63,943 bases of DNA, filler included, from Sandaracinaceae bacterium (GCA_947483975.1; 9 parts of 9 records of this genome joined end to end with filler, not necessarily neighbours in it), one strand, 5' to 3'; shown: positions 1 through 63,943, counted from the whole stretch's first letter. Notes: generated from the sequence alone by a model not told the origin. A program made the numbers and translations.

Positions 1-274
1 CGCCGCGCCTCGCCCGCCCGTGATGGCGGTCCCCGTCCCTGCGTTCGTCCCTCCGACCCCGGCGCCCGCCGTGACGCGCCCCGCCGCCGTCGTGGAAGCC
101 GCGACGAGCGCGATGTCGAGCAAGCTCGCTGGGCTCGGTCTCACGGCGCAGCAAGCCGAAGCCGTGCTCGCGCTGAGCCGCGAGGTGATCGAGCGCGTCG
201 TCTGGGAGGTCGTGCCCGATCTCGCCGAGACGATCATCCGTGAAGAGCTGAAGCGCCTCACCTCCGAGAGCTGA
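1..274 (+). CDS. romR: RomR-family polarity response regulator, C-terminal part (5' end outside window)
   Basis: Pro/Ala-rich linker followed by SREVIERVVWEVVPDLAETIIREELKRL, matching the conserved RomR C-terminal region; lies directly upstream of valS as in myxobacteria. Confidence 0.75.
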   Translation, partial: AAPRPPVMAVPVPAFVPPTPAPAVTRPAAVVEAATSAMSSKLAGLGLTAQQAEAVLALSREVIERVVWEVVPDLAETIIREELKRLTSES

Positions 275-389
275 GCGCACCGCTCGCCCTCGGGTCGATA
301 CGCCGCGCCTCCGAGGCCGCGGCGCTTCGGCGTGAGGCGACTTCGAGGCAGCGTTTCGCGTGCTCGTCCGTGCTACATCAGCGCGCGCC

Positions 390-3197
390 ATGAGCACGAC
401 GGAACCTACCTCCCAGACCCCTCCCAATGACGCCGACGGCGAGATGCCGAAGGCCTACGACCCGCGCGAGACCGAGCCGCGCTGGTACGACGTCTGGGAG
501 AAGAGCGGCCTCTTCCGCGCGACCGGCAAGCCCGGCGATCCCCGCGAGACCTACGTCGTCGCGATCCCGCCGCCGAACGTCACTGGCTCGCTCCACATGG
601 GGCACGCGTGCCGCGTCACGTTCGAGGACGTGCTGATCCGGCACAAGCGCATGGCGGGCTTCGACACGCTGTGGATGCCCGGCATCGATCACGCGGGCAT
701 CGCGACGCAGGTCGTCGTCGAGCGGCTGCTGAAGGCCGAGGGCAAGACGCGCCACGACCTCGGGCGCGCGAAGTTCCTCGAGCGCGTGTGGCAGTGGAAG
801 GAGCAGTCCGGCGACCGCATCCTGATGCAGCAGCGCAAGCTCGGCGCGTCCTGCGACTGGGAGCGCACGCGCTTCACGATGGACGAGGGCTACTCGCGCG
901 CCGTGCGCGAGGTCTTCGTGCGCCTCTACGAAGAGGGGCTGATGTACCGCGCGACGCGGCTCGTGAACTGGGACGTCGAGACGCGCACCGTGCTCTCGGA
1001 TCTCGAGGTCGAGACCGAGGAGAACGTGCAGGGCGAGCTCTTCGAATTCGCCTATCCCGTCGAGGGCGGCGGCGAGGTCGTCGTCGCGACGACGCGCCCC
1101 GAGACGATGCTCGGCGACACCGCCGTCGCGGTGCACCCCGACGACCCGCGCTACTCGCACCTCCACGGCAAGTTCGTCACGCACCCGTTCGCAGAGCGGC
1201 GCGTGCCGGTGATCTGCGACGGCGTGCTCGTCGACATGGCCTTCGGCACCGGCGTCGTGAAGGTGACGCCGGCCCACGATCCCAACGACTTCGCGACGGG
1301 CAAGCGGCACCAGCTGGAAGAGCTGAGCGTCATCGGCCTCGACGGCAAGATGACGGAGGCGTGCGGCGAGTTCGCGGGGCTCGATCGCTTCGCGGCGCGC
1401 AAGGCCGTCAAGGCGCGCCTCGAGGTGCTCGGTCTCGCGCGCGGGAGCAAGCCGCACACGATGACGCTGCCGCGCTCGCAGCGGTCGGGCACGGTCGTCG
1501 AGCCGATGATCTCGACGCAGTGGTTCGTGAAGATGGAGCCGCTCGCGGGCCCGGCGATCGAGGCGGTCGAGCAGGGCCGCGTGCAGATCCTCCCCGAGGA
1601 GTGGACCAAGACCTACTACCACTGGATGCGGAACATCCAGGACTGGTGCGTCTCGCGTCAGCTCTGGTGGGGCCACGAGATCCCTGCGTGGCACTGCGAG
1701 GACTGCGCGCACATCAACGTCGCGCGGACGGCGCCGACGGTCTGCGGCGAGTGTCAGAGCACGAAGCTCGTGCAGGACCCGGACGTGCTCGACACTTGGT
1801 TCTCGAGCGCGCTCTGGCCGTTCGCGACGCTCGGCTGGCCCGACAAGACGCCCGAGCTCGAGCGCTACTACCCGACGTCGGACATGGAGACGGGCTTCGA
1901 CATCCTGTTCTTCTGGGTCGCGCGCATGATCGTGATGGGCCTGCACATCATGGGCGAGGTGCCGTTCCGCCGCGTGCTGCTCGCGGGGCTCGTCACCGAC
2001 GAGCGCGGCGAGAAGATGTCGAAGGTGAAGGGCAACGTCGTCGACCCGATCGACGTGCTCGGCGGCTCGACGCTGGAAGCGCTGCTCGAGAAGGCGACCG
2101 CCGGCGGCGCAAAGCCGTCGGGCCTCGAGTATCTGAAGAAGACGTATCCGGAGGGATTTGCGGCTTACGGCGCAGACGCGCTCCGCATGACGCTGCTGAG
2201 CTACGCGCCCGCGCAGCGCAAGATCGCGCTCTCGATCAAGCGCATCGAGGGCTACCGCAACTTCGCGAACAAGCTCTGGAACGCGACGCGCTACGCGCTC
2301 GGCAAGCTCGAGGGCTCGGGCGCGGTGGCGACGGGGAAGCGCCCCGAGGCGACGGCGCTGGCGAACCGCTGGGTGCTCTCGCGCCTCGACGTCGCCATCG
2401 CCGCGGCGAACCTCGGGCTCGACGAGTACCGCTTCGACGACGCCTCGGGCGCGCTCTACCACTTCGTCTGGGACGAGCTCTGCGACTGGTACCTCGAGCT
2501 CAGCAAGCCGCTCTTGCAGTCCGACGACGCGGCGCTCGTCGCCGAGACGCGCGCGGTGCTCGTGCACGTGCTCGAGACGAGCGTGCGCGCGCTGCACCCG
2601 ATGATGCCGTTCGTCACCGAGGAGCTCTGGTCCCGCCTGCCGAAGGCGCCCGGACACGCGCAGGCGTGCATCGTCGCGCCCTACCCGCAGAGCGGGCTCG
2701 ATGCCGTGCGCGACGAGAGCGCCGAGCGCGAGCTGAGCGAGCTGCAGCAGGTGATCGTCGCGGTGCGCCAGGTGCGCTCGGAGAACGAGGCGTCGCCCGC
2801 GAAGCGCCTCGCCATCACGCTCGAGCCGCCCGACGCCGCCGCGCACACGCTCTGGAGCGCCGGGCTCGCCGGGCTCGCGGGCGCCGTGACGAACAGCGAC
2901 CTCACGCTCGCCGCGACGGGCACCAAGACGGACGCCGCGGTGGACACGGCAGTCGCCGTCGCGGGCGCATACCGCGTGCTCGTGCACGGCGTCGTCGACC
3001 TCGCGAAGGAGAAGGCGCGCCTCGAGCGCGAGGTGACGAAGCTCGACAAGGACCTCGCGTCCATCGCGAAGAAGCTCGACAACGAGGGCTTCATCGCGCG
3101 TGCGCCCGCCGACGTCGTCGAGAAGGAGCGCGCGCGGCGCGCCGAGCTGATCGAGCAGCGCACGCAGCTCGTCGCGGCGCTCGGCAAGCTGGGGTGA
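390..3197 (+). CDS. valS: Valine--tRNA ligase
   Basis: PPPNVTGSLHMGH (HIGH motif), DWCVSRQLWWGH, KMSK motif, C-terminal coiled coil; ATG at 390. Confidence 0.98.
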   Translation: MSTTEPTSQTPPNDADGEMPKAYDPRETEPRWYDVWEKSGLFRATGKPGDPRETYVVAIPPPNVTGSLHMGHACRVTFEDVLIRHKRMAGFDTLWMPGIDHAGIATQVVVERLLKAEGKTRHDLGRAKFLERVWQWKEQSGDRILMQQRKLGASCDWERTRFTMDEGYSRAVREVFVRLYEEGLMYRATRLVNWDVETRTVLSDLEVETEENVQGELFEFAYPVEGGGEVVVATTRPETMLGDTAVAVHPDDPRYSHLHGKFVTHPFAERRVPVICDGVLVDMAFGTGVVKVTPAHDPNDFATGKRHQLEELSVIGLDGKMTEACGEFAGLDRFAARKAVKARLEVLGLARGSKPHTMTLPRSQRSGTVVEPMISTQWFVKMEPLAGPAIEAVEQGRVQILPEEWTKTYYHWMRNIQDWCVSRQLWWGHEIPAWHCEDCAHINVARTAPTVCGECQSTKLVQDPDVLDTWFSSALWPFATLGWPDKTPELERYYPTSDMETGFDILFFWVARMIVMGLHIMGEVPFRRVLLAGLVTDERGEKMSKVKGNVVDPIDVLGGSTLEALLEKATAGGAKPSGLEYLKKTYPEGFAAYGADALRMTLLSYAPAQRKIALSIKRIEGYRNFANKLWNATRYALGKLEGSGAVATGKRPEATALANRWVLSRLDVAIAAANLGLDEYRFDDASGALYHFVWDELCDWYLELSKPLLQSDDAALVAETRAVLVHVLETSVRALHPMMPFVTEELWSRLPKAPGHAQACIVAPYPQSGLDAVRDESAERELSELQQVIVAVRQVRSENEASPAKRLAITLEPPDAAAHTLWSAGLAGLAGAVTNSDLTLAATGTKTDAAVDTAVAVAGAYRVLVHGVVDLAKEKARLEREVTKLDKDLASIAKKLDNEGFIARAPADVVEKERARRAELIEQRTQLVAALGKLG

Positions 3198-3267
3198 GCG
3201 CGGCGGCGGGGCTGCGCGAGCGGGCGCAGGGCGCGAGACGAAGGGAGGCTGCGGGAGTCTGCGCCGC

Positions 3268-3442
3268 CCCTGCGTCACCGCGCCTCCCGTCCCCCTCGCC
3301 CACTTGCGGGAGAGCGCCGGGGAGAGGGCCGCGAGACTGCGCGACTCCCTGCGTGACCGCGCCTCCCGTCCCCCTCGCCCGCTCGCGGGAGAGCGCCGGG
3401 GAGAGGGCCGCGAGACTGCGCGACTCCCTGCGTGACCGCGCC
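3268..3442. repeat. 79-bp tandem repeat (about 2.2 copies) containing a REP-like palindrome
   Basis: Units start at 3268, 3347 and 3426; core CCCCTCGCCC(A/G)CT(T/C)GCGGGAGAG...GGGGAGAGGG. Confidence 0.85.
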
Positions 3443-4111
3443 GGACGGGGGACGTGCTCGACACCCGTGGCGCCTCCACTCGCGAGGCTCTGCGCGACCG
3501 TGATCGCGCGTGATGCGCGGGTGTCGCTCGTCGAGCGCACGGGCGCTGCGCTCGTCCCCCGCCCGTCTCTGATGGAGGCGATTTCGGGGAGCGCGCAGAC
3601 GACGACCCGCTCGCGCTCGAGCATGACGACGCCGGCGACCGGCGGGGATGGCGTGCCGGTCACCCACCGAGTCGAGACGCGCGCACACACGATGCCGAGC
3701 GAAGTGACGCTCCGAGCAGACGACGTACGCCCTGCGCCAGCGAACGTGCGCGTGACGAGCCGCGAGGGACGCCCGACGTTCGCGTGGGACGGTCCGCTTT
3801 TGCCGCGCAGTTGATGGACGGCATTGTCCGACTGACGAGTGTGTCGGGCGCGTTCTGAGCCCGGAGGCGCTCGCGGTTCGGAGGTCCTACGCCCTGCTAC
3901 CTCTACCCCACGGACTGCGTCGACGATGGGTTCAGCCAGTGCGCCGCCTTCCACTGCCGTGCGCGCAGGGGCGGGCGCTCGCCGCAGCGAATCTTCGTCA
4001 GGCGCGCTTCGGTCTGTGTCGCGCGAACACACGCGAGGAGACGGGACCCGTCCCGGGCACGCGGTCCGCCCGTCGCGCGCCGCGCGTCGCGCCCCTCCGC
4101 CCTGCGCGCCA

Positions 4112-4402
4112 GCCTTGCTGGCAAGCCGCTCGCATTCGCCTCCAATCCCGCCCGCCTTGCTGGCAAGCCGCACGTATTCGTCGCCAATCGCGCCGCCTTG
4201 CTGGCAAGCCTCTGCGCATTGAAATCCAATCGCGCCGCCTTGCTGGCAAGCCTCTGCGCATTGAAATCCAATCGCGGCGCCTTGCCAGCAAGCCCCTGCG
4301 CATTGAAATCCAATCGCGGCGCCTTGCCAGCAAGCCCCTGCGCATTGAAATCCAATCGCGGCGCCTTGCCAGCAAGCATCGTGCCTTCGTTTCCAATCGC
4401 GG
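4112..4402. repeat. 42-bp palindromic tandem array, 7 units
   Basis: Units at 4112, 4154, 4195, 4237, 4279, 4321, 4363; consensus GCCTTGCTGGCAAGCCTCTGCGCATTGAAATCCAATCGCGCC. Confidence 0.92.
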
Positions 4403-4619
4403 TCATTGGACGGCCAACGTGAGCACCCTCGATGTGACCTCCGGTGTCCCTGAATTTTGCGATGTCGCGCTCACCAAGAGGTGAGCCTGGAAACGGTCGC
4501 GCCGATTCGCAGCACGGCGATCTCCCGCATCTCGGCGGCAACTCCTCGAGATCTCAGAGAGGTGCTCTCCGACGCGAGACGCGGGGCGCGACGGACCGGC
4601 GCCGTGGCAGACTCGCCCC

Positions 4620-5378
4620 ATGCCCCCGCCCTCCCGCGCCGTGCTCGTCGCGCTCGTCGTAGCGCTCTCGGCGGCGCTGCTCGGCTGCGCGGCGTCGCAC
4701 GCGCGGGTGGACGCCGATGCATCGACGCGGGTCGACGCGGCGGGCCCCGCGGACCTCGGGAGTCCTGTGTTCGACGCGGACGTCTGCGCGCCGCAGGAGG
4801 GCACGCTCACCGTGTCGATCGTGGCCGTCACGCACGACGTCGCGCGCTGCGACTTCACGAGCTTCGACGGGGCGATGCTGCTCGACCTCCGCAATGAGGG
4901 CGTGGGTCCGGACACGGTCGTCGTGTCGCTCGATCTCTGCCCGCTCGCGGACGCCGACTGCCGCTGCGACGTGCGCGTGACGGCGCCCAACTTCGCGCAT
5001 CGCTTCCATGGGCGCGCGGGTCACGCGTTCACGACGGGCGTACCCGTCCACGGCAGCGTCGGGCCTGCGCACTTCGGCTTCGCGGGGGCGCCTTCGGACG
5101 CGTTCCCCTCGGGCGAGGTCTTCTACGTCGTCGAGTCCGAGCCCGCGACCGCGCCGGCGGCGCCCGTGCCCGCGTGGTTCTTGACGCATCCCGCGTTCTG
5201 CACCGGCGGCCCTGCCCCGTGCGGCTGGTCGCGGCACGCCGTGTCCGGGATGACGTCGTTCGGCTCGATCGGCGACGAGGTCGGCGTGCTGCGCGACACG
5301 AGCTTCGGCTGCAGCGAGACGCTCCGCGCGAGCTCGCTGCTCTTCGTGTGGCTGGCGTCGCCGGTGAACGCTGGCTGA
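4620..5378 (+). CDS. Hypothetical lipoprotein
   Basis: Hydrophobic signal ending in lipobox LLGC; DAG/DA-rich linker; several Cys. Confidence 0.6.
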   Translation: MPPPSRAVLVALVVALSAALLGCAASHARVDADASTRVDAAGPADLGSPVFDADVCAPQEGTLTVSIVAVTHDVARCDFTSFDGAMLLDLRNEGVGPDTVVVSLDLCPLADADCRCDVRVTAPNFAHRFHGRAGHAFTTGVPVHGSVGPAHFGFAGAPSDAFPSGEVFYVVESEPATAPAAPVPAWFLTHPAFCTGGPAPCGWSRHAVSGMTSFGSIGDEVGVLRDTSFGCSETLRASSLLFVWLASPVNAG

Positions 5379-5415
5379 GGGCGACGGGCTGCGTCGGGAG
5401 GCGTGCGGAGCATTC

Positions 5416-5435
5416 TTACCGGCCGTGGTAATACT
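5416..5435 (+). promoter_or_regulatory. Probable TA operator and -10 region
   Basis: Inverted repeat TTACC-N6-GGTAA overlapping TAATACT just upstream of the antitoxin ATG. Confidence 0.45.
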
Positions 5436-5441
5436 CGTCGC

Positions 5442-5684
5442 ATGCGCATCACCACGAAGGGGCAGGTCACGATCCCGCAGGAGGTCCGCGAGAAGCTCGG
5501 CCTCCTCCCCAACACCGAGGTGACCTTCCGCGTCGTCGGGGGCGAGGCGCGTCTCCGCAAGGCCGGCCCCGCGGACAAGCGCGCGTCGAGAGGCGCTGGC
5601 GTCGTCGCCCGCCTGCGCAGCGCGGCCCCATCGAACGCGCTGACGACCGACGAGATCATGGCGCTCATGCGCGGCAAGCCGTGA
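5442..5684 (+). CDS. AbrB/MazE/SpoVT-family antitoxin
   Basis: MRITTKGQVTIPQEVREKLGL signature; GTGA overlap with the PIN toxin. Confidence 0.9.
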   Translation: MRITTKGQVTIPQEVREKLGLLPNTEVTFRVVGGEARLRKAGPADKRASRGAGVVARLRSAAPSNALTTDEIMALMRGKP

Positions 5685-6082
5685 AGACGCTCGTCGACAC
5701 GAACGTCCTGCTCGACATCATCACGCAGGACCCGAAGTGGTGCGCCTGGTCGGAGGACGCGCTCCACGAGGCGGCCGAGCGCTCGACCCTCGTCATCAAC
5801 CCGTTCGTGTTCGCCGAGGTGAGTATGAAATTCGATCGCATCGAGGACGCGAACGCGGTCCTCATGGACTTCACGCGCGAGCCGCTGCCCTTCGAGGCCG
5901 GCTTTCTCGTGGGCAAAGCCTTCCTCGCGTACAGGCGCCGCGGCGGCACGAAGCGCTCGCCCATGCCGGACCTCTACGTCGGGGCGCACGCCGCGGTCGC
6001 TCGGATGACGCTGCTGACGCGCGAAGCCGCGCGCTACCGCACGTACTTCCCAGCGCTGACGCTCGTCGCGCCGAGCCCATAG
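5681..6082 (+). CDS. vapC: VapC-family PIN-domain toxin
   Basis: LVDTNVLLD, PDLYVGAHAA and LLTR PIN motifs. Confidence 0.9.
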   Translation: MKTLVDTNVLLDIITQDPKWCAWSEDALHEAAERSTLVINPFVFAEVSMKFDRIEDANAVLMDFTREPLPFEAGFLVGKAFLAYRRRGGTKRSPMPDLYVGAHAAVARMTLLTREAARYRTYFPALTLVAPSP

Positions 6083-6205
6083 CGCTGCGGAGATGGTGCC
6101 CGAGACACATGAGCGGAGAGCGCCGTCGCGGAGCGCGTTATTTGCCTCATTCACGCAGCGGCCCCCACGCCCCAGGCACTCCCGCACCGAGGAAACGCAC
6201 CACCG

Positions 6206-6649
6206 ATGACCGACGAGCCCAGTACCTCCCCACCCGACGCCGCGGCCTCGGCGGCCCCGCCGCGCTACTTCCATGGGACCCGCGCCGACCTGCGGCCCGG
6301 TGACCTGATCGAACCCGGCCGTCGGTCCAACTACGGCGCGCGCAGGCAGGCGAACCACGTCTACCTGACGGCGACCCTGGACGCGGCCGTGTGGGGCGCG
6401 GAGCTAGCCGTCGGCGAGGGTCCCGGCAGGCTCTACGTCGTCGAGCCGACAGGGCCCTTCGAGGACGATCCCAACCTCACGGACAAGAAGTTCCCAGGCA
6501 ACCCGACGAGGTCGTTTCGGTCGAAGGCACCGCTGCGTGTCGCGGGCGAGATCACGATCTGGCAGGGGCACGCGCCCGAGGTGCTGCAAGCGATGAAGGA
6601 CCACCTCGAGCGCCTCCGAGCGATGGGCGTCGAGGCGATCGACGACTGA
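6206..6649 (+). CDS. arr: NAD(+)--rifampin ADP-ribosyltransferase
   Basis: FHGTRADL, HVYLTATLDAAVWGAELA and EDDPNLTDKKFPGNPTRS motifs. Confidence 0.95.
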   Translation: MTDEPSTSPPDAAASAAPPRYFHGTRADLRPGDLIEPGRRSNYGARRQANHVYLTATLDAAVWGAELAVGEGPGRLYVVEPTGPFEDDPNLTDKKFPGNPTRSFRSKAPLRVAGEITIWQGHAPEVLQAMKDHLERLRAMGVEAIDD

Positions 6650-6713
6650 GCGGCGAGCGCACGCCTGAATGGCCCGGCGCCTCGTGGAGCCTGCCCGAGA
6701 GCAAGCTCGCCCT

Positions 6714-6900
6714 CCGTGGTAAGGAACCTCGCGTGCGCATCATCCCCAAAGGCCAGCTCACGTTCCCGCAGGAGGAACTCGGCCTCGTTCCCAGGACCGA
6801 GGTGAGGTCCCTGGACGTCCGGGGCGACGCGCGCCTCCACGAGACGGCGCCCGCGGACGAGCGCCCGTCGCGGAGCGCTGACGTCGTCGCACGCCCGCAG
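6714..6900 (+). pseudogene. Degenerate duplicate of the AbrB-type antitoxin gene at 5442
   Basis: Reads VRIIPKGQLTFPQE-ELGLVPRTEV...ADERPSRSADVVAR, colinear with MRITTKGQVTIPQEVREKLGLLPNTEV...ADKRASRGAGVVAR; upstream CCGTGGTAA is also shared. Confidence 0.75.
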
Positions 6901-6981
6901 GCTGTGACCACGACCGTGAGCGCGACTCCTCCGACGCGTCAAGCGGCAGGCACGGCGCGCGGGCAAGCGTCACGTGCAACG

Positions 6982-7158
6982 ATGATGGCTCGCGTACCGC
7001 GGGCGACGTCTGCGGCCACGGCAGCGCCTGCGCGAGCCAACACGCGCCCGATCGACGAGCGCATCCCCGACGCGCGCGACGGGCTCACGCGCCTCGAGCG
7101 CGTCGTGCTCTGGCAGCTCAGCGAGTTCGAGAAGGAGCGCCCCGGGCGCGACGTCAGC
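6982..7158 (+). CDS. Hypothetical protein with GyrA/ParC N-terminal-like motif (truncated by contig end)
   Basis: IPDARDGLTRLERVVL resembles the LPDVRDGLKPVHRRIL motif. Confidence 0.45.
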
Positions 7159-7258
7159 NNNNNNNNNNNNNNNNNNNNNNNNNNNNNNNNNNNNNNNNNN
7201 NNTTAATTAATTAANNNNNNNNNNNNNNNNNNNNNNNNNNNNNNNNNNNNNNNNNNNN
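7159..7258. other. Artificial contig linker
   Basis: N-run, TTAATTAATTAA (stops in all six frames), N-run; 100 bp. Confidence 0.99.
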
Positions 7259-7361
7259 ACTTCGCCGACTCGTTCATCACGATGCGTCTCGCCTTCGCGC
7301 GCGCCATCGCACGGTGGCTCCCGCGCTGTCCCTTCTGCCACTCACACCACTTGCCACGACC

Positions 7362-7640
7362 TCACGCGGAGCCTCGTGGTGGGTGAACTCGTCGCAGTAG
7401 TGTTAGGTTGTACGTCAGCGGCGTCGTGTTTGGGTGAAGGGTGAAGTCGATGCGATCGGAGACGTGATCCGTCCAGGTCGGCGACTGCACCGAGTTGCAC
7501 TCGGCGGAGAACGAGCCGGTCAGCGCGGTGAAGGTGAGCGTCCGCCTCGCGGAGCCCGCGTCCGGTGACGCGCTCGGGTTGGGGTTCGTCGGTGTGCAGG
7601 AGACGAGCATGAAGAGCGAACAAACGAGCAGGAAGCGCAT
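7362..7640 (-). CDS. Small putative lipoprotein
   Basis: MRFLLVCSLFMLVSC signal/lipobox followed by a PDAG linker. Confidence 0.4.
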   Translation of the reverse strand: MRFLLVCSLFMLVSCTPTNPNPSASPDAGSARRTLTFTALTGSFSAECNSVQSPTWTDHVSDRIDFTLHPNTTPLTYNLTLLRRVHPPRGSA

Positions 7641-7973
7641 CGCCTCCGCTACCACGCGCCGCTCGCGCCCTCGCTGGCGGAATCTCCCGGTGCAACACCT
7701 CCGCGCGCCGCAGGCTCAAGTGGCTCTCGGGCTCCGCCTCGACGCGCGCCGTGTCCTCGGCGTTGTATGGCTGCGATTGCGCAGGGGCGAGTAGCTGTCT
7801 CAGGCGACGTTGGCACAGAGGGGGAGGGCGACCGGAGCACCGCGCCTAAGCTCACGTGGAAGGTCGTCTTCATCGACCTCGCGCTTCTCCGGTCGCAGGC
7901 GGCCGGCTCCTCGCGAGACGCCCTCGCCGTCGTGTACGCGGCACGGCGCGAACGCGCTCCGCGCGGCGAGCGC

Positions 7974-8393
7974 TCAGTGTTTGCCGAGGCGCGCGTCGAT
8001 CGATGCGAGGCCGCCGCCGCGCGCCGCGATCAGCAGGAAGAGGAAGCAGTAGAGCACCGCGGACTCGCCTTGATTGAGGACCGGAATCCACATCGCGTCG
8101 GCGAACACGAGCTTCCAATGGAACTGGAAGTAGGCGACGGCCATCATGCCGGAGCACAGGAACGCCGCGGGTCGCGTGAGGAGTCCGAGGGCGATCAGCA
8201 GTCCGCCGAAGAGCTCGATCAGCCCGCCGATCCAGACCTGCGAGCCGAGCACCGCGGCGTGCGGTCCAGCGTGCCAGCCGATGATCTTCTGCTGGCCGTG
8301 GAACGCGAAGAGCAGCCCCGCGATGACGCGCAGCGCCGCGTAGACGTGGGGCTCTGCGCGAGTGGCGAACTTCGTGATGGCGGCCGTGTTCAT
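7974..8393 (-). CDS. DoxX-family membrane protein
   Basis: LRVIAGLLFAFHGQQK, IELFGGLLIALGLLTRPAAF and MAVAYF motifs. Confidence 0.9.
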   Translation of the reverse strand: MNTAAITKFATRAEPHVYAALRVIAGLLFAFHGQQKIIGWHAGPHAAVLGSQVWIGGLIELFGGLLIALGLLTRPAAFLCSGMMAVAYFQFHWKLVFADAMWIPVLNQGESAVLYCFLFLLIAARGGGLASIDARLGKH

Positions 8394-8834
8394 GCGCTGC
8401 TCCTGGCCGACGACAGGCGCGGCTTCTCACTCCCTGGCGCGGAATCCCCCGCGCGCAAGCCTCGACTGCTTCGCCGCGCGGGTCGCGGTCGTGCCCGGTC
8501 GCGCGACGGGCAGCGCAGCACCGCGGCCACCTTCAGTCACCCGCGCGCGCTCGAGGAGGCGCGCGCCCTTCGCCTGGAGGCCGAGCTGTCCACGCTGCGG
8601 GGGCGCCTCGAGTCGGACTTCCTCCTCAGCTCATGCCGGGCGCCGTCGAAGGTCCCGTGGCGAGGCTCGAGCTCCCCCGCCCGACGCGCGGCGCGTAGGG
8701 CAGCGACGCCACGCGCGCGCGCCCGAACTCCTGGGGTCGCCGCTGCTCCACCATCCGAGCGATGAGCCTACGCAGCTCCGCCGACTCGAAGGGCTCGCCG
8801 AGCTGGCGGTTCTCCGCGCAAGGCCTCCGAACTC

Positions 8835-9488
8835 TCAGCTGGTTTTCCCCGGGAGGACGCTCGTCGCCCCGGCCGCGCCCTGCGCCGCCTGCCATTCGCG
8901 CAGGCTGTAGCGGTAGCTATAGGACAACATCAGGAAGGCGAGCAGCCAAGTGACGCCCGCCCAGACGAGCGCGTTTCGCAGCAGGACCTTCGGCGTGGTC
9001 GTCGCGATCACCAGCACCTCGGGCGCCAGCTTCACTCCGGCCTCCTCGAGGATGGAGCGATGTGAACTCGACAGTCCCTCCCACAACACGTCCCGGGTCA
9101 CCCCGTCGAAGGTCTGCATCCCTTCAAAGTGGTTGATCGCCTCGCCCATGCCCTGCGGCCGCACGAGCACCGCGACCGGTGCCTCTGGCGTCGCCCGCGA
9201 CACCACCGGGATGTAGACGTCCGTGTCGACGCTGACCCCGCGCTGCGTGGTCTCGATAGACACTCCGTTCCGCGCGTCGACGAACCCGGTCAGCCGCAAA
9301 TAGTGCCCTGGAGGTCGATGGCCGGCGGCGAGTTCCTCCACCGTCACAGGAAGGGGGAGCCCATCAGCGGCGTGCCAGTAGTTGTTGAGGAAGAAGAGGC
9401 TCACCACGAAGGTCAGCCAGAGCGGCATCACGACGAGAAACGTGAGCTTCTTCGGGCGTTCGATGGGAGTCGGAGGCGGAGGAGGCAT
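8835..9488 (-). CDS. Hypothetical membrane protein (two TM segments flanking a soluble domain)
   Basis: N- and C-terminal hydrophobic stretches; plausible amino-acid composition. Confidence 0.6.
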   Translation of the reverse strand: MPPPPPTPIERPKKLTFLVVMPLWLTFVVSLFFLNNYWHAADGLPLPVTVEELAAGHRPPGHYLRLTGFVDARNGVSIETTQRGVSVDTDVYIPVVSRATPEAPVAVLVRPQGMGEAINHFEGMQTFDGVTRDVLWEGLSSSHRSILEEAGVKLAPEVLVIATTTPKVLLRNALVWAGVTWLLAFLMLSYSYRYSLREWQAAQGAAGATSVLPGKTS

Positions 9489-10157
9489 ACCAGACCTGCT
9501 ACGCGCCCGAGGTCACGCTTCTCCCTTCACGAGCGAGGATGTGGCGGTCGCTGACCGCCGAGCGCGGCGACGGACCTTGCAAGGGCGCTCATCGAGAGGG
9601 TGACGAGGCGAACGGCCACGAAGGCCGCGATGTTCAGCCGTACTCTTCGTGCCGCGGTTCGCGGACGTCTTCGGCTCGTCGGCCTCATCGAACAGCGGGC
9701 CTGCTTGGGCGGAGGAGCGGGCCTCCGCAGCACCACCTCTGCGCGGAGCGGCGCGTGTTGTGCCAGGACGCCCTGAAACGTATTGAGTGACACTGTGGTC
9801 AGGTGCTCGTTGCTTCGCTCCCGCGCGCCACGGGTAGCACCGGCTGATCGAGCAGGAGCGAGTGCGCGCGGAAGTCGAGGCGCAAAGCCTGCCTCTCCTC
9901 ACGCACGCGAGGACACGGGGCCTGTCCGCGAGCCGCTCGGCGGCGTGAGCGCGGACGCCCCCGATCTCTGCGCGACAACCCCGCTCGACCGCCGCCCCGC
10001 GCGCCCCGCCGCCCTGACTCCGCCGCACACTCCAGCCTCTTACGTGACCGCCCCCAACCCGCAGCCCCTCGCGCGCCGCCCCCGGCGATGTGCGGCGGCC
10101 GCGCCAGCGCACGCTTCCTCTCGACGCACCTCTGCGACGGTTGGCGCTTCCGGAAAA

Positions 10158-10197
10158 CTCCCTCCCCCGGGGCCCGGGGGAGGGCTGGGGAGGGGGC
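10158..10197. repeat. REP-like palindromic element
   Basis: CTCCCTCCCCCGGGGCCCGGGGGAGGGCTGGGGAGGGGG; same hairpin plus G-rich tail architecture as 3290 and 57798. Confidence 0.55.
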
Positions 10198-10365
10198 TGC
10201 GCAGCCCCTCGCCAGGGCCGCCCTGAGCGAAATGTGCATTTCCCGCTGGACAAGCGCCCGCCCACTTCGCCATTTCCGCCCTCATCGCTCCCCTCCACTC
10301 AGGCGCCTGAGGACCCGAGGTCGCTCGCCCGCCTGGCTCGAGACGAGAGGTTGAGCCTCACCGCC

Positions 10366-11811
10366 TCAGGCGCGGTGTCGCAGCGTCTCGAGCTCGGCGC
10401 GCAGGGGCCCGAGCACGTCGGCCTCGAGGGCGTCGCGGTAGAGCACGTTGTAGGTGTCGAACGGGATCATCCGCTTGCCGTCGGGGTGCGCGATGTGCAC
10501 GCAGCTCTTGCGGACGCTGCGCAGATCGATGGTGTGCCGATCGAGGAACTGCATGATGACGACGCGGAAGACGCGGTCGTAGCCGAGCTGCGGCGGAGCC
10601 TCGACGCGCGGCAGGCAGCAGAGCAGATCGTGGAGCGCCGTGCTCGCGCCCTCGGGGCCGTGTCCGGTGCTGAAGGTGTGGGTCAGCGCCTCGGCGAAGC
10701 GCGCCGTCGCGAGCTTCTCTGCCTCGAAGGTGATGGTGTTGTGCACGCCGTCGAGCAGCAGCTGCGGGTCGACGTAGCGCGTCAGCGGCGTCAGCGCGCC
10801 GTCGTCGCCGCGGAGCGCGTACGCCATCGCGAGGCACTCGGCGTGACACGGCACGGGGATGATGTCGGCAGGCGCGAACACCGGGAATTGCTCGAGCACG
10901 CGGCGCCGCACCTCGGAGAGCGTCAGCCGATGCAGCTGCGCGTCGAAGTCGCCCGTGCGCCCGGCGTCTTGCACGGGCTGCAGCGTCACGCCGCGCACGC
11001 AGCGGTGCCGCGCCGCCTCGCGGAGCACGGCGCCGATCTCGTCGTCGTTGACCCCGCGCTTGACCGTCATCACGAGCGTCGTCGAGAGGTTGAGCGCGTC
11101 GAGCCGCGCGAGCGCCTGCTCGTGCACCGCGCGCAGATCCGCGCCGCGCAGGTGCATCAGCGCGTCCCGCTCGAGGGAGTCGAACTGCAGATACACCTCG
11201 AAGCGCGGCGCGTACGCCGCGAGGCGCTCTGCGAAGCCGTCCTCGGTCGCGAGGCGCACGCCGTTGGTGTTGAGCATCAGGTGCCGCACGGGGCGCGCGC
11301 GGCACGCGTCGAGGATCGCGAAGAGCTCCGGGTGCGTCGTCGGCTCGCCGCCGGAGACCTGCAGCACATCGACCTCGCCCTCGTTGGCGACGATCAGGTC
11401 GAGCATCCGCTCGAGCTGCGCGAGCGGGCGGTGCGCGGTGCGCTCGGGCCCGCTGCTCGCGTAGCAGGTCGGGCAGCGCAGGTTGCAGTGATCCGTCACC
11501 TCGAGGATCGACACGCAGCCGTGCTGCTCGTGATCGGGGCAGATGCCGCAGTCGTAAGGGCAGCCGTGCACGACGCCGGTGTTGGCGCGCTGCACCTGCT
11601 CGGGCACTTTCAAGAATTTCTCGCGCCCGAGGCGGTAGTAGTCGACGTCGTCCGAGAGCAGCACGCGCTGCACGCCGTGGCGCGGGCAGCGCTTCCACAG
11701 ATAGACCTTGCCGTCCTCGAGCTGCTCTTTGGCGTCGACGATGCGGAGGCACTCGCCGCAGAGCGCGCGAGTCGCCGAATAGAAGAGATACGGGCGCGTC
11801 GAGTGAGACAT
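10366..11811 (-). CDS. Radical SAM protein, tetraether synthase (Tes/GDGT-MAS, MJ0619)-like family
   Basis: N-terminal CxxC...CxxH, then CPYDCGICPDH, rSAM motif CNLRCPTC, SGGEPT, YLQFDS, and C-terminal SCVH...IPFDTYN. Confidence 0.8.
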   Translation of the reverse strand: MSHSTRPYLFYSATRALCGECLRIVDAKEQLEDGKVYLWKRCPRHGVQRVLLSDDVDYYRLGREKFLKVPEQVQRANTGVVHGCPYDCGICPDHEQHGCVSILEVTDHCNLRCPTCYASSGPERTAHRPLAQLERMLDLIVANEGEVDVLQVSGGEPTTHPELFAILDACRARPVRHLMLNTNGVRLATEDGFAERLAAYAPRFEVYLQFDSLERDALMHLRGADLRAVHEQALARLDALNLSTTLVMTVKRGVNDDEIGAVLREAARHRCVRGVTLQPVQDAGRTGDFDAQLHRLTLSEVRRRVLEQFPVFAPADIIPVPCHAECLAMAYALRGDDGALTPLTRYVDPQLLLDGVHNTITFEAEKLATARFAEALTHTFSTGHGPEGASTALHDLLCCLPRVEAPPQLGYDRVFRVVIMQFLDRHTIDLRSVRKSCVHIAHPDGKRMIPFDTYNVLYRDALEADVLGPLRAELETLRHRA

Positions 11812-11885
11812 CGGGCGGGACGGTAGCACCGCGTCGGCGCCCTCCGCGCCCGTCCTGCGCGCCCGCGCCCGCTGCGCCGAACGGT

Positions 11886-12134
11886 TCAGCGCGCGGCGCG
11901 CTCTGCCCTCGCCCGCTCGCGCAGCATGAAGCCGTAGAGGCTCTCGACCTTCGCGCGCGCCCATGGCGTGCGGCGCAGAAACTTCAGGCTCGACGCGACG
12001 CTCGGGTCGGACTGAAAGCAGCGGATGTCCACCTGCTGACCGAGCTCGGGCCAGCCGTAGTGCTCGACGAGCGCCGTCACGATCTGCTCGAGCGTGACGC
12101 CGTGCAGCGGGTTCTTGGGTTGCTCGGTGCTCAT
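11886..12134 (-). CDS. VF530/DUF2132-family DNA-binding protein
   Basis: NPLHGVTLE...YGW...[26 protein letters not shown]. Confidence 0.92.
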
Positions 12135-12201
12135 GCGGGCTCGGCGGTGCGGCAACGTAGCGCGGACCCGCGCCGCGCGTTACCGGCGGTCGCCCCGCCC
12201 G

Positions 12202-13149
12202 TCACCGCCGGTCGGGCGCGGGCAGCACCGCCTCAGCGTCGCAGCCCGCCGCGCGCAGCGTCTCGGCGCCGCGCTCCGCGTAGCCGACGTCCACGTTCAC
12301 GAGCAGCTCGCGCGGCAGGTCCGTGAGCGCCTGCTTCGCCTCCTCGAGGCCGAAGCCGAGCACCTCGCGCACGGCCTTCAGCGCGCGCACGCGATCCTCG
12401 CAGACTGCCCACAAGATGAGCTTCGCGCGACCGACGGGCCGCGCGCTCGAGCGGAGCAGCGCGAGCGGATCGACCGTGTCCCAAGGGCAGCGCTCGAGCG
12501 CGAGGTGCAGCGACATCCCGTGCCGCTCGGTCACCGCGCGCACCGCCTCGACGCCCTCGACGAGGTCCGTGAAGACGACCGAGATCGTCTTCTGCTCCCA
12601 CATCCCCGTGTGCACCGCGGGCGCCACCGCGGGCCTGTCGTCGTGCTCTGCCGGCTCGATGAGCGGCCGCAGCATCGAGAGCACGTCCGCGAGGCACGCC
12701 TCGACGCGCTCCTTCCGCCGCTCGGCGTCCCACGCGAGCAGGCAGTGGAGGTGCGTGATGAGGCGCTCGTGCGCGTGGTTGTGCTCGCCGTCCACGCGGC
12801 CGCCGCGCGCGTAGAAGAACTCGCCGAAGAGGCGCGGCAGCGTGATGGTGTAGGGCGCGTGCACGAGCACCTGCAGGCCGAGCGCGGAGACCGTCGGCGG
12901 GGGGCCGTGCTGCGGCCAGTCGTCGTCGAGCCCCGCCTTCTCGTCGTGCAGCGCGTGCGCGCGCGCGAACCGCGTGAGCGGCGCCTCGACGCTGCGGTCG
13001 TCCCGGTCGTGCCACTCGTCGTGCTCGGCGCACACCACCTTCAGGAGCGCCGCGACGTCGCGCGCCGCCTCGTCGGACTCGAAGGTGCCGACGATCGTGT
13101 AGCTGCCGCTGTTGTTGCTCGCGAACGCTCGAAAGAGGCGGATGCGCAT
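12202..13149 (-). CDS. Uncharacterised protein with N-terminal FASNNSGSY motif and C-terminal ribosomal L7/L12-like domain
   Basis: ATG 8 bp after the rSAM stop; C-terminus RVRALKAVREVLGFGLEEAKQALTDLP...AETLRAAGCDAE aligns by eye with the L7/L12 CTD. Confidence 0.8.
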   Translation of the reverse strand: MRIRLFRAFASNNSGSYTIVGTFESDEAARDVAALLKVVCAEHDEWHDRDDRSVEAPLTRFARAHALHDEKAGLDDDWPQHGPPPTVSALGLQVLVHAPYTITLPRLFGEFFYARGGRVDGEHNHAHERLITHLHCLLAWDAERRKERVEACLADVLSMLRPLIEPAEHDDRPAVAPAVHTGMWEQKTISVVFTDLVEGVEAVRAVTERHGMSLHLALERCPWDTVDPLALLRSSARPVGRAKLILWAVCEDRVRALKAVREVLGFGLEEAKQALTDLPRELLVNVDVGYAERGAETLRAAGCDAEAVLPAPDRR

Positions 13150-13157
13150 GGGGATTC

Positions 13158-14174
13158 TCAGAGGAGCGAGAGGGTCGTGTCGAGCGTCGAGAGTCCGTAG
13201 CCGACGGCGCGCGCGCAGCCCGGCTCGCGTGAGGGCGCCGCGAACGACTCGCGCTCTCGCGCGAGGAGCGAGAGCAAGTCCGCCGCGTCGACGAACGGCT
13301 GCGAGTGCTGATGAAATGAGCACGGCGACACGCGCCGCTCGCTCGAGACGCTGATGAACTCGCGCCCCGCCGCGCACGGCGTCTGACCGAAGAGCCTCGG
13401 CGCCGCCTCGAGGCGCTCGCCCCAGCAGATGTCGAGCTTGAGCGTCGCGCGTCCCTCGAGCGCGCGCGCCAGCACCGCCACGCGCTCGCCGAGGCGCTGC
13501 GCGTCATCGGGCGAGAGGTGCAGCGCGCGGTCACGCCCGTTGTACGCGAGCAGCAGCACGTCGCGCACGCCGCGCGCGACCCACTCGAGCACGCGCGCCT
13601 CGAGCGAGGCGAGGCGCTCCGGCGTGAGCAGGTAGTTCACGCCGAAGCGCGCGTGGTGCCTTTGCAGCGTGTCGACGGTGCGCGCGAGATCCACGCCGTC
13701 GTGCGCCGAGACGCGCACCTGCCCGAGGTGCGGCGCGAGCCTCGCCGCGAGCGCGTCGTCGAGCAGCGTGCCGTTCGTCGTCAGCGAGACGGCGAGGCGA
13801 GTCTCCGCCGCGAGGCGCTCGACGAGGCGCGCGAAGCCGGCGAACGCGAGCGGCTCACCGCCGCCGAAGGCGACCTCCAGCGTGCCCGCCGCGTCGAGCG
13901 CGCGGAGCAGCGCGAGCGCCGACTCGACCGTCCACTCGCTGCCTGCGCGCTCATCGCGCGAGCAGAACGCGCACGCGAGGTTGCACGCGTTCGTGATGCC
14001 GAACTGCACGACGCGCGGCACGCGCAGCCGCAGGTGCGCGGTCTCCTCGCCGTCGCACACCGCGGTCAGCCCGGTGCGCGGGTCGAACAGCAAGAGCGCG
14101 CCGTCGAGCGCGTAGCGGCGCAACCCCGCGAGCGGCGCGGGTACGCAGATGGCGTCGAGGTCCAGGCTCGTCAT
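13158..14174 (-). CDS. Radical SAM protein with twitch/SPASM-like C-terminus
   Basis: ITNACNLACAFC, AFGGGEPL, TTNG; C-terminal CAAGREFISVSSERRVSPCSF...GC. Confidence 0.9.
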   Translation of the reverse strand: MTSLDLDAICVPAPLAGLRRYALDGALLLFDPRTGLTAVCDGEETAHLRLRVPRVVQFGITNACNLACAFCSRDERAGSEWTVESALALLRALDAAGTLEVAFGGGEPLAFAGFARLVERLAAETRLAVSLTTNGTLLDDALAARLAPHLGQVRVSAHDGVDLARTVDTLQRHHARFGVNYLLTPERLASLEARVLEWVARGVRDVLLLAYNGRDRALHLSPDDAQRLGERVAVLARALEGRATLKLDICWGERLEAAPRLFGQTPCAAGREFISVSSERRVSPCSFHQHSQPFVDAADLLSLLARERESFAAPSREPGCARAVGYGLSTLDTTLSLL

Positions 14175-14245
14175 CGCGGGACCGCACTTTAGCCCCTTGG
14201 GGGAGGGGGCGACTAACACGACGCGCCCTCGCGCTAGGATGCCGT

Positions 14246-14397
14246 ATGTCCCTCGCGCGCCGTTCCTCCCGAATACTCGCTTCTCTCGTGTTCGCCGCGT
14301 CGCTCGCCGCGTGCGGAGACGACAGCAGCGCGGCGCCGGATATGGGCCGCCCGCCGCCCGACTTCGGCCCGCCCGTCGACGCCGCGCTCCCGCCGCC
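14246..14397 (+). CDS. Lipoprotein N-terminus (truncated)
   Basis: Signal peptide with LAAC lipobox. Confidence 0.5.
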
Positions 14398-14497
14398 NNN
14401 NNNNNNNNNNNNNNNNNNNNNNNNNNNNNNNNNNNNNNNNNTTAATTAATTAANNNNNNNNNNNNNNNNNNNNNNNNNNNNNNNNNNNNNNNNNNNN
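14398..14497. other. Artificial contig linker
   Basis: N-TTAATTAATTAA-N. Confidence 0.99.
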
Positions 14498-14746
14498 CGC
14501 GGCGCCCGCTGGCTCGTCGGCGCCGTCGTCGTGGACCGCGAAGGCAACGCCATCGGCCACGGCTGGGCGAGCGCCATTCAGCTACGCAGGGCGTGGCTCT
14601 GAGCGCGGTGGGGGCGCGGGGTGAGGGAGGGCGCAGCCCCGACTTTCGCAGGACAAGACGGCGCGACCGGGCGGGCGATCAGAGTCCGAAGTCACTCTCC
14701 CCGCGACCGCCTCGTCCCGTGAGAAAAGAATGGTACACCCCCGCCT

Positions 14747-15655
14747 ATGACGCGCCCCATCGCCTTGCTCCTGCTCTCGAGCGTGCTCGCCGCGTGCGCC
14801 CCCGACGACACGACCCCGGCTCCCATCGTCCTCACCGACGGGCTCGGCCGCGAGGTCACGCTGGCCGCTCCGGCGGCGCGGGTCGTGTCGCTCGCCCCGT
14901 CGAACACGGAGCTGCTGTACGAGGTCGGCGCGGGGGCGCAGGTCGTCGGCTGCGATGAGTTCAGCGACTTCCCCGCGGAGGCGAGCGCGCTGCCGCGCGT
15001 GGGCGGCTCGGCGGGCACGTACGACGCGGACGCCATCGTGGCGCTCGCGCCAAACCTCGTCTTGGCGGCTGAGATCAACACCGCCGCGCAGGTCGAGGCG
15101 CTCGAGGCGCGCGGGCTGACCGTCTTCTACCTGAGCAATCCCGATGACCTGACGGGGCTGTTCGAGAACATGCGGACGGTCGGCGCCCTCACGGGTCGGA
15201 GCGCCCAGGCGACCGCGCTGATCAGCTCCCTGACGACGCGCGTCGAGGCGATCATCGCGAAGCTGTCGATGATCACGACGCACTACAACGTCTACTACGA
15301 GCTCGACGCGACGGACCCGACGATGCCGTACACCGCCGGGCCGGGGTCGTACATCCACACGCTGCTCGAGCGCGCGGGCGACCACAACATCGGCGGCAGC
15401 TTGTCGGTGCCGTTCGGGCAGCTGTCGGCGGCAGAGATCATCGCGCAGAACCCCGACTTCATCGTCCTCGGCGACGGCGCCTACGGAGTGACCCCCGAGA
15501 GCGTCGGCGCGCGTCCAGGCTGGTCCGACCTCAACGCCGTCAGGGACGGTCACGTCGTGGTCTTCGACAACGACACCGTCAGCCGCCCGACCGCTCGCAT
15601 CGTCGACGCCATCGAGAACCTCGCGCGCCTCTTCCACCCGGAGGTCTTCCCCTGA
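14747..15655 (+). CDS. Cobalamin/Fe-siderophore ABC substrate-binding lipoprotein (BtuF-like)
   Basis: LAAC lipobox, RVVSLAPSNTELL, NPDFIVL, SRPTARIVDAIE. Confidence 0.85.
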   Translation: MTRPIALLLLSSVLAACAPDDTTPAPIVLTDGLGREVTLAAPAARVVSLAPSNTELLYEVGAGAQVVGCDEFSDFPAEASALPRVGGSAGTYDADAIVALAPNLVLAAEINTAAQVEALEARGLTVFYLSNPDDLTGLFENMRTVGALTGRSAQATALISSLTTRVEAIIAKLSMITTHYNVYYELDATDPTMPYTAGPGSYIHTLLERAGDHNIGGSLSVPFGQLSAAEIIAQNPDFIVLGDGAYGVTPESVGARPGWSDLNAVRDGHVVVFDNDTVSRPTARIVDAIENLARLFHPEVFP

Positions 15656-15721
15656 GCTCACCCGGCGCGGCTTCGGCGCGCTGCGTTTGACCCGCACCGG
15701 CGCATCCCGAACCCTCGCGCG

Positions 15722-16801
15722 ATGCGACTCTCTCCGCGCTGGCCCCTCCTCTTCTCTCTCGCGCTCGCCTCGTGCGGCACGACGAGCACCGCCGCCGATC
15801 TCGGCGCCGACGCGGGGACGGACGGTGGTAGCTCGTCCGGCGCGGAGGCGGGCGTGGACGCAGGCGCCGGCGACGCGGGGCCGTTGCCCGCGTGCGGCAG
15901 CGGCACTCCGCTCGCGCTGAGTCAGTGCGTCGAGCAGGCGCGCTACGAGGCGGACCTCGAGACGGTCGCGCTCGAGCGCCCGCCCGAGAGCGCGCACTGG
16001 CAAGCGGTGCAGGACCTCTGCGCGACGCGCCTCGAGGGGCTCGGCTTCGTGGTCGAGCGGCAGAGCTACGGCACGGGCGTCAACGTCATCGGCGTGCGCG
16101 CGGGCTCGAGCGAGCCCGACCGACAGGTGCTCGTCGCCGCGCACTACGATCACATCGCGGGCTGCGCGGGCGCCGACGACAACGCGAGCGGCGTCGCGGG
16201 CGCGCTGGAGGCGGCGCGCGTGCTCGTCGGCGCGAGCTACCCGCGCACGCTCGTCGTCGCGTGCTGGGATCAGGAGGAGCTCGGCCTCGTCGGCTCGCGC
16301 GCCTACGCGACGCGCGCCCGGGCGAACGGCGACGCGATCGACGCGTACTTCAACTTCGAGATGATCGGCTACACGGACTCGGCGCCCGACTCTCAGCGGC
16401 TGCCGGTGGGCTTCAGCCTGCTCTTTCGCGCGGCCGCGGCCGAGGACACCGCCAACCGACACCGGGGCGACTTCGTCGCCGTGATCGGCGACCCCGCGTC
16501 GAGCCCCGCGATGGCGAGCCTCGAGGCGGCCGCGGACCGGATCGGCCTGAAGTTCATCGCGCTCCCGCTGCCCGCGTCGCTGCTGACGTCTGCGGCGACG
16601 GCGGACCTCCGGCGCTCGGATCACGCGGCGTTCTGGGAGAAGAGCTACCCCGGCATGATGATCACGGACACGTCGGAGTTTCGCTACGACCGCTATCACT
16701 GCACGAACGGCCCGGACGTGCCCGCGAACCTCGACGCGCGCTTCGCCAGCCAGGTCGTGCGCATGACCGTCGCCGCAGCGGCGGAGTCGCTGGGGCTGTA
16801 G
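15722..16801 (+). CDS. M28-family metallopeptidase lipoprotein
   Basis: AHYDH, GADDNASG, EELGLVGS, RSDH motifs; lipobox. Confidence 0.9.
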   Translation: MRLSPRWPLLFSLALASCGTTSTAADLGADAGTDGGSSSGAEAGVDAGAGDAGPLPACGSGTPLALSQCVEQARYEADLETVALERPPESAHWQAVQDLCATRLEGLGFVVERQSYGTGVNVIGVRAGSSEPDRQVLVAAHYDHIAGCAGADDNASGVAGALEAARVLVGASYPRTLVVACWDQEELGLVGSRAYATRARANGDAIDAYFNFEMIGYTDSAPDSQRLPVGFSLLFRAAAAEDTANRHRGDFVAVIGDPASSPAMASLEAAADRIGLKFIALPLPASLLTSAATADLRRSDHAAFWEKSYPGMMITDTSEFRYDRYHCTNGPDVPANLDARFASQVVRMTVAAAAESLGL

Positions 16802-16877
16802 GCCGCACGGCCGCGGAGGCTCAGCAGCCCACTCGCGGCGCCGGAGTCGACTTCCGGGGCTGCGGGCTGCCGCAAGA

Positions 16878-17147
16878 GCGGTGAACGCGCCGCGTCTTTC
16901 TCTGCCCGCAGGGCAAAAAGCGGCGCGTCGCTTCGATTTTCGAGCTGCTGGCTGCCAAAAAAGCGGTGAGCGCGCCGCGTCTTTCTCTGCCCGCAGGGCA
17001 AAAAGCGGCGCGTCCCCTCGATTTTCGAGCTGCGGGCTGCAAAAAAAGCGCTGAGCGCGCCGCGTTTTTCGCTGCCCGCTGGGCAAAAAGCGGCGCGTCC
17101 CCTCGATTTTCGAGCTGCTGGCTGCCAAAAAAGCGGTGAACGCGCCG
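16878..17147. repeat. 85-bp tandem array (3 copies plus a partial) with palindromes and A/T tracts
   Basis: Units start at 16878, 16963, 17048, 17133; hairpin CGCGCCGC...TGCCC-GCA-GGGCA...GCGGCGCG. Confidence 0.9.
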
Positions 17148-17275
17148 TGCTTGCGGCAGCGGGCGGCGACCGACACCTGCGGGAGCGTGTTCGACCGGCA
17201 CGGTCGGGGTCCAGCGACGGCGCTCCATCGCGCGGTTGAACTCCCCTCCCCTCGCGCGCTAACGTCCGCGCCGAA

Positions 17276-17566
17276 ATGTCTGACCCGCACGCCGCTCCCA
17301 CCGACTCGCACGCAGAACACGCGCACGCCGCGCCGACCGTCCCGATGACCGTGAAGGATGAGGCGGGGGACACGCCCGCGTGGATCCCGATGGTCGGCCT
17401 CGTGCTGCTCGCCGTGCTCTCGTTCTTCGTCGTCTACCGCATGGCGAACCCGCACTCCGCCGCGGAAGGCGTCGCCGCAGGGCCCGATGGCGGCGTCGCG
17501 GACGGTGCCGCCGCCGAGCCCGCCGCCGAGCCCGCGGCAGCCCCCGCTCCGCAGCCCGCGCACTAG
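17276..17566 (+). CDS. Small single-pass membrane protein
   Basis: DEAGDTPAWIP followed by a TM helix and an Ala/Pro tail. Confidence 0.6.
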   Translation: MSDPHAAPTDSHAEHAHAAPTVPMTVKDEAGDTPAWIPMVGLVLLAVLSFFVVYRMANPHSAAEGVAAGPDGGVADGAAAEPAAEPAAAPAPQPAH

Positions 17567-17663
17567 CATTCTCGGGCGAGCGTCCCGCAGCTTCGTCCGC
17601 TATGGTGCGCGCCAAACAAGGCGGCGCGCCCCTCGAGACGCGCAACGCCACGAGGAGCGGACC

Positions 17664-20051
17664 ATGGCGAAGGCAATTCGACGTGTGGGCGTGATCGGAG
17701 CAGGCGTGATGGGCAGCGGCATCGCTGCTCACTTGGCGAGCGCGGGCATCGAAGCCGTGTTGCTCGACATCGTGCCTCCCAACTTGGCAGATGCGGCTCA
17801 GCAACCGCGCGCGGCGCGCAGCGCGCTCGCGATCGGGGGGCTCGAGAAGGCGATCAAGAATCGCCCGGCGCTCTTCATGCACAAGAGCGCGGCGCTGCTC
17901 GTGAAGACGGGCAACCTCGAGGACGATCTCCAGCTCCTCGCGGGCTGTGACCTCGTCGTCGAGGCGATCCCAGAGGTGCTCAAGTACAAGACCGATCTCT
18001 TCGCGAAGCTCGACGGGCTCGTGCCCGCGCATTGCATCGTCGCGTCGAACACCTCGGGCCTCGCGATCCACGACATGGTGAAGGGCCGCAGCGAGACGTT
18101 CCGCAAGAACTTCCTCGTGATGCACTTCTTCAACCCCGTCCGCTACATGAAGCTCCTCGAGCTCGTGGTCGGCCCGGAGACGGATCCCGCAGCGCTCAAG
18201 CGCATCGTGGACTTCGGCGAGAACCAGCTCGGCAAGGGCGTCGTCTACGGCAAGGACACGCCGAACTTCGTCGGCAACCGCATCGGCACGCACGCGATGC
18301 TCGGTGGCATCCACCTGATGCTCGAGATGGGGCTGCAGCCCGAGGACGTCGACAGCCTCACGGGCGTGCCGATGGGCCACCCGAAGAGCGCGTCGTTCCG
18401 CACGGCGGATATGGTCGGTCTCGACACGCTGGTGCACGTCGCCGACAACTGCTTCAACGCGCTCGAGGGCGACGAGGACCGCAAGGTCTTCTCGATGCCC
18501 GCGTTCATCCGCGCGATGGTCGAGAAGAAGCTCCTCGGCGACAAGACCAAGGGCGGCTTCTACAAGAAGAACGGCAAGGACGTCGCGACGATCGACCCGA
18601 GCACGCTCGAGTACCGCGCGAAGGGCGGCGACGAGGGCATCGCGAAGGCGACCAAGGCGCTGTCGAAGATCGAGGACGTCAGCGAGCGCGTGCGCAAGCT
18701 CGTCGCGACGCCGGGCGTCGTCGGCGAGTTCGCGTGGAAGGCCATCTCGGCCTCGCTCGCGTACTCCGCGCGCCGCATCCCGGAGATCGCGGACTCGATC
18801 GTCGCGATCGATGACGCGATGTGCTGGGGCTACAACTGGGAGCTCGGGCCCTTCCAGACGTGGGACGCGCTCGGCTTCCGCGCGACGACGGAGCGCATGC
18901 AGCAGGAGGGCGTCGCGCTGCCGAAGTCGATCGAGACGATGCTCGCCAAGGGCGCGACGTCGTTCTATCGCGAGGACGGCGCCATCTGGGATCTGACCAA
19001 GGACGAGTACGTCGTCCGCGAGAAGAACCCGCGCCTGATGACGCTCCTCGACGCGCGCGCGCTCGGGGCGGGCGGCACCAAGACGCCGGTGTTCAAGAAC
19101 GGCGGCGTCGAGGCGTTCGACCTCGGCGACGGCGTCCTCGGCCTCACCTTCAAGACGAAGGCGAACTCGATCGATCCGGACGTCATCCAGGGCATCTACG
19201 ACGCGGTCGACAAGGCCGAGAGCGACTTCCGCGCGCTCATCGTGATGAACCAGGGCGAGCACTTCTGCGTCGGCGCGAACCTCTTCGGCGTCGTCACCGC
19301 TGCCGCGCAGAAGGCGTGGGAGCAGCTGCGTCAGATGATCTACGCGTACCAGTACGCGACGCAGCGCATGAAGTACTCGGCCGTCCCCGTCGTCGTCGCG
19401 CCCTACGGCATGACGCTCGGCGGCGGGCTCGAGCTCTGCTACGGCGGCACCGCGGTGCAGGCCGCGGCGGAGACGTACTCGGGCCTCGTCGAGGTCGGCG
19501 TCGGCCTGATCCCGGGCGGCGCGGGCACGCTCAACATGCTCTGGCGCGCGCTCGACGCGATGCCCGAGGGCATGACGGTCAACAACTACGACGTCGTCAC
19601 GCAGGTCTTCAAGAACATCGCGCTCGCGAAGGTCGCGACGAGCGCGCAAGAGGGCAAGGAGCTCGGCTTCTTCCGCAAGACCGACGGCATCTCGTTCGAC
19701 CGCGCGCAGCTCGTCTATCACGCGAAGCACCGCGCGATCGGGCTCGCCGAGGCGGGGCATCACGCGCCGCTGCCGCGCGCCTTCAAGCTGCCGGGCGAGA
19801 GCGGCATCGCCACGCTCTCCATGATGGTGGACACGCTCGTCGCCGGCGGCTTCGCCACCGAGCACGACGCGCTCATCGCGCGCAAGCTCGCCAACGTGCT
19901 CTGCGGCGGCGTCAGCGGCGCTTCGAAGGAAGTGACCGAGGACGAGATGCTCGAGCTCGAGCGCGAGGCGTTCTTGTCGCTCTGCGGCGAGGAAAAGAGC
20001 CAGGCGCGTATGCAGTCCATCCTCATGACCAACAAGCCGCTGCGCAACTAG
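17664..20051 (+). CDS. fadN: 3-hydroxyacyl-CoA dehydrogenase / enoyl-CoA hydratase (FadN-like)
   Basis: GAGVMGSG, SNTSGL, HFFNPVRYM, LGGGLE, GLVEVGVGLIP; GAGGAG RBS. Confidence 0.93.
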   Translation: MAKAIRRVGVIGAGVMGSGIAAHLASAGIEAVLLDIVPPNLADAAQQPRAARSALAIGGLEKAIKNRPALFMHKSAALLVKTGNLEDDLQLLAGCDLVVEAIPEVLKYKTDLFAKLDGLVPAHCIVASNTSGLAIHDMVKGRSETFRKNFLVMHFFNPVRYMKLLELVVGPETDPAALKRIVDFGENQLGKGVVYGKDTPNFVGNRIGTHAMLGGIHLMLEMGLQPEDVDSLTGVPMGHPKSASFRTADMVGLDTLVHVADNCFNALEGDEDRKVFSMPAFIRAMVEKKLLGDKTKGGFYKKNGKDVATIDPSTLEYRAKGGDEGIAKATKALSKIEDVSERVRKLVATPGVVGEFAWKAISASLAYSARRIPEIADSIVAIDDAMCWGYNWELGPFQTWDALGFRATTERMQQEGVALPKSIETMLAKGATSFYREDGAIWDLTKDEYVVREKNPRLMTLLDARALGAGGTKTPVFKNGGVEAFDLGDGVLGLTFKTKANSIDPDVIQGIYDAVDKAESDFRALIVMNQGEHFCVGANLFGVVTAAAQKAWEQLRQMIYAYQYATQRMKYSAVPVVVAPYGMTLGGGLELCYGGTAVQAAAETYSGLVEVGVGLIPGGAGTLNMLWRALDAMPEGMTVNNYDVVTQVFKNIALAKVATSAQEGKELGFFRKTDGISFDRAQLVYHAKHRAIGLAEAGHHAPLPRAFKLPGESGIATLSMMVDTLVAGGFATEHDALIARKLANVLCGGVSGASKEVTEDEMLELEREAFLSLCGEEKSQARMQSILMTNKPLRN

Positions 20052-20096
20052 TCGCCGGCCTCACCCGCCTTCGCTCACCACAAGGAGATCGCGCTC

Positions 20097-21260
20097 ATGG
20101 CAGACATCGTCGTCGCAGAGGCCGTCCGGTCGGCCGTCGGTCGTGGAATGAAGGGCTCGCTCGCTTACAAGCGACCAGATGAGCTCATGGGCGATGTGAT
20201 CAGGGGCCTGCTCGCGCGGGTCCCTCAGATCAATCCCTCAGACATCGAAGATCTCGTCCTCGGCTGTGCCATGCCCGAGGGTGAACAGGGCCTCAACATC
20301 GCGCGCCTCGCGGGCTTGCTCGGCGGGCTCTCCGTCGAGTCGAGCGCGATGACCATCAACCGCTTCTGCTCGTCGGGCCTGCAGGCCATCGCCATCGCGG
20401 CGGGCGCCGTCGCGCTCGGTCAGCACGACCTCGTCGTCGCCGGCGGCGTCGAGTCGATGTCGATGGTGCCGATGACCGGCAACAAGCTCTCCGCGAGCCC
20501 CGAGGTGATGGCGCAGTTCCCGACCGCGTACACGCCGATGGGCATCACCGCAGAGAACGTCGCCACGAAGTTCAACATCAGCCGCGTCGATCAGGACGCG
20601 TTCGCGCTGCGCAGCCATCTGCGCGCGTCCAAGGCCGTCGCGGACGGCGTGTTCGACGCCGAGATCGTGCCCGTGCGCGGCATCAAGTTCGTGGACGGCA
20701 AGCACACGGAGTTCGAGTACAAGCGCGACGAGCTGCCGCGCGGGGACTCGACCGCCGAGTCGCTCGCGGGCCTCAAGCCCGTGTTCTCGGCCAAGGGCTC
20801 CGTCACCGCGGGCAACAGCTCGCCCATCTCCGACGGCGCGGCCGCGGCGCTCGTGATGTCGAAGGCCAAGGCCGACTCGCTCGGCATCAAGCCGCTCGGC
20901 TACTTCCGCTCGTTCGCGACGGCCGGCGTCGATCCCGCGATCATGGGCATCGGCCCGATCCCGGCGATCAAGAAGCTGCTCGCGAAGAATGGTTTGACCA
21001 TCCACGACATCGATCTCTTCGAGATCAACGAGGCCTTCGCGTCGCAAGCCGTCTACGTGCAGCGCGTCCTCGAGATCCCCGACGAGAAGCTCAACCCGAA
21101 CGGCGGCGCCATCGCCCTCGGGCACCCGCTCGGCTGCACCGGCGCCAAGCTCTCCGCGACCGCGCTCCACTACCTGCAGCGCACGGGCGGCCGCTACGCC
21201 ATCGTCTCGATGTGCATCGGCGGCGGCATGGGCGCCGCGGGCTTGCTCGAGCGCGCGTGA
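20097..21260 (+). CDS. fadA: Acetyl-CoA C-acyltransferase (thiolase)
   Basis: NRFCSSG, NEAFA, GHPLG and CIGGGMG motifs. Confidence 0.95.
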
Positions 21261-21622
21261 CCGCAGGCTCGCCCAACGAGCCCGCACCGAACGACGAGAC
21301 GCGCACCGCCGACGACCTCGGCGATGCGCGTTTCGTTTCTTGCGTGCATGGAGCGCTGACCTCGGACCCGCAGTGCGGCGGCTGCACGAAGCTCGACGTG
21401 CCCTACGGCGCGCAGCGCGCGGCCAAGCGTGCGCGCGTGCTCGACGCGTTCGCGCGCTACTCGGAGCTCGCGCGCGTCACGATCGGGGAGACGGTCGGGG
21501 CAGCGCCGATCGAGGGCTATCGCACGCGGGCGAAGCTCGTCGTCGGGCGCAAGGGCGCGATCGGGCTCTATGCGCGGGCCGGCGATCACGTCACGGTCGA
21601 CCTGCCGCACTGCCGGGTGCTC
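21257..21622 (+). CDS. RlmD/TrmA-family RNA m5U methyltransferase, N-terminal part
   Basis: C..CGGC Fe-S motif, YRTRAKL, later Cys; GTGA overlap with thiolase. Confidence 0.7.
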
Positions 21623-21722
21623 NNNNNNNNNNNNNNNNNNNNNNNNNNNNNNNNNNNNNNNNNNNNTTAATTAATTAANNNNNNNNNNNNNNNNNNNNNN
21701 NNNNNNNNNNNNNNNNNNNNNN
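21623..21722. other. Artificial contig linker
   Basis: N-TTAATTAATTAA-N. Confidence 0.99.
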
Positions 21723-22185
21723 CGCCGTCCCCGACCCGCGCGCCGCTGCGCGTCAGCACGCGCGCTCCCGCCTCGCCCACCGCCGTCGTCGTGAGGCTCA
21801 GCTCGCTCGCCGCCGAGAGATTGCCGCCGACGAGCGCGGCGCCGGTCTCGCGCGCAGCGTCCGCCGTGCCGTCGATCAGCGCGAGAAACGCCTCGTCCCC
21901 GAGGTCTGCCGGCAGCGCCAGCGCCACGAGCGTCGCGCGCGGCTTGGCGCCCATCGCGGCGAGATCACTGACGGCGGCGACCACCGCGCGCCGCGCGAGC
22001 GTGCGGAGCGGCGCCCACTCCCGGCGAAAGTGCACGCCCTCGATCGACGTGTCCACGGTGAGCACGATGCCGCCCGAGAGCGGCGCGAGCACCGCCGCGT
22101 CGTCGCCGATCCCGAGCACGACGCCCGCGCCCGCCGGGCTCAGGCGCGCGGTCAGCGCCGCGATCCGCGTCGCCTCGTCGCTCAT
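21723..22185 (-). CDS. thiL: Thiamine-monophosphate kinase (3' truncated)
   Basis: GIGDDAAV, EGVHF, SDLAAMGA, RSGARVGD. Confidence 0.93.
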
Positions 22186-22215
22186 CGCGTCGCGCACTCG
22201 CGGCGGGGCACGCCG

Positions 22216-23616
22216 CTACTCGGCTTCGGGGATCGTCACGTAGAACGTCGTGCCCGCGCCGGGCTTGCTCTCCATGCGGATCCGGCCACCGTGCGCGTCG
22301 ACCAGCCGCTTGACGATCGAGAGCCCGAGCCCCGTGCCGCCGTGCTCGCGCGTCGAGCTGCCGTCCACTTGATAGAACGCGTCGAAGATCTTCTCGTGTT
22401 CGCGCATCGGGATGCCGATGCCCGTGTCGGCGATGCGGAACTCGAGCGCACCCCGCGGCAGCGCGAGCAGCACCATCCCATGCGCGTCGTCCGCCCCCCC
22501 GCCGTCGAGCGTCGTCGCGCGCACGCCGAGGGTGACGCTGCCGCCCGCCGGGGTGAACTTGATCGCGTTGTCGAGCAAGTTCCCGAGGACCTGCCGGAGG
22601 CGCAGCGGGTCCGCGCGGAACGGCGGCAGCGCGGCGTCGTTCGCCTCGATCAGCACGCTGACCTCGCGACGCGCCGCCTGCGGGACGACGGTGCTGCGCA
22701 GCTCCTTGAGCAGCGCGAGCGGGTCGACCGACTCGAGCTGCAAGGCGAGGTGCCCCTGCTCGAGCTTGCCGAGGTCGAGCAAGCTGGAGATGAGGCGCAG
22801 CAGCAGCTCGCCCTTGTCGTGGATGGTCCCGACGAACTCGAGCTGCTCGGGCGCGAGCGGCCCTGCGAGCCCGGTCGTCAGCATCTCCGAGTAGCCGAGG
22901 ATCGACGTCAGCGGCGTGCGCAGCTCGTGGCTGACCGTCGCGAGGAAGTTCGACTTGAGGCGGTCGAGCTCCTTCAGGCGGTCGTAGGTGCGCTGCAGCT
23001 CGAGGTTCTTCTCTGCGAGCTCGCGGTAGCTCTCGCGCACGCTGAGCAGGTGCATCTCGCTCGTCAGGTGCGTCTTGTGCCCGCTGAAGAGGATGAGATC
23101 GAGCATGCCGCGCAAGTGCGCCGCGATGCGCTCGGCGGTCTCGACGCGCACCCGAGGCATCTCTTCGAGCGCCTCCCGCGCGCGCTCCGCGCTGATGCCC
23201 TTGTCGATGACGAGGAGGCTCCGGGGCACCTCGCGCGTCTCGGCGGGCAGGTACGGTCCGACGACGAAGCGCCCGAGCGCGCGCCCCTGATAGCGAATCG
23301 GCACGACGCGGTAGACGGCGCCCGTGAAGCACGCGTGCAGCGTCCCGCTGTCCTCCTCCGGCAGGAGCCTGCGCACCGCGCTGACCGTCTGCGCGCACGA
23401 GGTTCGCCCGCCGATCGTCCCGTTGACGTACCCGCAGAGCTCCCGCTCGACGTGCGCGTCCGCGAGCATCCCGCCGTCGGTCGCGATCACGCGAATCGGC
23501 AGCCCGAACAGGTCGAAGAACGACCGGCAGACCTCGCCGAGCGCCTCCCGATCGACGATCTCATCGAGGCGACTGACGTCCCCCAGCTCACCCGGCGTTG
23601 CAGCGGCTTCGCTCAT
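22216..23616 (-). CDS. Cytoplasmic sensor histidine kinase with PocR-like domain
   Basis: Cys-containing PocR-like N-terminus; SHELRTPL H-box, NAIKFT, DTGIGI, GTGLGL. Confidence 0.9.
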   Translation of the reverse strand: MSEAAATPGELGDVSRLDEIVDREALGEVCRSFFDLFGLPIRVIATDGGMLADAHVERELCGYVNGTIGGRTSCAQTVSAVRRLLPEEDSGTLHACFTGAVYRVVPIRYQGRALGRFVVGPYLPAETREVPRSLLVIDKGISAERAREALEEMPRVRVETAERIAAHLRGMLDLILFSGHKTHLTSEMHLLSVRESYRELAEKNLELQRTYDRLKELDRLKSNFLATVSHELRTPLTSILGYSEMLTTGLAGPLAPEQLEFVGTIHDKGELLLRLISSLLDLGKLEQGHLALQLESVDPLALLKELRSTVVPQAARREVSVLIEANDAALPPFRADPLRLRQVLGNLLDNAIKFTPAGGSVTLGVRATTLDGGGADDAHGMVLLALPRGALEFRIADTGIGIPMREHEKIFDAFYQVDGSSTREHGGTGLGLSIVKRLVDAHGGRIRMESKPGAGTTFYVTIPEAE

Positions 23617-24305
23617 CGGCGGGACTCCGGCGGCGGCGTGATGCTGTTGTACGCGCCGAGGTTCAGGTGCCGCGCGATCTCTGCGTGCATCAGCGCGCCA
23701 TCGAGGCCGAACTTCGCCGCGAAGCCGTGCTCCCGCTCGAGCTTCGCCCAGATCAAGTCGAAGAGCCCGAGGAACGTCTCCGCGACGCCGACGCCGCGCG
23801 TCGCGATCGCCTTGTAGACGGGCTCTTTGCCGAGCTTCGCCATCTGCTCGAGCTCCGCGTCGGAGCGAACGTCGGGGAGGTCGCGCTTGTTGAACTGGAT
23901 GACGAGCGGCAGCGTCGAGAGGTCGAGCCCGTTGTCCGCCAGGTTCTGCCGCAGGTCCGCGAAAGCGGCCGCGTTCGCGCGGGTCTCGGCCTTCTGCGAG
24001 TCGGCGATGAAGGCGACGCCGTCCGCCCCCTGGAGCACGAGGCGCCGCGTCGCGGAGTGCATCACCTGCCCGGGGACGGTGAAGAGCTTCAACCGCATGT
24101 TGATCGAGCCCTGCTTGAACGTCAGCGGCAGCAAATCGAAGAACAGCGTCCGATCATCCCGCGTCTCGAGCGTCATCAGGCGACCGCGCGCCTCCGGGGT
24201 GGCGAGGTGGTGGATCGCCTGGAGGTTCGTCGTTTTTCCGCTGAGCGCGGGCCCGTAATAAACGAGCTTGACCGTGATCTCACGCGTCTGGAAGTCGAGT
24301 TGCAA
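23613..24305 (-). CDS. MglA-family small GTPase, SofG-like (no mglB)
   Basis: YYGPALSGKTTNL, RTLFFD, TVPGQ, NKRD motifs; TTG start; 4-bp overlap with the kinase. Confidence 0.88.
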   Translation of the reverse strand: MQLDFQTREITVKLVYYGPALSGKTTNLQAIHHLATPEARGRLMTLETRDDRTLFFDLLPLTFKQGSINMRLKLFTVPGQVMHSATRRLVLQGADGVAFIADSQKAETRANAAAFADLRQNLADNGLDLSTLPLVIQFNKRDLPDVRSDAELEQMAKLGKEPVYKAIATRGVGVAETFLGLFDLIWAKLEREHGFAAKFGLDGALMHAEIARHLNLGAYNSITPPPESRR

Positions 24306-24340
24306 AGGCGCCTCGGACGGACGGTAACCGATTCAAGCGC

Positions 24341-24730
24341 TCACCGCAGCCGCGTAAGTTGCCAGAGCGTCATTCCGATGATCACCGCCGCGACGCCGAT
24401 GGCGACCAAGGTCAGGCGCGGCGTGCCCTTCTCGGCCGGCGGCGTCTTGTGCCGCAGCAGCTGTTCCGTCGCGAGCGTCAGCAGCGTCTGCATCCGCCGC
24501 TCGGCTCCCGCGGCGCGGGCGGGGTCGGTGTCGAGCACCCGGCGGTAGCGCCGACCGGCTACGGCGAGGCGCTCGCTCGCCGCGCAGAGGGCGAGAAAGC
24601 GCTTGTGCGCGTCGTCGTTCTCCCAGTCGGACTCCACCGCCTCCCAGGCGGTACGGAGCTCGGTCGCGAGGTAGCTGTCGTCGTCGTCGCCCGTCACGCG
24701 CCGGAGGATAGCGCGCTCGCCGCGCTCCAT
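24341..24730 (-). CDS. Hypothetical protein with C-terminal TM helix
   Basis: AWEAVESDWENDDAHKRFL...YR, then a hydrophobic C-terminus; start uncertain. Confidence 0.6.
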   Translation of the reverse strand: MERGERAILRRVTGDDDDSYLATELRTAWEAVESDWENDDAHKRFLALCAASERLAVAGRRYRRVLDTDPARAAGAERRMQTLLTLATEQLLRHKTPPAEKGTPRLTLVAIGVAAVIIGMTLWQLTRLR

Positions 24731-24881
24731 CGGGGTCGTCGCGCCGGGCGGCGGGTTGGCAGCACCGGGAACTGAACACCCGCGACGTAGGTGTCGTGGC
24801 GCCTGCACACCCGTGCGGTCCCGTGGGGCGAAATGCCTTGTTCCGCTTGGGGAATCGCGCACTTCGGCGCCCCGAAAGAAG

Positions 24882-24975
24882 TTGACAGCACCCGGACCCG
24901 GCCCGTAGGTTCGGCCCGCTGGTGGCAAAGAGTGGTAAGAAGTGCCAGCCGGGGCCGGCCAGTGGATCACGGTGG
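24882..24975 (+). promoter_or_regulatory. dcw promoter with MraZ-binding GTGG direct repeats
   Basis: TTGACA at 24882 and TAGGTT at 24906; GTGG/GTGC at 24922, 24932, 24942, 24962, 24972 (10-bp phase). Confidence 0.7.
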
Positions 24976-25011
24976 CGGTTCGACCAGCGGATCGAAACGG
25001 GGTGAGCGGCA

Positions 25012-25464
25012 GTGTTCCGAGGACGCTACGAGCACGCGATAGACGGTAAGGGACGCACGTCTCTGCCGTCACGTTTCCGCGAATTTCTCGCGGCCGCGGG
25101 AGAGTCGCGTCTCGTGATCACGACGAGCCTCGACCCGTGCCTCGTCGCGTATCCGATGCAGGAGTGGCTCGCGTTCGAGGAGCGCCTCGCGAAGCTCCCG
25201 CAGTTCGACGCGTCGGTCTCGATGCTGCGCCGCATCTACGTGTCGGGCGCCGTCGAGGTCGAGATCGACAAGCTCGGACGGTTGCTGATTCCTCAGGGGC
25301 TGCGCGACCACGCGTCGCTGACTCGGGACGCGCTCTGGGCCGGCATGGGGCGGAACATCGAGCTCTGGTCGAAGGACCGCTTCGAGGCGCTGCGCACGGG
25401 CGCGCTCGCCGACGAAGCGAAGCGCGCAGAGATGGCCCGTCGCCTCGCGGAGCTCGGGCTGTGA
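25012..25464 (+). CDS. mraZ: Division/cell wall cluster repressor MraZ
   Basis: FRGRYEHAIDGKGR, DKLGRLLIP, IELW. Confidence 0.95.
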   Translation: MFRGRYEHAIDGKGRTSLPSRFREFLAAAGESRLVITTSLDPCLVAYPMQEWLAFEERLAKLPQFDASVSMLRRIYVSGAVEVEIDKLGRLLIPQGLRDHASLTRDALWAGMGRNIELWSKDRFEALRTGALADEAKRAEMARRLAELGL

Positions 25465-26408
25465 GCGCCGCGACGCCCGTGGCTGCGCAGGCGTCCGCGT
25501 ACGCGCACGAGACGGTGCTCCTCGAAGAGACGGTCGCCGCGCTCGCGCCGCGCTCCGGCGGCCTCTACGTCGACGCGACCGTCGGCGGCGGCGGGCACAT
25601 CGAGCGGCTGCTCGCGCTCTCGGCGCCTCTCGGCCGGGTCGTCGGGCTCGACCGCGACGAGCGCGCGCTCGCGGCTACCCGCGCGCGGCTCAGTCCCTTC
25701 GGCGACCGCGTCGAGCTCGTGCACGCGCGCTTCGGCGAGCTGCGCGCCGTGCTCGAGGAGCGCGGCGTCACGCGGGTCGACGGCGTCATCGCGGACCTCG
25801 GCGTGTCGTCGCCGCAGCTCGACGACGCGACGCGCGGCTTCTCGTTCACGCGCGGCGGCCCGCTCGATATGCGCATGGATGGCTCGAGCGGCGAGACGGC
25901 CGCGGAGCTCGTCGCGCGCCTCGACGAGAACGAGCTCGCGGACGTGCTCTTCAAGTACGGCGAGGAGCGGCGCTCGCGCCCGATCGCCCGCAGCATCAAG
26001 CGCGCCGAGGCCGAGGGGCAGCTCGCGACGACCGACGATCTGCGCCGCGCCGTCGTGCGCGTGCTCGGCCCGCGCAAGCAGGGCGCGAGCGACCCGGCGA
26101 CCCGCACTTTTCAGGCGCTGCGCATCGCGGTCAATGACGAGCTCGGGGAGCTCGAGGCGCTGCTCGCGGCGCTGCCGCTCGTGCTCGCGGACGGCGGCGT
26201 CGCGTCGCTGATCAGCTTCCATTCGCTCGAAGATCGCCTGATCAAGCACACGTTTCGCGGGGACGCGCGCTTCGAGCCTCTGACCAAGCGGCCCGTCGTC
26301 GCGGGCGACGCGGAGAGCGCTCGAAACCCGCGGGCCCGCAGCGCCAAGCTCCGCGCGGCGCGTCGAGTGTCCCGCGCAGAAGAGCGCGAGCTCGGGGGCG
26401 CGTCGTGA
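25461..26408 (+). CDS. rsmH: 16S rRNA m4C1402 methyltransferase
   Basis: HETVLL, DATVGGGGH, DLGVSSPQLD, FHSLEDR, NPRARSAKLR. Confidence 0.96.
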   Translation: MSAATPVAAQASAYAHETVLLEETVAALAPRSGGLYVDATVGGGGHIERLLALSAPLGRVVGLDRDERALAATRARLSPFGDRVELVHARFGELRAVLEERGVTRVDGVIADLGVSSPQLDDATRGFSFTRGGPLDMRMDGSSGETAAELVARLDENELADVLFKYGEERRSRPIARSIKRAEAEGQLATTDDLRRAVVRVLGPRKQGASDPATRTFQALRIAVNDELGELEALLAALPLVLADGGVASLISFHSLEDRLIKHTFRGDARFEPLTKRPVVAGDAESARNPRARSAKLRAARRVSRAEERELGGAS

Positions 26409-26887
26409 GGACCGCGAGCAACGGAGTGGCCCAGACGCCGAACGTGCGACGCTCGGCGACGCCGACGGAGCCCGTGCGCACCGCGGCGACGGGAGTGCGC
26501 CGGGCAGCGAAGGCGCTCGCCGCGGTGAGGGCGCAGGCAGCGGCGCCCGTCGGGCCGCGCTCTTCGCCCATCGCGGCGTGGCTCGCGCGGCGCTTTCTCG
26601 CGCTCTGGGCGCTCGCGGTGCTCGCCACGGCGGCTGCGTTCGTCGCGCACCTCGCGCTCCGCTTCGAGACGGTGCGGCTCGGCTACGACGTCGGCGCGGC
26701 GCGGCGCGCGCAGAACTCGCTCGTCGAGCAGCGGCGCCTCCTCTCGCTCGAGGCGGCGACGCTCGGGCAGGCGGATCGCGTCGAGGCGGTCGCGCGCGGC
26801 TCGCTCGGGATGGACGTGCCCGAGCCTTCGCGCGTCGTGCCGATGGGCGCCCACGCGTCGCGTCGCGCAGCGGGGAGCGTGCGATGA
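26405..26887 (+). CDS. ftsL: Cell division protein FtsL
   Basis: TM helix plus coiled coil ending RVEAVARGSLGM; position between rsmH and ftsI. Confidence 0.8.
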   Translation: MRTASNGVAQTPNVRRSATPTEPVRTAATGVRRAAKALAAVRAQAAAPVGPRSSPIAAWLARRFLALWALAVLATAAAFVAHLALRFETVRLGYDVGAARRAQNSLVEQRRLLSLEAATLGQADRVEAVARGSLGMDVPEPSRVVPMGAHASRRAAGSVR

Positions 26888-28831
26888 GGAACCTCGACCC
26901 TCGCCGCATCGTCTGGATGAAGGTGCGCATCGCGGTGCTCGCGGTCCTGCTGTTCTCGGCAGGCGGCGCGGTCGCGCATCGCGCGTACCAGCTGCAGATT
27001 CAGCAAGGAGTGGACCTCCGCAAGCTCGCGGAGGACCAGTACCTGCGCGACATCCGCCTCGCGCCGAAGCGCGGCACGATCTTCGATCGTCGAGGCGCGC
27101 CGCTCGCCGTGAGCGTCGACGTCGACAGCGTGTGGGCCAACCCGCGGGAGCTGCGCTCGCTCGGGGGCGATCCGATGGCGAACGCGCTCGCCCTCGCGCG
27201 CGTGCTCCCTGGCGTCGACGCCGAGTCGCTCGCGCGCAAGATGGCGTCGGACCGCTACTTCGTGTGGCTGCAGCGTCGCATCACGCCGCAGCAAGCCGCG
27301 GCGGTGCACGCGCTCGCGCTGCCGGGCGTCTCGATGTCCCGCGAGGCGCGTCGCTACTACCCGAACCGCGACCTCGCCGCGCACGTGCTCGGCTTCGCGG
27401 ACATCGATGGGCTCGGCATCGAGGGCATCGAGCGGCAGTACGAGACGCAGCTCCGCGGCAGCGTGTCAGCCGTGCCCGCGATCCGCGACCGACGCGGGCG
27501 CGTCGTGTTCAGCGAGCAGCTGCTCGACGACCGCGCGGCGCAGGGCGACGACCTCGTGCTGACGATCGACAAGGCGATCCAGGTCGTCGCCGAGAACGAG
27601 CTCGCGCTCGCCGTGCGGACGAGCGAGGCGCGCGCGGGCAGCGTCGTCGTCATGGATCCGCAGACGGGCGAGCTGCTCGCCCTCGCGAACTACCCGACGT
27701 TCAACCCCAACGACCCCTCGAACGCGACGGCGATGGCGCGCCGAAATCGCGCCGTCACCGACCGCTACGAGCCGGGCTCGACGATCAAGACGTTCACCGT
27801 CGCGGGCGCGCTCGCCGCGGGCGCCATCGCCCCCGAGCAGCTGATCGACTGCGAGCACGGCGCGATGCGCGTCGCCGAGTACACCATCCACGACTCGCAC
27901 CCGTGGGACATCCTCACGCCGGCGCTGATCCTCGCGCGCTCGTCGAACATCGGCACCGCGAAGATCGGCGCGGCGCTCGGTCGCCCGGGGCTCTTTCGCA
28001 CGCTTCGGCGCTTCGGCTTCGGGGAGCTCACGGGGATCACGCTGCCCGGCGAGACCGCGGGCATCCTCCGAAATTACAGGCGTTGGTACGATATGGACGC
28101 GGCGACGATCGCGTTCGGTCAGGGCGTCAGCGTCACGACGATGCAGCTCGCGGTCGCCATGAGCGCGATCGCGAACGGCGGTCAGCTGATGGAGCCGATC
28201 CTCGTGCGCAGCGTGCGCGACGGACGCGGCGAGGTCGTCGAGGAGACGCTCCCGCGCGTGCGTCGGCAGGTCGTCCCCGCGGGCACGGCGCGGCTCGTCG
28301 GCGACATGCTGACGGCGGTCACGGGGCCCGGCGGAACGGGCGTCGAGGCCGCGATCGACGGCTACCTCGTCGCCGGCAAGACCGGCACGGCGCAGAAGGC
28401 CGACTACGTCGCGGGCGGCTACGCGGCGGACCAGTGGATCGCGTCGTTCGTCGGCTTCGTGCCCGCCGACCACCCGCGGCTCGTCATCGCCGTGATGATC
28501 GACGAGCCCGTGATCGAGCACTACGGCGGGCTCGTCGCCGGGCCGGTGTTTCGTCGCGTCGGCGAGGCCGCGCTGCGACACCTCGGCGTGCCGGCGACGG
28601 ACGGCGGGCAGATCCTCGCGCTCCGAGCCGCGGCGACGCGCGACGCTGCGCTGCGCTCACGACAGGAGACGGAGTTGGCGCGCACGGCTTGCCGCGAGGC
28701 GCGGCGCGAGGGGCATGCGTGCGTCGAGCCTGCGCCCGTCGCGGCGGATCTGCCGGCGACGCCGATCGACGATCTGACGCCGGCCGAGGGCGAGACTCGC
28801 GTCCCCGAGGTCGGTGGGCGCACCGCGCGCG
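26884..28831 (+). CDS. ftsI: PBP3 transpeptidase (3' truncated)
   Basis: RGTIFDR, EPGSTIK, SSN, KTGT motifs. Confidence 0.95.
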
Positions 28832-28931
28832 NNNNNNNNNNNNNNNNNNNNNNNNNNNNNNNNNNNNNNNNNNNNTTAATTAATTAANNNNNNNNNNNNN
28901 NNNNNNNNNNNNNNNNNNNNNNNNNNNNNNN
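28832..28931. other. Artificial contig linker
   Basis: N-TTAATTAATTAA-N. Confidence 0.99.
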
Positions 28932-29423
28932 CGCCCGCGCCGCAGACGGCAGGGGCGCGAGCGGGAGCCGCGCCGCGAGCTCGAGCGCCTCGGCGCGCAC
29001 CAGCCGCTCGAGCGCGCCCGGCAACAGCGACACGAAGCGCTGCCGCGTCACCACCGATGCGAGCGCCGCGCCGAGCACGCGCTCGAGCGGGTCGTCGACC
29101 GCCGAGTCGAGCACGAAGCCCGCGCGCATCGCCGTGATGCTCCAAGCGACGCGCAACACATAGAGCTCTTCGTTGCCCTCCACCGTCGGCGCGAGCGCGA
29201 TACGCGCCGGCAGCCGCAGCGTGCGCCCCACGAAGCCGCCGAGTTGCTCGGCCTCGCGTAGCTCCATCGGCGCCTCGGCGAGCGCAGAGGCGATGATGCG
29301 CAGTCGCTCGCGCAGGCCGTCGAGCGTCGCCTCTCGCGCCCGCTCAGCCGCCGTCGGGCGCGCCTTGCCGACGGAGCGGACGGCGCTCCACATCCAGCCG
29401 AAGAGCTTCTCGTCCCAGCCCAT
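28932..29423 (-). CDS. norD: NO reductase activation protein NorD, N-terminal part
   Basis: Follows norQ by 6 bp; MGWDE...LRLPARI N-terminus; VWA domain lost at contig end. Confidence 0.65.
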
Positions 29424-29429
29424 CGGACG

Positions 29430-30233
29430 TCACAGCATCAAGTCGACGACGTCCTGCATCGCGCGCAGCGTCGCCGGGTCGTCCGAGAGCGGCTGCACCA
29501 CCGCGGCGTTGCACGCTGCGCGGGCCGGGAGCCCAGCGCGCACGAGGCGCGCCGCCGCGACGAGGAGGCGAGTGCTCACCGTCTCGGCGAGCCCAAGCTC
29601 CCCGAGGCTCCGAATTCGCCGCCCGAGGGCGACGAGTCGCTTCGCCAGCGCGGGCTCGACGCCTGCCTCGCGCGCGACGATCTCGACCTCGATCGACTCC
29701 TCCGGATAGTCGAGCGCGAGCGCGACGAAGCGCTGCCGCGTCGAGGGTTTCAGGTCCTTCGGACCGCGCCGATAACCTGGGTTGAAGCTCGCGACGAGCA
29801 TGAACTCCCGCGGCGCGACCAGCGTCTCGTCGTGCCGATCGACGTGCAATTCGCGGCGGTGATCGCTGAGCGGATGCAGCACCACGATCACGTCCTCGCG
29901 CGCCTCGGCGACCTCGTCGAGGTAGAGGATCGCGCCCTGCCGCACGGCGCGCGTGACGGGACCGTCCTGCCACACCGTGTCGCCGCCGCGGATCAGCCAG
30001 CGCCCGAGCAGATCAGACGCGCTCGTCTCGTCGTTGCAGGCGACCGTCACCAGAGGCCGACCGAGCGTGGCCGCCATCGCCTCGACGAGGCGCGACTTGC
30101 CACAGCCCGTCGGCCCCTTGAGCAGGAGGGGCAGCTGGTGCTCGCAAGCGAACCGGAACACGTCGCACTCGCGTCCGACCGGCCGATAGTAGGGCTGCGC
30201 GCGCACCGACTCACCGCCCCCGCCGTCCATCAC
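29430..30233 (-). CDS. norQ: NorQ/CbbQ/NirQ AAA+ ATPase
   Basis: LLKGPTGCGKSR, YLDEV, SFNPGY, LKPSTRQRF, STRLLV. Confidence 0.93.
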   Translation of the reverse strand: MMDGGGGESVRAQPYYRPVGRECDVFRFACEHQLPLLLKGPTGCGKSRLVEAMAATLGRPLVTVACNDETSASDLLGRWLIRGGDTVWQDGPVTRAVRQGAILYLDEVAEAREDVIVVLHPLSDHRRELHVDRHDETLVAPREFMLVASFNPGYRRGPKDLKPSTRQRFVALALDYPEESIEVEIVAREAGVEPALAKRLVALGRRIRSLGELGLAETVSTRLLVAAARLVRAGLPARAACNAAVVQPLSDDPATLRAMQDVVDLML

Positions 30234-31624
30234 TCCGCCCCGCTCGGGGCAGCGACGACCGGCGCCGACGCGACCGCAGGCTCGACCGCGTCGCGCGAAG
30301 TGTCGAGCTCACCGACGGGCTTGCCGTGCTGAATGAAGTTCCAGATGAACGCGGTGATGCCGAGCGTGAACAGCGACGCGGCGAGGATCAGGCCCCAAAA
30401 GTGCACCTGGATCTCCGTCTGCACCTGCAGGAACTCCATCCCGACGCGGCGCTCGAGCACGACCTGCGTCACGCCCGCGACGGCGAACGCGAGCGTCATC
30501 GAGATCATGCCGATGTTCGATGCCCAGAAGGCGAAGGTCGCAGACGGCGCGTCGTAGAGGCGACGCCCTGTCAGCAGCGGCAGCGTGTAGGAGATGACCG
30601 CGAGGACGATCATCCCGTAGGCGCCCCAGAAGGCCATGTGCCCGTGCATCGCCGTGATCAGCGTGCCGTGCGTCCAGAGGTTCACCTGCGGGATGGTGTG
30701 CGCGAAGCCGAGGAAGCCCGCGCCGACGAACGAGAGGACGGAGCAACCGACCGTCCACGACAGCGCAGTGCGATTCGGGTGTGCGCGCCCCCCGCGCTTC
30801 GCCATCGAGATGCCGTACCAGGCCATGCCGAGGAACGCGAGCGGCTCGAGCGCGCTGAACGTCCCACCGATCATCAGCCAATACCGCGGAGTGCCGATGA
30901 AGTAGTAGTGATGGCCAGTGCCGAGAATGCCCGAGAGGAACGTCAGGCCGACGATCACATACAGCCACTTCTCGATGATCTCGCGGTCGACGCCGGTGAG
31001 CTTGATCAGCAGATAGCTGAGGATCGCCCCCATGATCAGCTCCCACACACCCTCGACCCAGAGATGAACGACCCACCAGCGCCAGTACGAGTCCATCGTC
31101 TGGTTCGCGGTCGGGATCATGCCGGGCAAATAGAGGAGCGCGGCCATCAAGAGCCCGAAGAAGAGCACGAGCGCGGTCGTGGTCTTCCGCTCGCTCTTCC
31201 ACAGCGTCATGCCGATGTTCGCGATGAACAGGAGCACGTCGATGACGACGAGGAAGTCGAGCGGCCTCGGGATCTCGAGGAATTTGCGCCCCTCCCACCA
31301 GTTGAGGTGAAAGCCGATGATGGCCGTGACGCCGACGATCACGAGGGCCGCGAGCTGCACGTAGGCGAGTCGTGGCCACTCGAGCTCGCGCTGCGACTCC
31401 TCGGGGATGATGAAGTACGCGGCGCCCATGAAGCCCGCCAGCAGCCACACGACGAGCAGATTCGTGTGGGTAGCGCGCGCAGCGTTGAAGGGAATCCACG
31501 GATGCAATCCGTCGAGCCCCACGTGCGCGAAGGCCATGATGAAGCCGTAGATGATCTGCAGGCTGAAGAGCAGCATACAGGTCGCGAAGAACCACCAGGC
31601 GACGCGTTGAGAGTTGTATTTCAC
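30230..31624 (-). CDS. norB: Nitric oxide reductase large subunit
   Basis: WWVVHLWVEGVWE, GTGHHYY, SALEP, HGHMAFWGAY. Confidence 0.95.
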   Translation of the reverse strand: MKYNSQRVAWWFFATCMLLFSLQIIYGFIMAFAHVGLDGLHPWIPFNAARATHTNLLVVWLLAGFMGAAYFIIPEESQRELEWPRLAYVQLAALVIVGVTAIIGFHLNWWEGRKFLEIPRPLDFLVVIDVLLFIANIGMTLWKSERKTTTALVLFFGLLMAALLYLPGMIPTANQTMDSYWRWWVVHLWVEGVWELIMGAILSYLLIKLTGVDREIIEKWLYVIVGLTFLSGILGTGHHYYFIGTPRYWLMIGGTFSALEPLAFLGMAWYGISMAKRGGRAHPNRTALSWTVGCSVLSFVGAGFLGFAHTIPQVNLWTHGTLITAMHGHMAFWGAYGMIVLAVISYTLPLLTGRRLYDAPSATFAFWASNIGMISMTLAFAVAGVTQVVLERRVGMEFLQVQTEIQVHFWGLILAASLFTLGITAFIWNFIQHGKPVGELDTSRDAVEPAVASAPVVAAPSGAE

Positions 31625-32337
31625 GGGGTCACCTGCCGGGCACGGAGGGTCGAGAGATAGGTGATGAGTTCGGCGATCTGCGCCTCAGTCAGCGGAAGCT
31701 TCGGCATGAGCGCTCCGCGCTTGACGGCGCCTGGGTCGTGCAGCCAGCGATTCAGATAGGCGGCGTCGCGGCGGTCGCCGACCCCGTCGAGGACCGGACC
31801 GACGTTGCCGCCGCGCCCCGCGACGGTGTGGCAGGCGACGCAGATCTGCCCGAAAACCCGCGGCCGACCGTCGTCCGGCGGCCCGCCCGCGGCCCCGGCG
31901 ATCGGCGGCGCAGCGCTCGAAGCGAGCACGGGCGACGGCGGGAAGCCGTTGAGGTCGATGTTCCCGATCCACTGGAAGAACGCGACCAAGTCGGCGATCT
32001 GCGCCTCGTTGAACCCGTACTTCGTCATCTGGCGCTGCCCCGGATACATCGCGGCCGGATCTCGCAGCATCGCGCTGATGAATTCCGGCCCTCGGCGGTC
32101 GTAGACGCGCGTCAACTCGGGTGCGTAATACGCCCCCTCGCCGAGGAGCGTGTGACAGCCCATGCAGTTGTTCGAATCCCACAGATCCTTGCCCCGATGG
32201 ACGGCAGGCGTGAGGTTTTCCTCGTGGGACTGCTTCGGCACGCGGGAGATCGTGTCGAGCGTGAGCAGAATGAAGGCGGTCGCGCACAGCCCTGTGCCGA
32301 CCAGGAAGAAGGTCCTTGCCGCGGATTTGGAGAGCAT
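31621..32337 (-). CDS. norC: Nitric oxide reductase cytochrome c subunit with a second heme-c domain
   Basis: CMGCHTLLGEGAYYAPELT plus a second CVACH...MP domain. Confidence 0.9.
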   Translation of the reverse strand: MLSKSAARTFFLVGTGLCATAFILLTLDTISRVPKQSHEENLTPAVHRGKDLWDSNNCMGCHTLLGEGAYYAPELTRVYDRRGPEFISAMLRDPAAMYPGQRQMTKYGFNEAQIADLVAFFQWIGNIDLNGFPPSPVLASSAAPPIAGAAGGPPDDGRPRVFGQICVACHTVAGRGGNVGPVLDGVGDRRDAAYLNRWLHDPGAVKRGALMPKLPLTEAQIAELITYLSTLRARQVTP

Positions 32338-32416
32338 TCGTCTTCCTCTCGGTCGCTCAGTGACAGCGACGAGCGAGTATGGAAAACCCAACTACGCGCC
32401 TCGGCAGGAGCGCGCT

Positions 32417-32430
32417 ATGACGCAGATCAG
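32417..32430. promoter_or_regulatory. Candidate CRP/FNR-family (DNR/NnrR-like) box
   Basis: ATGAC-GCAG-ATCAG (TGA-N6-TCA core) about 80 bp upstream of norC. Confidence 0.4.
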
Positions 32431-32477
32431 TTCCGCGCAAACAGTCGCAAGGCAGCGACTCCGGCTATGCTGGCGGC

Positions 32478-33377
32478 GTGCGTAAACGCAACCCACAGCC
32501 CAACCCTGCGACGCCCGGACCTCCGCTCCCCGGGGGAGACGAGCGCGGCCTCGTGGTGCACGCCGACAACCTCGTCGCCCTCGCGCGGGTCCCGGACGGT
32601 TCGGTCGATCTCGTGTACATCGATCCGCCCTTCAACACGGGGCGCGCGCAGAAGCGCCGCCGCGTGCGGTCGGTGCGCGATGAGGGCGGCGAGCACCTCG
32701 GCTTCGGCGGCAAGCGCTACCGCAGCGTGCGCGATCAGGCGGCGTCGAGCGTGACCTTCGCCGACGCCTTCGAGGACTTTCCGGCGTTCCTCGAACCGCG
32801 CCTCCGCGAGGCGCGCCGCGTCCTCGCCCCGCACGGCACGCTGTACGTGCACCTCGACTCGCGCGAGGCGCACTACATCAAGGTGCTGCTCGATCAGGTC
32901 TTCGGCCGCGAGTGCTTCCTCAACGAGCTCGTCTGGGCGTACGACTACGGAGGCCGCCCGCGGGATCGCTGGCCCGCGAAGCACGACGACATCCTCGTGT
33001 ACGTCCGGACTCCGGGGAAGCATGTGTTCAACCGCGACGAGATCGACAGACTCCCCTACATGGCCCCCAAGCTGGTCACTCCCGAGAAGGCCGCGCGCGG
33101 CAAGCTGCCGACGGATGTCTGGTGGCAGACCATCGTCAGCCCGACCGGCAAAGAGAAGACGGGCTATCCGACGCAGAAGCCCATCGCGGTCCTGGAGCGC
33201 ATCGTCCGCGCCTCGGCGCCGCCGGGCGGGCTCGTCTGCGACTTCTTCGCCGGCAGCGGCACGACGGGCGCGGCGTGCCTGCGCAACGGCAGACGTTTTC
33301 TGCTCGTGGACGCGAACCCTGAGGCCATCTCGGTGATGCGCGAGCGACTCGGCGTGGAGGGGATTCGCTATGCGTGA
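32478..33377 (+). CDS. Orphan N6/N4 DNA methyltransferase (beta class)
   Basis: DPPF precedes YPTQKP and DFFAGSGTTG; start uncertain. Confidence 0.9.
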   Translation: MRKRNPQPNPATPGPPLPGGDERGLVVHADNLVALARVPDGSVDLVYIDPPFNTGRAQKRRRVRSVRDEGGEHLGFGGKRYRSVRDQAASSVTFADAFEDFPAFLEPRLREARRVLAPHGTLYVHLDSREAHYIKVLLDQVFGRECFLNELVWAYDYGGRPRDRWPAKHDDILVYVRTPGKHVFNRDEIDRLPYMAPKLVTPEKAARGKLPTDVWWQTIVSPTGKEKTGYPTQKPIAVLERIVRASAPPGGLVCDFFAGSGTTGAACLRNGRRFLLVDANPEAISVMRERLGVEGIRYA

Positions 33378-34845
33378 GCGAGGCTCGGGAGCGCGGCACG
33401 CATGGCGTGGAAACGGCGCGCACACCGTCGGAGTATCGGCGCTGCTGTTCGCGCTCAGCGTCGGCTGCGGGAGCGCCGTGCAGTCGAAGCCGGACGCGGG
33501 CGACGCTCCTCGCGACGCAGGGCGCAGCGACGCGGGAGGCCGCGACGGCGCGACGCCGACAGACGCGAGCGAGCCCGACGACGCCGCCCTCGACGACGCG
33601 GGGCCCGAGCCTGCGCTCGTGCGCTCGACGGACTTCGCCGAGGACCCCGCCGAGGTGCGGAATCCCGATCGGGGCTTCTATTGGTGGGATTGGAACGACG
33701 CGGCGTCGCTCGTCCTCGTCCAAGGACTGCTGGCCGAGCAGTGCGGCACCGCGACACTCCCACCCTCGGTGTCGACCGCGCTGCGCGCGCGCCTCGACGC
33801 GCACCGCGCCGCAGGACGCCGCGTGATCCTGCGGTTTCTCTATGCCGACGACGGGCTGCTCAATCCGTGCGGGCTCGCGGACGCCGAGAGCATCGAGTTG
33901 GTCGAGGGGCATATCGCGCAGCTCGCGAGTCTCCTGCACGACTACGTCGATGTGATCGCCTTCGTGGAGGCGGGGTTTCTCGGGATGTGGGGAGAGTGGA
34001 ACGCGGAGTTTGCCCCGCCCGGGACGTCGCTCTCTGCGAGCGCGGACAACCGTCGCCGCACGCTGCGAGCGCTGCTCGACGCGGTCCCGCCCGAGCGCGC
34101 GATCCTCGTCAGGCGCCCGCGCTTTCGAGACGAGCTGCCGTTCACCGCGGCGGAGCTCGCGCGCATCGGCTTTCACGACGACTGCTTGTTCGCCGACGCG
34201 AGCGACGCCGGCACCTACGACGGCGCGCGGTCCATCGCGGAGTGGAAGTCGTATATCCGCACCGCGACGTCCGCGGTCCCGCTCGGCGGCGAGACCTGCG
34301 CCGACACACCCGCCTATACGAACTGCGCGAACGCGCTGACCGAGCTGGCGGCGCTCCGCTACACCTACGTTCACGAGGGCTATTCGCCGGAGGTCATCGC
34401 GCGCTGGGACGCCGAGGGCTGCCTCCCCGAGCTCCGGCGCCGGCTCGGCTATCGCATCGTCGTGCGCGCGGTCGAGGCGCCGCTCAGCGTGCTCCCGAGC
34501 GGCGTGCTGCGCGTGCGGCTCGAGCTCGAGAACGTAGGATTTGCCCCGCCGTACTCCACGCGACGGCTGCGCGTGATCCTGCGGCGAGGGGCCGAGTCGC
34601 ACTCGCTCGTGCCGTTCGAGTCCCTCGGCGCCGATACCCGCGCTTGGGCGCCCGGCGCGACCCTGGCAGTCGAGCTCGCCGCGCGGCTCCCGGCGGGGCT
34701 CGCCTCAGGGACTTGGGAGGTGCGAGTCGCGGTCCTCGAGGACACGAGCGAGGCGCCCGCCTATGCGCTCGTGTTCGCGAACGACGCCCGCGTCCGCGAC
34801 GACGCGCTCAGGGAGAACATCGTCGCGAGCGTCGTCGTGCCGTGA
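33370..34845 (+). CDS. DUF4832/DUF4874-type glycoside-hydrolase-like lipoprotein
   Basis: NPDRGFY, AGFLGMWGEW, GFHDDC, GGETC, RRLGYR, NVGFAP. Confidence 0.75.
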   Translation: MRERGSGARHAWRGNGAHTVGVSALLFALSVGCGSAVQSKPDAGDAPRDAGRSDAGGRDGATPTDASEPDDAALDDAGPEPALVRSTDFAEDPAEVRNPDRGFYWWDWNDAASLVLVQGLLAEQCGTATLPPSVSTALRARLDAHRAAGRRVILRFLYADDGLLNPCGLADAESIELVEGHIAQLASLLHDYVDVIAFVEAGFLGMWGEWNAEFAPPGTSLSASADNRRRTLRALLDAVPPERAILVRRPRFRDELPFTAAELARIGFHDDCLFADASDAGTYDGARSIAEWKSYIRTATSAVPLGGETCADTPAYTNCANALTELAALRYTYVHEGYSPEVIARWDAEGCLPELRRRLGYRIVVRAVEAPLSVLPSGVLRVRLELENVGFAPPYSTRRLRVILRRGAESHSLVPFESLGADTRAWAPGATLAVELAARLPAGLASGTWEVRVAVLEDTSEAPAYALVFANDARVRDDALRENIVASVVVP

Positions 34846-35001
34846 GCTGGAGCTCTGCCCCGCGCGCGCCCGTCAGCGAATGAAGTAGCCCGACACTCGC
34901 CACTGTCCGTCGGGATCGAGCAGCGGCATCGAGGCGTGCCAGCCCGAAGACGACTGCGGTCGCCGCGTCGGCCGGACCCAGTCTCGTGTAGGCTCTACGC
35001 C

Positions 35002-36038
35002 GTGGCGGAACCTGCCAGGTGTCTCGGCTGCGGTGGAACGCACTTCGCGGGCGAGCGACTCTGCCCGCGGACGAGGCGCCCCGTCGAGGAGGGGGCGTTC
35101 GGCTCGCTCGTCGGGCCGTATCGCGTCGGCAAGCTGCTCGGCGCGGGCGGCTTCGGCTCGGTGCACGTGGCTGACGACACGCGCGACGGGACCAGCGTCG
35201 CGTTGAAGCTGCTGCACCCGGAGCTCGTCGCGGATCCTGCGATGCTCGACCGCTTCACCCGCGAGGCCGAGGTCACCATCCGCGCGGGCAACCCGCACAT
35301 CGTGCGCGTGCTCGAGGCCTCGTTCTCGGGCCGCTCGGTGTACGTCGCGCTCGAGCTGCTCTCCGGCGAGACCCTCGCGAACGCGCTCCGCGGCGGTTCG
35401 CTCGAGGCGGAGCGCGCCGTGGACATCGCGATTCAGATGCTCGACGGGCTCGCGGTCGTGCACGCCGCGGGCGTGATTCACCGCGACATCAAGCCAGCGA
35501 ACGTCTTCCTCGCGGACGAGCCCGACGCGCCGGGCTCGCTCGTCAAACTCCTCGACTTCGGCATCGGCCGGATGCTCGCCGCCGACCAGAATCAGCGCCT
35601 CACGCGCACGGGCGCGCAGCTCGGCACTCCCCACTTCATGGCGCCCGAGCAGGTCGCCGACGCCAAGCGCGCGGACGCGCGCGCCGACCTCTACGCCGTC
35701 GCGGTGACGCTCTTCGCGATGCTCTCCGGCGAGCGCCCCTATGGGAACGCCTCGGTCGGTGAATGGATCGCGCTCGTCACGGCGGGCACCGCGCCGCCGC
35801 GCGTGACGTCCTCGCTCGGACCGCTGCCCCAAGCGCTCGTCGACGCCCTCGCGGTCGCGCTCTCCGTGGAGCCCGCGCGGCGCTTTCAGGACGCTGGCGC
35901 CTTCGCGCGCGCGCTGCTCGACTCGCTCCCGAACTCGCCCGCGCGGACGCGCAAGCTGCCGGCGCTCGCGACGACGCCGACCTTCCACACGCCGCCGGTC
36001 TGGCCTGCGCCGGCGGGCGACGTCAGAGCGACCGCTGC
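35002..36038 (+). CDS. Ser/Thr protein kinase (3' truncated)
   Basis: LGAGGFG, VALK, HRDIKPAN, DFG, APE. Confidence 0.93.
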
Positions 36039-36138
36039 NNNNNNNNNNNNNNNNNNNNNNNNNNNNNNNNNNNNNNNNNNNNTTAATTAATTAANNNNNN
36101 NNNNNNNNNNNNNNNNNNNNNNNNNNNNNNNNNNNNNN
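36039..36138. other. Artificial contig linker
   Basis: N-TTAATTAATTAA-N. Confidence 0.99.
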
Positions 36139-37271
36139 ACGGGGAGCGTCGCGCCGCTCTTGCTCGCGAGCAGCAGCAGCGTCGGGCACGCCGCGCGCGG
36201 CACGACGACGTGCACGGGCGCCGCGGTGTGCGTGAGCTCGACGAGCGGCGCCCCGCCCGGCGGCGCGACGACACGATCCGGCGCCTGAAAGCGCTGATCG
36301 AAGTAGCGCTCGAGCGGCTCCGCACAGACCGTGCGCACGATCGCGCCCTGACCCTCCTCGAGCTCGATGTCGAGCCCCTGCGCGCCTTGGGAGACGTCGA
36401 TCGGCCCGACGACGTCGAGCCCGCCCGGCCACACGCGCGACCGCTGATTCACCGACCAAGGCTGCGTCGTCTCCTCGGGATACGGACGCTCCGGCGTCTC
36501 TCCGCGCGAGAGCGCGCCGACCATGAAGTCGACCTGCCGGCGGTCGAGCGCGTACGTCATCGTGAAGCCGCCGCCGAGCCGCTCGCGCAATTGCGTCGAG
36601 CCGATCTCCGCGACCTGGTCCCGCGCCATCTCGCTCGGGCTCGTGCCGAAGACGGGCATCACGCCGCCGACGACCGACGTGAAGAAGCCCGTCGCCTCCG
36701 CCGTGACGAGCCCGCGCGGGGTGATGTGCGCGCTCACCGCGCCGCCCTCCGGCGGGCGCATCCACAAGGTCGCGAGCCTGCGCGCGCGGTCGTAGCCGAC
36801 GTCGATGTCCACGCTCAGCGAGGCGTCCATGTCGACGAGCAGATACTGCCGCACGCGGAAGCCCGACGACTCGCGGTCGACCCACGTCCAGCCCATGCCG
36901 CCCATCATCAGCGCGAGGTGCCCATCGCGGATCTGCGCCTCACAGCGCCGGATCCACCAGCGCCCGACGCTCGCCTGCTTGCCCGCCGCGGGGCCGTGCG
37001 CGTCGCCCTCGCCCGGTAGCCCGATGTAGCTGCCGAGGAGCCGCGGACAGAGCTGCGGAGTCAGCACCTCGGTCAGCAGCGCGGCGACCTCGTCGTCGTG
37101 CGCCGTGGCGTCGCTGACGGGGGCCTCTCCGCCGCTGCCGCCAGCGGTCGCGGTGTTCGCCGAGGCGGTGTTCGCCGTGGTGGCGGTCGCCGTCGCAGTG
37201 CCGCCGCCGCAGCCGACGAGCGCCCACAGCATCACTACGCTTGATCCGAACGATGGGATTCGAAGTCGCAT
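36139..37271 (-). CDS. Hypothetical lipoprotein (3' truncated)
   Basis: LVGC lipobox, Thr/Ala linker, globular body. Confidence 0.7.
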
Positions 37272-37401
37272 CTCGATTCCTGATGTGGGGCGGGGCACCT
37301 CCTCCGCCGAGCGCTCGTTCGGCGACGAGGTGCGCCTCGACCCGAACAGCGAGACCTGGTTCCCGGCAAGTCGCGAGAACATTTCTGTTATAACGCGCGC
37401 A

Positions 37402-38073
37402 GTGGATCTCGCAGGGGTGATTGTGGCGGAGGGGCTCGTCGCGGCTGCGGCGGTCGAGGAGGCGCGCCTCGAGTCCGTGCAGGCCTCGCGGCCGCTCGCC
37501 GAGGTCCTCGTCGATCGCGGCCTCGTCAACGAGGGCGTGCTCGCTGATGCGCTCGCGCGCGCCGCCGGTAGGACCGTCGTCGACCTCGCGGGCGGCTCGC
37601 TCGACGCGGAGGTCGTGCATCTCGTCCCCGAGGAGCTCGCGCGCCGCTACCTCGCCGTGCCCGTCGCGCCCGATCGCCTGACGGCCTCTCTGCGCGTCGC
37701 CTTCGTGGATCCCTTCGACACGGCGGCGATCGCCGCGGTCCAAGAGGTGACGGGCCTCGACGTCGACGTGCTCGTCACGACGGTGTCCGCGCTCCGCGCG
37801 CTGCTCGATCGCCAATACGGGCGCCCCGAGCGCTCGAGTCGCTTCCTCATCCCCGTCGACAAGGAAGACGACCTCGCGCCCGAGACGACCCGGCGCACCG
37901 ACGTCGAACCTCGCGCCGAGCGCGGCTACGGGACCGCGCCCGCCTATCGCATCAACGAAGAGGCGACCCCCGAGCAGCGACACGAGGCGTTGTTGCTCGC
38001 GCTGATCGAAGCCGGAGCGCTGTCCCGCGCGGACTATCTCGCGGTGCTGAGACGCCTCGTCGAGCCCCGCTGA
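37402..38073 (+). CDS. Stand-alone MshEN/T2SSE_N-domain protein
   Basis: PLAEVLVDRGLV, VPEELARRYLAVPV, LRVAFVDP; no ATPase domain. Confidence 0.8.
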   Translation: MDLAGVIVAEGLVAAAAVEEARLESVQASRPLAEVLVDRGLVNEGVLADALARAAGRTVVDLAGGSLDAEVVHLVPEELARRYLAVPVAPDRLTASLRVAFVDPFDTAAIAAVQEVTGLDVDVLVTTVSALRALLDRQYGRPERSSRFLIPVDKEDDLAPETTRRTDVEPRAERGYGTAPAYRINEEATPEQRHEALLLALIEAGALSRADYLAVLRRLVEPR

Positions 38074-38271
38074 GGCGCACTCGTGACTCCGCGCGTCACG
38101 TGCATTTCCTGACATCCGTGGAGCGACCGCGACTCCCGAGTCACGCTGCGCAGCGCGTCATTTGCAGGGGATTGCGCAAATTGCCGACGTTCTCGCGGCG
38201 GCCTGAGAAGTGCTTGAACGCTGCGTAGAGCACCGCATGGAATCTATCGTTGTAGGCGCCGGCGCCCATCC

Positions 38272-38300
38272 TTGACACCGTTGCGAGACACCCATACGGT
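38272..38300 (+). promoter_or_regulatory. Sigma70-like promoter
   Basis: TTGACA-N17-TACGGT upstream of a GGAGGT RBS. Confidence 0.5.
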
Positions 38301-38361
38301 TCGCGCGCGTGTACGCGGTCGACACAAATCACCGCTTCCTAAGGCTTTCGGAGGTTTACAG

Positions 38362-39876
38362 ATGAATAGGCAGTGGGGCTCTCTCGGATTGTTCGTGGCG
38401 CTGGCGATGGTCGGCGTGGGCTGTGGCGATGACGATGTCGTGGCCACCGACGGCGGCCACATCATCACTCTCGATTCGGGAGCTGATTCTGGCCCGAGCG
38501 ACGGCGGCGCGGACCTCGGTCCCGTGGCCGACGGCGGTCCTTCCTGCGCGGTCGGTCGCGCCTGCGACGTGGCGCGCGGCTGCAACGGCCTGCTCGCCTG
38601 TCAGGACGAGATTGCGTACACGCAGGGCGGCGCCATGGGCGAGCCTGTCTACCTGCCGGACGGCGGGACCACGATGTACAACGGCCTGTACTTCCAGGGC
38701 GGCTACTGCACGAACGCCGACATCTCGAACGCCGGCTCGCGCGAGGGCGCGCCGGGCGCTTGTGACCCGAACCCGGCCGACACCACCCCCGGCATGGACG
38801 GCTGCCCCGCCTGCGCGAAGTGCACCTCGATCGGCCCCGACGCGATGGGCATCAACATCGTGCAGTGTTATCAGCGCTGCTCGCCGAGCGCGACGAGCAA
38901 CCCCTGCCGCGCCGGCTACACCTGTGACTTCGGCAGCCAGGTCTGCATCTTCGGCTGCCAGACCGACCAGGAGTGTCAGCTCTACCGCGCGGACACGAAC
39001 GGCAACGGCGTGCTCGAGTCGGATCCCCCCGCGGCCGGCGGCGTTCCCCCGGACCACCTGACCCTCGACGTCGCGGGCGGCGCGACCTGCAGCGCGACCA
39101 CCGGTCGCTGCACGCAGCCCGGCGCGGCCGGCGCGACCTCGGGTAGCACCTGCGTCCTCGACAGCCAGTGCGAGATGGACGGCCGCTGCCTCAGCGAGCT
39201 CAGCTATCCCGCGTTCACCGACGGCTTCTGCACGAAGTTCGGCTGCGACGTCCTCGGCTGCGCCGCCGGCGGCAAGTGCCTCGACCTCGGCGGCGGCACG
39301 AACCTCTGCACGACCCCCTGCAAGATCAACAGCGTCGCCGCGGACGCGAACACGGGCGTCGGCTCGCACGACGACTCCTGCCGCCCCGGCTTCGCCTGCT
39401 TCTGGGACGGCCTGAGCTCCCCCGCCGTCGCCATCAACGGCGGCTGCTTCCCCGGCAACTACAACGCCGTCACCACCGAGAACATCGGCTCTTCCTGCAA
39501 CGACCCGGACGGCCCGGCGGGCGACCGCAGCTCCGACGAGCAGTGCTGGTCGCCGTACGGCCTCGGCCGCTGCATCTTCGATGCGACGGTCGGCTCCTGC
39601 ACGATCCTCGGCTGCTCGATGCTCCCGACCGACGCGTGCGGCACGGGCAACTCCTGCGTCGACCTCGGCGGCGGCACCTCGGCGTGTCTCCGTGACTGCA
39701 CCGCGGCGACGGATTGCAGCGCGGACGCGGGTCGCCCGACCTTCGGCTGCGTCGACCTCCTCAGCACCGGCGCCAAGAAGTGCTGGCCCGGCTGTCTCGC
39801 GACCGCCGACTGCAACACCGGCTACGTCTGCAACGGCGCGACGGCGACCTCGCTCGGCGAGTGCGTGCTGATGTAG
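38362..39876 (+). CDS. Cys-rich myxobacterial-type lipoprotein
   Basis: GVGC lipobox, strong RBS, many GYCT/GFCT..C and C.DLGGG..C modules. Confidence 0.85.
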   Translation: MNRQWGSLGLFVALAMVGVGCGDDDVVATDGGHIITLDSGADSGPSDGGADLGPVADGGPSCAVGRACDVARGCNGLLACQDEIAYTQGGAMGEPVYLPDGGTTMYNGLYFQGGYCTNADISNAGSREGAPGACDPNPADTTPGMDGCPACAKCTSIGPDAMGINIVQCYQRCSPSATSNPCRAGYTCDFGSQVCIFGCQTDQECQLYRADTNGNGVLESDPPAAGGVPPDHLTLDVAGGATCSATTGRCTQPGAAGATSGSTCVLDSQCEMDGRCLSELSYPAFTDGFCTKFGCDVLGCAAGGKCLDLGGGTNLCTTPCKINSVAADANTGVGSHDDSCRPGFACFWDGLSSPAVAINGGCFPGNYNAVTTENIGSSCNDPDGPAGDRSSDEQCWSPYGLGRCIFDATVGSCTILGCSMLPTDACGTGNSCVDLGGGTSACLRDCTAATDCSADAGRPTFGCVDLLSTGAKKCWPGCLATADCNTGYVCNGATATSLGECVLM

Positions 39877-40013
39877 GCTGACCGGGCGCAGCACGCTGCG
39901 TCCAGTCCACTCGAGGAGGCCCTGGCGCTTGACGGCGCCGGGGCCTTCTGTCATTTACCGGCTCCCTTTCGCGGTGGACCGCGGTCCATCCCAGCAAGCC
40001 CCAGGAACTCACC

Positions 40014-40148
40014 ATGTATCTCTTCGGATCCAAGAAGCCCCGCAGCAAGGACCGCTCCCGCGGGAGCCGCAAGACCGCCGCCCACAAGGCGAAGAACCGC
40101 CGCCGCGTGAACCGCATGCACGGCCGCAAGATGGGCCAGCGCCTCTAG
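40014..40148 (+). CDS. Unannotated 44-aa highly basic protein
   Basis: MYLFGSKKPRSKDRSRGSRKTAAHKAKNRRRVNRMHGRKMGQRL; AGGA RBS, GC3-biased codons, TTGACG upstream at 39929, hairpin downstream. Confidence 0.7.
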   Translation: MYLFGSKKPRSKDRSRGSRKTAAHKAKNRRRVNRMHGRKMGQRL

Positions 40149-40171
40149 CCTTTCGCTGCGCTCGACCGACT

Positions 40172-40210
40172 GAAGCCCCGCACGCTCACGCGCCGCGGGG
40201 CTTCGTCGTT
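40172..40210 (+). terminator. Putative intrinsic terminator
   Basis: GAAGCCCCGC...GCGGGGCTTC stem with a weak T tail. Confidence 0.55.
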
Positions 40211-40257
40211 CCGTCCGCATCGGTCGTCCGCGCGGCGCCGTGCTACCGTCCGCCCGA

Positions 40258-41133
40258 ATGACCCAGCCTTCCGCACCGCCAGGCCAGCAGCGCACCATCT
40301 TCGTCGTCAGCGACTCGACAGGCGAGACCGCCGAGCGTGTCGTGCGCGCGTCGCTGCTCCAGTTCCCGAGTCACAAGGTTCGACTCCGCCTCTTCACGCG
40401 CATTCGCGATCGCGAGGCCGTCGCCGACGTGCTGCAGAAGGCGGGCGAGGCTGGCGCGCTCGTCGTGTTCACGCTCGTCTCGCCGGGCCAGCGCGAGGTC
40501 TTCCACGCGATGGCGCGGCAGTACGACGTCGAGGCGGTCGACGTCATCGGCGCGATCATCGCGAAGGTCGGCACCTTCCTCGACGACTCGCCCATCAACA
40601 TCCCGAGCTCGTCGATGCCGCTCAGCGAGGAGTACTTCCGCCGCGTCGAGGCGATCGAGTTCGCGGTCAAGAGCGACGACGGCAAGGAGCCGCGCAACCT
40701 GCGCAAGGCGGACCTCGTCCTCGCGGGCGTGTCGCGCACGAGCAAGACGCCGCTGTCCACGTACCTCGCGGGCCGTGGGCTGCGCGTCGCGAACGTGCCG
40801 CTCGTGCTCGGCGTCTCGCCGCCGTCGGAGCTCTTCGATCTCCCGGCAGAGCGCGTCGTCGGGCTCACCGTCGACATCGAGAAGCTGCTCGAGATTCGGC
40901 GCGCGCGGCTCGTGCTCCTCGGCATGCCGGCCGAGACGAACTACGGGCTCCGCGAGCACGTGCGCTCGGAGCTCGAGTTCGCGAACGACATCTTCCGCGA
41001 GCACCCCGAATGGACCGTGATCGACGTCAGCGGTCGCGCGATCGAGGAGACCGCCGCGATCATCCTCGAGGCGTACAAGGACCGCGAGGAAGAGCGCCGC
41101 GCGTCCATGACCGAGCCGCCCCCGCCGGCCTGA
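40258..41133 (+). CDS. PPDK/PEP synthase regulatory kinase-phosphorylase (DUF299)
   Basis: SDSTGETAE, YFRRVEAIEFAVKSDDG, GVSRTSKTP, IEETA. Confidence 0.93.
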   Translation: MTQPSAPPGQQRTIFVVSDSTGETAERVVRASLLQFPSHKVRLRLFTRIRDREAVADVLQKAGEAGALVVFTLVSPGQREVFHAMARQYDVEAVDVIGAIIAKVGTFLDDSPINIPSSSMPLSEEYFRRVEAIEFAVKSDDGKEPRNLRKADLVLAGVSRTSKTPLSTYLAGRGLRVANVPLVLGVSPPSELFDLPAERVVGLTVDIEKLLEIRRARLVLLGMPAETNYGLREHVRSELEFANDIFREHPEWTVIDVSGRAIEETAAIILEAYKDREEERRASMTEPPPPA

Positions 41134-41148
41134 GCCGCGCGGGCGCGC

Positions 41149-41679
41149 TCAGCGGCTGCGTCGGACGTACTCGTCCGGCACGGCCGTGAACATCTGCGAG
41201 AGGATGCCGTCGGCCACCCGCAGGCGGCGCGAGAGCTCGCGCGCGATGTTCCGCACGAGGAGCGCGTAGGCCTTCACGTCGCGTTGGAACAGCAGCCCGT
41301 CGACGTGCTCGGCGCTCATCCGCACGAGCATCGTCGGCGCGACCGCGCGGACCGTCGCCGAGCGCGGCTGCACGTCGAGGATGGCCATCTCGCCGAACCA
41401 GTCGCCCGGCCCGAGCAGCGCGACGCGCACCTCGCCTCCGCGCCCGAGCTTCACGACCTCAAGCTCACCCGCCACGATCACGTACATCTCTTGCGCCTGA
41501 TCGCCCTCGCGCACGACGACGGTGCCGATGTCCGCGTGCTCGGTCGGAAGTTCGCGCGCGAGCACGACGAGCGACTCGTCGTCGAGCTCACCGAAGAGCC
41601 CGATATCGCGCAGCATGGCCGACGTCACCCGCGGCCGACCCGCGCCGGTCTCGTCTCGATTCGTGGCGGTCATCGTCAT
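41149..41679 (-). CDS. Cyclic-nucleotide-binding domain protein
   Basis: VVREGD, FGEMA, PRSATV; no HTH. Confidence 0.88.
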   Translation of the reverse strand: MTMTATNRDETGAGRPRVTSAMLRDIGLFGELDDESLVVLARELPTEHADIGTVVVREGDQAQEMYVIVAGELEVVKLGRGGEVRVALLGPGDWFGEMAILDVQPRSATVRAVAPTMLVRMSAEHVDGLLFQRDVKAYALLVRNIARELSRRLRVADGILSQMFTAVPDEYVRRSR

Positions 41680-41834
41680 CCCCTCCCAGGCGAACAGCGC
41701 GCCCGCCATCGTGCGTGAGCTTGCCTTCGCAGGCAAGGGAGGAGGCCGTTCGCTTTACGGGAACGGTCCGAGCCCGCTACCATGCGGAGGCTGATGTCGT
41801 GTCGTGCTCGAGCAAGCGGGGCGGGGGAGCCGCG

Positions 41835-43058
41835 GTGTCCGTGAGTCACGACTCGCTCGACCTCCCGCGCGCCTTCGGTCCGTACCTGCTGCTCCGCCGC
41901 CTCGCGGTGGGCGGGATGGCGGAGGTGTACGTCGCGCGCGCCCGTGGGATCAGCGGCTTCGAGAAGCTCGTCGCGATCAAGGTCATCCACCCGCGCTACT
42001 CCGAGGACGAGCACTTCATCCAACTGCTCGTCGAGGAGGCGAAGATCTCCGTCCTGCTGACGCACGTCAACGTCGGGCAGATCTTCGATCTCGGCGTCGT
42101 CGACGGGACTTACTACATCGCGCTCGAGTACATCGAGGGCGCCGACGCGTATCGAATGCAGCGCAAGGCGTCCGACGCCAGCGTGGCGGTGCCGATCGAC
42201 GTGTGCATGTTCGTCGCCGCCGAGGTCTGCCACGGGCTCGACTACGCGCATCGCAAGCGCGACTCCGACGGCAAACCGCTCGGCATCGTGCACCGCGACA
42301 TCTCGCCGCAGAACGTGCTCATCGGCTTCGCGGGCGAGGTGAAGATCGTCGACTTCGGCATCGCGAAGGCGGCGATGCGCTCGGGGCAAACCGAGGCCGG
42401 CGTCATCAAGGGCAAGTACTACTACATGAGTCCTGAGCAGGCCTGGGGCGACCCCATGGACCATCGCTCGGACATCTTCTCCGCGGGTATCGTCCTCTAC
42501 GAGCTCTTGATCGGCGAGATGCTGTACCGCGAGGACAACATCCCCGCGGTGCTCGACCGCGTGCGCAAGGCGGAGATCGCGCCGCCGTCGACGCGCCGCA
42601 AGGACGCTCCCCCGGAGCTCTCCGCGATCGTGATGAAGGCCCTCGCCAAGAAGCCCGAGGACCGCTTCCAGAGCGCGCACGAGATGGCGCAGGCGCTGAT
42701 GCAGCTGCTCTACAAGACGTCACCCTCGTTCACGACGGGGCGCGTCGCGCAGTTCATGGCGCAGCTGTTCCCGATCGAGATCCGGCGCAACGCGGAGCTT
42801 GCCGCGCTGAACGTCGACGACCCGGACACGACCGAGGTCGGTCAGCCCGTGCCGAAGCTCCCGCCGAAGCCCGCGCCGAAGCCCGCGCCGAAGCCCGCGC
42901 CGAAGCCGCGACGATGCGCGAGGCGGTCGAGCGCGACATCGCCTCTGCGCACGCCGAGCTCGATGCTCGCCGTGCGTCGATCGTCACGGATTCCCGGCGC
43001 GAGGCGGATCGTCTGCTCGACGAATCGCGAGCGACAGCCCACGAGCTCGTCGTCGTAG
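41835..43058 (+). CDS. Ser/Thr protein kinase (sequence after ~42908 suspect)
   Basis: GGMAEVY, HRDISPQN, DFG, YMSPEQ; KPAP repeat, then implausible reading. Confidence 0.88.
   Translation: MSVSHDSLDLPRAFGPYLLLRRLAVGGMAEVYVARARGISGFEKLVAIKVIHPRYSEDEHFIQLLVEEAKISVLLTHVNVGQIFDLGVVDGTYYIALEYIEGADAYRMQRKASDASVAVPIDVCMFVAAEVCHGLDYAHRKRDSDGKPLGIVHRDISPQNVLIGFAGEVKIVDFGIAKAAMRSGQTEAGVIKGKYYYMSPEQAWGDPMDHRSDIFSAGIVLYELLIGEMLYREDNIPAVLDRVRKAEIAPPSTRRKDAPPELSAIVMKALAKKPEDRFQSAHEMAQALMQLLYKTSPSFTTGRVAQFMAQLFPIEIRRNAELAALNVDDPDTTEVGQPVPKLPPKPAPKPAPKPAPKPRRCARRSSATSPLRTPSSMLAVRRSSRIPGARRIVCSTNRERQPTSSSS
42851..42908. repeat. 12-bp tandem repeat (CCGAAGCCCGCG)n encoding KPAP
   Basis: About 4-5 copies visible. 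Confidence 0.85.
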
Positions 43059-43191
43059 CCCGCTCCGATGCCCGCGAAGCCGTGCATGAGGAGCGGCGCC
43101 GCGCGGCCGACGATCTCGAGATGCTCGTCGCGCTGCGCGAACGGATCGCTGACGAACGCAACACCCTCACGGAGTTCCACACCCAGCTCAG

Positions 43192-43291
43192 NNNNNNNNN
43201 NNNNNNNNNNNNNNNNNNNNNNNNNNNNNNNNNNNTTAATTAATTAANNNNNNNNNNNNNNNNNNNNNNNNNNNNNNNNNNNNNNNNNNNN
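43192..43291. other. Artificial contig linker
   Basis: N-TTAATTAATTAA-N. Confidence 0.99.
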
Positions 43292-44053
43292 CGCGCGAAG
43301 GACCGCGGCGCGGGCTGCGGAGAGCGCCCACGCGTCGCGCTCGTCGTCAGAGCAATGCCCGCGCAGCTCGATGCGCAGGATCTGCGGATTGAACGTGAGC
43401 GTCGCCGCGATGGCGTCGATCAGCGGCAGCTGCCGCGCGTCGAGCTCGCTCGAGCCGCGCCTGAAGTACGGGCGATCGAGGATGACGATCCGCGAGTCGC
43501 TGACGAGCACGTACCCCTGATCCGGGCAGCCGTCTTCGTCGTCCGTGCCGTTGTAAAGCTCGGCCTCGTTCGGGCAGTGATCGTCGCCGTCGAGGATGCG
43601 GTCCTGATCGTTGTCCGGGTCCGGGCAGCCATCGGCGTCTTCGAAGCTGTCGCGGTCCTCCGCCTCGCCGACGCAGAGGTCGTCGTCGTCGCGAACCCCG
43701 TCGCCGTCCTGATCGTCGGGCGCGAGCGGGCGGGGGGACGAGGCAGCCCGCGAGGCCGTCAGCGTGATCGGGACGCGCACCCAGTCTTGCGCGCTGCCGT
43801 TGTGCACGTTCGCCTGCACCTCGAGCAGCCCCTCGCCCTCGTTCGGCGCGTCGAGGAGCGTGAGGCGGTACACGGGAGTCCACGTCGACGCGCCCTGGAC
43901 GCCGTCTCGCTCGTCCGCTCCGGCGCGCGGCACCTCGACCGGCTGAGGCGTTCGCGCCGTCGTTCGCTGACTCGCACCACAACCGACAAACGCCGCGCAG
44001 GAGCAGAGCGCGAGGACCACGGCGAGCCATCCGTCTGCCCTCTGAGCGCCCAC
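43292..44053 (-). CDS. OmpA-family lipoprotein with thrombospondin type-3-like repeats (3' truncated)
   Basis: DQDGDGV.D..D.C and DGCPD repeats; IELRGH, LSAARA. Confidence 0.8.
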
Positions 44054-44055
44054 GC

Positions 44056-44667
44056 TCAGCCCTCGTCGTCGTCCGGCGAGTCGCTCGTGCCCGCCGACGT
44101 CGGCGTGCGCGGGGCGAGGACGCGCGGCGGCAGCAATTCGGGCTCGGTCTCGACCTTCTGGGCGAGGAAGATCGCCGCGTCGAGCTTCTGGAACGAGCGC
44201 TTTCGATACCACTGGAGCGCCGAGCGGTTGTTCTCCGCGACCTCGAGCACGAGGTGCGTGCAGCCGCGCACGCGCGCGAGGTGCTGCAGCTGCTCGATCA
44301 TGAACGAGCCGACGCCGCGCCCCTGCGACTCGGGGTGCACCGCGAGCTCCTCGACGAAGAGCGGGCGCATATCCCGCTTGTCGAAGAAGCGCATGTTGAT
44401 CCAGTTGTCCGAGCCGGTGACCTCGTACGCGCACTCCGCGTAGCCGACGATCTCGCCGTTGATCTCGAAGAGGAGCTGCTCGACGCCCTCGTCGTCGTAG
44501 ACCTCCATGAAGCGCTGCTTGCTGCGCGGGCGCTGGAACTCGAGCGTCTGCGTGTTGACCGCGCGAAAGACGAGCTTGATGAACTCCCACGCTTTGTTGA
44601 GATCGCGGCGATGGATGCGGCGGACTCGGATCGCGTCGTCGGGCTCAGGCGGCTTCTTGCGGACCAT
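44056..44667 (-). CDS. GNAT-family acetyltransferase
   Basis: LAVHPESQGRGVG, N..ALQWY. Confidence 0.9.
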   Translation of the reverse strand: MVRKKPPEPDDAIRVRRIHRRDLNKAWEFIKLVFRAVNTQTLEFQRPRSKQRFMEVYDDEGVEQLLFEINGEIVGYAECAYEVTGSDNWINMRFFDKRDMRPLFVEELAVHPESQGRGVGSFMIEQLQHLARVRGCTHLVLEVAENNRSALQWYRKRSFQKLDAAIFLAQKVETEPELLPPRVLAPRTPTSAGTSDSPDDDEG

Positions 44668-44742
44668 CGGCCGAGGGTAGCTTGAGTCGAGGAGCGGCGT
44701 CCGCCGTTGTGGGCGCGCGGCGCTTCCGATAGGGTTTCGCCC

Positions 44743-45327
44743 ATGCCGCTTCAGCTTCAGCTGCGCCTCGCCTCGTGGGTCGTTCTCGTCGGCGCGCTCG
44801 CGTCGCTCACCGCCTGCGCCGCGGATACGCGCCCGGTGACCCCGCCCGTCGTCACGGGCGAGACGGGTCGGATGATCGGGATGACCGACGCGCACAATCG
44901 CCTCCGCGCGATGGTGGATACGGCGACGCCGCTGCCGGACCTCGTGTGGGACACGCAGCTCGCGGCGGACTCGCAGGCTTGGTCCGAGCACCTCGCGGCG
45001 ACGGGCTGCGGGCTCACGCACTCGATGGGCGACTACGGGGAAAACCTCTATTGGCAGAGCGGCGGCACGGTCACGGCGGAGTCCGTGGTGACGTCCTGGT
45101 ACGACGAGATCAGCTGCTACACGTTCGGCTCGTTCATGAGCACGGACGTCTGCGATATGGCCTGCACCGACGCGATGAACGCGAGCGGCTGTGGGCACTA
45201 CACGCAGGTGGTCTGGCGCAACACGCAGCGCGTCGGCTGCGGCGTCGCGACGTGCACGAGCGGCGCGGAGATCTGGACCTGTCGCTACGATCCCGCGGGC
45301 AACTGGATCGGCGAGCCCGCGTACTGA
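44743..45327 (+). CDS. CAP/SCP-domain lipoprotein
   Basis: HNRLR, GENL, GHYTQVVW, VGCG, CRYDPAGN. Confidence 0.93.
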   Translation: MPLQLQLRLASWVVLVGALASLTACAADTRPVTPPVVTGETGRMIGMTDAHNRLRAMVDTATPLPDLVWDTQLAADSQAWSEHLAATGCGLTHSMGDYGENLYWQSGGTVTAESVVTSWYDEISCYTFGSFMSTDVCDMACTDAMNASGCGHYTQVVWRNTQRVGCGVATCTSGAEIWTCRYDPAGNWIGEPAY

Positions 45328-45377
45328 CGCGGCTGGGCGCGCGGTGAGTCGCGCGCAGTCGAGAGAGCGACGCGCGA

Positions 45378-46016
45378 CTACGACGCGGGGCTGAGCGAGT
45401 ACGGCGCGTCGGCGAGGAGCGTGCGCCACTCGGCCGTCAGCGCGCGCGCGAGCGTCGCGTCGCCGATGAGCACGGCGGGGCCCGTGCGCACGTCGCCGAG
45501 GAGCAGCCGCGCGGTGTCGACGACGAGACAAGGCGTGCGCGGCAAGAGCCCCGCGGGCGGGGTCCACACATCGAGGCGCGCGAGCGGCGGGCGCGGCGAG
45601 GTCGACGTCGGCGCGATCCACGTGAGGTGCACGTCGGGGCGCGGCAAGGCGGCGAGCGCCTCGAGGAGCGCGGCGTCCGTCGCGTCGTAGCCCGCGACGA
45701 AGACGTCGTGCCGCGCGGTGCGGACGAGCGCGAGGTGGGCCGCGGTGTCGACGCCGCTCTCGGCGAGCGTGACGTGCGTCGCGGCGGCGCGTCGCTCGGC
45801 GATCGCGGCGACGATGACCGCTTGGGCGGCGCGCGCGTCGAGCCCTTGCAGCGAGCCGAGGTGGCCCTCGACGTTGCCGAAGCCGCCGGCGATGAAGGTC
45901 GAGCGGCTGAGGGGGAGGAGCAGGCGCTTGCGGTGAATGGAGCGGAGCAGCGACTCGAGCGTGGCGGTCGGGACGCGCGTCAGCGCTGAGCCCGCGGTCG
46001 GCGTGTAGGAGGCCAT
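45378..46016 (-). CDS. DrmC/PLD-like protein with degenerate catalytic motif
   Basis: ARHDVFVAGY and RTPCLVVD resemble PLD fold segments; no HxK motif. Confidence 0.45.
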   Translation of the reverse strand: MASYTPTAGSALTRVPTATLESLLRSIHRKRLLLPLSRSTFIAGGFGNVEGHLGSLQGLDARAAQAVIVAAIAERRAAATHVTLAESGVDTAAHLALVRTARHDVFVAGYDATDAALLEALAALPRPDVHLTWIAPTSTSPRPPLARLDVWTPPAGLLPRTPCLVVDTARLLLGDVRTGPAVLIGDATLARALTAEWRTLLADAPYSLSPAS

Positions 46017-46080
46017 GGCGCGCCGAACGTAGCAGCTGCGCGCGGGCGTCGCCGCGCAGGGCGGCAGTCGCGCGGGTGCG

Positions 46081-47784
46081 TCAGGGGCTGCAGTGCCCGC
46101 CCGCGGCGGGGGTGGGCGCGGCGTCGTCGTCGGGCGGCGCGCTCTCGAGCAAGAGCCTCGGCACCGCGGCGAGCACGAGCGAGGGCGGGCGCGGATAGGC
46201 CCAGAGGGTCTGCCCGTACGGCACCGAGCCGCGGTCGGCGACGAGGCGCTGCATCGGGGAGTCGACGCCGGCGGGGTTGAAGAGCGCGTCGTCGCGGACG
46301 AAGCCAGCGTAGAGATAGTCGACGAGCTCGCCGGCGCTGAGCCAGCCGTCGGCGGGGTGCGCGTCGGCCTCGCCGAGCACGCCGCGGCGCAGGTACCAGC
46401 TGAGGTAGCCGCCCGCGCGGCGCGGCTCGGCGGTGTCGCTCAGCACATCGGCGTCGGACGAGAAGATCCCGATGCGCCCGGGCTTGGTCACGAAGTCGTC
46501 GCGGAAGCCGCCCGAGTGACACGAGTCGAGCGCGAGGATGACCGTGCCCGCCGTCATCGGCTCGAGCGCGGCGGCCAGGTCGGTGTCCGTCAGGGGCTCA
46601 TCGAAGAGGCTGAGCGTCTCGTCGAGGCCGTCGAGTTCCGTCGAGCCGGGGGGCGCCGCCTGCGCGTTGCCGTGCCCCGAGTAGAAGACGATGACGACGT
46701 CCTCGGGCCGCGCGCGGGCGGCGAGGCGGCGCAGGGCGTCGAGGAACGCCGCGCGCGTGGCCTGCGCGTCCGTGAGCAAGATCGAGTCGGCCTCGTCGAG
46801 CAGGTGCCGCGTGCGGAGCGCCTTCTTCAGCAAGCGCGCGTCGTCCGCGCAGCCGTAGAGCGGCCCGCCGTGATAGGCCGTGATGCCGACGAACAAGCCG
46901 AGCACGCGCCCGTGCGCGCTCGGGCCAGCCCAGCCGCCCGCCGGCACGGACTCCCCGTCGCGCACGACGATCGGCGGCGTGACGCTCGCGCGCGCCCGGA
47001 AGCCGCCCTGCCCCGCGAAGTGAAACGCCGTCACGACCGCGAGGTAGGTGCCCGTCACCGGCGCGGACACGTCGACGGTGCTGTCGCTCGCGCGCTCACC
47101 GCCGCCCTCGCCGAGGTCGTCCGCGTCGTCGTTCGACCAGACCTCACCGCCGGGCGCGAACACGACGACGGAGGGGTCGAAGTCCGGCGAGGTCACGCGC
47201 AGGCGCACGCGCGAGCCGCCCTGCGCCTCGAAGCGCAGCCAGGTGCCGGGCACCTTGTCGGAGTCGTCCGCGAAGACGCGCCCGTCGACCGTCGCGCCCG
47301 CCCCGAGCGCCATCGTCGCGCCGAGGTCCACGCGCTCAGCGCGCAGCGTGTACGCCCCCACCTGCCCGGACTGCGCGGTCGTCGCGTGCACGAGGTAGCG
47401 CCCCGCGAGCCGAGGCGTCCACGAGACCTCCGCGTCGAGGGAGCCAGCGAAGGTGTCGTCGGTGCGGGTCGTGTGTCCGTCAGGCGCGACGATCTCGAGC
47501 AGCGAGTCGAGCGTGCGCGAGCGCATCGTGAGGCGCACCGGCACGTCGGCGGCGAGGTCGAGCGCGTACACGTGCTCGCCGTGCCCGTCGGCGCGTCGGT
47601 CGCACGCGCTGAGGCGCGCGCTCACCGGGCGATTGTCGAGCGTACGCACGGCCACCGCCGCGGGCGCGTCGACCGTCGTCGCGCGGATCGTCGCCGCACC
47701 ACAGCCAGCCGCCAGCGCCGCAGTCGCACCTACGGCCGTCACCCACGCCGCCGACACGCCGCCCCACCAGTTCGTGTTTCGCAC
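46081..47784 (-). CDS. Caspase-family (C14) peptidase lipoprotein with PPC-like repeats
   Basis: AAGC lipobox, two PPC-like domains, FYSGHG and LDSCHSG dyad. Confidence 0.85.
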   Translation of the reverse strand: MRNTNWWGGVSAAWVTAVGATAALAAGCGAATIRATTVDAPAAVAVRTLDNRPVSARLSACDRRADGHGEHVYALDLAADVPVRLTMRSRTLDSLLEIVAPDGHTTRTDDTFAGSLDAEVSWTPRLAGRYLVHATTAQSGQVGAYTLRAERVDLGATMALGAGATVDGRVFADDSDKVPGTWLRFEAQGGSRVRLRVTSPDFDPSVVVFAPGGEVWSNDDADDLGEGGGERASDSTVDVSAPVTGTYLAVVTAFHFAGQGGFRARASVTPPIVVRDGESVPAGGWAGPSAHGRVLGLFVGITAYHGGPLYGCADDARLLKKALRTRHLLDEADSILLTDAQATRAAFLDALRRLAARARPEDVVIVFYSGHGNAQAAPPGSTELDGLDETLSLFDEPLTDTDLAAALEPMTAGTVILALDSCHSGGFRDDFVTKPGRIGIFSSDADVLSDTAEPRRAGGYLSWYLRRGVLGEADAHPADGWLSAGELVDYLYAGFVRDDALFNPAGVDSPMQRLVADRGSVPYGQTLWAYPRPPSLVLAAVPRLLLESAPPDDDAAPTPAAGGHCSP

Positions 47785-47828
47785 CTCGCCAAGGTAGCAG
47801 GGCGGCCGCGCGCGCGTCCCACGCGGCG

Positions 47829-49289
47829 ATGGCGCGGAGCCCGCCGCAGCCCCATGCTCGCCCGGCTTTGCGCGCCCCGCGAGACCTCGAGCGCACCCAT
47901 CGTTCGGCGCTGCTCGGCGCGGCGCTCGGCGCCTGCGCGCTCGTCTGCGCGCTCGTCTGCGCGGCCAGCCTCGCGACACGGCTGCGCGCCGACGACACGG
48001 CGCACGCCGTCGTGCGCAGCGTCGAGTCGCCCGGCGCGCTCGCGCCGTTCTTCGCGTCCCTCCTCGCGAGCGAGCGCCGACAGGCGACGACGCGCATCTC
48101 GTGGTTCGGCGACTCGAACATCGCCTTCGACAGCATCACGAGCACGCTGCGCGCGCGCCTGCAGGGGCGCTTCGGTGACGCGGGGCACGGCTTCGTGCTC
48201 GTGACGCCGGGCTATCTGCCGTACGGACACCGCGGCATCGTGCTCGGCTCCCGCGGGCGCTGGCGGCTCTCGGAGCTAGTGCGCGGGACGCGCGCGGACG
48301 GGCGCTACGGCTACGGTGGCGTGCTGTTCATGCCGAGCGCGCCGAGCACGAGCGCGACGTTCTCGACCGCGCGCGCTGGCGAGGTCGGCCGCGCGGCGTC
48401 GCGCTTCGAGGTGCTCTATCAGCGGCACGCGCAGGGCAGCGCGCTCGAGCTGCGGGCCGAGGACGGCGCGACGACGACGGTCGACACGCGCGCGGAGTCG
48501 ACGAGCGACGGCGTCGCGGTGCTCGAGGTCGCGGACGGCGCGCACACGTTCTCGTTGCGCGCGGCGGGACGCGGCGAGCTGCGCGTCTACGGCGTCGTGC
48601 TCGAGCGCGCGGCGCCGGGCGTCGTGCTAGACTCGGTCGGGCTCGTCGGCGCGCGCGGCAAGCGCTTGCTCGCGTGGGACGCGGCGCACCTCGCGGGGCA
48701 GGTCGCGATCCGGCGCCCGCAGCTGATCGTGATCGGCTTCGGCGCGAACGAGGCGAGCGACGCCTACGACGGCGACGACCCGTACACGGCGGAGACGAGC
48801 GAGGTCGTGCGGCGCCTGCGCGCGGGCGCGCCCGACGCGGCGTGCCTCGTGCTCGGGCCTCCCGACCAAGCGGGCCCGGCGCCGGGCGGCGGCGAGGTGC
48901 GGACCTACCCGACGCTCCCGCGCCGCGTCGAGATCCAGCGGCGCGTCGCCGTGAGCGCGGGCTGCGCGTTCTGGGACACGTTCTCGGCGATGGGCGGCGC
49001 GGGGAGCATGGTGCGCTGGCACCGCACCGGCCTCGGCGGGCACGACTACCGACACTCGACGGCGGCAGGCTACGAGCGCCTCGCGGAGCTGCTCGACGCC
49101 GCGCTGATGAGCGCGCTCGCCGACTATCGCAGCGCAGAGGCCGCGCGCGTCAGCGATGCCGGCGAACCGGGCGATGCAGGCGATGCAGGCAATTCGCCGG
49201 ACGCTGGCGAACGCGAACCTCGCGCAGAAGCGGGTCGTGCGGACACTGCGGCGGGCGACGCGGGCTCGACGCGCGACGGCGGCCGCTGA
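47829..49289 (+). CDS. SGNH/GDSL-family hydrolase or acetyltransferase
   Basis: GDS, GANE, DYRH motifs. Confidence 0.85.
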   Translation: MARSPPQPHARPALRAPRDLERTHRSALLGAALGACALVCALVCAASLATRLRADDTAHAVVRSVESPGALAPFFASLLASERRQATTRISWFGDSNIAFDSITSTLRARLQGRFGDAGHGFVLVTPGYLPYGHRGIVLGSRGRWRLSELVRGTRADGRYGYGGVLFMPSAPSTSATFSTARAGEVGRAASRFEVLYQRHAQGSALELRAEDGATTTVDTRAESTSDGVAVLEVADGAHTFSLRAAGRGELRVYGVVLERAAPGVVLDSVGLVGARGKRLLAWDAAHLAGQVAIRRPQLIVIGFGANEASDAYDGDDPYTAETSEVVRRLRAGAPDAACLVLGPPDQAGPAPGGGEVRTYPTLPRRVEIQRRVAVSAGCAFWDTFSAMGGAGSMVRWHRTGLGGHDYRHSTAAGYERLAELLDAALMSALADYRSAEAARVSDAGEPGDAGDAGNSPDAGEREPRAEAGRADTAAGDAGSTRDGGR

Positions 49290-49291
49290 CC

Positions 49292-50263
49292 TCAGGGCAA
49301 GAGCACGAGGCTGCCAGTGGTCGTCCGCGACTCGAGGAGGCGGTGCGCGTCGGCGACCTGCGCGAGCGGCAGCGTGCGCGTCTGCACGCGGATGGCGCCG
49401 CGCGCGATCAGGTCGAAGAGCGCCGCCGCGCTCGCGAGCATCTCGCTGCGGGCGTGGTTGTAGACGTGGAGCGTCGGGCGCGTGACGAAGAGGCAGCCCT
49501 TCTGCCCGAGCGTCAGCAGGTCGATCGGGTCGGGCTTGCCGGACGCGTTGCCGAACGACACGAGCATCCCGCGCGGGCGCAGGCAATCGAGCGAGAGCGC
49601 GACAGTGTCCTTGCCGACCGAGTCGTAGACGACGTCCACGCCGCGCCCGCCGGTCAGCGCGCGCACGCGCTCGACGAGCGGTTCGCTGCGATAGAGCACC
49701 GTCTCGTCGCAGCCGTTCGCGCGGGCGAGCGCCGCTTTTTCCTCGGTGCCGACGGTGCCGATCGTCCGCGCGCCGAGCGCTCGCAGCCACTGCGCCGCGA
49801 GCAAGCCGACGCCGCCGGCCGCCGCGTGCAGCAGGACCGTGTCGCCGCGCTTCACCGGGAACGTGCGACACACCAGGTACTCGGCCGTCATCCCCTTGAG
49901 CATCGAAGCCGCCGCGGTCACGTCGTCGATCGCGTCGGGCAGCGGGATCAGGCGCTCGGCGGGCAGCACACGCGCGTCGGCGTACGCCCCGGGACCGGTG
50001 ACCGCGTAGCCGACGCGCTGCCCGACGCGCAGGCCATCGACGTCGGCGCCGAGCGCCTCGATCACGCCGGCAGCCTCCATCCCGAGCGCCGCCGGCAGCG
50101 GCAGCGGATAGAGCCCCGAGCGATGATAGGTGTCGATGTAATTGACGCCGATCGCGGTGTGTCGAACGAGCGCCTCGCCCGGCCCGGGCGCGGCGAGCGC
50201 GACGTGCTCCTCGACCAGTTGCTCCGGCCCGCCGACTCGATGAATGCGATAGACGCGCGTCAT
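49292..50263 (-). CDS. qor: NADPH:quinone oxidoreductase
   Basis: GVNYIDTY, HAAAGGVG, VYDSVG, FGNASG, TTGS. Confidence 0.92.
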   Translation of the reverse strand: MTRVYRIHRVGGPEQLVEEHVALAAPGPGEALVRHTAIGVNYIDTYHRSGLYPLPLPAALGMEAAGVIEALGADVDGLRVGQRVGYAVTGPGAYADARVLPAERLIPLPDAIDDVTAAASMLKGMTAEYLVCRTFPVKRGDTVLLHAAAGGVGLLAAQWLRALGARTIGTVGTEEKAALARANGCDETVLYRSEPLVERVRALTGGRGVDVVYDSVGKDTVALSLDCLRPRGMLVSFGNASGKPDPIDLLTLGQKGCLFVTRPTLHVYNHARSEMLASAAALFDLIARGAIRVQTRTLPLAQVADAHRLLESRTTTGSLVLLP

Positions 50264-50334
50264 GCGCCGCAATGTACTGCGCACGCGCGCGGCCCACTAC
50301 CGCGGCGTCGCGGCGCGCTCGGGGACGCCGGCGA

Positions 50335-50434
50335 NNNNNNNNNNNNNNNNNNNNNNNNNNNNNNNNNNNNNNNNNNNNTTAATTAATTAANNNNNNNNNN
50401 NNNNNNNNNNNNNNNNNNNNNNNNNNNNNNNNNN
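50335..50434. other. Artificial contig linker
   Basis: N-TTAATTAATTAA-N. Confidence 0.99.
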
Positions 50435-51781
50435 CGCGACGGCGACCGGCGCAGGCGCCGCGACGACGCCCTGCGGCGCGACGACCGCGGCCGCCTGAGC
50501 GCTCGGGTCGACGAAGATCACGCGCCCGAAGCGGTCGAGGGCGTGGAAGTCGCCGACCCGCGGGGGCGACCAACCGGCCGCCCGCCCGCCGCTCTCGCGC
50601 GCGTCGAGGACGAAGAGGTTCATGCCCCACACCGCGTTCGGCGCAGGCTTGCCCGCCGGGGGCATCCCCGCCGCGAACGCCGTCCACGGGATGGCCATCT
50701 CGACCGTGTACCCGACGTCGTCCTCGTCGTCGTTCAACGTGCCCCGGCGTTCCACTTGGGCGTGCACCTGGGACGTCCAAGCGACGTCGCCGAAGGGCTG
50801 GGGCTGCCGTCGTGTGTCGTACCGCGTCTCGAAGCTCTGCCCGCTCGGGGCCACCTGGATCTCGAAGTAGTTCCGCTGGTCGCCGGCCGGGTCGAACATC
50901 ACCTCGACGCAGTCCTGCTCCCAGAGGTGCTCGTCGTGGTGCGTGAACGTCGACTTGAGGTAGTCGTCCGCGACCTCCCAGCCGAGGTAGACGTTCTGGT
51001 CGTCCCAGGTCATGCGCGCGTTCGCCGCGAACTCCGCAGGCGCGCCGGTCATCGTGTCGACGAGGCGGGGCGTGCGCGCGGCGGTCTGCCACGCGGCCTC
51101 GTCGAGCTTGCCGTCGATCAGGATCGGCGTCGTCGCCTTCGTCACGCGCAGCGTCGGGACGGGAGGCGCTGCCGGGGCGACCGGGCGGGGCGCCGCCTCC
51201 GCACCAGCCGCCGCAGCGGTGGCCGGCGCGACGTTGATCTGGAGCGCGCGCGCGCGGTTGTCGCCGTCGCTCGCCCCGCTCGTCACCTGCAGGCGGTTCG
51301 GCCCGTTCCACATCCCGAGATAGAACGTCACCGTCGGCGACGCCCAGTCGGCCGGCAGCGTCACCGGCTGCACGTCGCGGATGAACTCGCCGCGCTTCCA
51401 CTGCCCCGGCGGGTAGTGCTCGCGGACGAAGCCGACGCCGTCCTGGTTGAGCACGTTCTGCCCCGCCGCGTTCGCGACGTGCGTGAAGATGGTCCAGCCG
51501 TCCTCGAGCGGCCGCACGACCTGCCAGTGCCAGGTCACGGTGAAGGGCTCACCCGCCTTCACCTCGGCCGGCTCGAGGTCGTAGCCGATCAGCTTGATCT
51601 TCCCCTCGAAGTCGATGTCGAGCGGGTGCGCCGGGTGCGTCGGCGTCGTCGTGACGAACTGCGCGAGCTGGTCTCGCTCCGTGCTCGTCATGCTGGTCGT
51701 CTTCTCGACGCAGCCCGCGGCGGCGAGCCCGAGGCAGAGCGCGAGGCAGGTAAAAAAGCTGAGCGCGATGGTCTTCTTCAT
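50435..51781 (-). CDS. Lipoprotein with CBM9-like sugar-binding domain (3' truncated)
   Basis: AAGC lipobox, IDGKLDEAAW, WDDQNVY, DCVEV, YTVEMAIPW. Confidence 0.8.
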
Positions 51782-51877
51782 GAGTCCCTCGAGAACGATG
51801 AGCCTGTGATGAGCGTGCTGCTGGCCGTGAACCCCCGCCAGCCGTGCTGGCCGAGCGTACCGCCCAGCGAAGTGGGG

Positions 51878-53605
51878 CTACTTGCGCGACTTCTTGCGCG
51901 CCTTCTTCTGGAGCTTGCGCGCGGCCTTCTTCTTGGCGTTGTCGGCCGCGGTCTTGACGACGGGCGCCTGCCCGCGACCCATCATGCCGGGCATCCCGCC
52001 CATGCCGCCCATGCCGGGCATCATCCCCGGCATCCCGCCCATGCCGGGCATCCCGCCCATGGCCTGCATTTGCTGCATCTGCTGCATCAAGCCGGGAGGC
52101 AGCCCCGCCATTCCCTTGCCGCCGCCCTTGCCGTCGCCCGCGACGACCGCCTCGAGCAGCTGATCGGCGAGGTTCGCCATCATCGGGTTGCCCTCGAGCC
52201 CGCCCGTCTTGACGGCGTTCTTGAGCTGCCGCGCCATCGCGAGCTGCTTCATGCCGGGCATCTTCTGGAGGAACCCCGCCTGCTGCCCGATGTCGCCCAT
52301 CATCTGCCGCATGAAGGCGAACTTCTGCAGCAGCTCGATGACCTCCTCGGGCTTGCGACCCGAGCCGTTCGCGACGCGGCGAATGCGCGTCGGCTGCTTC
52401 TGAAAGAGCTCGGGCTGCTGCCGCTCGAGCTTGGTCATCGACGAGACCATCGCCTCGACCTTCTTCAGCTCGCCGTCGTCGAGGTTGACGCCCTCGGGCA
52501 TCGCCTCGCCGAACATCGGCAGCTTCTCGAAGACGTCCTTCAGCGAGCCCATCTTCTGGATGGTCTTGATCTGCTCGAGGAAGTCCTCGAGCGAGAAGCG
52601 CCCCTCGAGCATCCGCTTCGCGTCGCCCTCGGCCTTCTCGGCGTCGACGACCTGCTCGAAGTCCTTCATCAGGCCGACGACGTCGCCGAAGCCGAGGATG
52701 CGGCTCGCCATTCCGTCCGCGCGGAACGGCTCGAGCTTGTCCATCCCCTCGCCGGTGCCCGCGAACTTGATCGGCGCGCCGGTGACCTCCTTGATGGAGA
52801 TGGCCGCGCCGCCGCGCGCGTCGCCGTCGAGCTTCGTCAGCGCGACGCCCGTCAGCCCGAGGCGCTCGTGGAACGCCTTCGCGGTCTTCACCGAGTCCTG
52901 GCCGATCATCGAGTCGACGACGAGGAAGATGTTCTGCGGCTTGGTGCTCGACTTGATGTCGGCGAGCTCCTGCATCAGCGCTTCGTCGACCGCCAAACGG
53001 CCGGCGGTATCGAAGATGATCGTGTCGCGCTTGAGCTTCTTCGCGTGCTCGACGGCCTTGATGCAGATGTCGAGCGGACGCCCGCCGGGGATGGCGAAGA
53101 CCGGGATCTCGAGCCGCTCGCCGAGCACCTGAAGCTGCTCGATGGCGCCCGGGCGCTGCACGTCGGCGGCGACGAGCAGGACCTTCCGCTTCTTGTCCTT
53201 CTCGAGCCAGCGCGCGAGCTTGGCGCTCGTGGTCGTCTTACCCGAGCCCTGGAGGCCGACCATCATGATCGACGTGAGCCCGGGCTTCGGCGCGAGGTCC
53301 ACCGCGTGGCCCTCGAACGCCATCATCTGCTCGAGCTCGTCCTGGCAGATCTTGATGAAGATCTCGCTCGGGCCGATGCGGACCTTGCGGCCCTTGACCT
53401 CGGCGGACGACTTCATCGTCTCGCCGATGGCCTTCTCCTTCACCGTGGCGAGGAAGCGCTTGACGACGTTGAGCTCGACGTCGGCCTCGAGCAGCGAGAG
53501 CCGCACGTCGCGCAGCGCCTGCTCGATGTTCTCGGCGTCGAGCTCGGTGACGCCCTGAAGGCGGTTGCGGGCAGCGCGGAAGCCCTTGGTCAGCGTCTCG
53601 AACAC
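51878..53605 (-). CDS. ffh: Signal recognition particle protein
   Basis: GLQGSGKTT, DTAGR, TKLDGDARGGAA, M domain RIRRVANGSG. Confidence 0.96.
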   Translation of the reverse strand: MFETLTKGFRAARNRLQGVTELDAENIEQALRDVRLSLLEADVELNVVKRFLATVKEKAIGETMKSSAEVKGRKVRIGPSEIFIKICQDELEQMMAFEGHAVDLAPKPGLTSIMMVGLQGSGKTTTSAKLARWLEKDKKRKVLLVAADVQRPGAIEQLQVLGERLEIPVFAIPGGRPLDICIKAVEHAKKLKRDTIIFDTAGRLAVDEALMQELADIKSSTKPQNIFLVVDSMIGQDSVKTAKAFHERLGLTGVALTKLDGDARGGAAISIKEVTGAPIKFAGTGEGMDKLEPFRADGMASRILGFGDVVGLMKDFEQVVDAEKAEGDAKRMLEGRFSLEDFLEQIKTIQKMGSLKDVFEKLPMFGEAMPEGVNLDDGELKKVEAMVSSMTKLERQQPELFQKQPTRIRRVANGSGRKPEEVIELLQKFAFMRQMMGDIGQQAGFLQKMPGMKQLAMARQLKNAVKTGGLEGNPMMANLADQLLEAVVAGDGKGGGKGMAGLPPGLMQQMQQMQAMGGMPGMGGMPGMMPGMGGMGGMPGMMGRGQAPVVKTAADNAKKKAARKLQKKARKKSRK

Positions 53606-53857
53606 GTGGCTAATTCTCCAGAATCACGAGGAAAACGAGCGGGATACGCCCCCAGCCTCGGCCGCGAGGTAGCACGGATGGGGCGGACGGACAAGATGGG
53701 AGGTGCAGGGCGACCGCGGGCCCGCGAGGCGCTCGACGTCGGTCCGGCTCGAGGAGGCCACTCCTTCCCCGCGACGACAGCTCGTCCCCCCGCCGCTATC
53801 GCGCTACCATTCTCGCTCCTCCTTTGCTCCCCGCGCGGCCCCGCGTGATATCCGCGT

Positions 53858-54088
53858 ATGACCGTCGCGCGCCTCGCGGTGTCGTTCGATCCCAAGCTCG
53901 CCCGGGCCGTGCGCAAGGCGGCGGGCAAGCAGACGACGTCCGCCTGGCTCGCTGACGCGGCCGAGCGGAAGCTCCGCTCGGAGGGGCTCGTCGCCGTCGT
54001 CCGAGCGTGGGAGAGAGAGCACGGCGAGATCACGGACGACGAGCGACTCGCGGCCGCCCGCGAGCTGACCCGGCCACGCCGCCGATGA
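53858..54088 (+). CDS. Putative ribbon-helix-helix antitoxin
   Basis: RLAVSFDP..SAWLADAA..WEREHGEIT; ATGA overlap with PIN gene. Confidence 0.75.
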   Translation: MTVARLAVSFDPKLARAVRKAAGKQTTSAWLADAAERKLRSEGLVAVVRAWEREHGEITDDERLAAARELTRPRRR

Positions 54089-54471
54089 GCGCGTACGTGC
54101 TCGACGCCGGCGCGTTGATCGCCCTCGAGCGAAACGACCGCGCGATGTGGGCTCGCCTGCAGGTGGCCGCTGCGAGCGAGCTGTCACTGCTCGTCCCGAG
54201 CACGGCGCTCGCGCAGGCTTGGCGCGGCGGCGCGTCCCAAGCGCTGCTCGCGCGGGCCCTCGCGTACTGCGACGTCGCCCCGTTCGATCCCGTGGCGCGC
54301 GACGTCGGCGAGCTCTGCGTGCGCGTCGGCACCGCCGACCTCTGCGACGCGCACGTCGCGCTCGTCGCATCACGCCTCGGCGACTGGCTCTGCACGAGCG
54401 ACCCGGACGACATGGCGAGGCTCCTCGCCGCGTGTCCCGGGAAGCGCCGGCCCATCATCGTCCGCTGTTGA
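54085..54471 (+). CDS. PIN-domain toxin
   Basis: VLDAGALIA, DLCDAHV, TSDPDD. Confidence 0.82.
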   Translation: MSAYVLDAGALIALERNDRAMWARLQVAAASELSLLVPSTALAQAWRGGASQALLARALAYCDVAPFDPVARDVGELCVRVGTADLCDAHVALVASRLGDWLCTSDPDDMARLLAACPGKRRPIIVRC

Positions 54472-54613
54472 GCGCCCGCCGAGCCCTATCTCTACAACCT
54501 CCTCAGCAGGCGCGCCGGCACGAAGGGCGCACCCCGCAGAGCTGGTCACGCTCTGTCCACGGGGCGGCCCGACCGCGTTGAGCTTTGCCGCGGCCGCCGC
54601 TACGCTCGGGGCC

Positions 54614-55183
54614 ATGGGTGAGCCTGCGGCGCCGACCTCCTGGGACGAGTACCTCGCGCTCGAGGACGCGAGCGAAGAGCGGCACGAGTTCATCGACGGG
54701 CAGGTGTTCGTCATGGCGGGGGCGACGCCGCGGCACAACCGCATCGTCGGCAACGCATGGGGCGCGCTCGATCGCGCGCTCCGCGACACGCCGTGCGTCG
54801 CGCTCGCGGGGCAGCAGCGCGTGTTCGTCGCGGCCACGGGCATGGCGGGTTACCCCGACGTCACCGTCGTGTGCGGGCCGGCCGAGCGGCTGCCCGATGG
54901 GCGCACGCTGCTGAATCCGTCGCTGCTCGTCGAGGTGCTCTCGCCCTCGACCGAGGACTACGACCGCGGCGCGAAGTTCAGGCACTACCGGCGCATCCCG
55001 TCGTTCGTCGAGTACGTGCTCATCTCGACCGACGAGCGCCGCGTCGAGCACCACCGGCGCCTCGAGCCCGGTCAGTGGCTGATGCGCGAGTACGAGCAGG
55101 AAGACGCGCGGATCGAGCTGCCGGTGCTCGGCGTCGCCATCACGCTCGGCGAGCTCTACGACCGCGCGGACGAGCTGGAATAG
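54614..55183 (+). CDS. Uma2-family endonuclease-like protein
   Basis: HEFIDG, YPDV, VEVLSPST..YDRG.K, EYVL. Confidence 0.92.
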   Translation: MGEPAAPTSWDEYLALEDASEERHEFIDGQVFVMAGATPRHNRIVGNAWGALDRALRDTPCVALAGQQRVFVAATGMAGYPDVTVVCGPAERLPDGRTLLNPSLLVEVLSPSTEDYDRGAKFRHYRRIPSFVEYVLISTDERRVEHHRRLEPGQWLMREYEQEDARIELPVLGVAITLGELYDRADELE

Positions 55184-55198
55184 CAGCGTCGGCGCGCC

Positions 55199-56398
55199 TC
55201 AAGTGCTCGCGCAGACCGCCGCGACGACCACCGTCACGAGCACGCAGGCGACCATCACGAGGCGGCTGCGGGCGGACGGGGGCGCGGCGGGGCGCGGCCA
55301 GTCGGGCGTCGCGCCGGCGGTGACGAGGCGGTCGTAGAGGTGCGGGTGCTGCCGGCCGCCGCCGGGGAGCACGGAGGGCATCCCGTTCGCGACGTAGAGC
55401 GCGGCGAGGGCGCGCGCGTAGGTGCCTGGGTCGCCCTCGGCGGCGTGCGCGGCGTGATCGGCGCGCGCTTCCATGCGGCGGGCGACGACGCGCACCAGCC
55501 CGAGCAGGACGACGATCGACCAGAGGACGACGGCGGTCGGGCAGTAGAGGCGGTCGGCGAGCAGCGGCCGCAGGAGCACGAGCGGGGTCAGCGCGAGCAT
55601 CCCGAGCGAGCGGACGAGCGCGACAGAGCGCGGCTCGGCGAGGTGCCCAAGCTCGTGCGCGAGCACCGCGCGCAGCTCGTCGTCGCTGAGCGCGGCGAGG
55701 GCGCGGCGGGTGACGCCGATGGCGCCGAGGCGCGTCCAGGCGAAGGCGTTGGCGCTCGCCATGTCGAGCTCGTAGGTCGGCGGGACGGGCTGCTTCGACG
55801 CCGCCGCCAGCTCCGCGGCGAGCCCGGCGAGCCTCGGCCCGGCGGGCGTCGCGAGCCCCATGAGGCGGGCGAGGCCCAGCGTGCCGCCGAAGGCCACGAG
55901 GAGGGCGCTCGCCACCGCCAGCCCGAGCAGCGCGAAGCTCCCTGGGCCGAGGTGCCGCGGCGCGACGATCGCGAGCCCGAGCGTGATGAGCAGGTGCGGG
56001 ATCATCAGCAGCCACCACGCGAAGCGCCCGCGGAGCCAGTCGCGCGCGGTCATGCCCTGCGGCATCGCGCGGCGCTCCACGTAGACGCGCGCCGGATAGC
56101 TCGCCCAGAACGCGACGAGCACGGTGACGAGCGCCGTGACCCCGCCATGGTCGGGTTCCGCCGACAGCACGAAGACCGCGATGACCACCGGCGGCAAGAT
56201 GGCCCCGGTCGTCACCGCCTTGCGCGCCTGATAGGCGTGCCGCGCGCGCTCGGCCCAGTGCGCGCCCGTCGCCTCGCCGATCGGGCCGACGGTGACCAGC
56301 GCCGCGCCCCACGCGCAGAGCGCCGTCAGCGACGCCGCGACGACGACCCAGGCGATGAGCGCGGCGACCTCCCCATAGAGCAGCGCGACGTCGTGCAC
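55199..56398 (-). CDS. M48-family membrane metallopeptidase
   Basis: ANAFA, AVLAHELGH, EARAD, HP. Confidence 0.85.
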   Translation of the reverse strand: MHDVALLYGEVAALIAWVVVAASLTALCAWGAALVTVGPIGEATGAHWAERARHAYQARKAVTTGAILPPVVIAVFVLSAEPDHGGVTALVTVLVAFWASYPARVYVERRAMPQGMTARDWLRGRFAWWLLMIPHLLITLGLAIVAPRHLGPGSFALLGLAVASALLVAFGGTLGLARLMGLATPAGPRLAGLAAELAAASKQPVPPTYELDMASANAFAWTRLGAIGVTRRALAALSDDELRAVLAHELGHLAEPRSVALVRSLGMLALTPLVLLRPLLADRLYCPTAVVLWSIVVLLGLVRVVARRMEARADHAAHAAEGDPGTYARALAALYVANGMPSVLPGGGRQHPHLYDRLVTAGATPDWPRPAAPPSARSRLVMVACVLVTVVVAAVCAST

Positions 56399-56498
56399 GC
56401 GCGCAGCGTAGCGCGCGCTGGGCCGCGTGGGCGGAGCGGCGTGCGCGGGCGGGGCGCGCGAACTCGCGTGCGCGGGGCCCCCGTGATACCCCGCTCGG

Positions 56499-57475
56499 AT
56501 GACAGCGCTGCCGAAGGCCGGCGACGAACACACGCTCTACGTCGTCGACCTCAGCGGCTACGTCTTTCGCGCCTACCACGCGATCCCGGCGCTCTCGAAC
56601 GCGCGCGGTGAGCCGACGAACGCCATCTACGGCGTCGTCGCGATGCTGCTGAAGCTCGTCAACCAGCAGCAGCCGCACCTGCTCGCCGTCGCCCTCGACA
56701 CGAAGGGCCCGACGACGCGCCACACGATGTACGCCGAGTACAAGGCGACGCGCCCGCCGGCGCCGCCCGACCTCGTCGCGCAGCTCGCGCGCCTGCACGA
56801 GGTGATCGAGGCGTACGCGATCCCGCTCTACGTGCAGCAGGGCGTCGAGGCGGACGACCTGATCGCGACGCTCGTCAAGCGCGCGCGGACCGAGGGGCTG
56901 CGCGTCGTCGTCGTCAGCGCGGACAAGGACCTCCTGCAGCTGATCGACGGCGACGACGTGATCGTCTGGGACACGATGCGCGACAAGGTCTTCGGCGAAG
57001 CGGAGACCACCGAGAAGATGGGCGTGCCGCCGAAGCAGGTGCGCGACCTGCTCGCGCTGATGGGCGACTCGTCCGACAACATCCCGGGCGTGCCCTCGGT
57101 CGGGCCGAAGACGGCGGCGACGCTCCTGCAGGAGTACGGCGACCTCGACAACCTCTACGCGCACGTCGGCGAGATCGCGAAGAAGGGGCTGCGCGAGAAG
57201 CTGACCGCGCACCGCGCCGACGCGTTCCTGTCGCGCGACCTCGTGCAGCTCTTCGACGACATCCCCGTCGACTTCGACCTCGCGCACCTCCGCTACGGCG
57301 GCGCCGACGACGAGAAGCTGCGCGCGCTCTTCACGGACCTCGAGTTCACGCGCCTCCTCGCGCAGCTGCCGCCGCCGAAGACCACCGGCGCGCAGACGCA
57401 GCTGTCGCTGACCGCGGCACCGACCGCGGCACCGACCGCCGCGCCGGTCGCTGCCCCGCTCGCGCCCGCGACGCG
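56499..57475 (+). CDS. polA: DNA polymerase I, 5'-3' exonuclease part (3' truncated)
   Basis: FRAYHA, YKATR, EADD, DKD, GDSSDNIPGV..VGPKTA. Confidence 0.93.
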
Positions 57476-57575
57476 NNNNNNNNNNNNNNNNNNNNNNNNN
57501 NNNNNNNNNNNNNNNNNNNTTAATTAATTAANNNNNNNNNNNNNNNNNNNNNNNNNNNNNNNNNNNNNNNNNNNN
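57476..57575. other. Artificial contig linker
   Basis: N-TTAATTAATTAA-N. Confidence 0.99.
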
Positions 57576-57700
57576 CAAAAAGATTCGTCGCGAACGCGTT
57601 TGGCCTGCGGCGCAGGCAAAAAAGATTCGTCGCGGACGCGTTTGGGCTGCGGCGCAGGCAAAAAGATTCGTCGCGAACTCGTTTGGGCTGCGGCGCAGGC
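57576..57700. repeat. 42-43-bp palindromic tandem array (3 copies, cut by contig start)
   Basis: AAAAAGATTCGTCGCGAACGCGTTTGGCCTGCGGCGCAGGC repeated. Confidence 0.88.
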
Positions 57701-57797
57701 TGGCGACACGGCGGGCCGGCCGTCGGTCGCCGTGGCGGGCGCAGTTCCCAATCATCAAACGCCCGACCGAGCCCCTGCGTCGCCTCGCGCCCTCCGG

Positions 57798-57834
57798 CCC
57801 CCTCGCCCGCTTGCGGGAGAGGGCTGGCGAGAGG
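57798..57834. repeat. REP-like palindromic element
   Basis: CCCCTCGCCCGCTTGCGGGAGAGGGCTGGCGAGAGGG, near-identical core to the 3290/3370 copies. Confidence 0.75.
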
Positions 57835-57879
57835 GAGGCGCGCTTCCCGCCGGCGTCGTGCGCATGATAATGTGCGCAC

Positions 57880-58116
57880 ATGTCCAAGCGAACCATGACC
57901 GCGGCGAGGTTCCGCGCCGAGTGCCTGCAGGTGCTCGACACGGTCGCGTCTGCCGGGACGGAGGTGCTCGTCACCAAGCGCGGCAAGCCCGTCGCGCGCG
58001 TCGTGCCCATCGGTGAGCCGGTGAAGGCGCGCTTCGGCGCGCTGCGCGGGATGACGACCATCGTCGAGGCGTCCGACGAGCTGCTATCGGCAGGCGATGG
58101 TTGGGCCATTGACTAG
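57880..58116 (+). CDS. Phd/YefM-family antitoxin
   Basis: MTAARFRAECLQVLD..VLVTKRGKPVARVVP. Confidence 0.9.
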   Translation: MSKRTMTAARFRAECLQVLDTVASAGTEVLVTKRGKPVARVVPIGEPVKARFGALRGMTTIVEASDELLSAGDGWAID

Positions 58117-58522
58117 CCTGCTCGTGCTCGACACCCACGTCTGGGTGAAGTTCGTCGCTGGCGCCGCCCTGTCGAAGCGCGCGCGCACCGCGATCGAGCG
58201 CGCAGCGAACAGCAAGCGCGGTGTGCTCATCCCCGCCATCTCGCTGTGGGAGATCGCCCGTCTCGCCCAGGACGAGCGTTTGAAGCTCGGCGATCGACCG
58301 GAGCGCTGGTTCGACGCGGCGCTCGCCGCGGTGTCCGGCAACGTCGTGGCGATCACGCCGGAGATTGCCACTCTCGCGGCGGGCCTGCGCTGCCACGGCG
58401 ACCCCGCCGACCGCCTGATCATCGGCACCGCCCTCGCGAGCGACGCAGTCCTCGTGACCCGCGACGCCATGATCCTCGAGCTGGCCAGCACGCTCAAAGA
58501 GCTGCGCCTCCTCGAGGCGTAG
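58109..58522 (+). CDS. vapC: VapC-family PIN toxin
   Basis: LDTHVWV, ISLWEI, HGDPADRLI, LVTRD; start 58097 or 58109. Confidence 0.9.
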   Translation: MTSLLVLDTHVWVKFVAGAALSKRARTAIERAANSKRGVLIPAISLWEIARLAQDERLKLGDRPERWFDAALAAVSGNVVAITPEIATLAAGLRCHGDPADRLIIGTALASDAVLVTRDAMILELASTLKELRLLEA

Positions 58523-58717
58523 ACCAAGAGGCCCCCCAAGCCCGCGAGGGAGAAGGGGGCTTCTCGTCCGCGCGTGAGTGCCTGTCGCCGATGGGCGTTG
58601 CTCGCCTGCCGACGCGCTCTCCAGCACAGGCGCGCGAAGCCGCCGCGTGGACTTCGCCGTCGACCACCCCGGGCGACTCCGCTCCCCTTTGCTCAGGCTG
58701 CTGCTATCGTCGTCCCT

Positions 58718-59008
58718 GTGAGCGCCCTTTTGGCAATCCTCGAGCGAGCGGCTGAGATCCGCGCCATCGCGGCCGCGCATGGGGCTCGGAACGTGCGCGT
58801 CGTGGGCTCGGTCGCGCGCGGCACCGACCGTGACGACAGCGACCTCGATCTGCTCGTGACGTTTGACCCGGGCGTCAGCCTCCTCGACCACGCGAAGCTC
58901 AGCCTCGCGCTCGAGCAGCTGCTCGGGCGCAAGGTCGACATCGCGAGCGAGCGCGGCGTGCGCCCAGCCATCCGCCGTCAGCTCGACCTCGACGCGAGGG
59001 CGCTTTAG
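58718..59008 (+). CDS. MNT-family minimal nucleotidyltransferase (no HEPN partner)
   Basis: GSVARG..DSDLDLLV, LGRKVDI. Confidence 0.85.
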   Translation: MSALLAILERAAEIRAIAAAHGARNVRVVGSVARGTDRDDSDLDLLVTFDPGVSLLDHAKLSLALEQLLGRKVDIASERGVRPAIRRQLDLDARAL

Positions 59009-59182
59009 CGTCGCGGCCCGTCCATCGACGAGGGGTTGCCCGTCAAGCCTCGTGGCGAGCGGGCGGTGTGCCGGCTACTCCGTGTTTTCAGTTCGGAATA
59101 TGGCGATCAGTCAAACTGAATGGAGAGAAGGCAATGGTCGTCGGCGTTTCGGCGTCAAGTTGTGTGGCATCGACGTGCCTTC

Positions 59183-59434
59183 TCATCGCGCGTGCCACAG
59201 GTCGTAGTCAGTCTGGAGTCCCAGCCACAGCTCGGGTGAGGTGTCTAGCGCCTCGGAGAGCAGGATGGCAGTCTCTGCCGTAATGCCGCGCTTGCCGTGG
59301 ATGAGGGTGTTGACGCGCTGGCGCGGGACGCCCATGCGGGCGGCGAGCGCGACCTGGGTGAGCTTGCGGGGCTCGAGGTACTCGGCGAGGAGCATCACGC
59401 CGGGCGAGGTCGGGGGGCGATTCTTGGGCAGCAT
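59183..59434 (-). CDS. higA: HigA-family antitoxin (no HigB partner)
   Basis: PTSPGVML..YL, LTQVALA, GKRGITAETA, WLGLQ..YDL. Confidence 0.85.
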   Translation of the reverse strand: MLPKNRPPTSPGVMLLAEYLEPRKLTQVALAARMGVPRQRVNTLIHGKRGITAETAILLSEALDTSPELWLGLQTDYDLWHAR

Positions 59435-59475
59435 GGCGACGTTCTTCCTCCGCGCCTCGATGCTACCCTCGACGC

Positions 59476-60078
59476 GTGGTGCTGCCACCGACCAGTGATG
59501 ACCTCGCGCGGGATGACGCGCGCCCGTACTTCCTCTGGTGGACGGAGTGCACGGTGGCGGACCTGCGCGCGCACCTCGCGAGCGCGGACCTCGAGGAGGC
59601 TGGGTATTGGCTCGGCGCGCTCCTGCGCGAGGCCAACACGCGCGACGTCTGGCTCTTCACGACGCCCGACGCGGTGCGGGCGCAGTGGCCTCAGGTGCTG
59701 CGGCACCTCGGGCGCGCGCGGGAGCGGTGGGCTTGGCTGCTCGGGCTCGACGCGACCTCTGGGGCCCTGACCACTGACCCCCCGAATCCGGGCTATCATC
59801 CGGTGGTGTCTGCCTCTGCTCGCACGATTCAGATTCCGGTGTCGCTCCCGTGGGATCGCGGTGGCGAGCCGGATGTGCCTACGCTCGGCCGTGAGCTGCG
59901 GCTGCTCTGGCTCATCGAGGAGGTGCGGCAGCGGCGGCTTGGGACGGGGAAGGGCTCCGAGCTTGCCGGGATGGCCCGCGCGGCGTTCATGCGGCTGCTC
60001 GGCGAGCACGGGGTGCCTGTCATCGACTATTCCGTCGAGGAGCTCGAGCGGGAGCTCCGCGTTCTCGGCGTCGAATGA
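59476..60078 (+). CDS. In-frame ORF joining an RPYFLW-type small protein and a UPF0175-family antitoxin (the latter probably starts near 59803)
   Basis: N-half RPYFLWW...LLREANTRDVW; C-half GKGSELAGMARAAFMRLLGEHGVPVIDY; ATGA overlap with the DUF3368 gene. Confidence 0.65.
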   Translation: MVLPPTSDDLARDDARPYFLWWTECTVADLRAHLASADLEEAGYWLGALLREANTRDVWLFTTPDAVRAQWPQVLRHLGRARERWAWLLGLDATSGALTTDPPNPGYHPVVSASARTIQIPVSLPWDRGGEPDVPTLGRELRLLWLIEEVRQRRLGTGKGSELAGMARAAFMRLLGEHGVPVIDYSVEELERELRVLGVE

Positions 60079-60563
60079 TCGTCGTTCCGGACGCTGGGCC
60101 GCTCATCTATCTCGCGGGCGCTGGGCAGCTCGAGCTGCTGCGCCTTCTCTATGCCCAGGTGGTCGTGCCTCGCCTCGTCTATGAGGAGGTCACCATCGCG
60201 GGGGCCGGGTTGACGGGCGCCGTCGAGGTGGCGTCAGCGACTTGGCTGCAGGTGGTTGAACACGACGCGGATCCAACGCTGCTCGCCCGACTCGACCCAG
60301 GTGAGGCGGCGGCGATTCCGCTCGCAGAGGAGCTCGGCGCCTTGCTCCTCGTGGACGACGGCGAAGCACGCGCGGTCGCGGCCGAGCGCGGCATCGCGGT
60401 CGTCGGCAGCTTGGGCGTTCTGATCGCGGCGAAGCGGGCGAAGCTGCTCGACATGGTCGGCCCCGCGCTCGACCAGATGGTCGATCTGGGGATGTTCGTG
60501 GGCCCTGCGCTCCGAGAGCGAGTGCTCGTGCTGGCCGGTGAGGCGCCTTCGCGCACATCGTAG
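60075..60563 (+). CDS. DUF3368-family PIN-domain protein
   Basis: DAGPLIYL, LDPGEAAAI, LLVDD, GSLGVL. Confidence 0.88.
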   Translation: MIVVPDAGPLIYLAGAGQLELLRLLYAQVVVPRLVYEEVTIAGAGLTGAVEVASATWLQVVEHDADPTLLARLDPGEAAAIPLAEELGALLLVDDGEARAVAAERGIAVVGSLGVLIAAKRAKLLDMVGPALDQMVDLGMFVGPALRERVLVLAGEAPSRTS

Positions 60564-60732
60564 AGTGGGTGAATCGGTAGGTCGGCTTTGCGTTCGGGGG
60601 ACCAGATTTCGAAAGTGACGTGTTTGTGCCTTTGGACGCGCACCGTGACGGTTCCGTAGGCCCAGCTCCGCGCGCCCCTCTGCGCGCCGTTGGCGCTGCT
60701 GAACGCCAGACAGACGAGCGCCGGTCTGCCGC

Positions 60733-60784
60733 AAAGATGAACGCTCCTCTTTGACCCATGCGTCAAACTTCTGTATTCATCTTT
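60733..60784. promoter_or_regulatory. AbiE promoter/operator with 23-bp inverted arms
   Basis: AAAGATGAA-N8-TTTGAC-N6-GTCAAA-N8-TTCATCTTT, overlapping TTGACC (-35). Confidence 0.8.
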
Positions 60785-60785
60785 T

Positions 60786-61544
60786 ATGCTGAGCGCGCGA
60801 AGTTCGGTGGAGGCGTTCCACCTCGTGTTCCTTCGGGCGCTCGCGGCGCGGGCGGAGGATAAGGCGCTCATCGCGCTGAAGGGGGGCTGCAACCTGCGCT
60901 TCTACTTCGGGAGCGTGCGGTACTCGGAGGACATCGACTTCGACGTCGTGACGCTCGGCACGGGGACCTCGAAGAACAAGGTCGAGCGCCTGCTCGCGGG
61001 GCCGCTCGTCGGGGCGCCGCTCCGCGCGCTCGGGATCGAGGTCGCTGACGTGTCGGCGCCCAAGCAGACGCCGACCACGCAGCGGTGGAAGCTCGGGCTG
61101 CGGCTCGCGGGCTCGAGCGTGCTGCTCCGCACGAAGGTCGAGTTCTCTCGACGAAACGCGATCGAGGGCGCGGCGTTCGAGGCGACGCCGCGAGAGGTGA
61201 CGCGGGCGTATGGGGTCGGGCCGGTGCTCGCGACGCATTACGGGCTGCGCGCGGCGATCTCGCAGAAGCTCCACGCCCTGCACGGGCGCGCGGAGCCGCA
61301 GGCACGCGATGTGTTCGACCTGGCGCTGCTGTTCGCCAAGCAGCGGGCGCCGCTCGCGCTCGAGGCGGACGAGCGCGGCTGGCTGCCGCTGGCGATCGAC
61401 CACGCGATCGGCATCTCCTACGACGAGTTCAGCGCGAAGGTCGTCGCGTACCTCGACTCCGAGCAGGCGGGGCCGTATCGCAGCCGCGCGGCGTGGCAGG
61501 AGCTTCAGGAGCGCGTCGTCTCGGAGCTGGAGGCGCTGGCGTGA
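60786..61544 (+). CDS. AbiEii-family nucleotidyltransferase toxin
   Basis: LKGGCNL, RYSEDIDFD, KL.AL..R...RDVFDL. Confidence 0.9.
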   Translation: MLSARSSVEAFHLVFLRALAARAEDKALIALKGGCNLRFYFGSVRYSEDIDFDVVTLGTGTSKNKVERLLAGPLVGAPLRALGIEVADVSAPKQTPTTQRWKLGLRLAGSSVLLRTKVEFSRRNAIEGAAFEATPREVTRAYGVGPVLATHYGLRAAISQKLHALHGRAEPQARDVFDLALLFAKQRAPLALEADERGWLPLAIDHAIGISYDEFSAKVVAYLDSEQAGPYRSRAAWQELQERVVSELEALA

Positions 61545-62155
61545 ACGCGGCGACGGCGCTCGCGCGGCTGCGCAAGCTGGGAGTGCCCGCGCTGCGCACG
61601 TCGGACGCCGCGGCTGCGCTCGGCGTCTCCCGCGTCGCGGCGAGTAAGACGCTGGCGCGGCTCGCGGCAGCGGGGCTCGTGCGCGTCGTGCGGCACGGGG
61701 TCTGGTGGCTCGACGGCGAGCTCGACCCGTATCGGCTCCCCGAGCACCTGACCGCGCCGATGCCGAGCTATCTGTCGCTCCAGACGGCGCTGCACCTTCA
61801 TGGGCTCATCGAGCAGATCCCAGAGGTCTATTACGTGGCCTCGCTCGCGCGCACTCAGCGCCTCGTCACGAGCGCGGGGACGTTCTCGATTCACCACTTG
61901 GCGCCGGAGGTCTTCGGCGGCTTCGTCGAGACGAACGCGGGAGTGCTGCTCGCGACACCGGAGAAGGCGCTGTTCGATCTCGCGTATCTCTCCGGCGGGC
62001 GCTCGCGCGCGTTCACGAGCTTGCCGGAGCTCGAGCTGCCACCGCGCTTTCGCCGCGCCGACCTCGGCCGCTGGGTCGCGCGCATCCCGAGCGCGCGCGC
62101 CCGCACCCTGACGCGCACCCGACTCGCGCGTTGGGTCCCCGCGCTACCCGCCTAA
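61541..62155 (+). CDS. AbiEi-family antitoxin
   Basis: N-terminal wHTH, SYLSLQTALHLHGLIEQIP, ATPEKALFD. Confidence 0.88.
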   Translation: MNAATALARLRKLGVPALRTSDAAAALGVSRVAASKTLARLAAAGLVRVVRHGVWWLDGELDPYRLPEHLTAPMPSYLSLQTALHLHGLIEQIPEVYYVASLARTQRLVTSAGTFSIHHLAPEVFGGFVETNAGVLLATPEKALFDLAYLSGGRSRAFTSLPELELPPRFRRADLGRWVARIPSARARTLTRTRLARWVPALPA

Positions 62156-63669
62156 GGCGCGACGACCTCGAGGAGGACCTTGCGGCGCAGGGCCTTCGTG
62201 AAGAGGTCGGCTTTGCGCTCGGCGGTCCAGAGCTCGAGGGCGATGTCGCCCTGGGCGTGGATGCGCAGGGTGACGGCGTCGCGCGTCAGGTGCGCGGAGA
62301 CGTCCTTGACCTTGCCGAGGTGCTTGCGGTCGAGGGCGTCGGCGAGGCGCAAGATGCCGGCGAGCTTGCGCACGATGGTGCGGTTGGCGGTGTCGAGCGC
62401 GCGGTAGGTCGTGTGCTTGGTCGAGGGGAGCGCGCGGCGGTGGTAGCGGGCGACGCAGCCGACGACGAGGTGCTCGAGCCGCGACATGCCCATGATCTCG
62501 GAATTCTCGATCAAATACTGGGTGTGCTTGTGGTGCGAGGCGAAGTGGATGAAGTCCCCGACGTCGTGGAGGATCGCGGCGAGGCGCAGGTAGCGGCGCT
62601 CTTTGGGGCCGAGCTTGTGGAGCGCGGCGAGGTCGTCGAAGAGCCCGACGGCGAAGCGATCGACCTGCTGCGCGTGCGCCTCGTCGAAGTGATAGCGGCG
62701 CCCGAGCTGGATGGACGCGCTCGCGGCGGCGTCGTCCTCGCCGCGGTAGTCCCAGACGCGAAAGTGCTTGTCGACGAGCTCGAAGACGATGCCGTCCTTG
62801 AGCCCGACGCCCGGCGCCGCGACCTCCTTCGCGCGCGCCGCGTCGGCGACGGCGAGGAGCACGTAGAGGGCGGGCACGATGACGTCGGCGCGGTCGGCGC
62901 GCAGCCCTAGCTCGGCGCTGCGCTGCTTCGGGGTGAGGCGCGCGAGGCGCTCGAGGAGCACGCGCGCCTTGCCGACGTCGATCACGGTGGGGGAGCCGGG
63001 GCGCGAGGCGAGCTGCGCGATCGCCTCGAAATTGCCGCCCGTGCCGGCGACGATCTCGTACTTCTTCCAGGCGAGGGCGGCGGCGACGGGCGCGAGCAGG
63101 CGCTCGAGGTAGGCGCGCAAGAGGCGCTCTTGCTCGGGCTTGACGGGCTTGCCCCGCGTCAAGAACGACTCGAGCAGGCGCACGGTGCCGATCTCGAGCG
63201 AGCGCGAGAACTTCGTCTCGCCGCCGTCGACCTCGCTGACCTCGAGGCTGCCGCCGCCGAGGTCGAGCAAGAGCGCGCGCTTGCCGCGCAGGTCCATCGA
63301 CCGCGAGACGGCGAGCTTGACGAGGCGCGCCTCTTCGCCGCCGTCGATCGCCTCGAGCGTGATGCCCGTCTCCGAGCGCACGCGCGAGAGCAGCCCCTCG
63401 GAGTTGCTCGCCTCGCGGGCGGAGGCGGTGACGACGGCGCGGGTGCGAGCGACCTCTGCGTCCTCGATCGCCTCGGCGAATTTGCGGAGCGCGGCGACCG
63501 CTTGGTCGATCGTGCGCGGGTCGAGCCTGCCCGTGAGGAACACGGAATGCCCGAGGCGCACCGGGAGGCGCAGCGAGGTGACCTCGCGGATCACGCCGGG
63601 CTCGTCCGCCTCGACGATGCGGAGGCGGGAGGCGTTCGACCCCATGTCGATCGAGGCGAAGCGAGGCAT
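62152..63669 (-). CDS. ppx: Ppx/GppA exopolyphosphatase
   Basis: IDMGSNA, EEARL, DLGGGSLE, RADVI, LHDVG (HD domain). Confidence 0.93.
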   Translation of the reverse strand: MPRFASIDMGSNASRLRIVEADEPGVIREVTSLRLPVRLGHSVFLTGRLDPRTIDQAVAALRKFAEAIEDAEVARTRAVVTASAREASNSEGLLSRVRSETGITLEAIDGGEEARLVKLAVSRSMDLRGKRALLLDLGGGSLEVSEVDGGETKFSRSLEIGTVRLLESFLTRGKPVKPEQERLLRAYLERLLAPVAAALAWKKYEIVAGTGGNFEAIAQLASRPGSPTVIDVGKARVLLERLARLTPKQRSAELGLRADRADVIVPALYVLLAVADAARAKEVAAPGVGLKDGIVFELVDKHFRVWDYRGEDDAAASASIQLGRRYHFDEAHAQQVDRFAVGLFDDLAALHKLGPKERRYLRLAAILHDVGDFIHFASHHKHTQYLIENSEIMGMSRLEHLVVGCVARYHRRALPSTKHTTYRALDTANRTIVRKLAGILRLADALDRKHLGKVKDVSAHLTRDAVTLRIHAQGDIALELWTAERKADLFTKALRRKVLLEVVAP

Positions 63670-63754
63670 CGGGCGCGACTATATTCGCGCGCGCGCGCCG
63701 AGGCGCCGAGAAAATGCTCGCGCTCGGCGGAAGCGTCGGGACACACTCGCCAGG

Positions 63755-63943
63755 ATGAGCGAGCCAGCCAGCCGCGTTGTCGGCGTCAACATGGACCTCT
63801 TGCACGACGTCAGCAGCCTGATGGGCACGGTGCACGCCGCGGTGGCGGACCTCCATCGCGCGCACGCGGAGGGCGAGGACCTCGGCGAGCTGCTCGACGA
63901 GGCGGTGTCCCTGACGTCGCTCGTCAGCGAGTCGCTGCGCGGC
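63755..63943 (+). CDS. Hypothetical protein N-terminus (runs off the window)
   Basis: Open frame MSEPASRVVGVNMDLLHDVSSLM...; possible H-box-like LHD. Confidence 0.4.
   Translation, partial: MSEPASRVVGVNMDLLHDVSSLMGTVHAAVADLHRAHAEGEDLGELLDEAVSLTSLVSESLRG

Follow-up and report, generated by a model that had tools for sequence, protein, structure and literature searches.

The window analysed here, a stretch of 63,943 nucleotides from a Sandaracinaceae bacterium (GCA_947483975.1), consists of contigs of about 7.1 kb chained through runs of N, and the two genes of interest lie on the contig at positions 7259-14397. The reading frames and coordinates of the original prediction were confirmed, to which we add the strand, absent there: both genes are on the minus strand. 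A radical SAM (rSAM) enzyme of 338 residues ends 8 bp ahead of an ORF of 315 residues, hereafter the partner, and the ORFs, their translation and the sequence of the spacer all agree with this predicted layout; translation from the ATG at 13149 likewise yields the predicted N-terminus of the partner, MRIRLFRAFASNNSGSY. Longer ORFs starting at GTG (353 and 391 aa) were rejected as unsupported, because the family alignments begin at the ATG-encoded Met of each gene. The upstream neighbour of the rSAM gene is a divergent lipoprotein-like ORF. A TrsS/Tes-like rSAM gene and a VF530 gene located downstream in the window were rejected as members of the unit, being absent from 58 of 58 genome loci. 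The features of the unit are collected in Table 1.

Table 1. Coordinates of the rSAM gene, the partner gene and their features, counted from the first nucleotide of the window
Feature	Position	Strand	Remarks
rSAM gene, 338 aa (P0002)	13158..14174	minus	ATG at 14174, TGA at 13158-13160; first gene of the unit
rSAM N-terminal extension, residues 12-52, three beta strands, RRxALDGALLLFDxxTG	14019..14141	minus	Candidate substrate-docking sheet
CxxxCxxC (CNLACAFC), residues 64-71, radical SAM [4Fe-4S] site	13962..13985	minus	Invariant in 20/20 homologues
Twitch-like C-terminal region, residues 244-322, with hairpin CxxGxxx...PC	13209..13445	minus	Invariant C250, C267, C285, C320
Spacer of 8 bp (gaatcccc) from the rSAM stop codon to the partner start codon	13150..13157	minus	Sequence
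Partner gene, 315 aa (P0001)	12202..13149	minus	ATG at 13149, stop at 12202
Partner architecture: DUF6375-like domain, second ferredoxin-like domain, L12-CTD-like tail	12202..13149	minus	
Invariant N-terminal element, residues 1-23: M[RK][IV][RK]x[WFY]xA[FY]A strand, SNNSG loop, xYTIVGxF strand	13081..13149	minus	
NNSG core, residues 12-15	13105..13116	minus	Ser14 proposed as target or functional residue
DUF6375-like subdomain, residues ~1-131	12757..13149	minus	Weak PF19902 matches, hhalign, reciprocal HMM
Second conserved motif GGRVxxExxHAH, residues 116-127	12769..12804	minus	G116/G117, R118, E122, H125, H127
Second ferredoxin-like alpha/beta domain, residues ~128-226	12472..12768	minus	Model secondary structure
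L7/L12 C-terminal-domain-like tail, residues ~239-308	12226..12435	minus	Optional in the family

A general feature of the family is the tight linkage of its two genes. By tblastn, 57 of 58 genome loci have the rSAM gene immediately upstream of the partner gene in the same orientation, and the two adjoin in 103 of the 107 genome and metagenome loci, so that the co-occurrence proposed originally was borne out. In three of the four remaining loci the contig breaks off next to the partner gene, and in L010, the fourth, the rSAM is encoded on another contig (571 bits). At L010, the sole genome locus without an adjacent rSAM gene, the gene upstream encodes a protein of 1538 aa that contains an FGE-sulfatase domain; the formylglycine idea raised by this neighbour was set aside, as it is a single case and the same genome has the rSAM elsewhere. 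Gene order is reversed in four loci, where the rSAM and partner genes are still adjacent, and natural rSAM-partner fusions exist (P0126, P0136, P0144, P0183, P0214 and P0227, together with diverged fused ORFs in four genomes). Eight of the nine strong rSAM matches in the phylum sample have the partner adjacent or fused, the ninth being a cut gene. In two loci (L034 and L069) a single rSAM gene precedes two paralogous partner genes, whose products are identical over the first 21-23 residues and diverged beyond. Judged from these neighbourhoods, the rSAM and its partner are a conserved, co-inherited functional pair, and because they are adjacent in 103 of 107 loci the pairing is not due to chance. 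Clustering of the flanking ORFs revealed no small peptide gene and no third conserved gene; ORF picking in the flanks was crude in this high-GC DNA, and antisense shadow ORFs formed a cluster of their own (c1). The pair is sporadically distributed, occurring in 5 of the 401 genomes of the phylum sample with none matched in a 94%-complete genome of the same genus. PADLOC held no family match for the partner. As for phages, in which a search had been proposed originally, the 13 pattern matches on viral contigs included no relative. Among the individual candidates, P0223 (PKD repeats with NNAGSY) and P0245 were discarded as chance or low-complexity matches, and P0113, in which the N-terminal half of the partner is joined to a thymidylate-kinase C-terminal half, was left out because it looks like a chimeric gene call.

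The first gene had been described as encoding an rSAM enzyme with CxxxCxxC, GGGEP and a twitch/SPASM-like C...PC...C tail, a description that the alignments uphold: all 20 aligned homologues retain C64, C68 and C71 as well as C250, C267, C285 and C320, and residues 103-108 read FGGGEP. The pattern of the four extra invariant Cys fits a single auxiliary cluster, i.e. a twitch-like arrangement. PF04055 matches the enzyme with 58.7 bits, and the SPASM family PF13186 gives weak matches in 6 of 20 family members (best E 0.0032). No NCBIfam family scored at or above its cut-off, NrdG2, whose cut-off is 131, reaching 30.1 bits. The viperin reading was set aside since the pVip model NF038283 gave 44.4 bits against a cut-off of 180 and the PADLOC pVip profile gave 50 bits over positions 1-100 of 257 only. 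A PDB sequence search returned generic core matches only. The AF2 model (pLDDT 80.8, pTM 0.83) is structurally closest to SkfB (Z 23.1, rmsd 3.4, 292 aligned residues), SuiB (Z 22.7, 306 aligned) and PqqE (Z 22.0), followed by anSME (Z 20.2), viperins (Z about 19) and, over the core only, PFL activase (Z 13.4). The predicted fold thus comes closest to peptide and protein maturases that carry an N-terminal substrate-binding domain. In the model, three strands (19-23, 26-30 and 37-41) precede the core, with pLDDT values of 91, 91, 83 and 91 for successive 10-residue blocks; this extension is conserved across the rSAM family and in the DUF6375-linked rSAM, and the structural alignments to SkfB and SuiB begin at model residues 16 and 12, reaching into the N-terminal domains of these enzymes. 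The extension comprises only about 50 residues and gave no PqqD Pfam match at E<=1.

The Ser/Asn-rich motif at the N-terminus of the partner, singled out in the original prediction, is the most conserved feature of the protein. The pattern [SG]NNSG.[YF] is present in 208 of the 250 collected relatives, the Ser of SNNSG being residue 11 in 187 of those 208, and the strand preceding the loop is of fixed length across the family; the other 42 are mostly fragments, L12-only matches or chance matches. Hence the motif is conserved in 208 of 250 relatives, and homologues of the partner almost always have an adjacent rSAM gene (103 of 107 loci), as the original prediction implied. Both NNSG and HxH are retained in the diverged fused forms, which were found through the rSAM profile alone with the motif unused in the search, while the aromatic residue following NNSG is replaced there by Cys or Thr. 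Of the His-rich middle region that had been pointed out, H125 and H127 (with E122) are conserved in the family alignment, but the other His residues are not. The monomer model of the partner (AF2, pLDDT 90.9, pTM 0.78) leaves residues 1-10 below a pLDDT of 50 even though they are conserved. As for the fold of this region, PF19902 (DUF6375) matches 21 of 33 family members with 13-18 bits, all below the gathering cut-off of 27.5, and gives no match at E<=0.1 for P0001 itself. An hhalign comparison placed residues 4-131 of the partner on DUF6375 residues 2-127 (E 0.0042, probability 8%, 123 colinear columns) with both conserved motifs in register, so that Ser14 pairs with Ser12 of DUF6375, Gly15 pairs with an Ala, and GGRVxxExxHAH aligns to RGARIEVYSAHDH. 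In reciprocal HMM searches, 116 of 120 DUF6375 proteins were matched at E<10 (Z set to 100000), and no unrelated ORF was matched among 604 background ORFs. The first ~130 residues of the partner therefore appear to be a distant DUF6375 domain, the similarity being weak.

The second ferredoxin-like domain of the partner gave generic ferredoxin-like structural matches only (Z about 8-9), and its tail is, as predicted, an L7/L12-CTD-like domain: PF00542 matches residues 245-306 with 34.3 bits (cut-off 25.9), the family profile finds PDB 1ctf with E 1.3e-11, and the modelled tail superimposes on 1ctf with a TM of 0.90 and an rmsd of 1.2 A over 67 columns at 34% identity to the E. coli L12 CTD. The tail segment LKAVREVLGFGLEEAK aligns with IKVVREITSLGLAEAK of the host's own bL12. 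Further structural matches of the tail are 8yeq (Z 12.0) and ClpS (Z 9.4); as ClpS shares the L12 CTD fold, the fold alone does not imply GTPase binding. L12 is the only match of the partner in a PDB sequence search, and the ESM Atlas gave no usable match. Many public records annotate family members as 'ribosomal protein L7/L12', a label that is misleading. Taken at face value, this annotation would make the downstream gene an ordinary ribosomal L7/L12 paralogue with a meaningless rSAM adjacency, a reading of negligible probability that is refuted on several counts. TIGR00855, with a cut-off of 84.4, gives 34.6 bits and covers the CTD only, the N-terminal dimerisation and L10-binding domain of L12 being absent in that comparison; the true rplL of the host lies on a separate contig (C20, 103.7 bits); many members, including the common forms of ~240 aa, have no tail; and there is the rSAM linkage. 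With the full-length partner profile 116 of 301 genomes were matched, but nearly all through the L12 tail on true rplL, and an N-domain-only profile was used instead. At least 40 of the 107 loci encode the tail, a minimum count given that many contigs are cut. Since family members may lack it, the tail does not form the core of the system, and mimicry of the ribosomal stalk, suggested earlier as what the matured protein might do, cannot hold as the core function.

The closest described relative of the module is the Avap1 (radical SAM)/Avap2 (DUF6375) pair, an accessory to the Avs2 anti-phage operon of Klebsiella pneumoniae that has been described genetically (Nat Commun 2024, PMC11564622). According to that paper, both proteins are needed for full Avs2 defence, while Avap2 is active against one phage without Avap1, and so has an rSAM-independent role there. 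In the literature found on radical SAM enzymes, RNA repair, DUF6375 and Avap1/Avap2, that paper is the only one to mention DUF6375, and a published description of the present rSAM-partner family was not found. The original statement that no characterised example was known is thus half right, as it may stand for the biochemistry but not for the genetics of this related pair. Our comparison was made with an Avap-like pair, that of the rSAM-DUF6375-Avs2 operon at locus L113. The rSAM of that operon is 32% identical to the present one over 217 residues (E 2e-15), N-terminal extension included, and it finds a match in the rSAM of 92 out of 107 loci. In both systems a radical SAM gene is directly followed by a DUF6375-type gene. 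There are differences: the loop reads ASNNSGSY in the partner and HGSEHSAN in DUF6375; the partner has an extra ferredoxin-like domain and often the L12-like tail, both missing from DUF6375 proteins of Avap2 size (136 aa), and its PF19902 scores lie below the gathering cut-off; and the present rSAM keeps four auxiliary Cys, two of which the L113 enzyme lacks when inspected by eye, so that the chemistry may differ or the cluster may be non-essential. Moreover, and unlike in Avap1/Avap2 operons, a tblastn search with the L113 Avs2 fragment found no Avs2 within 6-8 kb in any of the 107 loci, and the contig in the window holds no such gene either. By sequence comparison, the module is a self-contained two-gene unit, distantly homologous to Avap1/Avap2 and standing alone here.

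In a subset of loci, the pair is associated with RNA repair. RtcB is found upstream of it in 13 of the 107 loci, which represent essentially one clade and one separate case, and the layout in the clade is RtcB, or RtcB and RtcA, followed by the pair, under a divergent RtcR; RtcR was confirmed in 4 of 4 tested loci and RtcA in 2 of 2 tested intervening ORFs. This placement suggests that the module may take part in stress or conflict responses concerning the translation apparatus. In the host of the window, RtcB was not found in the 81%-complete assembly and the pair lies outside any Rtc operon. The situation in the clade recalls RtcB2-PrfH, where a ribosome-directed factor has reportedly been added to an Rtc RNA-repair operon, the pair being likewise an accessory to an operon whose repair targets are RNAs of the translation machinery; yet the pair has no homology to PrfH, and its Rtc link is confined to 13 of 107 loci.

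Our best, though tentative, reading, with a probability of about 0.45, is that the rSAM modifies the invariant N-terminal loop of its partner. The enzyme would dock the N-terminal strand of the partner onto its own N-terminal sheet, and the 5'-deoxyadenosyl radical would take a hydrogen from the NNSG loop, with Ser14 and Gly15 as the likeliest sites. The second electron would pass to the auxiliary cluster, leaving an oxidised or cross-linked residue beside His125, His127 and Glu122. The matured partner would then be the working part, an adaptor or sensor whose target is set by its variable C-terminal domains, and in the host studied here its L12-CTD-like module could bind translational GTPases; the module might serve stress or conflict responses involving the translation apparatus. 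A twitch-type enzyme with a maturase-like model fits the motif as a modification site, and the partner appears to behave like a substrate in that conserved residues 1-10 have a pLDDT below 50 in its model and tandem paralogues have identical N-termini. The conserved Ser, His-x-His and Glu/Arg would, however, also suit a site for catalysis or metal binding within the partner itself. Prediction of the rSAM-partner complex gave a score but no interface: 0.39 (runs of 0.39, 0.44 and 0.21), classed as 'weak support', against 0.00 for the best of three controls; the runs share at least 40% of their contacts and the pLDDT of the partner is at least 64. Of 157 solved complexes 116 passed the mark for such predictions, as did 2 of 215 mismatched pairs; at <=0.60 it was reached by 18 of the 157 solved complexes as well as by both passing mismatches, counts that hold roughly here as own alignments and ligands were used. 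In an extended and unlikely version of this proposal, the rSAM would install a new post-translational modification on Ser14/Gly15 of a DUF6375-type sensor or adaptor, for example an aldehyde or a cross-link adjoining the His-x-His site; with an L12-like tail this protein would be a stalk bait or mimic, signalling attack on the translation GTPase centre or acting against it; and together with Avs2 it would, as Avap2, gate an abortive-infection nuclease.

Another possibility, which we find somewhat improbable, is that the rSAM and the partner, as subunits, make up a single enzyme whose substrate is a third molecule, be it a nucleotide, a metabolite or the end of an RNA, and that the partner is not itself modified; Ser14, His125, His127, Glu122 and Arg118 would then form a binding, catalytic or metal site. 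Rosetta-stone fusions, of which the natural rSAM-partner fusions are examples, more typically join subunits that belong to the same enzyme than an enzyme to its substrate, and the invariant residues, which fall where strand 1 of the ferredoxin-like domain begins and where its strand 4 ends, would lie side by side by topology. The presence at some loci of RtcB and RtcA, enzymes that act on RNA ends, and of viperins among the structural neighbours (Z about 19) would also agree with such an enzyme. Yet the top structural matches are peptide maturases rather than small-molecule enzymes, the conserved N-terminal strand is unpacked in the monomer model, tandem paralogues with identical N-termini share one rSAM, and a candidate substrate gene is not conserved in the flanks. 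For Avap1, moreover, the authors found neither viperin-type nucleotides nor an NTP pocket, according to PMC11564622.

It could also be that the pair is a defence accessory like Avap1/Avap2 that works only with an unlinked STAND/Avs effector. The homology to the pair beside Avs2 at L113 and the sporadic distribution, including the lack of a match in the same-genus genome, would be explained in this way, but with no Avs2 homologue near any of the 107 loci, two domains more than in the 136-aa DUF6375 proteins, no PADLOC match for the partner and no relatives on viral contigs, such a dependence is distinctly unlikely. Less probable still, and indeed very improbable, is that the partner is a glycyl-radical-type protein and the rSAM an activase that gives Gly15, at the tip of the N-terminal hairpin, a stable radical. 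Gly15 is invariant, lies in a loop between strand-like segments that is mobile in the model, and is followed two positions on by an aromatic residue in most members. However, the glycyl radical loop consensus is RVxG[FWY], whereas the loop here is NNSGxY; the aromatic residue gives way to Cys or Thr in diverged fusions, and an Ala of DUF6375 aligns with Gly15. PFL activase was matched over the core only with Z 13.4, compared with Z 23 for SkfB, and NrdG2 stayed at 30.1 bits against 131. Glycyl-radical activases are not known to have a four-Cys twitch domain, and the hosts of the pair belong mostly to aerobic lineages, both of which also speak against this explanation.

The rSAM resembles RiPP maturases such as SkfB, SuiB, CteB and PqqE in combining CxxxCxxC with a putative Cys-ligated auxiliary site that follows a CxxG...PC hairpin and in having the presumed substrate encoded directly downstream. 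It differs from them in that this substrate is a folded protein of 240-320 aa with an N-terminal motif rather than a short leader-core peptide, in that its own N-terminal extension has ~50 residues and three strands only, without a PqqD Pfam match, and in the lack of a family-level NCBIfam match; and as the NNSG motif contains no Cys, a thioether link is excluded. The likeness to anSME (AtsB-type), an rSAM enzyme with auxiliary cluster(s) that oxidises a Ser or Cys near the N-terminus of a folded enzyme and thereby generates a catalytic residue, is also apparent in the structural match (Z 20.2), but anSME has two auxiliary sites and the present enzyme one. The motif used by anSME in Ser/Cys-type sulfatases is (C/S)xPxR; since the partner has no such motif and is not of the alkaline-phosphatase fold, a sulfatase reading was set aside. 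With bL12, the partner shares the fold of its C-terminal ~70 residues (34% identity to the E. coli L12 CTD), but it has no bL12 N-terminal domain, falls below the TIGR00855 cut-off and belongs to a family in which the tail is optional.

The rSAM-partner family represents a simpler, stand-alone two-gene version of the Avap1/Avap2-type pair, and its candidate NNSG loop, intact auxiliary-cluster ligands and natural fusions make the chemistry directly testable. The Rtc operons in one clade and the L7/L12 C-terminal fold in another link a putative radical SAM protein-maturation step with the translation apparatus, a connection that was not met with in the literature found. If the extended version of the modification reading is true, the missing chemistry of Avap1/Avap2 would be named, and a protein-maturation step would be added to bacterial immunity and RNA-damage responses.

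The radical SAM enzyme (rSAM) and its 315-aa partner form a real and highly non-random pair, adjacent in 57/58 genome loci and 46/49 usable metagenome loci, and in addition found as fusions. In the scan of one genome per species, which found the 58 loci in Myxococcota, in Melainabacteria/Obscuribacterales and other MAGs labelled Cyanobacteriota, and in Planctomycetota, the rSAM gene lies directly upstream of the partner on the same strand in all but one. At this sole exception, L010, the rSAM (571 bits) is on another contig, where no further partner adjoins it; upstream of the L010 partner, ending roughly 195 nt away, lies a 1538-aa protein whose C-terminal domain is of the FGE-sulfatase type (formylglycine-generating enzyme-like; L010:3189-7805, +; a single case). 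The three remaining metagenome loci have a contig end beside the partner, gene order is reversed in four loci, and sequence searches returned six rSAM-partner fusion proteins. When the host phylum was searched with the rSAM profile only, five of nine strong matches adjoined a recognisable partner, three were fused to a diverged partner and one was a cut gene. At two loci, L034 and L069, a single rSAM precedes a pair of partner paralogues, identical over the first 21-23 residues and diverged over the remainder. The module is sporadic: the N-domain occurs in 5/401 genomes of the phylum sample and was not matched in a genome of the same genus (94% complete), and no relatives were found on viral contigs. 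One of the 58 genome loci, L054, is on a contig labelled as a Klebsiella pneumoniae MAG; this contig, of about 72% GC, bears a fused rSAM-partner gene, groups with Myxococcota in the rSAM tree and is probably mis-binned.

The two-gene arrangement and the partner features described in the original prediction were confirmed in the source assembly, a draft of 524 contigs (81% complete), of which the window chains contigs of about 7.1 kb by N runs. Since a lipoprotein-like ORF truncated by the contig edge lies divergently about 70 bases upstream of the rSAM gene, the latter is the first gene of the unit. Neither downstream gene recurs as a neighbour (0/58 genome loci). The 532-aa protein, a second, unrelated rSAM within the same gene string, has an HMPTM-type zinc ribbon and resembles TrsS and tetraether synthase Tes, though below their cut-offs (297 bits against 490 and 244 against 450, respectively). 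DNA near-identical to window 12150-14250 occurs, beyond the possible source samples, in metagenome runs of lake and freshwater origin belonging to several studies, with no RNA runs among the matches listed.

Coordinates of the pair, its neighbours and protein segments
Feature	Position	Strand	Remarks
Contig bearing the pair	window 7259-14397		
rSAM gene	window 14174 to 13158	minus	338 aa
Partner gene	window, start 13149, end 12202	minus	315 aa; 8 bases after rSAM
532-aa second rSAM and VF530-family small protein (PF09905, 116.9 bits)	window 10366-11964 and 11886-12155	minus	directly downstream of partner
CNLACAFC	rSAM residues 64-71		
FGGGEP	rSAM residues 103-108		
Partner unit 1	residues 16-126		AF2 model
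Partner unit 2	residues 128-224		generic ferredoxin-like fold, Z ~9
Partner unit 3	residues 239-308		true L7/L12 C-terminal fold; 1ctf TM 0.90, 34% identity; 8yeq Z 12.0; ClpS Z 9.4

No third gene conserved family-wide was found in the flanks of related loci. RtcB is directly upstream in 13/107 loci, with a divergent RtcR in 4/4 loci tested and RtcA in 2/2 intervening ORFs tested. In a FastTree phylogeny of 88 rSAM sequences, several of whose rows are near-duplicates, 12/13 RtcB loci fall within one supported clade of 13 rows, and the Planctomycetota RtcB locus lies outside it; there an HD-domain protein (PF13328; L032:5174-5719, +) precedes RtcB, as against RtcR in the Myxococcota clade. The window rSAM falls in a Polyangia-type clade of 24 rows that lacks RtcB and in which most rows (20/24) carry the L12 tail; RtcB was not found in the 81% complete host assembly. 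In a Pyxidicoccus genome a Memo-like protein (PF01875; L042:8814-9710, +) is encoded just downstream of the pair, a single instance; Memo-like proteins are part of another rSAM-linked system, AmmeMemoRadiSam.

The rSAM is more conserved than the partner (50-64% against 31-54% identity in genome loci). Its cysteines 250, 267, 285 and 320 are invariant in an alignment of 20/20 homologues, in sequence terms a twitch-like, single-auxiliary-cluster pattern; SPASM Pfam matches are weak and limited to 6/20 members, and every NCBIfam family scores below its cut-off. The AF2 model (pLDDT 80.8) has a confident three-stranded sheet N-terminal to the barrel, and the solved structures that come nearest to it are SkfB (Z 23.1; 292 residues aligned at rmsd 3.4), SuiB (Z 22.7) and PqqE (Z 22.0), followed by anSME (Z 20.2), MoaA (Z 20.0), viperins (Z ~19) and pyruvate formate-lyase activase (Z 13.4). 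Alignments to SkfB and SuiB, known by their first and last residues only, start at model residues 16 and 12 and thus cover the N-terminal domains. Three alpha/beta units make up the partner model (pLDDT 90.9), and residues 1-10 are conserved, yet modelled at pLDDT <50. The partner's tail retains LKAVREVLGFGLEEAK, similar to the host's own bL12 (encoded on a separate contig), a segment that we take to be the factor-binding face of L12. Other proteins (P0231, P0234, P0242, P0246) carry 4-6 tandem L12-CTD-like copies, so the fold also serves as a building block beyond the ribosome.

As FASNNSGSY served as the search pattern in the locus scans, its invariance within those loci is circular. Independently of these scans, a word-free phmmer search supports the motif, and [SG]NNSG.[YF] occurs in 208/250 collected proteins (exactly at residue 11 in 187 of the 208), most of those lacking it being fragments, L12-only matches or chance matches. 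Eight proteins have SGNNSG instead, one has ASTNSG and two show a Y-to-F change, and the diverged fusions, found via the rSAM, have [FY]S[GS]NNSG[DE][CT]V and keep HxH. Like the pairing, the N-terminal motif is real and highly non-random. From the search, the census and the fusions together, the universal elements are an N-terminal strand of constant length, N-N-S-G, a strand reading G-[RK]-[IV], and H-x-H, whereas neither Tyr17 nor Ser11 is kept throughout.

DUF6375 Pfam matches, weak (13-18 bits; cut-off 27.5) and colinear in every case, were obtained for 21/33 partner N-domains, residues 3-44 aligning with profile positions 1-42. According to PMC11564622, the one paper naming DUF6375 in the literature searched, the Klebsiella Avs2 operon encodes Avap1, a radical SAM protein, and Avap2, a DUF6375-like protein that binds Avs2 and is required for defence; Avap1 is required against phage T2 and dispensable against SECphi18, and the authors detected no viperin-type nucleotides and describe both roles as yet to be defined. 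Locus L113, from a genome of the host phylum, has the order rSAM, DUF6375 (139 bits), Avs2 (PADLOC E 1e-71); its rSAM matches that of 92/107 loci and is 32% identical to the window rSAM over 217 residues, N-terminal extension included (E 2e-15). Aligned profile to profile against 22 DUF6375 sequences, the partner N-domain gave a weak match (E 0.0042, probability 8%, 123 colinear columns), placing FASNNSGSYTIVGxF on HGSEHSANLVMIGHF and GGRVExExxHAH on GARIEVYSAHDH. Reciprocal HMM searches matched 116/120 DUF6375 proteins, which are few independent observations given their mutual identity of 74-97%, and 44 partner proteins in the opposite direction, with 0/604 unrelated ORFs matched. Fused forms carry VVYSGVHEH, intermediate between the two families. 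The DUF6375 proteins (L113:2641-3048; P0373-P0492) are unusually uniform, their 74-97% identity extending over all 136 residues, with Halomonas, Myxococcota, Cyanobacteria, Kiloniellaceae and a Sorangium plasmid among the sources of the matches listed, which suggests strong constraint and horizontal spread. On the strength of these comparisons we regard the pair as distantly related to Avap1/Avap2; it falls under the formal Pfam threshold and has no Avs2 nearby (0/107 loci).

As to function, we tentatively favour, at a probability of roughly 45%, protein maturation in which the rSAM modifies the partner at the NNSG loop. The rSAM would bind the N-terminal strand and act on the loop, probably by oxidation in view of its auxiliary cluster. 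We lean this way because the rSAM structure is maturase-like, because the partner N-terminus is conserved yet unpacked in the model, because the paralogues of L034 and L069 share just this end, because other candidate substrate genes were not found, and because the predicted rSAM-partner complex passed weakly (0.39 against 0.00 for the best control, on a calibration that holds only roughly). The natural fusions fit better with the main rival, a two-subunit enzyme in which Ser, His, His, Glu and Arg would be the partner's own site, which we consider somewhat less likely than maturation. Beyond maturation, the partner may, as suggested by context only, be an adaptor or sensor with links to the translation machinery, its C-terminal domains choosing the target. 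The proposed role at the ribosomal stalk concerns an optional domain only, the L12 tail.

Overall, the pair is best classed as a new form of the Avap1/Avap2-type rSAM-DUF6375 module, one that stands alone and carries extra domains.
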